NCBI GenBank assembly: GCA_943704425.1
Contig: CALSCP010000386.1
Coordinates: 8,723 to 46,841, forward strand
Direction: 5' to 3'
Origin: Ministeria vibrans ATCC 50519
Taxonomy: Eukaryota; Protista; Filasterea
DNA length: 38,119 bases
Under the pieces are notes generated by a model, which did not search any database, was not told the DNA's origin, and worked only from the letters and a program-made list of their open reading frames with translations. Shown here in pieces: positions 1-38,119 of this stretch. Position 1 is the first letter of the stretch. Each line of letters begins with the position of its first letter. The translations under genes were made by a program, and so were the position numbers.

Positions 1-100
1 AAAGATCAATGATCTCGACCGAAAGACTCACGACTGACAAAAAATTTATTCTTCATTAAGAAGCCCATCAGCTCATCTTTTGACCCATTGATTAACCAGA

Positions 101-454
101 ATGGTACGGCGTGTCTTGTGCGCTCTGGCGTGTCCCAATAACAGTTCGTTGTGCGTTTTCCAATGTTGTAGACTTCCCGCGAATCTGCCAAGGCCGCTGC
201 GCTGCGCTTCATCGACTTTGTCAACAAGAGCCCAACACCGTACCACGGTAGGAAACGCAGCGCTGCCGTGGATGGAGCTAACAGCGCTGTTTCGTCCGTT
301 TTTGTGCTGCAGCGGTTGAGACGGCGCGTCAGACGCTCTGCCGCGCCGGCTACGTCGAGCTGAACGAGCGCGAGCCGTGGGAGGGCACTGTGCAGAAGAA
401 CGGTCGTGTATGGGCGCGTGTTTCACAGGACGATTGAATGCTCAGTGTTAATGA

Positions 455-551
<97 letters not shown>

Positions 552-2613
552 GTGTGTTTGTGTGTTCGTTGTGTAGTACTTCTTCACGCGCAACCGTACA
601 ACCATCATTGCTTTTGCAGTGGGCGGAAAGTTTGTGCCAGGCAATGGTTTCAGCATCATTGGCGGTCATACAGACAGCCCCAACTTGCGCGTAAGAAGGC
701 GAGCAAGAGAGGAACAGAGAGTGGAGGAGGGAGAAACCAAGTGATATATATAATTATAGTAGAAAGAAACAAAGTGATAGAGTGATAGAGAGTGTGTGTG
801 GAGGAGAAAGGACAAAAGTAAACCAAAAGAAAATGTTTGCCTTTGCTGTAGGTGAAACCAGTGAGCAATGTGAACAAGCATGGCTACCGCAGTGTGGGTG
901 TGGAGACGTACGGCGGTGGTCTTTGGCACACTTGGTTTGACCGGTACATACACAAGAAAGAAAAAAAAGAAAGAAAAGAGTTCAAAACGTCTAAGTAATA
1001 ATAATGGAACAGTGATTTGACAGTGGCGGGAAAAGTGATTGTGCACAACAAAACCACGGACACGTACGAGACACGACTGGTGCACGTGGAGCGACCCATT
1101 ATGCGCATTCCCAACCTGGCCATCCATCTCAACCGTTCAGTGAACAGCGAAGGATTCAAACTGAACACGGAAACCCATCTCATTCCGGTAAACAGCAAAC
1201 AATGTGTGTGTGTGTGTGCGTCTTTCTGTGTGGGTGCCTAAATGTAAACTTGTGTGTTGTGTAGGTGATTGCGACGAGCATTCGTGAGCAGTGTGAAATG
1301 CCAGTGGCGGAACCAGCCGCGAAGAAGCAAAAGGACGACTCTGGTGAGTGAGGGAGTGTGAGTGTGATGTCAACGGATCTCGTCAGTCACACATATCATG
1401 TAGGACACGCGACACAGTCGTCTAAGCACCAGTCTGTGCTGATGCACGTGCTGAATGAGGCTCTTGCGCTGACCGACGATGAGTCTGTGGGTGATTTTGA
1501 CCTGTCGTTGGCTGACGCAGTGCCTGCGACTGTCGGAGGGGCCTTTGAGGAGTTCATCTACGCGCCACGCTTGGACAACCTTATGAGCTGCTACTGCGCT
1601 CTCGCTGTACGCAATTTCTCTCTCCCTCTGTGCGTGTGTGAAGGCTGACTTGTGTGTCTGTGCTTGCGTCTCACTCACGCTCTTTCTCTCTCTCACTCAC
1701 TCTATCTATCTGTGTGTAGGCGCTGACTGCGGAAAGCACCGAGGCGACACTGAGTGATGAGCCTGGCGTGCGCATGATTGCCCTTTTTGACCACGAAGAG
1801 GTACACGGACCAATGAGAGGCATGCAGACCCACAGTCTTATTGTATCTATGTGTGTGTGTGTGTACGTGTGTCTAGATTGGATCCAGCAGTGCTGTGGGT
1901 GCGGGTTCTGCTCTACTCGAGTGGGTGTTGCGTCGTCTCTCTGTCTCTGGTACGGCACACACTCACACACACACACACATACCTACCATTTACACACAAT
2001 ACCGAATTGTAGATGACAAGTGTGCGTTTGAGCGCGCAATGGCTCAGTCGTTTATGATCTCATCGGACATGGCGCACGCAGTGCACCCAAACTACCCAGA
2101 GAAGCATGAAGGTACAGCAACAGTAACACACCCGTTTCTCTCTCACAACCACTTACCCTCACCACCACCACCCCCTTTCTTATACTCCAGAGAACCACCG
2201 TCCTGCCATGCACTGTGGCCCTGTGATCAAGTTCAACTCCAACCAGCGGTATGCGACGAGCGCCCACACGGCTGCTCTCCTGCGCCACATTGCTCGCACC
2301 CACGCCGTCCCTATCCAGGACTTTGTCGTACGCAACGACATGCCATGTGGCTCCACCATTGGACCCATCATGAGTGCGAATCTCGGAATGCGCACTGTCG
2401 GTACGCACACATACATACACACATAGAGAGAGAGACACACACACCCTCACTGATATCACTGACTCTCACTGATGCGCAGATGTGGGCAATCCTCAGCTGT
2501 CGATGCACTCCATCCGTGAAATGTGCGGGTGCGACGACGTCGTCCACGCCCTCTCTCTCTACTCCCACTTCTTTGTCGATTTCCCCTCGGTCGACCAAAA
2601 GTTTAAAGAATGA
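101..2613 (+). CDS. DNPEP: Aspartyl aminopeptidase (peptidase M18), multi-exon
   Basis: Manual splicing over GT-AG introns (ATG|intron 104-171|[25 protein letters not shown]...) gives M18 motifs [74 protein letters not shown] and [10 protein letters not shown]. Stop TGA at 2611-2613. Confidence 0.96.
457..546. repeat. (TC)n microsatellite in a DNPEP intron
   Basis: About 90 nt of pure TC dinucleotide repeat. Confidence 0.95.
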
Positions 2614-2687
2614 ACACACACAATAAGCCAAAGAGTCGAGAGAAAAGTGTTGTGACAAAAGGGGGGAGGAGGAGAATTGTATTGTGT

Positions 2688-2972
2688 TTAACGGTTAGAC
2701 TTGGCAACACGCTCGAGCTCGTCCTTCTTCTTGATGGCGTAGCTGTTGGAGGAGCCCTTGGCGGCGTTGACAAGCTCGTCGGCGAGGCACTCGCTGATGG
2801 TCTTGATGTTGCGGAAGGCAGACACGCGCGCACCCGTGATGAGCAGGTAGATGGACTGGTTGACGCGACGCAGCGGCGACACGTCACACGCCTGTCGTCG
2901 CACGGTACCGGCCGAGCCAATACGTGTCGAGTCCTCGCGCGGGCCACCGTTGATGATGGCGTCGATCAGGAT
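2688..2972 (-). CDS. RPS5: 40S ribosomal protein S5 (uS7), last exon only; upstream exons presumably in the N gap
   Basis: After an AG acceptor: [44 protein letters not shown]...[39 protein letters not shown], the canonical eukaryotic uS7 C-terminus. Confidence 0.97.
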
Positions 2973-3171
2973 CTATCAACAGGGTCCCAAATGTTACTCA
3001 ACATTTCATGACAAATACATCAAGTGCAACACTCATTGCCATTAGAACACATTGAATAACACACACACACACACACACATACATACATCCCTCGTGTGTG
3101 TGTCCCACCTGTCCCACAACACAAAAGACAAGAACAAAAAAAAAAAAAAAAAAAAAAAAAATAAAAAAAAA

Positions 3172-3932
3172 NNNNNNNNNNNNNNNNNNNNNNNNNNNNN
3201 NNNNNNNNNNNNNNNNNNNNNNNNNNNNNNNNNNNNNNNNNNNNNNNNNNNNNNNNNNNNNNNNNNNNNNNNNNNNNNNNNNNNNNNNNNNNNNNNNNNN
3301 NNNNNNNNNNNNNNNNNNNNNNNNNNNNNNNNNNNNNNNNNNNNNNNNNNNNNNNNNNNNNNNNNNNNNNNNNNNNNNNNNNNNNNNNNNNNNNNNNNNN
3401 NNNNNNNNNNNNNNNNNNNNNNNNNNNNNNNNNNNNNNNNNNNNNNNNNNNNNNNNNNNNNNNNNNNNNNNNNNNNNNNNNNNNNNNNNNNNNNNNNNNN
3501 NNNNNNNNNNNNNNNNNNNNNNNNNNNNNNNNNNNNNNNNNNNNNNNNNNNNNNNNNNNNNNNNNNNNNNNNNNNNNNNNNNNNNNNNNNNNNNNNNNNN
3601 NNNNNNNNNNNNNNNNNNNNNNNNNNNNNNNNNNNNNNNNNNNNNNNNNNNNNNNNNNNNNNNNNNNNNNNNNNNNNNNNNNNNNNNNNNNNNNNNNNNN
3701 NNNNNNNNNNNNNNNNNNNNNNNNNNNNNNNNNNNNNNNNNNNNNNNNNNNNNNNNNNNNNNNNNNNNNNNNNNNNNNNNNNNNNNNNNNNNNNNNNNNN
3801 NNNNNNNNNNNNNNNNNNNNNNNNNNNNNNNNNNNNNNNNNNNNNNNNNNNNNNNNNNNNNNNNNNNNNNNNNNNNNNNNNNNNNNNNNNNNNNNNNNNN
3901 NNNNNNNNNNNNNNNNNNNNNNNNNNNNNNNN
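3172..3932. other. Assembly gap (761 N)
   Basis: Run of N flanked by poly-A and poly-T. Confidence 1.
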
Positions 3933-4055
3933 TTTTTTCTGTTTGTTCATTTCAAAAAAAAAACCAATCATTCTCTCTTCTCGCGCTATGCAGTGACTTT
4001 GGCCGTGCGGGGACCGACGCACACGCACACGCACAGGGCGACAGAGCAGCTAGCC

Positions 4056-6680
4056 ATGCCATCCGGGTCCAGGTATGTCACACAGTGATTCTTTTTTATT
4101 TTATTATTTTCCGACTCTGTGTGTGACTCTCTCTCTCTCTCTCTCGTTCAGCCGTTCTGCGTCGCCATCCCGGTCCCGATCGCGCTCGCCTTCACCAAGG
4201 AGATCCCCTCGCTCTCGATCGCCTGCCCCGCGGCACTCTCGCTCGCCGGCTCGCTCACGATCGCGCTCCCCTCGCTCCCACAGACGTTCGCGCTCCCCTT
4301 CGCCACGCCGCCCGCAGTCGCCGCCCGCCCGTGCCGGTCCGCAAAAACGCATTGTACAAGAGTATGCGGCACGTCTTGAGTCGGAACGCGGCCAGCGCAA
4401 GCCACAGACGGATGCTGAGCTACTGCCAAGTGGCGGTGCGTACATTCCGCCGGCGCGTCTGCGTGCCATGCAGGCGGCCATTCAGGACAAGACGAGTGCC
4501 GCCTACCAGCGCATGAGTTGGGACGCCCTGAAGAAGTCGTTGAACGGCCTCATCAATAAGGTGAACGTGGCCAACATCAAAATGATTGTGCCCGAGCTCT
4601 TCTCGGAGAATCTCGTGCGCGGACGTGGCCTTTTTGTGCGCGCCATGCTGCGCGCACAGACTGCATCGCCCACGTTTACACCCGTCTACGCCGCTCTCAT
4701 GTCCATTGTCAACACCAAATTCCCCACTGTCGGCGAACTGCTGCTGCGTCGTCTCATTCTGCAGTTCCGTCGTGCCTACCGTCGCAACCAAAAGGCTGAG
4801 TGTCTCTCGGCCGTGCGCTTCATTGCACACCTTGTCAACCAGCAAGTGGCACACGAGGTACTGGCCTTGCAAATTCTCACGCTGCTCCTGGAAAAACCCA
4901 CGGACGACTCGGTGGAGGTTGCGGTGGGCTTCCTGCGCGAGTGTGGGCTCATGTTGGGCGACGTCTCCCCGCGCGGTCTCGACGCCATTTTTGTGCGTTT
5001 GCGGACCATTCTGCACGAAGGCGAGATTGGCAAGCGCGTCCAGTACATGATCGAAGTGGTCTTTGCAGTGCGCAAGGATGGCTTCAAGGACCACCCGCGC
5101 ATCGGCGAAGGCCTTGATCTCGTCGTGGAGGACGACCAGATCACTCACTTTGTGACGCTCGACGACGAAAACCTCGACGCTGAGGACCGTCTCGATGTCT
5201 TCCGCGTCGACCCTGAATTTGCCCTCAACGAGGACAAGTACGCCAAGATTAAGGCGTCCATTCTGGGCGACGACAGCGACGACGACGATGACGATGACGA
5301 TGACGATGATGAGGAGGAGGAGAGCGATGAAGACGAGAGCGATGAGGAAGATGCCCACAAGGCCAATCAGACCGGAAGTACGTACCCCCTCCATTGGATC
5401 ATGTGCATTTTTTTTACAACCCGCTTTTTTCTTTTTTAGGTGTCGATGTGGTTGATCTGACCGAAGGCGAAATCACTGAGCTGCGACGAAAAATCTACCT
5501 GACAATCATGTCGAGTCTGGACTTTGAGGAGTGCGCACACAAACTGCTGAAGATGACCATCCGACCAGGGCTGGAGATGGAGGTGTGCACAATGCTGCTG
5601 GAGTGTTGTAGCCAGGAGCGCAGCTTTCTCAAGTTTTACGGGCAGCTGGGGCAGCGCTTCTGCGAGCTAGACCGGGTGTACCAGGAGGCCTTTGACCGGG
5701 CCTTCCGCATGCAGTACGACATGGTGCACCGTCTCGAGACCAACAAGCTGCGCAACATTGCACGTTTCTTTGGCCACCTCCTCGCTGCCGATGCGCTTCC
5801 CTGGACCATTCTCGAGCATATTCATCTCAACGAGGACGAAACCACCAGCAGCAGTCGCATCTTTGTCAAGATTCTCGTGCAGGACTTGGCCGAGTCGCTG
5901 GGCCTGGTCAAGCTCAACGAGCGCTTCAACGACGAGTACATGCGTGACTTTTTCTCGGGCCTCTTCCCGCGCGACAACCCCCGTAACACCCGCTTCGCCA
6001 TCAACTTCTTCACGGCTGTCGGTCTCGGTGGCGTCACCGATGCTCTCCGTGCCCATCTCAAGATTGCGTCCAAGCGAGCGCAGCGCGAGGCCGAGGAGCG
6101 CAATATGCGCACTTTGGCTGGTGCAACGGTGCGTCGCGACGAGAGTGATAGTGACAGCGACAGCGACAGCAGTAGCAGTGGGAGCAGCAGTAGCAGTGGT
6201 AGTGGTAGCAGCAGTGACAGTGACAGTGACAGCAGTGACAGTGATGACGACCGTCGTCGACCGTCTCGTCGCGCTCCCTCTCCACCCCACCGTGCTCCCT
6301 CTCCACCTCATCGTGCTCCTTCTCCACCCCGTCGTGCTCCTTCCCCGCCACGTCGTGATCAACGGTCTCGCTCTCCTTCGGCCCATCGTAAATGGTCTCC
6401 CCCTCGTCGGGATCGTGACCGTGACCGCCGTGATCGTTCGCCACCTCCTCGTCATCGTGACCGCGATCGTGATAATCGTGATCGCTCGCCGCCCCCAGCT
6501 CGCCGTCGCAGTCGCACTCCTCCGCCCGTGCGCTCCGGTGAGTCTGGTCTCGACGCCTACCAACGACGTCGTCTTCTCACAATGCAAGCTCGCGGCGAAG
6601 CGCCCAACGACGATGACAGTCGTCGTTCTAGGAGACGGTCGCCCTCTCCTAACGACGACCACAAGCGCTCCCGCCGCTAA
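4056..6680 (+). CDS. CWC22: Pre-mRNA splicing factor CWC22 (MIF4G + MA3/MI domains, RS-rich ends)
   Basis: [93 protein letters not shown]. Introns 4073-4151 and 5378-5439 keep frame. The start at 4056 is the likeliest ATG, but an exon inside the gap cannot be excluded. The C-terminus has 21-nt repeats coding RAPSPP(H/R). Confidence 0.96.
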
Positions 6681-6927
6681 CCTGTACATACATACATTAA
6701 AAGCCAACAAAGAAAAAGAAAAAAAATAATAATTCGAAACTCAGAAATACAATGACTTGGAATTCTTCTGCAATCTGCATCGAATAAATTTGTTTGATAG
6801 TCTGTGTAGAGCTAGCGCGTGGACTGTGGAGAGGCATCCTACCTGTTGGACGCACTCGGTTGTTTTGGGTTATTGAATTTTGTTTTGGGAACGAACAGAC
6901 CAAAAACATCCAAGAAGGAACGAACGA

Positions 6928-7425
6928 ATGGCGGAGGTGTATCCCTGTGGAGTTTGCCAGCGCCCGGTGGGCGACAACGACAAGGCTGTCGGGTGCGATG
7001 GAGAGTGCGACACCTGGTTCCACATTGAATGCGTGCAGCTGTCGCTGACCGCCTACGAGCACCTGATCGCCGAAGAGCAGGTCAACACACAAAACCACTC
7101 CCGTCGCATTCGCCTGTGCTTCCTCCCCTGTGCGTGCGCGTGCTCCCTCTCTCTCTCTCTCTCTGTGTATTTCATTTCCCTGCCTCCCATCAGCCATGCG
7201 GCGTGCGCGACCCCGTCGCCGTTCGTGTTGCTCTCACCGCATAGCGACGAAACGACACTACCAATACTAATAATAATAAGACGAATAATTTAATGCTTGA
7301 ACTTGCTCCCGCTGTAGGCGAGCTGGGTGTGCGACCCGTGCGGTGTCAAGCAGATGGCAAAGATGCTGGCGCAGCAAGCAAATACCCCGGAACGTTCAAA
7401 GAACCCTCAACAGCAAATCCCTTAG
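6928..7425 (+). CDS. Small (86 aa) stand-alone PHD-finger protein, Pygopus-type PHD
   Basis: Exons 6928-7080 and 7318-7425 (phase-0 GT-AG intron) give MAEVYPCGVCQRPVGDNDKAVGCDGECDTWFHIECVQLSLTAYEHLIAEEQ-ASWVCDPCGVKQMAKMLAQQANTPERSKNPQQQIP*. The C4HC3 pattern is complete only after splicing. Confidence 0.88.
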
Positions 7426-7463
7426 TCTAAAGTGTGTACCCTCAATAGCTCATTGAAAGAAAG

Positions 7464-7850
7464 CTCTCTCTCTCTCTCTCTCTCATTCACTCAGTCGCTT
7501 ACTCACTCTCTTTCTCTCTCTTTCGCTTACTCACACTCTCTTTCTCTCTCTTATTCACTCAGTCGCTTACTCACACTCTCTTTCATTCACTCAGTCGCTT
7601 ACTCACACTCTCTTTCATTCACTCAGTCGCTTACTCACTCTCTCTCTTTCTTTCATTCACTCAGTCGCTTACTCACTCACTCACTCTCTCTCTCTTTCAT
7701 TCACTCAATCGCTTACTCACTCTCTTTCTCCCCCTAATATAATGATTATGCAATCTCATAATAATATTAACATTATACTAGTGTCAGTGTGTNNNNNNNN
7801 CACTCTCTCTCTCTTTCATTCACTCAATCGCTTACTCACTCTCTTTCTCC
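7464..7850. repeat. Degenerate minisatellite (core TTCATTCACTCAGTCGCTTACTCAC separated by variable (CT)n)
   Basis: Several near-identical copies of the core visible by eye. The region includes an 8-N gap with a 111-nt duplication across it (7682-7792 = 7801-7911). Confidence 0.85.
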
Positions 7851-7914
7851 CCCTAATATAATGATTATGCAATCTCATAATAATATTAACATTATACTAG
7901 TGTCAGTGTGTATT

Positions 7915-10341
7915 CTACTCGGCAGGACCCGACGGCTGCGGCGGGTCGATGTCGAAGGAGAGGAACCGCTGCAAGGGGATTGCATCGTGAATTATCAGGA
8001 GAGTGTGAGAGAGGCACTGGCGGGGCGCTGGTTTGAGGGAGAGGCGCGAGAGACGAGCAAAAAGTACGACACAGTTGCGGAGGACAACCATCCATTGGGG
8101 AAGAGTGCGGTGGGGCAGAAAAAGGGGCGAGAGCAGACGCGTGACAAAGACAGCACCCGCGGCGACAGTGCGAATGCAAATGGACTCGTCGAAGTCGAAG
8201 GGAAAGAGGAGAATGAGAGCCAGGTAGTGGGAGAGGGAGGTGAGGTAGGAGGCAGGGGATTGGAGCGGGCTGCTGAGCGGGTGGCCGGGCTGGTAGAAGG
8301 GGCGCAGCTCAAGAGCCGAGTCAAGGAGAGTGGAGATGGAGAGGCGGGTTTGGGCAGAAACCCATGAGCGCAGAACGTCGTCTGTCGCCTGGTCATGGAG
8401 GAGGCGCATGACAAGCGCCAGGGACGGCGGAACGAGCGGCGAGGGAATGGAGAGCGGGCGAGGGGTGTTGCGCGCCGCCAGGAGGGCTTCCTGGGCACAC
8501 TTGCGTACGCGGCGGAGGACATTGGTGCGCACAGAGGCGCAGAGGGGCGGAAAGTGGTAGGAAGCGGTGAGAACGGCTGCGATGTACCCCCACAAGATGT
8601 CACGGAGGAAAAAGAGCGTGTGGAAATGGCTGTGGGGCGGACATTGTGTGAGGGAGGGGCGGTGGTTGGCGGCGAGTTGAAGAGAGCGGATGGCAAGAAT
8701 GACCAAAGAGTCGTCGTCAAAGACGATAGAGAAGGCGGGAGAGGAGTGGGGGAGAAAGAGAGGCGTGGCCAAGTGACGACGGAGGGTCTGGAGGGTGTCA
8801 AAGGAGCTGAAGAGGTCGTCGTGGCTTTTGATTAAGTCGCTGAGAGTGCAGAGGAGGCTGTAGCGTAGGAGAGTGGGGGGATCGGTGCCAGTTGACGAGT
8901 CGACGTGAAGCAGCAACTGCTGCAGTACAGGGTCGCGTAAGAGCAGGACGAAGACACGGACAAAAGCGTTGTCATGTGGGCCTAGAGACGTACTGAAGCC
9001 AACGCTGCGCAGGCGGCTTGTGAAGTACTTGCAAAAGAGAGGGCTTTGGAAGCGCTTGCGTATGAGTGCGACAGAGTCACTGTGTTGAACGAGGGTCTCG
9101 AGGGCATCCGCGGCAGATGGCGGGTCGCACCAGCCAGCGTACGCACCGGAGCGTCCAGTACAGCTGGCAATGGTGACCAGAGGAGTGGCCTTGGAGTTGG
9201 AGAGTACTGCGACATCGAGGATCAGGTCATCGAGGTAGGTTGACAGCCCATCTACCTGCACAAAAGAGCGCAGTACATTCTCTACAAAGAGATCAGCGCG
9301 CGCTTTCGGGATCTGGGAGGAATCAGGCGCAGAGCGGGTGCGTTGGAGGAGGCGAGTGATAAGAGAACCCACATGCGTGTGCGGGAAAATAGGGAGATTG
9401 CGCAGGACAAGGAGACACACGTCAGGGGAGAGCAGCGCGCTCCTCACCAAATAGCTCATGGCATGATCTACCTGCGCTGACGGGGGGGCATCCGCTGGGG
9501 TGTTTTTGGAGCGCTGCTTTGGCGTGCGATAGTGCTGTGGATCCGAGTAGAAGATGCCGGGAACAGACAGGAGGAAGCTGACAATCATTGGTGCCACCTC
9601 TTGGTGCACGTCACTTTGCTCCACCACGACATCCGAAAGACCCAGGAGGTACATAAAGAAGCCGGCGATTTGAAGGTTGTCCGTGTGGCAACTGCACAAC
9701 TGCGTGAGTGCAGAGAGGAAACAGTCGTTGTTGTTGTTGTTGTTGCTGCCCTGTGCGTCGGTGTTGTTGTCGTCGTCGACGTCTCTTACGACATCTTCGT
9801 CGACGCAATCGTTGACGTCGGTGTGTTCATTGCTGCGGTCCTCATTGCGCTCGCTGTTGCTGTAGTTGTAGTTGTTGTTGACGTCGCCTGTGTCACTCGA
9901 AGACGAAGCCGAAATGCAGTACGTCTCCTGCTCGTATTCCTCTGTGCCAGTAGACACACACTCCAAAATCGGTTCGGAAAACCCGTCGTCTGCGTCCTCG
10001 ACGGGGTCGCGCAGGAATTCTTGGTACAGGGCGATGAGACGAGCGGCACATTTGACATCTTCGGCAAAGTCATCTTGCAGCAGCTCATTCACTCTTCTCC
10101 CGCCCACATTGGGCGAATACACGGGAAGCCAGTGTTTTGAATGGCGAATCATCGCGTTCTCGCTCGGCGAGCAGCCCTTGCAAAGCATATTTTCGCGCAT
10201 TGCGTACGCCGTGCCATACGACGGAACAATGTCAATTATTGCCTCAAAAATTTCAATAGGATCAAGCTCAATTTGCAACGCTGCCGTTTTCATCAGGTCA
10301 AAGAGCTCTTTGGCCACAAGGACACGAGGATTTCGGGGCAT
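7915..10341 (-). CDS. Uncharacterised 808-aa intronless protein, Leu-rich, probably alpha-helical
   Basis: Long uninterrupted ORF with ATG, GC-rich, bounded by non-coding repeat and AT-rich DNA. No family recognised. Confidence 0.75.
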   Translation of the reverse strand: MPRNPRVLVAKELFDLMKTAALQIELDPIEIFEAIIDIVPSYGTAYAMRENMLCKGCSPSENAMIRHSKHWLPVYSPNVGGRRVNELLQDDFAEDVKCAARLIALYQEFLRDPVEDADDGFSEPILECVSTGTEEYEQETYCISASSSSDTGDVNNNYNYSNSERNEDRSNEHTDVNDCVDEDVVRDVDDDNNTDAQGSNNNNNNDCFLSALTQLCSCHTDNLQIAGFFMYLLGLSDVVVEQSDVHQEVAPMIVSFLLSVPGIFYSDPQHYRTPKQRSKNTPADAPPSAQVDHAMSYLVRSALLSPDVCLLVLRNLPIFPHTHVGSLITRLLQRTRSAPDSSQIPKARADLFVENVLRSFVQVDGLSTYLDDLILDVAVLSNSKATPLVTIASCTGRSGAYAGWCDPPSAADALETLVQHSDSVALIRKRFQSPLFCKYFTSRLRSVGFSTSLGPHDNAFVRVFVLLLRDPVLQQLLLHVDSSTGTDPPTLLRYSLLCTLSDLIKSHDDLFSSFDTLQTLRRHLATPLFLPHSSPAFSIVFDDDSLVILAIRSLQLAANHRPSLTQCPPHSHFHTLFFLRDILWGYIAAVLTASYHFPPLCASVRTNVLRRVRKCAQEALLAARNTPRPLSIPSPLVPPSLALVMRLLHDQATDDVLRSWVSAQTRLSISTLLDSALELRPFYQPGHPLSSPLQSPASYLTSLSHYLALILLFPFDFDESICIRTVAAGAVFVTRLLSPLFLPHRTLPQWMVVLRNCVVLFARLSRLSLKPAPRQCLSHTLLIIHDAIPLQRFLSFDIDPPQPSGPAE

Positions 10342-10351
10342 TCTATAGCGG

Positions 10352-10390
10352 TAATTATTACAATTATTAAAATAATAATAATAAAAATTA

Positions 10391-10423
<33 letters not shown>

Positions 10424-10555
10424 TAATTATTATTATTAGTATTATTAATAATTTTACTTAGAAGAAGCATACAACCTATAATAATATAATAATATTGTAT
10501 AATATTATAATATTATTATAATAATTATAATATATAATTATATATATATATATTG
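10352..10555. repeat. AT-rich (TAA)n/(TA)n low-complexity intergenic spacer
   Basis: Almost entirely A/T with TAA runs. Confidence 0.8.
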
Positions 10556-10644
10556 TATGGCGCTCTGGCTGTCTTTTCGCGTGGTGATTGAATCATTAAT
10601 AAATATGGGTTGTATTCTTCTTCTCCTTATTCTTAACTATTCGT

Positions 10645-13290
10645 CTATTTTGCTGTGCTATTGGAGATCAAACTGATAACAAAAGCGCTGACATGATGGG
10701 AGTTTTGCGTCGTCTTCAAGAGATCCGGAAGTCGCGTGAAGAAGATGTCGCGGAGAAGAACTTGGAGTATTTTGCGGCGGTCGGTTAGCTGAAAGGTGGT
10801 GACTACCACGAGACGGGCAAGACAGGCGAGAACGCTGCGGAGCGCTCCTGTCCATTGCGAATGGCCACGGTAGGGCGCGAGTTGGAAGCCCAGCAAGCGC
10901 ACAACCACACGATGGAGATTTTGCGCGAGGAGTATGAACTGCATGTCGTCTCCAATTTGCGTATGGTCTGTCAGCGAGAGGCGCAGCAGTTCGGCCAGGT
11001 TAATGATTGACATGAAAAAGTCGCTGGGCGTCGCGCGATGCATGTGGTGGTCCCGCTTCAGGCTGCTTGAAGGGATTGTGCAATCAGTGAGTTCGCGAAG
11101 TCCTGGGGAGAGCAAGCCGAGAGACAGCGCAAAGGCGGGGTGCAATGTGAAGGAGAGTTGTTCAATGGACTGGCGCAACTGCGGATCCGGATAGGCCTGA
11201 TGGAGTCGGCAGAAGAACAGAGGGGCATGCTGAGGGATCTCTTGGTTAACGCTGCAGCGAAACTTTGCCACCAGGAGAGGAATATTTTTCTCAAGAAAGC
11301 GCGCAATTTCTGGCACACTGCGCTCGCTTGCAGCCGCCTCAAGAGCAAGCTGCGCGAACGGCCCATCATGTTCCTGGTCAGTCAGGTTGCGGTTGTCGTT
11401 GCCTTTGCTGCCCAACGCCGTACTCACATGGGTATCGCGCACCTCCTGAACGTGCGCCCGGTCGCTGAGTCCGGATTCCCTCGCAATAAATATCTCGACT
11501 TTTCTTGAGCACGAGACGTAGGCGTCCTCCGGCTCAGACTTCTCGACCTCGTCGTGAAACTCAAGCTCTCTTTTCAACTCCTTATTCTTCTCGTATGCCT
11601 GTTGCACCTCCTCTTGCTTCTGCTTTGAAATCTGCTCGTCGTGTTGTGCTGTGAGCTCATCGACGTGCTCGCTCCGGATCGGCAGTTGCACCTGTCGTTT
11701 GGTCCGAGTCGACTGCTCCTTAAACGTCCGCTCCTTCTTCTGCTCGCGGTAGCGCAGTGTGTGCTGAAGAAATAAGTTGAGGAGTCCGTAGAGACAGTCG
11801 TCGTTGTAGGAGCGCTGCTCACTGGAGTTTTCTCCGATATACGCGTCGACGTTGTGCAAGAGAGTATTGATGACTGCCCTGCACAGCGGAAAGCGACTGA
11901 GGATGAGCTCTGGCCAGAAGTCTGCCAGGAGCTGCACCCCTTCAAGCAGCTCGAGACGCACCATGCGCAAGTCGACGTCGCCGCTCGGAAGGCATTCGCA
12001 AATATTGCGATTGGTCGGATCTTCGACCAGCAAAATCTGGTCGAGAAAAAGATGGCAGAGTGGCGCGCCGTCGGGATGCCGAAGAATTTGCTCGATCATA
12101 CTGCGATTTCCTTTGAGGAGCAAGGCAAACAGTTGGCATGCGTGTTTTGGCTTCTTGTTGTGGTATGCAGCGTGCAGCATTTGGTCTAGCTTGAGGCCCT
12201 GGGGGACGTGTCGGATGAGGGACAAGATGCCGCGCGAGAGCCACGTCTGTGCTGCAATGCTTCCGAACCGACCACTGCCGTGGTAGTACTGCATCTTGCG
12301 GTAATAGGATGGGGACAGGACTTGCAAGTGGTAGTCGTTAAGAAGTGTGTCGTCGACAGAGGCAAGGACTGCGTTGGCAAAGGCGTCGTTGTGGTACATC
12401 TGCTCCATGAGCGGGGCAAACACGTTGGCTCGCTCTGGGATTGTGATGTCAACGCGAGCAAAGTACGCCGCCACAATCGCCAAGTAGGGACTTTTGGGCA
12501 TAGGGGGGACACTGACGTTGACAGCCGATGCGTCGGTGTAGGTGGGTGGCGTCCTGAGAGCATCGGGAACGAGCACAATCTTGGTGAAGAGCGCCGTGAG
12601 GAACCGACCAAGACTTGTCGCGGACGCGTCCGAAGCGGACCACGACCACCGACGAATCGAGCGTCCCGTCGCATTGACCAACGGCGTGACGAGGTCGTAA
12701 AGATGCAGGGTGCAGGCTATGGTGAACAGAATAGCGTGTTGCAGTGGCGTGACGGCGGTGCCGGGGTCGAAGTAGCCGACTTTTTCATAGATGAGAGACA
12801 GTTGCTTGACGCGGCGGAGAAGCAGAGCGTCACGTTTGGCTGCGCTCAATTGCACTGCCTCGGGAGAGTGGTACGTGTGCCACAGGGTGAGGACCGGTAC
12901 AAAGGCAAAGCGAAGCCTGGCAAAATCGTCGACTGACAGTGTGTCTTTTTTTGCGCCGAGAGCGGCAAGAGGTGCCAACGGAAGTGTGCAGGATATTTTT
13001 TGCGGGGTGAGCTCCGCTGGCGCAGAGCGATCGACATCGCGATTGCGCGTTTGACCATGCGGAGTGCGGATGAGCGCAACAGCTTTGGCCAAGAGCTGGT
13101 CGCTGATACGGCGTTTGGCGTGTAAGAGAACGCAGTAGGCGGGGCAGAACGCGGGGGCAATCGTCATGATTCGCTCGTAACACTCAATCAACGCCGGCCA
13201 ATGAGACGGGCTTAAATCGCCCTGCAGCATCTGAGTATATTTACCAAAGAGGTGGTGAAGGTTGTGTGCTCCCGCGGGTACTTGAGACAT
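10645..13290 (-). CDS. Uncharacterised 881-aa intronless protein, helical with a central charged/coiled-coil segment
   Basis: Long uninterrupted ORF with ATG. N-terminal TPR-like segment ALIECYERIMTIAPAFCPAY. No family recognised. Confidence 0.78.
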   Translation of the reverse strand: MSQVPAGAHNLHHLFGKYTQMLQGDLSPSHWPALIECYERIMTIAPAFCPAYCVLLHAKRRISDQLLAKAVALIRTPHGQTRNRDVDRSAPAELTPQKISCTLPLAPLAALGAKKDTLSVDDFARLRFAFVPVLTLWHTYHSPEAVQLSAAKRDALLLRRVKQLSLIYEKVGYFDPGTAVTPLQHAILFTIACTLHLYDLVTPLVNATGRSIRRWSWSASDASATSLGRFLTALFTKIVLVPDALRTPPTYTDASAVNVSVPPMPKSPYLAIVAAYFARVDITIPERANVFAPLMEQMYHNDAFANAVLASVDDTLLNDYHLQVLSPSYYRKMQYYHGSGRFGSIAAQTWLSRGILSLIRHVPQGLKLDQMLHAAYHNKKPKHACQLFALLLKGNRSMIEQILRHPDGAPLCHLFLDQILLVEDPTNRNICECLPSGDVDLRMVRLELLEGVQLLADFWPELILSRFPLCRAVINTLLHNVDAYIGENSSEQRSYNDDCLYGLLNLFLQHTLRYREQKKERTFKEQSTRTKRQVQLPIRSEHVDELTAQHDEQISKQKQEEVQQAYEKNKELKRELEFHDEVEKSEPEDAYVSCSRKVEIFIARESGLSDRAHVQEVRDTHVSTALGSKGNDNRNLTDQEHDGPFAQLALEAAASERSVPEIARFLEKNIPLLVAKFRCSVNQEIPQHAPLFFCRLHQAYPDPQLRQSIEQLSFTLHPAFALSLGLLSPGLRELTDCTIPSSSLKRDHHMHRATPSDFFMSIINLAELLRLSLTDHTQIGDDMQFILLAQNLHRVVVRLLGFQLAPYRGHSQWTGALRSVLACLARLVVVTTFQLTDRRKILQVLLRDIFFTRLPDLLKTTQNSHHVSAFVISLISNSTAK

Positions 13291-13584
13291 TGTGATGCGA
13301 TTTTATAGGTAAAGCATGAATTTTTTTGTCGTTACTCGAAAGTATAAAAGGGAAGTTATTCGGACTGTGAGTGACTTGATCCGATCATCTAAAAGCGAGC
13401 GTGATGCACGCGTCATGAACGATGCTCTATCGTCTCTTTCAGACTCTGATACTCACTAATCACTGTGGTCTATACAGAATGAAGAGAAAGAAAAGCACAA
13501 GGCCAGCAGCCAGGGAACGATCACGGGACGGACTGATCGTGAAATAAGTCATTGCTAAATCCTAATTAAATTCATTTGATTGCG

Positions 13585-16500
13585 ATGCGCAAGGCGATCC
13601 AGAGAAGCGTGTATACGTTTCTCTCGTCAAAGTATGGCGTCACCATCACTGTGATTGGCATTCTACTCGTGATCGTGTCTGCTTTTCAGTTTGGCGAGGT
13701 GCAACATGAACTTGCGATCATAATTATACTAAGGTGCAAAAAAAAAAAAAAAAAAAAAATCGCTCTACAGTCTATAACCTTCGATTGCCTTGTCGTTGAG
13801 CCTTCATCCTTCTCGCACCCTGACCCCCACACCCTTGCTGCTCTCTTTTTTCTCGTGCAGGTGGTCATTGAGTGGAACATTGAGAAATACCATCGAAAGT
13901 TGAACGTGTACACGGACAACATTGCGGCTCGCTCGTTCCAGGAGCGCCTCTGTCTGCCCGTTCCCATCGACATTGTATATACGTGGGTCAACGGTAGCGA
14001 TCCGAAACTCGAACGGTCGCTTGCCGACGTAAAACAGCGTTTGCTGGAGGAAACAGTGTTGGCAGCGGCGGACGACACCGAGTCAACCAGCACTGGCCCT
14101 TCCACAGCGCCATCCGCCCCACCAAATAGTCGTCCGACGCAATTGCCCAACGATGAGACGAGGGATGCTGGCGATGCGGTGGACGTGGCAGCTTCTGCCA
14201 GCGCAGTGGCTGAGGAGGCGTCTCTTGCGGACACTACGACGACTGGAAACGTGTCAGTGTCGCTCCCCATCCCGAGTGCCTGTAATGAGACCATTGAAGC
14301 GTGTCCAACTGCCGCAGTGTTGTCTCCAGACGACAGCTCGACGACGACCAACACGGGAGAGGGCGGCGAGGAGGCTGCCGTTGGGGAGGAGGAGGAGAAA
14401 CTTGAAGAGGTCCCTGATGAGGTGTCCGCGTCACGTTTCCAGGACAACGAAGAGCTGCGCTTCAGTCTGCGATCCATTGAGCGCTTTGCACCCTGGGTTC
14501 GCAACGTCTACATTGTGACCAATGGACAAATTCCTTCGTGGCTCAACCTCGACAACCCCCGTCTTCAAGTGGTGCCGCACAGCGCCATCTTCCCCAACGC
14601 CAGCCATTTGCCAACCTTTAGCAGTCCAGCCATTGAAACGCACCTCCATCGCATTCCGGGTCTCGCCGACAAGTTTCTCTACCTAAACGACGACGTTATG
14701 TTTGGTCGCGAAATATGGCCCGACGACTTCTACACGCACGCCAGCGGGCAAAAGGTACACCACTAATTTTTTTATTGTTGTTTCTTCTTCTTCTTCTTTG
14801 TGTGCGTGTGTGCGTGCGTGTGTGTGTGGTCATGATTTTTTGTCTCGTTTTGGGTGGTTTAGGTGTACCTTGCCTGGCCCGTACCCCAATGCTCAGAAGG
14901 GTGTCCGTCCAACTGGATTGGGGACCGTTACTGCGACCAGGCGTGCAACACGAGCTCGTGTGACTTTGACGGAGGCGATTGCATTGGCAAGGACGGCGCC
15001 ACACAAAGTCGCTACGACTCGTGGTCGACGTCGCAGTGGGGCTCGACAAGTGGTACGGGGGCACAATGTGTCACGGGATGTCCCGACTCTTGGGTGGGCG
15101 ATCGTTACTGCGACCGTGCGTGTAATGTGGCCGACTGTGCTCACGACGCAGGTGATTGTGGCGAGGAGGCGCTCTACCAGGTTTACCACGAAACTCTCAC
15201 TGATGCCAATGTCGTGTATGGGCGCGACGAGAGTGAAAAGGAGACGACTTCCTCGAGCGAGAACGCGGGTGATGCGGACGCGGAGGCTATCCAAAACAAC
15301 GGCACTGCATCCTCTACGTCGCACCTCGACGAGGAGACGGAGGTGGGGAGGGACGAAGCAGCAGCAGTAGAAGGAGATACGGAACCTGTGGTACAGTTTG
15401 AGTTACCGGCCGGCACGAATGCCGCCGTGTTCAATCTCACGGGGATCGTTGGAAGCGAGCACATTGCGGAAGGATCTCACTCAAACCGTGTTGCCGTGCG
15501 CACTGCCATGATTGCCCAACGTTACAAGGCTATGGTCCTCACCTTTTATCCCAATGTGACGCGTCAACCTGTCGATTTGAGCTTTGTCTACTCGGTCAAC
15601 GAGACGGAGCGCGTTCACGTGTCCTTCCGCATTTCCGTTGACACGTTTGTGGAGGCCACGTCGGACTCGGAATCGGCTGAGGCGACGCTTTCTGCTGAGG
15701 CAAGTGGCAGTGCGAATGACACAAGCAACGTAAACGGGACGTTTGCCATGCGCATTGAAAATGGCACTGACACGCTGCACTACGACGATGGTGTGGCGGC
15801 AGGCGAGCTGGCGGCGTTGGTCAACGCGACGACGGTTGCAGACGCGACAGTAGAAGTGCTTACGCGCAATGTGACGCGTGAGCGTCAGATTGAGGCTGAA
15901 GCAGTGGTCGACGACGTGGCGACTCAGCTCGAGTTGGTGGACGTGCCAGAGCACGCCACAGGGCAGCTACTGGAGCTAAAGGAGCAGTTTGTTGCGGGAG
16001 ATTTGAGGCGCAAGGGACTGTACGCAGACACCATGATGCTTTTGGGCAACATTTCGGATCGGGCTTCGTTGAGTATTCCACCCGAGGCGTCCGTCGCACG
16101 TACACTGCTCTCGTTTCCGCTGGACGCGACCATGCTGACCACGGCGAACTTTGTCTATGGTGAGACAGAGGAAGCGACGTTGGCGATGGCGAGTAGCGCT
16201 GAGGAGCGGGAGGATGCAACATTAGTGGCGCAGGATGAGACACTTGTTGAGGCGATGGAGCGCGAGCGTAGCCGTCGTGATGTTGCCGATTGGATTCGCG
16301 ACAGCAAAGAGAAGCAACTGCGCTTCCGCCACGACCTGCGAGCGTCGATTCGTGCGTGGGAAGAGCGCTACGGTGGGCCGTGGGATCCGGCGTTCATGTC
16401 GCAACTGAGTCACGGCGGGGTGTTTCCTTGGGAAAAACTGCCGCACAAGCACCGTCACACACTACTCCGTCGCGACTCGAGTGTGCGAACGGACGAGCCA

Positions 16501-17799
16501 CTGCCCAATCGACATCTACTGGATACCTTTGGTGATTCCCTCAAGTTTGTCAATCGTCTGTACACGCGTGAGTTTGGGGCTGATTCGCGCAAAGTGCCCG
16601 CTCACATCCCTCACATGATTGATCGCCATGTCATGACGGAGCTCCAAGCGCGGTAAGATCACCTTGGCTCCTTACACCGCCATTGCTTACTGACTATGTC
16701 TTTTTTTCTCCACATCTCCGTAGGTTTCCAGTTGAGTTTGACGGGACGTCGTCGCACCAGCTGCGACACAGCGACGACATGCAGTTTGCCTTCTCGTACT
16801 TCTACTATGTGATTGGGGCTCCGTCGGTATTTGACTTTGACAAGGTCTTTAATGAGTTTGACACGAATGGCAGTGGGGTATTGTCAGCCAATGAGATCCG
16901 GTCGCTGGCGGCCGCCATCTATGAGCTGCCTTTGGACGACGCCAAGCTGGGCCGTCTGTCGCGCATTCTGTACAACTGTACGGTGGCGCACCAGCGCGCA
17001 GTGGAGGCGAATCGCACGGGCGAAGGCGCTGGGTTCTTTGCCGGGGGTGGGGGTGGAGGCGAGGAAGCTGATACAGTGGGTGGTCCGCTGTATCATGCTG
17101 TGACGCGCGATGTTGTGCGCTCGTGTGAGCCGGTTATGACAGACCTCCGCAAGCGCAAGACGCGTCGCTATCGCCATCAGATTATGGACGGTGAAGGTCG
17201 CGACGTGGGCTTTAAAATGGTCCGTAACAATGTCACACAGGTGCTCAAGCAACTGGACAATCTACGCAAGGAGCGACCCAAGTTTATCTGTCTCAATGAC
17301 AACATTGACCACCGACTGCCGTCTGCCCTGCACGTACCCACTCACCACCAGTCTTCCCATTTGTGCCCCCATTCATTACTTCTCTCTCCTCTCTCTTTCT
17401 ATTCTTTCTTTCTTTCTTCCCTCATGCGTGTGTAGGTTGTGGGTGCCTTGCGTGAATTTTACGAGGCGCTCTTCCCGACTCCGTCGCAGTTTGAGCTACC
17501 TGAAAACCTCCGCAACCGATTTCTCCACCTTGACGAACTCCAACGCTGGTACACCCTATCATTTCTGTGTTTATTTTGTCACGACCCCAAACAGCACGCT
17601 TACTCCGAAAATGTACGCGCGTAGGAAGCAACAGCAGTTTCGCATGCAGCTCATGCTAGACGTGCTCTTTGTGACTCTCTTGGGGGTGCTTCTGGTGCTC
17701 TGCTTCTCATCGCGTGTCCGGAACTTTTGCCATTTGTGGGCGTTGCGTCGTGCTCGCTCGGTGCGCGAGGCTCGTGGTCGTCGTCTCATGACCGTCTGA
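13585..17799 (+). CDS. GNPTAB: GlcNAc-1-phosphotransferase alpha/beta precursor (Stealth family), multi-exon
   Basis: N-terminal TM then SAFQFGE|VVIEW. Stealth CR1 [13 protein letters not shown]; CR2 [15 protein letters not shown]...PTFSSPAIE...YLNDD; two LNR repeats ([16 protein letters not shown]...CDFDGGDC); DMAP-like [14 protein letters not shown]; CR3 [12 protein letters not shown]; EF-hand [14 protein letters not shown]; CR4 [11 protein letters not shown]; C-terminal TM. Five GT-AG introns. Confidence 0.96.
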
Positions 17800-17857
17800 A
17801 TATTATATATTTTGTAAACAATGCACTTTTAATTTTTAAATTTATTTTAGTAGATTT

Positions 17858-17957
17858 TGAGTATCTTTTTTTGTTATTGACTATTGTTTGAGTAATCTTT
17901 TTTTGTTATTGACTATTGTTTTGATAATCTTTTTTTGTTATTGACTATTGTTTTGAT
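17858..17957. repeat. Three tandem ~32-nt AT-rich repeats (ATCTTTTTTTGTTATTGACTATTGTTT core) ending at the next ATG
   Basis: Three near-identical copies read directly from the sequence. Confidence 0.9.
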
Positions 17958-18560
17958 ATGAAATCTTTCCCACTAGCAACATTTGCGAGTATACTGTGCC
18001 TGTGTGTTTGGACGGCGGCGCAAACGGCGACGTTGGAGCGTGCAGAGATCCGTTTGGACGCACAGACTCACAGTGTCATTTTCGATCCTGTCGACGAGGT
18101 TGTGGTGCAGGGCGATCTGACTGTCACCGGGGGTGTGACTACAGTCCGCGACGGTGTTGTTGTGAGCGAGGCACAGGCGCTGGAGCGCGCAGTCGCCCAA
18201 GCCATCGACCGCTTTTCGCCTTGCACGTCGTCACCGTGCGCCGACGGCAGCACCTGTGTCGCCAACCTGCTGGCACACACCTATACGTGTCACTGTGCCC
18301 CAAATCGAAGCGGGGCTCTTTGCGATGGGTACTTTTGTCCGCCTGTGGGTTGCGGTGAGAATGGTCACTGCGACAGCACTCTGTCGTGCGTGTGCGCTGC
18401 CGGGTACACTGGCGCAGCCTGCACTGTCTCGCTGTCCGCATGCGCCTCCAGTCCCTGTCTGAATGGAGGCAGCTGTACTACCAGTGTGGACGATGCGTTC
18501 CTGTGCGCCTGCGTTGCCCCCTACACCGGCCCCCAATGCCAATTCAACTCCACCACCTAA
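17958..18560 (+). CDS. Secreted protein with three EGF-like repeats (200 aa)
   Basis: Signal-peptide-like N-terminus (MKSFPLATFASILCLCVWTAAQ). Three six-Cys EGF modules: CTSSPCADGSTC...C-C...GALC, CPPVGCGENGHC...C-C...YTGAAC and CASSPCLNGGSC...C-C...YTGPQC. No TM segment. Confidence 0.88.
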   Translation: MKSFPLATFASILCLCVWTAAQTATLERAEIRLDAQTHSVIFDPVDEVVVQGDLTVTGGVTTVRDGVVVSEAQALERAVAQAIDRFSPCTSSPCADGSTCVANLLAHTYTCHCAPNRSGALCDGYFCPPVGCGENGHCDSTLSCVCAAGYTGAACTVSLSACASSPCLNGGSCTTSVDDAFLCACVAPYTGPQCQFNSTT

Positions 18561-18664
18561 CTTCTCAAGCTCTGGGTGTGTTTTGCTGTGGCCACTGTAT
18601 TGTAGTTATAATTATAGGTTGTATACACTTTTAAAGAAAGGTTCATCACAATACAAAGTCATCG

Positions 18665-19969
18665 TTATCGCCTAGCTCTCCCTCGACCCGACCTTCCGCC
18701 TCCGCGGCTACTGCTTCCCATAGGAGTCGCACCGGCACCACTAGCACCACCACCACCACCACCACTACTACTACTGCTAACAGCATCAACAGCAGCAGCA
18801 GCACCACCACCACCAATAGCAGCAGCACCGCGGCCAGTGTGTCCACGGCCTCGTCCACGTCGTCGGCTCGACTGAGCCGTTCGTTCTGATGTCATCGTCT
18901 TCCCTGTGTCCTCTTGTGGTGCACCCGGCTTTCCCTGATCTCCTCTCCCCCCTTCATCTTCTCCCGCCTCGCCATGCGCTGCACTCTCTCCTCCCGCTGT
19001 CTCCACTTCCTTTTCCTCTTCCGCTTTCTTCGTTTGACTGATCAGCAGCGTCACCCGCTCTTGTTCTGCCTCCACATCAATGATGCCCCCTGCCTTGCGC
19101 TGCTGCTCGTACCGCGCCTGCATGCGTCGCTGTTGCTCGCGCATCGACGGGTCGGGCTTGTACCGTTGTTGACCGCGTGTGTCGTTGCTAAATGGTGGTG
19201 CGTCCACGGAGCCTCCGCATGGCATTTTGTCGGGTGTCGGGACGTCTTCGCGACAGACTGGACAGAGAAACTGCTCGCACGAGAGGCCAGTGTCCATGTT
19301 GCGGCTATTATTAGCATTGCCACTGTTGGAGGCGGCGGCAACGAGATCGCGCTTGTCAGCTTGACGTTCAAGCTTGCGCTGCCGGTTCCGCTCGTGACAC
19401 TCTTGTACGTATGCCTTCCAGCAAGGTGGATGAAAAAAGTGGAAGCACGGAGTACGCACAAAGCGCACACGGTCTGCAAAGGCATCGCGGCACACAGTAC
19501 ACACGTGTCCGTGGGGACCATGCGCATTCAGTTGGGTCAGCGTGTCACGGAAAGAGTCAATCAGAGTGAACAACTGCGGCTCGCCCTTTGTCTCTCTGAG
19601 GCTCTCCTACACAGGCAGGACGTGAGACACGCACGCAACGACACACACACACACAATCAGAGGCAAGGAAGGCACCACTGTAGGTGCCAGCGCGCCTTGC
19701 AGGCGTACCTCACCGGCTGCACTGAGCGCGCGCAATTGTTGGTTGCTCAATCCGCGTTGCTTTTCGATGCTAAATTTGGCGTCGCCAGCAGCAGGGTAGC
19801 CGGGGATCGAGGCGTCTACCACGATACGCACCCACAAATGCCCGTGTTCGTCGCGGTCGCCGTCCGTTGTGGGTGTCAGCTCGACCGTCAGTGACGTTTC
19901 CGTTGCATCAACAATGCAGTCATCGAAAATGTCTTTCAGCGTCTCAACCTCCTCTCGCGCCTCCTCCAT
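18665..19969 (-). CDS. RNF25: E3 ubiquitin ligase RNF25/AO7-like (RWD + RING)
   Basis: RWD (EEVETLKDIF...GYP...RGLS), intron 19607-19708, then GEPQLFTLID, RING CTVC...TPCFHFFHPPC...CPVCRE and the RNF25-type motif YEQQRKAGGIIDVEAE. Confidence 0.88.
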
Positions 19970-20096
19970 CGCCGATTAGTGAATAGCGATCGCGCTTTTC
20001 AGTATCTAGTTCCTTCAAAACAAATAATAATAATAATAATCAAGAGCTGTACTCACAATACACTCTATTATTTCAATTTATTTTATTAGTCTTCGA

Positions 20097-20900
20097 ATGT
20101 CAGTCATCCCAAGAAAATCTGCTAGCCTATTAGTGTGTGCGGCACGGGGCTTGACGGCATATTCAGTGTTGCTCTTGAAGCGGGGGGCGGGTGCACATTT
20201 TTTACCAAACACAACGGTTTTTCCCGGTGGAGTGTGTGAAGAAGCGGATGCATCTTCGCGCGTTGCCGCCCTACGCGAGACCTTTGAAGAGAGCGGTCTC
20301 CTGCTGGCTCGCAACGCCCAGCAGAAAGCGACTGGCGGTCGATGGGGCTGGGCTGCGCCCCAGGATGGGCAGGGGAGGGAGGGACAGCAGCGAGTTGCGC
20401 GCGACGCGTCCGAGTTCACCGCGCTGGTCAAAGAGCCGCCCACGTTGGTGCCATGGACGCGATGGATCACTCCCGCGCACCTCAAGTACCGCTTTGACGC
20501 GGACTTCTTTGTGACGACCGTCGAACGCGAGATGGCCGTGCAACATGACAGGAAGGAGATGGTGGAGGGGGCATGGCACACGCCGGCCGAGGCACTGCGC
20601 CTGCACGACGAGGGCAGTCTTGTATTACCCCACACCACCTGGTATACCCTGCACGAATTGGCAACGCAGTACGGGACGCAAGAGAAGTTACAGGGAGAGC
20701 TGGAGCGGCGATTGCAGACCTGTCGCACCTCAACACCTCTGCTAGCGTTCCTCACCTCCAACGGCGCCGTATTGTTGCCTGGCGACGAACAATACCCGTA
20801 CGCAGCAGTGCCGTCGGGGTCGCGCCATCGACTAGAACCACATATCCTGAAGAACGGCGTCAAGTCGTACACCATCGAGCGACATACGGTTACGAAATGA
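20097..20900 (+). CDS. Nudix hydrolase, NUDT19-like
   Basis: SASLLV...VLLLKR...FLPNTTVFPGG, Nudix box RVAALRETFEESGLLL and WTRWITP...RFDADFFV, typical of the NUDT19 group. Confidence 0.88.
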   Translation: MSVIPRKSASLLVCAARGLTAYSVLLLKRGAGAHFLPNTTVFPGGVCEEADASSRVAALRETFEESGLLLARNAQQKATGGRWGWAAPQDGQGREGQQRVARDASEFTALVKEPPTLVPWTRWITPAHLKYRFDADFFVTTVEREMAVQHDRKEMVEGAWHTPAEALRLHDEGSLVLPHTTWYTLHELATQYGTQEKLQGELERRLQTCRTSTPLLAFLTSNGAVLLPGDEQYPYAAVPSGSRHRLEPHILKNGVKSYTIERHTVTK

Positions 20901-20962
20901 GGCGGAGGGAGTTTGTGCGCAGTGTGTATAGTACAATATTATACTTAGTATGTTACAGAGTG

Positions 20963-22750
20963 TCATCTTGAATCATCAAAAAGGACCTCGTCGGGACCGT
21001 ACTGGTCGTCTTCGTCTTCGTCTTCGTCGTCGGGGCGCAGGAGAGCGTTGAGCTCGAGGGAGTCGGGGCGGGATGGGCGGTCCTCGTCGTCTACAGTGAC
21101 GGGGTATGCGCCCGGACGGGCGGGCGAAAAGAGAAAGGCCATGGTAAAGAGGTACATGCTAAAAAGATTGTAAAAGACAAGCAGCTCGGTGCTGTTGTTG
21201 AAGCGCGTCGACGACGACAAATGGACGTTGGAAAGGACCAGACGCGAGCCAAAACGCACAAAAAGCCCAGTAAGTGCACTCCCACCCACAACACACGATA
21301 GAGTGGTGACAAACAGAAGCCGACTGCGATCTACATCATCATCATCAACATCAACAACAACAACAACAAAGAAGTAAGACACAGTGAGAGTGGTATCCAA
21401 GAAAAAAAAAGAAAAAAATGGGGGAAGAGGGCGTACCGGGGTAATGGAGGGCGTGGGCATTCGCGGCAGCCATAAGCATGAGAGTGAGCACGTAGACGAG
21501 GTAGCAGCTCAGGAGGATGAAGAAAAGGACGCGAGCGGCGGTGTAGCCCGTGAGGTCTGCGTGTGTAAAATATGTGGGGTCGTGGTGGGCCGCAATGGCC
21601 TGAATGAGGGAGAGCGCCAGTGCAAGAATAAAGAGCAATGCGCACAGGAGCGTTTTGGAGAGTACAAGCGGGGACCAGCAGTTGCGGCAGTGGCCTGCGC
21701 TACTTGTCCCGCTCGCTCCACCGCCAACACCCACGCCACTGCTGCCAATTCGACTTGCACTACCAAGACGGTTGTTGCTGCGTACAGAGGACAAAGTCGA
21801 GGGCGCTGATAGAGAGCGAAAGAAGGTGAGCCAGAAGAGAAGGAGGGTAGCGAGGAAGGCGCATTGAAAGAGTGCGTCGAGCACTACGGGTACCACACTG
21901 GAGACAAGCAGCTCGAGGGCAACAAAGGGGCCATTGTACAGTAGCAGTAAGAGCAGGAGGGGTAGAAGCCAGCGCTGCTCCAGGTTCCAGTCGGAGAGAC
22001 GGTAGTGGCGCAGAGAGAAGGCAAAGAGTAGGAGAGCAATGAAGGCGAAGGCGAGAAACACAAAGCGGTACCAGGTCTCGAGACGCGAGTAGGCGTCGTC
22101 GACGGCCGTCCACGTAAACAGTACGTCGCCAATGGGTGGTGATACTTGTGTGTCGATGTCGGCCATGTTGACGGTGGCGCGGTACTTGCCAGCGACAACG
22201 TGTCCAACATGCACCGCAATGAACGCGGCACAGTCTGTCTCGCCCGCATCACACACAACCGTACGCAGTCGCGGAGTGCCCTTCCAGTGCACATGAACCC
22301 ACTCGGCCGAGCCGACCGGCTGGCGTTCGAGCCAGACACGCACAAGCGGCGACAGCTGCACGGGAACAGCGGCAGTTGCGGGAATGCGCTGCAGCTGGAC
22401 CGTCACGGCGAGCCACAAGTGGCGGTTGTACTCCGTCATCGGCTGCGTGCTCACAGTGAAGTTCTGTCCCGCCGCCACATTGACCCCAAGCGTGTGCGAG
22501 CTGTGTGTCGTCGACGACTGTACGTTTGGTCCTACGCACTCCCAGTCACAACTCCTCCGTCTCTCTTTGTGTCTCCTTACCCGACAGTGTGACCGCTAAC
22601 ATGACAAAAAAGACACACAGTGCCGTGCACATCGCTGCAGCAACCTCTCGCTTGGAAGACGCGTGTAGCCGCGTCACAATGGGTCCGCTACAGACGAGCA
22701 AAGGTCAAGTGAAATGCAAGTTCGAATGTCAAAACACACAATTGATAGGT

Positions 22751-22785
<35 letters not shown>

Positions 22786-22810
22786 ACCTATGCTCCTCCT
22801 CATCTGACAT
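20963..22810 (-). CDS. TMEM181: TMEM181 (Wntless-like family multi-pass membrane protein), 4 exons
   Basis: Spliced N-terminus MSDEEEHSGPIVTRLHASSKRE + TM; YSRLETWYRFVF, SLRHYRLSDWNLEQRW, LLLYNGPF, LLLFWL; C-terminal NSTELLVFYNLFSMYLFTMAFLFSPA followed by an acidic tail. Confidence 0.87.
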
Positions 22811-23100
22811 GCTGAAGATCACCACTGCAATCGCAAAGACACCAATGGATCAAGACGATAATATGTGAATTTTGGTGATATTTAATAAAGTTATTTATTA
22901 TGTATTATAATGTGAAAAAACGTATCTCTCAATCGTTTAATTCCTTTGACCTTTCTCTGATCAGTGATCGGATTGACGTTTCTGCACTTCTAAAGTTTCA
23001 AGCCTACCGAAACGCGACGTTATTGAAGTGGGGGGATTTTTTTTTCATTCGACTTTTTTTTATAAGTTTTTTTTTGTCGTTCTCGACTCATTTCATCGAC

Positions 23101-26100
23101 ATGGCATACATGTACGGGCAAGCGGCGGATGATCGAAGGGTGAGTGGGCGTAAGCGAAAGCGCAACACGCGCTTTGAGCCGATGGAGCTCATGGAGGGAA
23201 GCGACAGTGAAGGAGAGGGAAATCCGGCGATGCGAAGCACTGTGATCGGGGGCGAGGATGGTGCAGCGCCTGCAAGCACCCTGGGCGGTGACGGTGGGGA
23301 CGCGGGACGGGCGCGCGCGCGGAGCCGTCCGATGCCGTCGAACCCCGAAGCGACTTTGACGGGTTTTGGCTATCATCAGTCGATCAGCGACACCGACGAA
23401 GAGAGGGTCAAGCAGCTCGCGGCGAGCCTGTCACAGTCAGCAATGGAGGGCGGGGACGACGATCAGATGGGCGCCAGTCTGATGATGCACCCGCAAGCAA
23501 GTGTTAATGTTGCAAGGGCCAACCGAGACGCACAGAGCACCCACAACAGCATGCATGGGAACGGCAACGGCGGTGGCGACGACGACGACGAGTACGGCGA
23601 AGAGGAGGATGAGGAGGATGAGGATGAGGATGAGGAGGAGGACGACGATGACGACGAGGAAGGCGCCGAAGATGAAGATGAGGAGGGCGACCACTCGCTC
23701 AATAGTAGGAGAGGGAAAGGAAGCAAGAGGAGCAGAGGCGTCGACGAGAATGGCATTGATGCGAATGACAACGACGATGGCAATGGCGGTGGTGACGACG
23801 ACGACGCCGACGACGACGACGACGAGAATATTCCAACATTTGTGGTACCGTTGCGTTCACGCGAAGCCTGCGACGCAGTACAGATGTCGCCCATTATGCT
23901 TGACGAGTGGGAGCGACGTGCACTGCTGGTGCTGCTCCCACAGGCACACATTGCACTTGCCTCTACGAGTCCCATTGTCGTGGCCATGCCACCGAGTGCC
24001 GAAAGTGCTACAGCATCAATGATGTCGGCAGCGGCAGCGGCAGCCGCGTCCACCGCAGTCTCGACACCCGAGAGCGCCTCCCATCCGATGGTTGATGTGT
24101 ACTTGCGCGCACGCAACCTCATTCTGCGCGCTTGGTTCCTCAACTGCCACGAAGAGCTCACACTGGACACGTGTCTGGCGACGCTGGTACAAGACAACCC
24201 CGAGATTGTGCCGATAGCCTCGTCGTCGGGAAAGCTAGGGGAGCACAGTGGTCGAGCGTGCCACCGGCTGGGCGTCGTTGACCTGGGCGACGCGGACGTG
24301 TCCGACCTGGTCACGACCGACGCCGCCATGATCCGTCTGGCACATGCTTTGTTGCAGCGTCACGGGCTCATCAACCAAGGCGTTTTTGGCGTACGCAACG
24401 CTGCGTCGCTCGCTTTGCAACGCCAGGCGTTACTTGCATCCGAGACTGCTCCGAAGCATGTGGTGGTCGTGGGCGCGGGCATCGCGGGTTTGGCGGCGGC
24501 ACGAGCACTACGGCAGCATGGCATCCGCGTGACAGTGCTGGAGTCGCGGGATCGCATTGGCGGACGCATCTACACGTACCGCCACCACCAGCACCACGCC
24601 GATTTGGGCGCCACGCTTATCTATGGACTGGGGGGTGGCAGTCCCATGCTGACGCTGTCCAAGCAGCTTGGGGTGCGTTTGTCGCACTTGCGTCCGGACT
24701 GCCCCGTTTTCGACGAACAAGGCAACGATTTGGCGGCCGTGGCGGCGACAACGGCTGCCGCTACGGAGGACGACGAAGACTTTAGCATTTCCAAGATGCT
24801 CGATCTGGTGCACCAGCTGCCGGCCAAGCTGGCGAGTGTCCTTGCCGAGTCGCCGTGCACCTACAGCGCCGAGACACTCAATGCGACCGACCCCTCTGTC
24901 TACGAGAATGTGACTGTTGCGGCCGCCCTGGGCAACGTGGTGGCGGCGCACCTAAGCGGCCAGGGGGTCTGGCCTCTGGCCTCGGCCTGTCGTTTGCACC
25001 CCTTCCTTGTGGAGAGCAGCATTGGTGCGTTGCGTGTTGACGTGACTGCGGCACTGCGATGTCTTTCGGTGGGCGACGCCCTTCGCATGTTGCGTCACAT
25101 TGAGGACGCGCGTCGTCGCGGCCCCCATCTCGCGGCGATGCAGCAGCTGGAAATGGTCTTTCGACAGCACGAACAGGTGATGCAGCAGGTGGACATGGCG
25201 CAACAGGTGCTGCTGCGCCGACAGCAGCTGGAGCAGAAGATGCAGCAGGACCGACTGGCGCAAGTGTCGGAGAATCCTGAAGCGTTGCAGACCTTGCCGC
25301 CGCTACAGCAGCCCGAAGATGGCGTGGCGCACACGACGCACGAGTTGCAGCAGCAAGTGAAGGCGCTCGAGGCACAACATCGCGAGTCGTGGGCCAACGT
25401 GGAGGTACACAAAAAGAAGGTGGCGGACGCCAAGGCGTGTGTCAGCGAGACGGCCGACGGCGGCGTGGGCGCGTGTATGACACAGTTTCGCCTGGCGTCT
25501 ATTGAGGAGTCGCACGCCGGCACGGCTGAGCAGCTGTCGCTGAGCCACTGGCTTTGCAAGGGGCCCCACATCTTTGGGGGCTCCAAGGTGTTGCCGCGCG
25601 CAGGCTTTTCTGCGTACACGACGGGCCTTGCGCTGGCACAGCCGCCCGTCTTACTAGGGCACACAGTGGAGCGCATTGAGTACAGCAGCGGGGCGGGTGT
25701 CAAGGTGCACTACCGAGAAGTGATGGCGAGCAAGACAGATGACAACGTGAGAAAGGAGGACGGAGGCGAAGGGGAAACAGCAGCAGGAGGGGAGGAGAGG
25801 AAAGGGACGGTGACGCAGACGGGAGTGTTGAGTGCCGATGCGGTTCTGGTGACTGTGCCGTTGGGGGTGCTCAAGCAACGACGTGTGGAGTTTGTGCCCG
25901 AGTTGCCGGCGTGGAAGCAAGGGGCCATTGAGTCGGTTGGCTTTGGCTCGAGCACACATGTGGCGCTTTTCTTTGCGACTGCCTTTTGGCGTGGAATCCA
26001 TCAAGATATTTTTGGACACAGTATGGAAGATCCGACGTGTTGCGGGCGGTACTTTCTGTTCTACAATATGCACGCAAGCACGGGAGTGCCGTCGTTGCTG

Positions 26101-26658
26101 GCGGTGATCACAGGCAGTGCGGCGGTGAACATGACGGAAACGGACGACGAAATTATTGCAGGGGCTGTGCGTGTGCTCAATGCGGTGGCGCACTGTGGCG
26201 CTGGTGTGGGTCGTCTGGGTGCCGATCTCATTCGCTCGTCGATCACTGCCCTGCCACCTGTTGAGCCCGTACACGCGACCGTGCACCACTGGCACCGTGA
26301 CGAGCATGCTGCTGGCACTCGCACTTTTGCGTCGGTCGACGCCTCTGACGAACAGTTTGATTTGCTTGCGGCACCCGTCACCGCTGAGATTGCCCACCAG
26401 TCGATGACCCCTGCGTCTGCCAGTGCCCCACCGGACAACCCCAGGGCGGCATCACTGCTTCACCAACACGGCGAGAGCGTCTACACACCCATTCCCGCAA
26501 GCGGTGCCGTTTGCTTTGCCGGCGAGCACACCCACCGCTATCACTACGGCACGGTTGATGGCGCTCTTTTGTCGGCGCGTCGCGAGACCGCCCGTCTTCT
26601 CGACGCCCTTTTGGGTCCTGTGCCTGCCTATGCGCCAACCAATCAAATCATCTCCTGA
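23101..26658 (+). CDS. LSD1/KDM1A-like protein (SWIRM + amine oxidase + Tower), intronless, divergent active site
   Basis: Acidic disordered N-terminus; SWIRM ([25 protein letters not shown]); FAD motif [16 protein letters not shown]...[11 protein letters not shown]; DLGA; Q-rich coiled-coil insert; [26 protein letters not shown]...TVDGALLS. Confidence 0.9.
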
Positions 26659-27014
26659 GTTTATTATTTTTTGTTGTTATTTTGTTGAGCGGAGAGAGAA
26701 AAAGAATTAGTAAACCCACACACGATTTATTCAGATAAAATATTATTATTCTAAAATTTAAGTGTTTAATCAAAGAAAGGAGAACACATCGCAGGACATT
26801 GTAGATTTGGTACTTGGGCTAATGCCGTTTCAAGGAAAGCTTCTTCCATAGGTTCCGGTAGAAAAGTTAAGATATTTTTTGTTATTTTTAGAACTCGAGA
26901 CATTTTGACTAAATTTTAAGTCCACAATTTTTTTTCACCTCGTCAGAATTCAGACTAGTAGTAAATTGCGTCACGGGCGCGTGACTCGGACACAACACAC
27001 ACGCACACTCTCCA

Positions 27015-27491
27015 ATGTCGCGTGGTATTTCGCGGCAGTCGCTGGGCCTTATCACGGCCGAGGCGGAGTTTGTTAACGGCACGCACATCTGCTCGTACTT
27101 CTGTCTCGTTGTGCCGTGCCGCGACGGCTCTCTGGCGCCTCACGTCTCGCTCGAGTATCCGCCACGTCAGCCTGCCGCCACGCCCGATGGCCCTGCGCCG
27201 TCCTGCGACGCCGCCGAGGCGACCCCGTCGCTGCTGCCCCACTTTGCCTTTCCCAGCGGCGTCTGCACGCCGTGCGAGCAACCGCGCTCCCCTGCCTTCC
27301 ACGCCTTTGTCCTGACCGACCAGGCGGGCGCTCGCCGCTACGGTGCAGTGCTCACCGTGTACCAGCGACCCGAGCGCCAGTGGTGCTACTCGCCGACGTG
27401 TTCCCCGCGCAACTGCTACTCGAGTTTCTGTCAGAGGGCGCGCGCCGCCTTGCCCGTCCAGCCCGAAGAGCCCACGCTTGCCGATCGAAAG
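27015..27491 (+). CDS. uDENN-domain (Rab GEF family) gene, first exon only
   Basis: LPHFAFPSGVC...FHAFVLTDQAGARRYGAVLTVYQ is the uDENN signature. The exon ends at donor AAG|GTATG (27492) and no downstream DENN exons were found. Confidence 0.78.
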
Positions 27492-27525
27492 GTATGCCAG
27501 AATCTTAGGAAGCAAAGATATACGC

Positions 27526-27527
<2 letters not shown>

Positions 27528-27602
<75 letters not shown>

Positions 27603-27609
27603 AACAAAG

Positions 27610-27650
<41 letters not shown>
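27528..27650. repeat. (GA)n microsatellite pair, probable misjoin site
   Basis: Two GA tracts separated by AAAGAAACAAAGTGAT. Confidence 0.92.
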
Positions 27651-27660
<10 letters not shown>

Positions 27661-27739
27661 TGTGTATGTATGTATGTGATAATGATGATGATGGTGGTGG
27701 TGGTGATGATGATGATGCTGATAAAATAGAGCGTCGTAC

Positions 27740-28395
27740 TTCTTTCCAAACGCCGTCTCAAAGGGCTCCACGTCGAGCAAGTGAGCGCGACTGCGCGACT
27801 CGGGCTCTTCCAAGAGCGACATGGGCAGTTTGGCTTGCTTCATCACGACCTGGTAAGGGTCGCGCAGGGTGGTCGACATGGCTTCGCGGAATCGCTAAGG
27901 AAGAGAGACACAATGAGAGCGAGTGGTTCGCTGGCACGGCCGACGTTGCTCTCTCGTACCGTCAGCTCGTCCTGACTGATGACGCGCGTGTTGCCGAACC
28001 ACCTACGGTCAGGCTGGACTCGTGCAACTGTGCCACTGGGAAGCGACGACTGGAAGGGCATTGCCTGCGAAGCCACGAGAGAGTGAGAGAGAGGGAGTGA
28101 GTGGCGAAGGGACAATCAAAACGCCGGTCTGCTCACCTTGATGACATCTCCCACTTTGTTTCGAATGGCCTTGCCACCACTCTTGTACATTTTCAGACGG
28201 TTGACATCCGCGCGGGTACGCGGCGCGCCCTGTTTGTCTGCACACGCGGTTGAGTTATCCCAAAAAAAAAAACGAGGACGTTTGTTTGGACTTACGGGAC
28301 GTGACTTTCGCCGGTGCCGCGTCGGGGTTGAGCATGCCCTTGGACTTGCTCACGCGACCCGTGGGCTGTTTCGACTTTCCCTGTCGCGGTTTCAT
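27740..28395 (-). CDS. GNL2: Nucleolar GTPase GNL2/Nog2, N-terminal four exons only (NGP1NT domain)
   Basis: Spliced: ...VNRLKMYKSGGKAIRNKVGDVIK|AMPFQS...ARVQPDRRWFGNTRVISQDELT|RFREAM...DPYQVVMKQAKLPMSLL...LLDVEPFETAFGK. It ends at a GT donor and the GTPase domain is absent from the window. Confidence 0.92.
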
Positions 28396-28692
28396 GTCGA
28401 TGAATGAAATAGTCTGAATATGATTAAAATTAGCAACGCACTCGCTCGAAGAGACTGATGAGTGATGATTGCAGATTGACGGACTGAGTATGGGGTACTA
28501 TTAACTATCGTCTATTGATATCTGATCCATGGCCGAGACGACGCAAAAAGTCAAGCGAGTGAGCGAAAGAAAAAAATGCTATTGTTTATATATAATTATA
28601 AGAAACACTCAAACCTCAGAGTGTCTCTGTCTCTGTCTCTGTCACAGTGTCTCTAGTGCGCCCCCCTCCTCCCTCGCGTTGCCTGCCCCGCA

Positions 28693-29269
28693 TCACCCGC
28701 GACCGCCATCTCTGGTGTCGTCTCGGGCGGGCACAGCGAACACCGTCGCGCCCCACGACGTCGCCTGCGACACCCCGTAATGGTGCGCCCAGTGGTTCAC
28801 CGCCGTGCGGTGGGCGGCTTCTGCCTGGCTGCGGCCCATCCACAAGCCAAAGCGGATCATGTAGCGGTTGATGAAGACGCGGTCCTTGTCGCCCACCGAC
28901 AGCGCCGGCTCGCGTGCGCCGTACAGGTAGTCGTGCACAATCCACTCCTCGGGATCATCGTGGTCGTCGATGAACCCCCGGATGAGCCAGGGCGCACTCA
29001 CGCCGTCCACGAGAAGACCGGCGGGGACCGTAAAGCGGTGGGGCGCCGGATGGCCTTGGACCGCAAACTCAACGGGGAAGCTGTCCACCACGACGTAGTG
29101 GTACTCGCGCAGGTTCGCTTTCGTCAGTCGGCCCCGCTCAATGGCCGTAAGGGTGCGATAGCGGAATGCGCCCGTCTTCAGAGTCGTTTTCTCCTGTGCG
29201 TGTGTGTGAGAGAGAGAGTAAATAAGCGAAGTGTGGAGAGTCAACAAACACACAAGCGAGAAGTACCAT
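28693..29269 (-). CDS. DUF1353-like protein with one spliceosomal intron
   Basis: Motif FTVPAGLLVDGVSAPW...IVHDYLY...DRVF resembles DUF1353 (VPxGFxTDxASxP...HDYLY...ADxxF). Model: ATG 29269-29267, GT-AG intron 29266-29194, exon 29193-28693. Confidence 0.7.
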
Positions 29270-29725
29270 AGCGAAGACACTTGTTTCAAGGCACGCCAGT
29301 ACACCAGAAGGCCACAACTGTCCACAAGAGCAAGCGCGGTTATCTCGGCCGTGAGTTGGGCGAGAGTAGAAAAATTTGTAAATTTTCAACTCGTGCTTGA
29401 CTAGTCTGAGAAATGAGACGTGAGAAGTGAGAAGCCATTATTTTAAGTTTCTGGTATGGAAAACAGTACCGACTCATTCTATAGCGACTATGGTTCAAGC
29501 CCAGCCTGCTTGTCGATGGCTCGCGGTGCCGCTCGCGCCCAATCCAACAAGTACGATTGTTCTCTTTCCCCTTCACACCTTCCTTCCCCCGCCTTTCATC
29601 TTCTCCTCTCGTCTATCTAGACTACGAGCAGCACTTATAGATGTATCTAACAAACAAAACTCAGACAGTACCAAAGTTAATGCCACTCCACAAAAAGTAA
29701 ACTGCAGTTTGAAAATTTTTCAAAT

Positions 29726-30156
29726 TCAAACACTCTCGCTTTTAGCTCGTCCGTCGCAAAGACAGTCCGCCCCGAACACCTGTGACGCAGCCAACGCGTA
29801 AAAGCAAAGCAGCACCTTCTTGTCCAACCAGACCGCAGGGCTCTCCGGCGTCGACGACGACAACGCCGCGCCGTCGGGTGCAGTCGGTGCGTGAGCTAGT
29901 GCCTCCGCCGAGCGAATTTAAGACCCGCCCGCCACCACCAACGGCACAAGCATCGCCTGCAACACACGCAAGACAACGACCGCTTGAATCTCATCCTCCG
30001 TGTGGGGCAGCCAGGGACGAGACAGGCGCACTGCCATCCGCATCAGCGAATGTGTCTGCTCTGGCGCTGTTGGTCTTGGAGGTTCATCGTCGTCGACGCG
30101 CCGAAGCCAAGCTCGCAGCAGTACGGTATCTTTTGCTTGATGACCAGGACATGTAG
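29726..30156 (-). pseudogene. GC-rich coding-like island with an in-frame TAA; possible gene relic
   Basis: After a putative acceptor (TTTCAG) the frame reads ATCPGHQ...VVAGGS, TAA at 29920-29918, then 63 more open codons. No family recognised. Confidence 0.25.
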
Positions 30157-30597
30157 CTGAAAGCGGGCATGTGTAAGATGAGCTTTGTTGTAGGAGTAGT
30201 TGTTGTTGTTGTTGGTTCGTCAATGTATATGACATGTAAGACACAATTTATATTCTTTGTTATTGGCAAACTTGACGTCAAGTTGGAAATTCTGACAAGT
30301 CCATCATCGCTCGTCCACACTTTCCCCTCAAATGTCAAATGTGACACCATACTGACACACTTGTGACAACGTCCACCAGCTCGAAACTGTGAAACGGATC
30401 ACCAATCAAATAAATAAATATTTAATTCAGGTTCAAACCTCAAAAGTCACAAAAATAGCATGCATAGAGCCATGCATGGTCTCCTTTGCGCTTTGCCATC
30501 AATTCTGAATAAGAAAAATATTTAATCGAGAATCGAGAAATTATTCACATCAAACGAACGACTAATCATAAGACATAATATTTTACGTCATTGCTTG

Positions 30598-31257
30598 ATG
30601 CGCCGCGTTGCAAAATCCGCCGCCAAAAAGGTCGTCAAACGACCGTCTAGCGAAGACACAGATGCATCTTTGCCGCCGACGAAGAAAGCGAGGACAGGAA
30701 AGCAGTACTTTCTGATTAAGAGCGAACCCAATTCGCGCATTGCTGGAGGGAAAGATCAAAAGTTCTCCATTGACGATCTCGTCGACGAGCCCGAGAGCAC
30801 GACCGCCTGGGACGGTGTGCGTAACTACCAAGCACGCAACCTTATGCGCGACATGCGTGTCGGGGACTCGGCTTTCTTCTACCACTCGAATTGCAAAGTA
30901 AACAACGCCGTGTCATGGTGCTCTCTCGCTCATTGCCTCTCTTCCGCCTCTTCTCAGGTACCCGGCATCGTCGGCATCGTCGACATTGTGAAAGAAGCGT
31001 ACCCCGACGAGACCCAGTTTGACGCGAGCGACATCCACTTCGACCCCAAGGCGACGCGCAGTGCGCCCCGGTGGGACGTCGTCGACGTGCGCTATGTGCG
31101 CCACACCGCACGCCTCATCTCACTCCACGAACTCAAAAACACCCCGTCGCTCCAAGGACTTACTTTAATCACACGCGGTCGCTTGAGTGTTCAGCCCGTC
31201 AGCGAAGACCATTGGACAGCAATTCTACAAATGGAGACGCAAAAAGCTCCAGTTTGA
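30598..31257 (+). CDS. THYN1: EVE-domain protein, thymocyte nuclear protein 1 homolog
   Basis: YFLIKSEP, FSIDDL, WDGVRNYQARNLMRDM, FFYHSNCK|VPGIVG, EAYPD, RGRLSVQPV. In-frame 60-nt GT-AG intron at 30898-30957. Confidence 0.93.
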   Translation: MRRVAKSAAKKVVKRPSSEDTDASLPPTKKARTGKQYFLIKSEPNSRIAGGKDQKFSIDDLVDEPESTTAWDGVRNYQARNLMRDMRVGDSAFFYHSNCKVNNAVSWCSLAHCLSSASSQVPGIVGIVDIVKEAYPDETQFDASDIHFDPKATRSAPRWDVVDVRYVRHTARLISLHELKNTPSLQGLTLITRGRLSVQPVSEDHWTAILQMETQKAPV

Positions 31258-31419
31258 ACGCTCAGACTCAACATCAGATTTCTTGTACAAAACCGATAAT
31301 AATAAAAAATTAATAATAATAATAATAATAGTAACAATTATAATACTATTAATAATAATATTATTATTGTTATTATAATTATTTTTATTAATAGTGTTAT
31401 TATAAACAAAAAAAAAGAT

Positions 31420-33766
31420 TTACTTTACATCAGTCGACAAGTGAGAGGCAGCAGAAAAGTCGCGTTGGGCAAGGGCAAGCTGGGCGTGAAGGCGAATGAC
31501 CTCCGCCTCCACCTGATCCATCAGCGCACAGTTCTGCTCGTCACTCTCAGTGCCATTGGTCGTGACGGTGGTGGTGGTATCACGGACAACGCTGGCGAGA
31601 CGAATCCGGAGAGCGCGGGTGACATCAGCCATGTTGAGAAGTCTTCGATTGAGCTGCGTGGCCACAGTGGGTGCCTCCTCGCCGGCGCTGCTCGTGAGCA
31701 TGGCAAGTACACGCAGGGGCTCAGCCGACGCGGTCGCCGCTACCGCTGCTGAAGCGCCTGTCGTGCCGCTCGTGCTAGTCACTCCAATGCTCTTGCGGTG
31801 GTTCTGTTCTGCTCTGGCACAAACTATGAAAAAATTGTCATCATAAATAAGTGAGAAGATATTTTCGTACTGGCCGCAAAGCAGTTGGGACAGTTGTAGA
31901 ACGGAGGAGTAGGGGCGCCAGGTGGAATGCCCATGCAGACGGCGTGTTGGTAGCAGTGGCACCGCTCGCACTCGACAAGGTGACCTTCTTCGGCGGTAGA
32001 TACGCACGAGCACCGCACCTGCTCGGTGACCATGCTGCCACGGCCGTGCGAACCCCCACGACGACGCGCACTAGAGCTGTGCGACTTGAAACGACCGCCG
32101 CTCGGTGTTGCTGGTGACGAAGGAGCTGCTGTCGTGCTTGAAGCGGTGGTAGCTGTTGTGGGGATGGTAAGAGGAGTGGAAGGGCCAAGGGTGCTCAGGC
32201 GGGACACGCTCGTGGTGACAGATGGCGCGCCAGCGCTGCTGCTGGTGGTGCGGGTGGCACTGCGTGTGCTCTGCGACGACGACGACGACGGCGACTCTGC
32301 TGTTGCTGTTGCTGTTGCTGGTGCAGGTGCGGGTGCAGGTGCAGGTGCAGGCGCAGGCGCAGGTGCAGGTGCAGGTGCAGGTGCAGGTGCAGGTGTGGGT
32401 GCGTTGATGCTCTTTGCTGCGGCCGACTTGGAGTCGTCCTTGCGGTTGGCGGGTGAGGTGGCAGAGGGTGTCGTTGATGATGCAGAGGGGGTGGCATTCG
32501 TTGACTGAGTGGGCGTGGTTGAGCGTCGTTTCTTGGCGGGTCGTTCCGAGGGCGTCGTGGATGTTGCAGTGGCAGTGGTGGTGGTGGTGGCAGTCGGAGA
32601 AGCGCGTGAAGCAGAGCGCTTGAGGGGACGTGAGCCAGCGGGCATCACTGGAGGAACATAGTCGGCAGGAAGAGCTCGGATGGTCAGCGAGTTGACGGCG
32701 CGTGTGACGCCATCGTCAAAAACAACGAGATAGGTACCGGGACCTGTCACCTTCGTTACAGTGGCGGGGTAGTACCGTCCGTCCTGCCATCGTCCCAGCA
32801 CCCGCTCACCCACTTGCCGATCAGGCTCCTCTTCGGCTCCACTACGCCCTTTCCGCGTCGCGTACGTTCCCGGCGATGTCTCCGAGTTGTGTCGCACACG
32901 AGACGACGACGACGACGACGGCGGCGCCACTGATCCATCTCCTTCGGGTGGGTCCACCTCCATAGAATCGGCATCTTTCCCTTTCGCAGCCCCCGTTGCT
33001 TTATCACTCTTCCGCACAACCAACAGCGGTCGATCATCATCACTATCGCTCTTCCGTCTCTCACTCTCACCCTCCTCTTCATCGTCCACATCCGATTCAG
33101 ACTTATCCTCCTCGCCCCCCCCTTCCTCCTTCTCATTGTCTCCCTTCTTCTGGCTCTTGCGACGCACTTTCTTCTTCTTGCTCTCTCCGTCACCATCGCC
33201 ACCGTCAACTTCACCCACAGCTCGTTTCTTTCCACGACTCACACCACCCGTGTCCTTTGCTGCGGTCCTTCGCCGTGCTCCTGTACTCTTTGCACCGCCC
33301 CGTCCCCGTCCACCGCTTCCTCCTCCTCCTCCTCCTCCACGCGACCCTTTACCCGCACCGCGCCCACTGCCACCACTACGCGAAGTAGTTGTCGTTGTCG
33401 TTGCGGTTGTGCCGCTACTGGTGCGACGCGACAAGCCTGTGCTCGAGCTGCGACTGCCTCGGGTGCTCTTGGTGCTACCGCCACGAGTGCGCGCTCGCCC
33501 GCTCGTGCCTCGTCCTCCGCTCTGTTTACTCTCACTTGCGCTGCCACTGTCATCATCTCGCGCATAGTCCGGATCCTCCTTGGCACTAGCTAAAAGTGCC
33601 GCAGACGACTCTGACGAGTCCGTCACCTCCGATGCGTCCGATGCCGACCCGTCATCGGAGTTCTCCGAGCCACTCACCGATTCTTCCTCTTCACTCTCCT
33701 CGTTGTCGTCATCCTCTCCATCGTCCTCCTCTTGTTCCTTGTCATCATTATCATTATCATTATCAC

Positions 33767-33812
<46 letters not shown>

Positions 33813-34332
33813 GCTTCCTTTCCCATCCCCACTTTCTTTTTCCTCTTCTTTTTTCTCTGCTGCTGCTGCTGCTGCTGCGTCCGCAGCTGCCTTGGCCTTT
33901 TTCAACTTTCGTTCGACTGCCACCTTTTTACGCTCTGCTGCTTTAGCTGCCACCGATGCTGCTGCTGCACCCTTAATTTTGGCTTTGGTACTTTTACCAC
34001 CTGATGGAGAGGTCGTTGCGTTTGTCTTCCTGCTCTTGTTGGCGGGACTTCGACTGTTGGCTCGTTGTGCCCCCTGACCACCGCCGCGTGGCGTCTTTGT
34101 CGTTGCCGAACGTTTGTCCTTCGCCAGTGTCGCGGTGGAGGACTCATCTGTCGTGTCGATGGCGGTGCGTGCTGCGGGACGACGCGACGCACCAGTTCGT
34201 CGCAATCGAGTCGACTCGATACTGATCCATTCGGCAGCGCCTCCAGGAAAGTGAATGAGCACAGCTGAGCCCTTGTGGTCCTTCGAATTGACTTCAATTT
34301 CTCGCACAACGCCGGTCGACCAGTTTCCCGAG
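31420..34332 (-). CDS. PHF20/PHF20L1-like chromatin reader (Tudor/MBT-like + Tudor + PHD), 5' end missing
   Basis: Tudor 1 (NW...VLIHF...EWISIESTRLR), Tudor 2 (VGERVLGRWQDGRYYPATV...GTYLVVFDDG), PHD (VRCSC...LVECERCHCYQHAVCMG...YNCPNC) and a helical last exon. A (GCAGGT)n tract at about 32320-32395 codes a PA repeat. The exon starts at an acceptor beside a (TC)n tract and the first exon was not found. Confidence 0.82.
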
Positions 34333-34334
34333 CT

Positions 34335-34437
<103 letters not shown>

Positions 34438-34722
34438 AGAGACAATATTTAGAGACACGACGTAAGGATACAGTCCTAATGGGCATTTGCAAGAGGGGGC
34501 GCCTCAGAAGAAGAGCCAGGAAGGCAGTTCGGGACCATTCGAAAAACTTCGTGAACTCTCACTTTTTCGCCACGTCGGTTTTTTTTTTCCTTTCGTTCAC
34601 TGTGGCCGAATTTCCACAAAACATGCGTGTGCGTGCCGTGGCGACCCATGGACTGACGGCCCGACTGAAGCTCAGAATGGAGCTGTGCAAATCGCGGAGA
34701 GGGAGAGAGAGAGTGTGTTTAC

Positions 34723-34804
34723 CTGCGACAGTCAGCACAAAAGCCCCTGCAAACCATGCTCTTGTGACACGCGGAATGCCATTGAACCACTCTTGGAAGT
34801 CCAT
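34723..34804 (-). CDS. Derlin-1-like protein, first exon only
   Basis: MDFQEWFNGIPRVTRAWFAGAFVLTVA|GTAAAC resembles the Derlin-1 N-terminus (WF..IP.ITR.WF). No further Derlin exons recognised. Confidence 0.72.
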
Positions 34805-34924
34805 TTTGTGAGCGAACAGAAAATGAGAGAAAAATAAAAAAATAAGTAAAAAAAAAAGATCTGTGGTACTGGTGTCAGTGTTTAGTAAACTCGATTGTTT
34901 CAACTTGAAAGCGCAAGTGTGTAT

Positions 34925-36379
34925 TTATGAGTACGACTCGGACGAGGGTCCTGCAGTGTCTGCCCCTCGCCGATTATCCACCAGAACAGTCTTACTAAAC
35001 AGGTTGCGACCGAAGAACTCGGCAACGACCTGAAACCCATCGCCCGCAGTCCCATCCAACTGCAACGTACAATGTGTGTGTGTGTGCAGCGCATCGAGTT
35101 AGATGTGCCTTATTAAAAAAGATGCATTGATGTACCTGCTTGAAAAAGAGCTCGTGCTGATCGGCACTCTGCTCTTGAGCGCGGATGATATCAAGGACCT
35201 TGTGGTTCTCAGGGGCACAGACAGGACACTCGCGCTCATTGTCGCCCAAGCAGCGCACATGGTACGAGTGTGAGCACAGAAAGTGCACAGTGGGCAGCTC
35301 AAGGGGGCCCGTGCACGCAGCGCACTTGGCATTCATGAACACCTTTGCCCTATATAGATACAGAATACAGAATTAACGTTTTGCTCGCGGTATCATAGAT
35401 TCTCATCTTACGTTGTTTTAAGACTCTCAATCTCGTTACGCATCTTCTTCGTCTCCTCTTTGTACTTGCGGATCCGTCGCTCGTCCTCCATAATATACTG
35501 ATTCTCCTACATACAACAAAGAGAAAAAAAAATCAGCAGAGTGTGAGCTCGGCCAACAATATCCTTTTCTAATATCATTTCTATCACTTTGTCTCCAACG
35601 TTTTCTCAATCTTTTTTGCTTCCATCTTCTTCCCTTTCTCTCTCTTTCTTTCTCTTTCCCTTCCTCTTTCTCTCTCTTTCTCTCCTCTCCTCTCTTTTGC
35701 TGCTTCGTACCTGCTGAAGTCGTCTTGCAACATAGTCCTTGACCACTGCCAGTGTCGCTGTGGAATTCTTACTGAGGATCTGCACAACCAAAAGAGGCGG
35801 GAGAATGTTCTGCTTGTCAATGTGCGTTAGACACTCTGAGATCTCTGCGCCACAGTCCTGACTGCTGTTGGCAAAGTACGTCAGCACTTGCACCCAAAGC
35901 GAACTGTCTTGTTGTCTGTTGAAAAAGAAAATGGAGAAAGGTACAAAAAAAGCGGATGAGTGTGAAACAACTTGAATCTGTGTGGCTGCTGTTGTTTTTA
36001 AGTGTACCCGTGTTTCTTGCAGATGGAAATGATCTGGGCGTGGCTGTCGTCTGCCTCGTTCTCCATGTAGTACAACACCATCTCTTGGAACCTGCACAAA
36101 CCCGGTAAATACAATGCGCCTCAGTGAGTGCCTAAGTCACACACCCTCTTTCTCTCTCTTCCTCAATCTATCTCTCAATCCATCTCTCGATCTATCTATC
36201 TCTCTATCTCATCCGTTGCTCTCTTTCTCTATTTCTCTCTTTCTCTCTTTCTCTGCGTGTGATGTTGGTCGTACAGTCGTGCTTTCTCGTATAGATGAAG
36301 AATTCCTCTGCGGAAATTGTACGTTTGCGTCAGAACCATTGCATGATCAATATCGTATTGTGCCTGTGTAAACGGAGAT

Positions 36380-36447
<68 letters not shown>

Positions 36448-38119
36448 TTAAATGCTGTGTGTCTAGTGTGCGTGCGTTACGTCGGTGCTTCTAAGGAGTT
36501 CCATTGCTTTCTCGTGACGCTCCTTCACACTCTCCAAATTTTCCTTCTTTCCACCTGGTTGAAGGTAGAGCTCCAAAAGTGTGTTGTAGATCTGAAACGA
36601 AAAAGAGGAAAAGAGACAAAGAGTAAGAGACACACAGATAGACACGAGTGTGGTGCGGCGTACGGCAGCAGAAGAGGTTGTGCTGGTGGGGGTTGTAACG
36701 ACATGCTCAAGGAAGGATCGCAGATGTGTGGGACGGTCCACGTAAATGTGGATAAACTCGTCGGGCCTATATGGTCATTGGGTGTCAGTCCTCTCTCATT
36801 CTCACTCTTACTCCGTTGAATTGGTTTATCGTACTTGCATCGCTCGCTTGAGGTCTTTCCGGTGTAGAGTGTTCCGTCGAGGTTCCGTCTTTCGTACCTT
36901 GTGCACAGCTCAATGAGAAACTTTGTGGTCAGATCTGGAAGGGCGTTCACAAGTGCCTTTCCATAGTCCTGCAAAATTAGTCGCGAGTCAGACACACATG
37001 GTTACAGAGTGTATGCGTGTATGTATTGTATGAGGGTGTCTTTGTGGTGTGTGTCTTTGTAGTGTGTCTTTGTGGTGTGTGTCTTTGTGGTGTGTCTTTG
37101 TGGTGCGTGTCTTTGTGGTGTGTGTCTTTGGGGTGTGTGTCTTTGTGGTGTGTGTCTTTGTGGTGTGTGTCTTTGTGGTGCGTGTCTTTGTCGTGTGTGT
37201 CTTTGTGGTGCGTGCGGTTTGAAACCTTGAGATTGCGCTCTGCCTCTGCAAAGGGAAGTGTGTGCATATACTCAAGTGCATCCTACGAAACAAGCAAGAA
37301 CAGGTAGTGCACTGAGTGAGAACACACACTCGACACATTGTGTGGGGTTTACCTGATAGTTCTTGAGATCCTCCAGTTGAATGCGAAGAAACCAGTCGTG
37401 TTGGGCAAAGCGACGGGCCAGATAGAGTGCATGCTTCTGGTAGCCCGCTTGACGACACACCTTGATTGCTGTCTCAACGTCAAAGTACACTTCCCGCTCA
37501 GTCTGAGAGAAAAAACAAACCAGACCAAACTCAGTTCACGTAGTGCCACCACACACTCAAACAGACATATACATACAGACTCACTGGCAATGCACACACA
37601 ACAAACACTCAAATTTGCAGACAGACATTCATCACACTCTCCCTGTCTCTCTCTTTTGACGTACCATAATAAACTCATCGAGGCGCGTGTCGTCCTTGAG
37701 CTTTGTGTAGCAGTTGAGCAGCAGCGTCGTGTGGTCTGCTCCTGCTTGGTTCTTCTCGTGCAGTGCTTGCAGATACGACGTCAGATTGTGGATGCGCTGA
37801 GCATCCAAAAACTATACACAACATCTCATCAATACCACACACCAGGCAGAGACAATCAAAATACCTTGCGAATGACATAGGAGGGCTCGAGGTAGCCAAT
37901 GGTGCGCACATACTGGGCAATGGCGGCATCAAAGTCGCCCTTGGCATACAGATGGTCGCCGTACTTGGTGAAGATCTCGTTGATACTCTCCCGATCGTAG
38001 TGCTGTGACTGCGCCAGCTGAATTGCGTGGTGGTACAGATTCTTGCGGAACAGCATGTCCAGCTTGCTCTGCGTGTCTTTCTCCTCCAGCTGGTACAACT
38101 GTCGCCCAATCCAAAAAAA
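34925..38119 (-). CDS. VPS11: Vacuolar protein sorting 11 (HOPS/CORVET), 3' part, multi-exon; start lies beyond the window
   Basis: LEEKDTQSKLDMLFRKNLY, KYGDHLYAKGDFDAAIAQYVRTIGYLEPSYVIRK, LLLNCYTKLKD, FDVETAIKVCRQAGY, LPPLLVVQILS, RING CAACTGPLELPTVHFLCSHSYH..C...CPVC and C-terminal GFQVVAEFFGR. Stop at 34927-34925. Confidence 0.96.
37036..37211. repeat. 13-15-nt minisatellite (GTGTGTCTTTGTGGT)n in a VPS11 intron
   Basis: About a dozen tandem copies read directly from the sequence. Confidence 0.9.

What the first reader, a model, noticed from the sequence alone, without database searches (positions are those of the whole stretch)
6928..7425. Stand-alone Pygopus-type PHD finger in an apparently non-animal genome
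Seen: the spliced 86-aa protein is essentially one PHD, VYPCGVCQRPVGDNDKAVGCDGECDTWFHIECVQLSLTAYEHLIAEEQASWVCDPC. Known (recalled): the human PYGO1 PHD reads VYPCGICTNEVNDDQDAILCEASCQKWFHRICTGMTETAYGLLTAEASAVWGCDTC. The two align without gaps, sharing the methyl-H3K4 pocket residues (Y, V, D, W), the CxxxC spacing and the TAYxxLxAExxAxWxCD segment near the BCL9/Legless HD1-binding face. The N-terminal NPF/NHD region of animal Pygopus is absent. Inference: Pygopus is normally treated as a metazoan Wnt-enhanceosome component, so this may be a pre-Wnt proto-Pygopus H3K4me reader with an unknown partner. The ORF track shows only the first exon, so it is easy to miss.
Basis: partly seen in the sequence, partly recalled or inferred. 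Interest (0 to 1): 0.8.

Follow-up and report, generated by a model that had tools for sequence, protein, structure and literature searches.

The report
Tiny Pygopus-like PHD finger in protist
A single-celled relative of animals has a real two-exon gene for an 86-residue protein that is just one PHD finger of the Pygopus type, so this methyl-histone-reading module probably predates animals and Wnt signalling, although its exact kinship to Pygopus is not settled.

Summary
Exon 1 (6928-7080) and exon 2 (7318-7425), joined across a GT-AG intron, restore one complete PHD finger with exactly the Pygopus zinc-ligand spacing.

- **Similarity to Pygopus.** Among solved structures, exon 1 hits only Pygopus PHDs strongly (E 4e-11 to 4e-9; the next class is at 5e-6). 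All five residues of the Pygo H3K4me cage are kept. Five of the six BCL9-HD1 contact residues are identical and the sixth is Thr to Ser.
- **Host genome.** It looks like a filasterean-type protist: 29.7 Mb, three integrin-beta genes, and no Wnt, TCF beta-catenin-binding domain or BCL9 HD2 detected.
- **Not unique.** A choanoflagellate transcriptome (Salpingoeca infusionum) holds a 72-residue PHD-only protein of the same type.
- **Kinship open.** Exon 1 scores almost equally against a Pygo profile (66 bits) and a profile of PHDs from animal non-LTR retrotransposons (64.5 bits). In a tree it lies just outside a well-supported Pygo clade, but a sister position is not rejected (AU p 0.46).
- **NPF motif.** Its absence is not distinctive, because the cnidarian, placozoan and sponge Pygos seen here lack it too.

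Most likely this is a minimal H3K4me2/3 reader near the root of the Pygo PHD lineage. No paper describing such a protein was found. Splicing and expression are inferred, not shown.

The parts
6928..7080 (+). Exon 1: start codon plus the first 47 residues of the PHD finger. It carries zinc ligands 1-6, the Pygo loop (PVGD), the pocket-divider Trp and the start of the loop-2 helix.
   Evidence: Translation. Pfam PHD, model positions 1-37 of 47, E 1e-8. Pygopus PHD structures are the best PDB hits. Residues 5-50 align to Pygo profile positions 1-46.
7081..7317 (+). Phase-0 intron of 237 nt, from GTCAAC to CTGTAG, containing a CT microsatellite.
   Evidence: Sequence. In the same-species contig L004 it carries the only differences within the gene: 1 SNP, an 8-nt indel and a 3-nt indel. 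Read through, it gives no W-x-C-x2-C ending.
7318..7425 (+). Exon 2: the last 8 residues of the PHD (ASWVCDPC, with the signature Trp and zinc ligands 7-8), a 27-residue tail and the TAG stop.
   Evidence: Translation. Residues 1-8 align to Pygo profile positions 48-55. 100% identical in L004.
6681..6927 (+). Short intergenic region and 5' leader between the stop of the CWC22-like gene (6678-6680) and the PHD start codon. It contains an AATAAA at about 6785-6790, read here as the likely end of the upstream transcript.
   Evidence: Sequence. The upstream ORF ends at 6680 and carries an MA3 domain. There is no room for an upstream Pygo-type exon on this strand.

Best explanation
This is a genuine, single-copy, two-exon gene of a filasterean-like unicellular holozoan. 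It encodes an 86-residue protein that is one PHD finger of the Pygopus structural type and nothing else.

Likely mechanism (inferred). It binds the N-terminal tail of histone H3 methylated at K4, probably me2/me3. Binding would use a semi-aromatic cage (Tyr5, Trp30, Asp16 lip, Val14/Ala20 floor) and an A1 anchoring pocket. It still presents the loop-2 helix/beta-5 surface that animal Pygo uses to dock BCL9/Legless HD1, so it most likely works as a small adaptor that bridges H3K4me chromatin to a partner not yet identified.

Evolution (inferred). It sits at or near the base of the Pygo PHD lineage. A tiny PHD-only protein is also found in a choanoflagellate. This form probably preceded the animal additions: a basic N-terminus, a K-x-IPLVK tail and, in the bilaterian sequences seen here, an NPF motif.

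Shown: the sequence, the reading frame, the domain, the spacing and the residue conservation. Inferred: splicing in vivo, expression, histone binding, the partner and orthology.
For: Gene model and domain completion across the junction.

Same-species second assembly, with identical exons and an indel-bearing intron, linked to the same CWC22-like neighbour.

The top nine PDB hits are Pygopus PHDs, with a gap of about 1,000-fold or more in E-value (4.1e-9 against 5.2e-6) to the next PHD class.

The Pygo spacing C-x2-C-x12-C-x3-C-x4-H-x2-C-x20-C-x2-C was found almost only in Pygo-type hits: 35 domains in 33 of the 150 best hits, all but three of them Pygo-type.

Residue map to Fiedler 2008:
- K4me cage Y341, V350, D352, A356, W366: 5 of 5 identical.
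- HD1 contacts M374, T375, A378, L382, A388, W390 read L, S, A, L, A, W in the window. Five match Pygo usage (most Pygos have Leu at 374) and one is Thr to Ser.

Profile scores. Exon 1 scores 66.3 bits on the animal Pygo profile. That is higher than any of the 120 retroelement or other PHDs tested (maximum 60.7) and close to the choanoflagellate protein (71.1).

Choanoflagellate parallel. S. infusionum has a 72-aa complete ORF whose PHD starts at residue 4, the same minimal architecture.

Non-animal host. No Wnt, CTNNB1_binding or BCL9 HD2 was found, there are three integrin-beta genes, and the genome is 29.7 Mb.

Single copy. The only other exon-1-like PHDs in the genome are an Spp1/CFP1-type gene and one weak match (E 0.006).
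Against: - The tree puts the window outside the starred (98/87) Pygo clade, in an unresolved polytomy with retroelement PHDs.
- The Pygo and retroelement profile scores differ by only 1.8 bits for exon 1, and by about 4.5 bits when exon 2 is added.
- Several framework residues (CD..CDTWFHI.C, VQ after ligand 6) are of the retroelement type.
- Leu358, which fills the R2 pocket in Pygo, is Gly here. Thr383 of the T3 channel is Ile. Glu360 is Asp. Histone-tail recognition may therefore differ in detail.
- The animal Pygo N-terminal basic region and the C-terminal K-x-IPLVK tail are absent.
- No transcript or annotated protein with the spliced sequence was found among proteins of 28-89 aa.
- The donor site GTCAAC is weaker than the GTACGT of the neighbouring gene's intron.
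- No BCL9-like partner was detected, although HD1 itself could not be searched.
Confidence: 0.6

Rival explanations
1. It is a PHD finger of the wider Pygo-like/retroelement-like group but is not orthologous to animal Pygopus. It would be an independent small H3-tail reader whose Pygo-like spacing and surface residues are shared ancestral features or convergence, with no HD1-type partner.
For: The window lies outside the supported Pygo clade. Profile scores are nearly equal. Identity to the choanoflagellate Pygo-type protein is only 35%. Pfam PHD_Pygo also labels retroelement PHDs, so that label does not discriminate. No BCL9 HD2, TCF or Wnt was found in the genome.
Against: The AU test does not reject Pygo plus window as one clade (p 0.457). 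A position just outside choanoflagellate plus animals is what the species tree predicts for a filasterean orthologue. All Pygo-specific spacings are kept, as are A378, A388, D352 and D393, which the retroelement PHDs mostly lack. It scores higher on the Pygo profile than any non-Pygo PHD sampled.
Confidence: 0.25
2. It is a domesticated fragment of a non-LTR retrotransposon. The PHD would come from a 2A-PHD-APE-RT element of the kind common in animal genomes, and would now be a host gene or a dead relic.
For: It shows 53-59% identity over about 40 residues to retroelement PHDs (P0060, P0068, P0106). It scores 64.5 bits on the retroelement profile and shares the CDTWFHI.C motif. P0085 confirms the retroelement context: PHD plus Exo_endo_phos, with an RVT_1 gene next to it.
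Against: No such element was found in this genome. Only three exon-1-like PHD matches exist, and the one examined in detail (L002) is an Spp1/CFP1-type host gene. There is no 2A motif, endonuclease or RT nearby. The gene has its own intron and sits between host genes in two independent assemblies. The C-x3-C and x20 spacings are those of Pygo, not of the retroelements. The retroelement profile was built from the hits most similar to this query, which inflates its score.
Confidence: 0.07
3. The gene model is wrong or the locus is not expressed. It could be an unspliced 121-codon ORF, a pseudogene, or an exon of a larger transcript such as an alternative end of the upstream CWC22-like gene.
For: There is no transcript evidence. 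The only public protein found is an unspliced read-through ORF called on a metagenome contig (P0001). The donor site is weak.
Against: Only the spliced reading completes the PHD, with the signature Trp and the last Cys pair at exactly the family spacing. The read-through tail changes frame between the two assemblies because of an 8-nt indel. The upstream gene has its own stop, followed by an AATAAA. Both exons are identical between assemblies while the intron varies.
Confidence: 0.08

Closest known systems
Animal Pygopus PHD finger (human PYGO1/2, Drosophila Pygo; PDB 2vpe, 2xb1, 3zpv; Pfam PF27108 PHD_Pygo)
   Same: Identical zinc-ligand spacing, including the long loop 2. About 45-51% identity over exon 1. 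The K4me cage Y/V/D/A/W, V and D of the EVND loop, the pocket-divider Trp and the HD1-contact residues L/S/A/L/A/W are kept. The domain ends W-V-C-D-x-C.
   Different: No basic N-terminal region, no NPF and no K-x-IPLVK tail. Gly replaces the R2-filling Leu358, Ile replaces Thr383 and Asp replaces Glu360. HR.CTG is replaced by HIECVQ. It falls outside the supported Pygo clade in the tree. The host genome has no detectable Wnt, TCF beta-catenin-binding domain or BCL9 HD2.
Salpingoeca infusionum 72-aa PHD-only protein (EukProt EP00049_P017517; P0114)
   Same: A unicellular holozoan and a complete small ORF. The PHD begins 3-4 residues after the start Met. It has the Pygo spacing and Gly at the Leu358 position, with no N-terminal extension and no animal-type tail.
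   Different: Only 35% identical to the window's exon 1. It is clearly Pygo-like by profile (71 against 47 bits) and lies inside the Pygo clade, whereas the window protein is intermediate.
Short Pygopus proteins of non-bilaterian animals (Trichoplax 119 aa, Oopsacas 141 aa, cnidarians 157-173 aa)
   Same: Small proteins dominated by the C-terminal PHD, with no NPF motif. The sponge protein shares K-P-V in the loop and Asp at position 360 with the window.
   Different: They all have an MPR/MPK basic N-terminus and the K-x-IPL-x-K C-terminal tail. The window protein has neither.
PHD fingers of animal non-LTR retrotransposons (2A-like NPGP peptide, PHD, APE endonuclease, RT; for example P0085, P0068, P0083)
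   Same: Y/F-P-C-G-x-C start, CD.CDTW[FY]HI.C core and Y..L...W.C..C end. Up to 59% identity. Also labelled PHD_Pygo by Pfam.
   Different: C-x2-C instead of C-x3-C at ligands 3/4, and a loop 2 that is one or two residues shorter. They lack the D352, A378 and A388 equivalents. They are multi-copy and attached to endonuclease/RT, and none was found in this genome.

Membership tests
Pygopus-type PHD finger (domain family) | C4HC3 PHD with an unusually large loop 2 and the spacing C-x2-C-x12-C-x3-C-x4-H-x2-C-x20-C-x2-C | tested here: met
   The spacing was read from exons 1 and 2 separately. The pattern matched 35 domains among the 150 best hits, all but three of them Pygo-type. The exons align to Pygo profile positions 1-46 (residue 51 at 47) and 48-55 without a gap.
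Pygopus-type PHD finger (domain family) | [quoted passage not shown] | tested here: met
   The window reads P-V-G-D. V14 and D16 are kept, while E and N are not. The sponge Pygo also has P-V-N-D.
Pygopus-type PHD finger (domain family) | Semi-aromatic H3K4me cage: Y341, W366, D352 walls and V350, A356 floor | tested here: met
   All five are identical by ungapped alignment. Binding itself was not tested.
Pygopus-type PHD finger (domain family) | HD1 (BCL9/Legless)-binding residues M374, T375, A378, L382, A388, W390 | tested here: inconclusive
   The sequence has L, S, A, L, A, W. T375A abolishes binding in Pygo, and the effect of Ser is unknown. No HD1 sequence was available to search, and BCL9 HD2 (PF11502) gave no hit, with an uninformative control.
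Pygopus-type PHD finger (domain family) | Groups with Pygo PHDs in a phylogeny, or is discriminated from other PHDs by profile score | tested here: inconclusive
   It lies outside the 98/87 Pygo clade, but the AU test for inclusion gives p 0.457. Scores are 66.3 bits on the Pygo profile and 64.5 on the retroelement profile. Among PDB chains, Pygo is clearly the best match.
Pygopus protein (Wnt enhanceosome component) | N-terminal homology domain with an NLS and the NPF motif that binds ChiLS | tested here: not met
   The PHD starts at residue 5, there is no NPF anywhere, and the upstream gene ends 247 nt before the ATG. NPF is also absent from the cnidarian, placozoan and sponge Pygos seen here, but those keep a basic N-terminus.
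Pygopus protein (Wnt enhanceosome component) | Conserved C-terminal K-x-IPLVK tail after the PHD (seen here in all the animal sequences aligned) | tested here: not met
   The window tail is GVKQMAKMLAQQ..., against the animal tails.
Pygopus protein (Wnt enhanceosome component) | Genome encodes the pathway partners: Wnt, TCF with a beta-catenin-binding domain, BCL9, ChiLS | tested here: not met
   No Wnt, CTNNB1_binding, BCL9 HD2 or SSDP was found. There is a weak LIM_bind hit (29 bits) and a Groucho Q domain. Searches were exon by exon on a 2,860-contig assembly, so absence is not proven.
Non-LTR retrotransposon PHD (2A-PHD-APE-RT) | PHD preceded by a 2A-like NPGP motif and followed by an APE endonuclease and reverse transcriptase; multi-copy | tested here: not met
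   There is no NPGP, endonuclease or RT at the locus. The gene is single-copy in the genome. The spacing differs.

The most novel reading that the evidence does not exclude
The 86-residue protein, together with the 72-residue choanoflagellate one, represents the pre-animal state of Pygopus: a free-standing H3K4me reader that already carried the HD1-type docking surface. On this reading it had a chromatin partner before Wnt, TCF/beta-catenin and BCL9 existed. Because it is intermediate in sequence, it would also mark the host-gene lineage from which animal non-LTR retrotransposons captured their PHD finger.
Probability: 0.3. Interest if true: 0.75.

Novelty: new variant of a known kind. Interest (0 to 1): 0.55.

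Why it matters
Pygopus is described in the papers read here only as an animal Wnt co-factor, conserved down to placozoans, sponges and ctenophores. A PHD-only protein with the Pygo histone cage and the Pygo partner-docking face, found in unicellular relatives of animals that show no Wnt, no TCF beta-catenin-binding domain and no BCL9 HD2, would mean the chromatin-reading module of the Wnt enhanceosome was recruited from an older job. It also offers a very small, easily expressed protein on which that older job can be tested directly, through histone-peptide binding and partner pull-down. Separately, its intermediate sequence links Pygo PHDs to the PHDs of animal non-LTR retrotransposons, a relation I did not find discussed.

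Tried and rejected
- **Word-index search with exon 1** (targets of 28-89 aa): found nothing. No annotated or transcript-derived 86-aa product is therefore on record, and this gave no evidence on splicing.
- **Profile word search with a 10-sequence alignment**: returned only Pygo-type proteins. Every named one was an animal, so it added no further protist member. Ten unnamed or EukProt hits turned out to be jellyfish, copepod, shrimp and soft-coral sequences or stayed unidentified.
- **Naming the organism.** An exact look-up of a window protein was blank because the genome's own records are withheld. An LSD1-like neighbour gave only 26-35% identity, and all the named hits were animal KDM1A. The BioSample number of the metagenome that holds the same species is in no paper. 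The placement as filasterean-like rests on gene content and on earlier scan notes.
- **Pfam's PHD_Pygo label as a membership test:** rejected, because it also labels a retrotransposon ORF.
- **BCL9 via PF11502:** no hit, but the control was uninformative and HD1 has no model in the library used.
- **Contaminating animal DNA:** rejected. The gene is linked to the same CWC22-like neighbour in two independent assemblies, and the genome lacks Wnt and TCF.
- **A second Pygo-like paralogue:** the 51%-identical hit on contig C2042 is an Spp1/CFP1-type PHD protein.
- This ruled out structure prediction of the complete finger.

Full report
**What is there**

On the + strand an ATG at 6928 opens a 51-codon exon, MAEVYPCG...AEEQ. 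It ends at a GT (7081). An AG at 7316-7317 is followed in frame by ASWVCDPC, 27 more residues and a TAG at 7423-7425. Pfam's general PHD model matches exon 1 only over positions 1-37 of 47 (E 1e-8), so exon 1 lacks the last zinc-ligand pair, and exon 2 supplies it.

I built a profile from 105 animal Pygo PHDs. Exon 1 residues 5-50 align to its positions 1-46, with residue 51 falling at 47. Exon 2 residues 1-8 align to positions 48-55. The splice therefore restores the domain with no gap.

If the intron is read through, the product has no Trp-x-Cys-x2-Cys ending. A public metagenome contig of the same species (L004, ENA ERZ23497376) carries the same CWC22-like gene end and the same PHD gene. 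Both exons are identical there, and the intron differs by one SNP, an 8-nt indel and a 3-nt indel.

The upstream gene is CWC22-like, with MIF4G and MA3 domains. It stops at 6680 and is followed by an AATAAA. That leaves no room for an upstream NPF exon on this strand.

No search, look-up or structure prediction of the 86-residue product was made.

**How Pygo-like is it**

Against all PDB chains, exon 1's nine best hits are fly Pygo, human PYGO1 and PYGO2 (E 3.7e-11 to 4.1e-9, ungapped). The next class, KDM5A PHD3, is at 5e-6.

I used the residue numbering of Fiedler et al. 2008 (PMC2726290):
- **K4me2 cage.** Y341, V350, D352, A356 and W366 are all identical in the window (Y5, V14, D16, A20, W30).
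- **HD1 contacts.** M374, T375, A378, L382, A388 and W390 read L, S, A, L, A, W.
- **Differences.** E360 becomes D. I357 becomes V. L358 becomes G; this Leu fills the R2 cavity in classical Pygo (PMC3851687). T383 of the T3 channel becomes I.

The ligand spacing C-x2-C-x12-C-x3-C-x4-H-x2-C-x20-C-x2-C was found in 35 domains among the 150 best library hits. All but three of these are Pygo-type.

**The complication**

A search of 1.84 billion representative proteins gave 1,046 hits. Besides animal Pygos, many of the best are PHDs preceded by a 2A-like D-x-E-x-NPGP motif. One of these (P0085) continues into an APE endonuclease and is followed by a reverse-transcriptase gene, so it is a non-LTR retrotransposon. 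Pfam's PHD_Pygo (PF27108) is recorded on it as well. The PHD_Pygo label on the window's own read-through ORF (P0001) therefore does not discriminate.

These retroelement PHDs reach 53-59% identity to exon 1, against about 50% for Pygos. Scores over the exon-1-equivalent part were:

| Sequence set | Pygo profile (bits) | Retroelement profile (bits) |
|---|---|---|
| Window exon 1 | 66.3 | 64.5 |
| Animal Pygos | 76-106 | 46-59 |
| Retroelement PHDs | 20-56 | 53-75 |
| Other PHDs | at most 60.7 | 24-71 |

The window sequence is thus more Pygo-like than any non-Pygo PHD sampled, and more retroelement-like than any Pygo. It is truly intermediate. One caveat applies: the retroelement set was chosen by similarity to this very query, which flatters that profile.

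In a maximum-likelihood tree of 88 domains, the 16 Pygo representatives form a supported clade (98/87). These include a sponge, Trichoplax and a choanoflagellate. The window lies outside this clade in a polytomy. Forcing it into the clade costs 1.4 log-likelihood units (AU p 0.457). A position just outside choanoflagellates plus animals is what the species tree predicts for a filasterean orthologue. The data do not show this, however.

**Which organism**

The assembly has 29.7 Mb in 2,860 contigs. Six-frame family searches gave these results:

| Family | Result |
|---|---|
| Wnt | no hit |
| TCF CTNNB1_binding | no hit |
| BCL9 HD2 | no hit |
| SSDP | no hit |
| Integrin beta | three strong genes |
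| Groucho/TLE Q domain | strong hit |
| LIM_bind | weak hit |

Integrin beta together with the absence of Wnt fits a filasterean-like holozoan rather than an animal or a choanoflagellate. That reading uses established knowledge: integrins are present in Capsaspora and lost in choanoflagellates. Earlier notes of this scan reached the same view independently; I checked only the integrin point. The window's LSD1-like protein has no close relative in the protein collection. Its hits are 26-35% identical, and all the named ones are animal KDM1A. The species could not be named.

**It is not alone**

Hit P0114 is a 72-residue complete ORF from the EukProt transcriptome of the choanoflagellate Salpingoeca infusionum. 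Its PHD starts at residue 4 (the window's starts at residue 5). It has the Pygo spacing and also has Gly at the Leu358 position. It scores clearly as Pygo, 71 against 47 bits.

The non-bilaterian animal Pygos are short: Trichoplax 119 aa, Oopsacas 141 aa, corals and jellyfish 157-173 aa. They have no NPF motif. They all have an MPR/MPK basic N-terminus and a K-x-IPLVK tail, both of which the two protist proteins lack. NPF appears only in bilaterian sequences in this sample.

The real difference is that the protist proteins are the bare finger.

**Most likely function**

With all five cage residues and the A1-pocket residues (L382, E385, A388 equivalents) conserved, the best-supported reading is a reader of the H3 tail methylated at K4. 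As in Pygo, the Asp lip may favour me2. Gly at the Leu358 position may reopen an R2 pocket, as in classical PHDs.

A protein of 86 residues can do little alone. The conserved rear face suggests that it recruits, or is recruited by, a partner through a beta-strand/helix motif of the HD1 kind. None of this was tested here.

**Literature**

Searches for Pygopus together with choanoflagellate, holozoa or unicellular found no paper describing a non-animal Pygo-type PHD. The papers read treat Pygo as an animal Wnt component conserved to placozoans, sponges and ctenophores. The library does not cover subscription journals.

**Verdict**

This is a real-looking minimal PHD gene of the Pygo structural type in a non-animal holozoan. 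It is probably an H3K4me reader near the root of the Pygo lineage. Orthology, splicing, expression and partner all remain open.

Noticed in passing
P0085 / L005:6001-8624; also P0002, P0005, P0068, P0083 and others: A large family of PHD fingers sits behind a 2A-like D-x-E-x-NPGP peptide and in front of an APE endonuclease and an RT gene, the layout of non-LTR retrotransposons. Some proteins carry 2-3 tandem PHDs (P0004 shows 14 matched stretches). They are about as similar to this gene as Pygo is, and the one whose Pfam record was looked up (P0085) is labelled PF27108 PHD_Pygo. A Pygo-retroelement PHD relationship was not found in the papers searched.
   Followed up: partly
G000:C2306:33473-33826 (-), locus L011: A strong match to the Groucho/TLE N-terminal Q domain (PF03920, 99.7 bits, open frame of 507 aa) in this unicellular genome. 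Pygo's known job in flies is to relieve Groucho repression.
   Followed up: no
window 7460-7900: CT-rich tandem repeats (units such as ttcattcactcagtcgcttactcac) lie downstream of the PHD gene. The roughly 85 nt before the 8-N gap (7794-7801) are repeated right after it, which looks like a scaffolding duplication. The independent contig L004 ends with one copy.
   Followed up: partly
window 6130-6680 vs L004: The CWC22-like gene's C-terminal Arg/Ser/Pro-rich tail (repeats of H/R-R-A-P-S-P-P) differs between the two assemblies by one 21-nt repeat unit and three SNPs. This is natural copy-number variation in a low-complexity tail.
   Followed up: no
window 14863-16653 (+), 22900-26655 (+), 31824-34442 (-): Neighbouring long ORFs encode, in order: a protein with Notch-type LNR modules; an LSD1-like SWIRM plus amine-oxidase protein with a roughly 400-residue N-terminal extension (26-35% identical to its hits, the named ones animal KDM1A); and a Tudor plus PHD_5 protein. 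Several chromatin genes therefore lie within 30 kb. The linkage is probably coincidental.
   Followed up: no
G000:C2042:5497-5613 (+), locus L002:1498-2808: An Spp1/CFP1-type PHD protein (436 aa ORF), the only other PHD in the genome with notable similarity to exon 1 (51%). A long microsatellite-like tandem repeat lies just upstream of it.
   Followed up: partly
P0065 (ENA ERZ23498370, 805-bp contig): A 96-aa ORF with Pygo spacing but a divergent sequence, lacking the animal N-terminus and tail. Its metagenome accession number is close to that of the sample holding the window's species. It may be another protist member, but no DNA could be fetched.
   Followed up: partly
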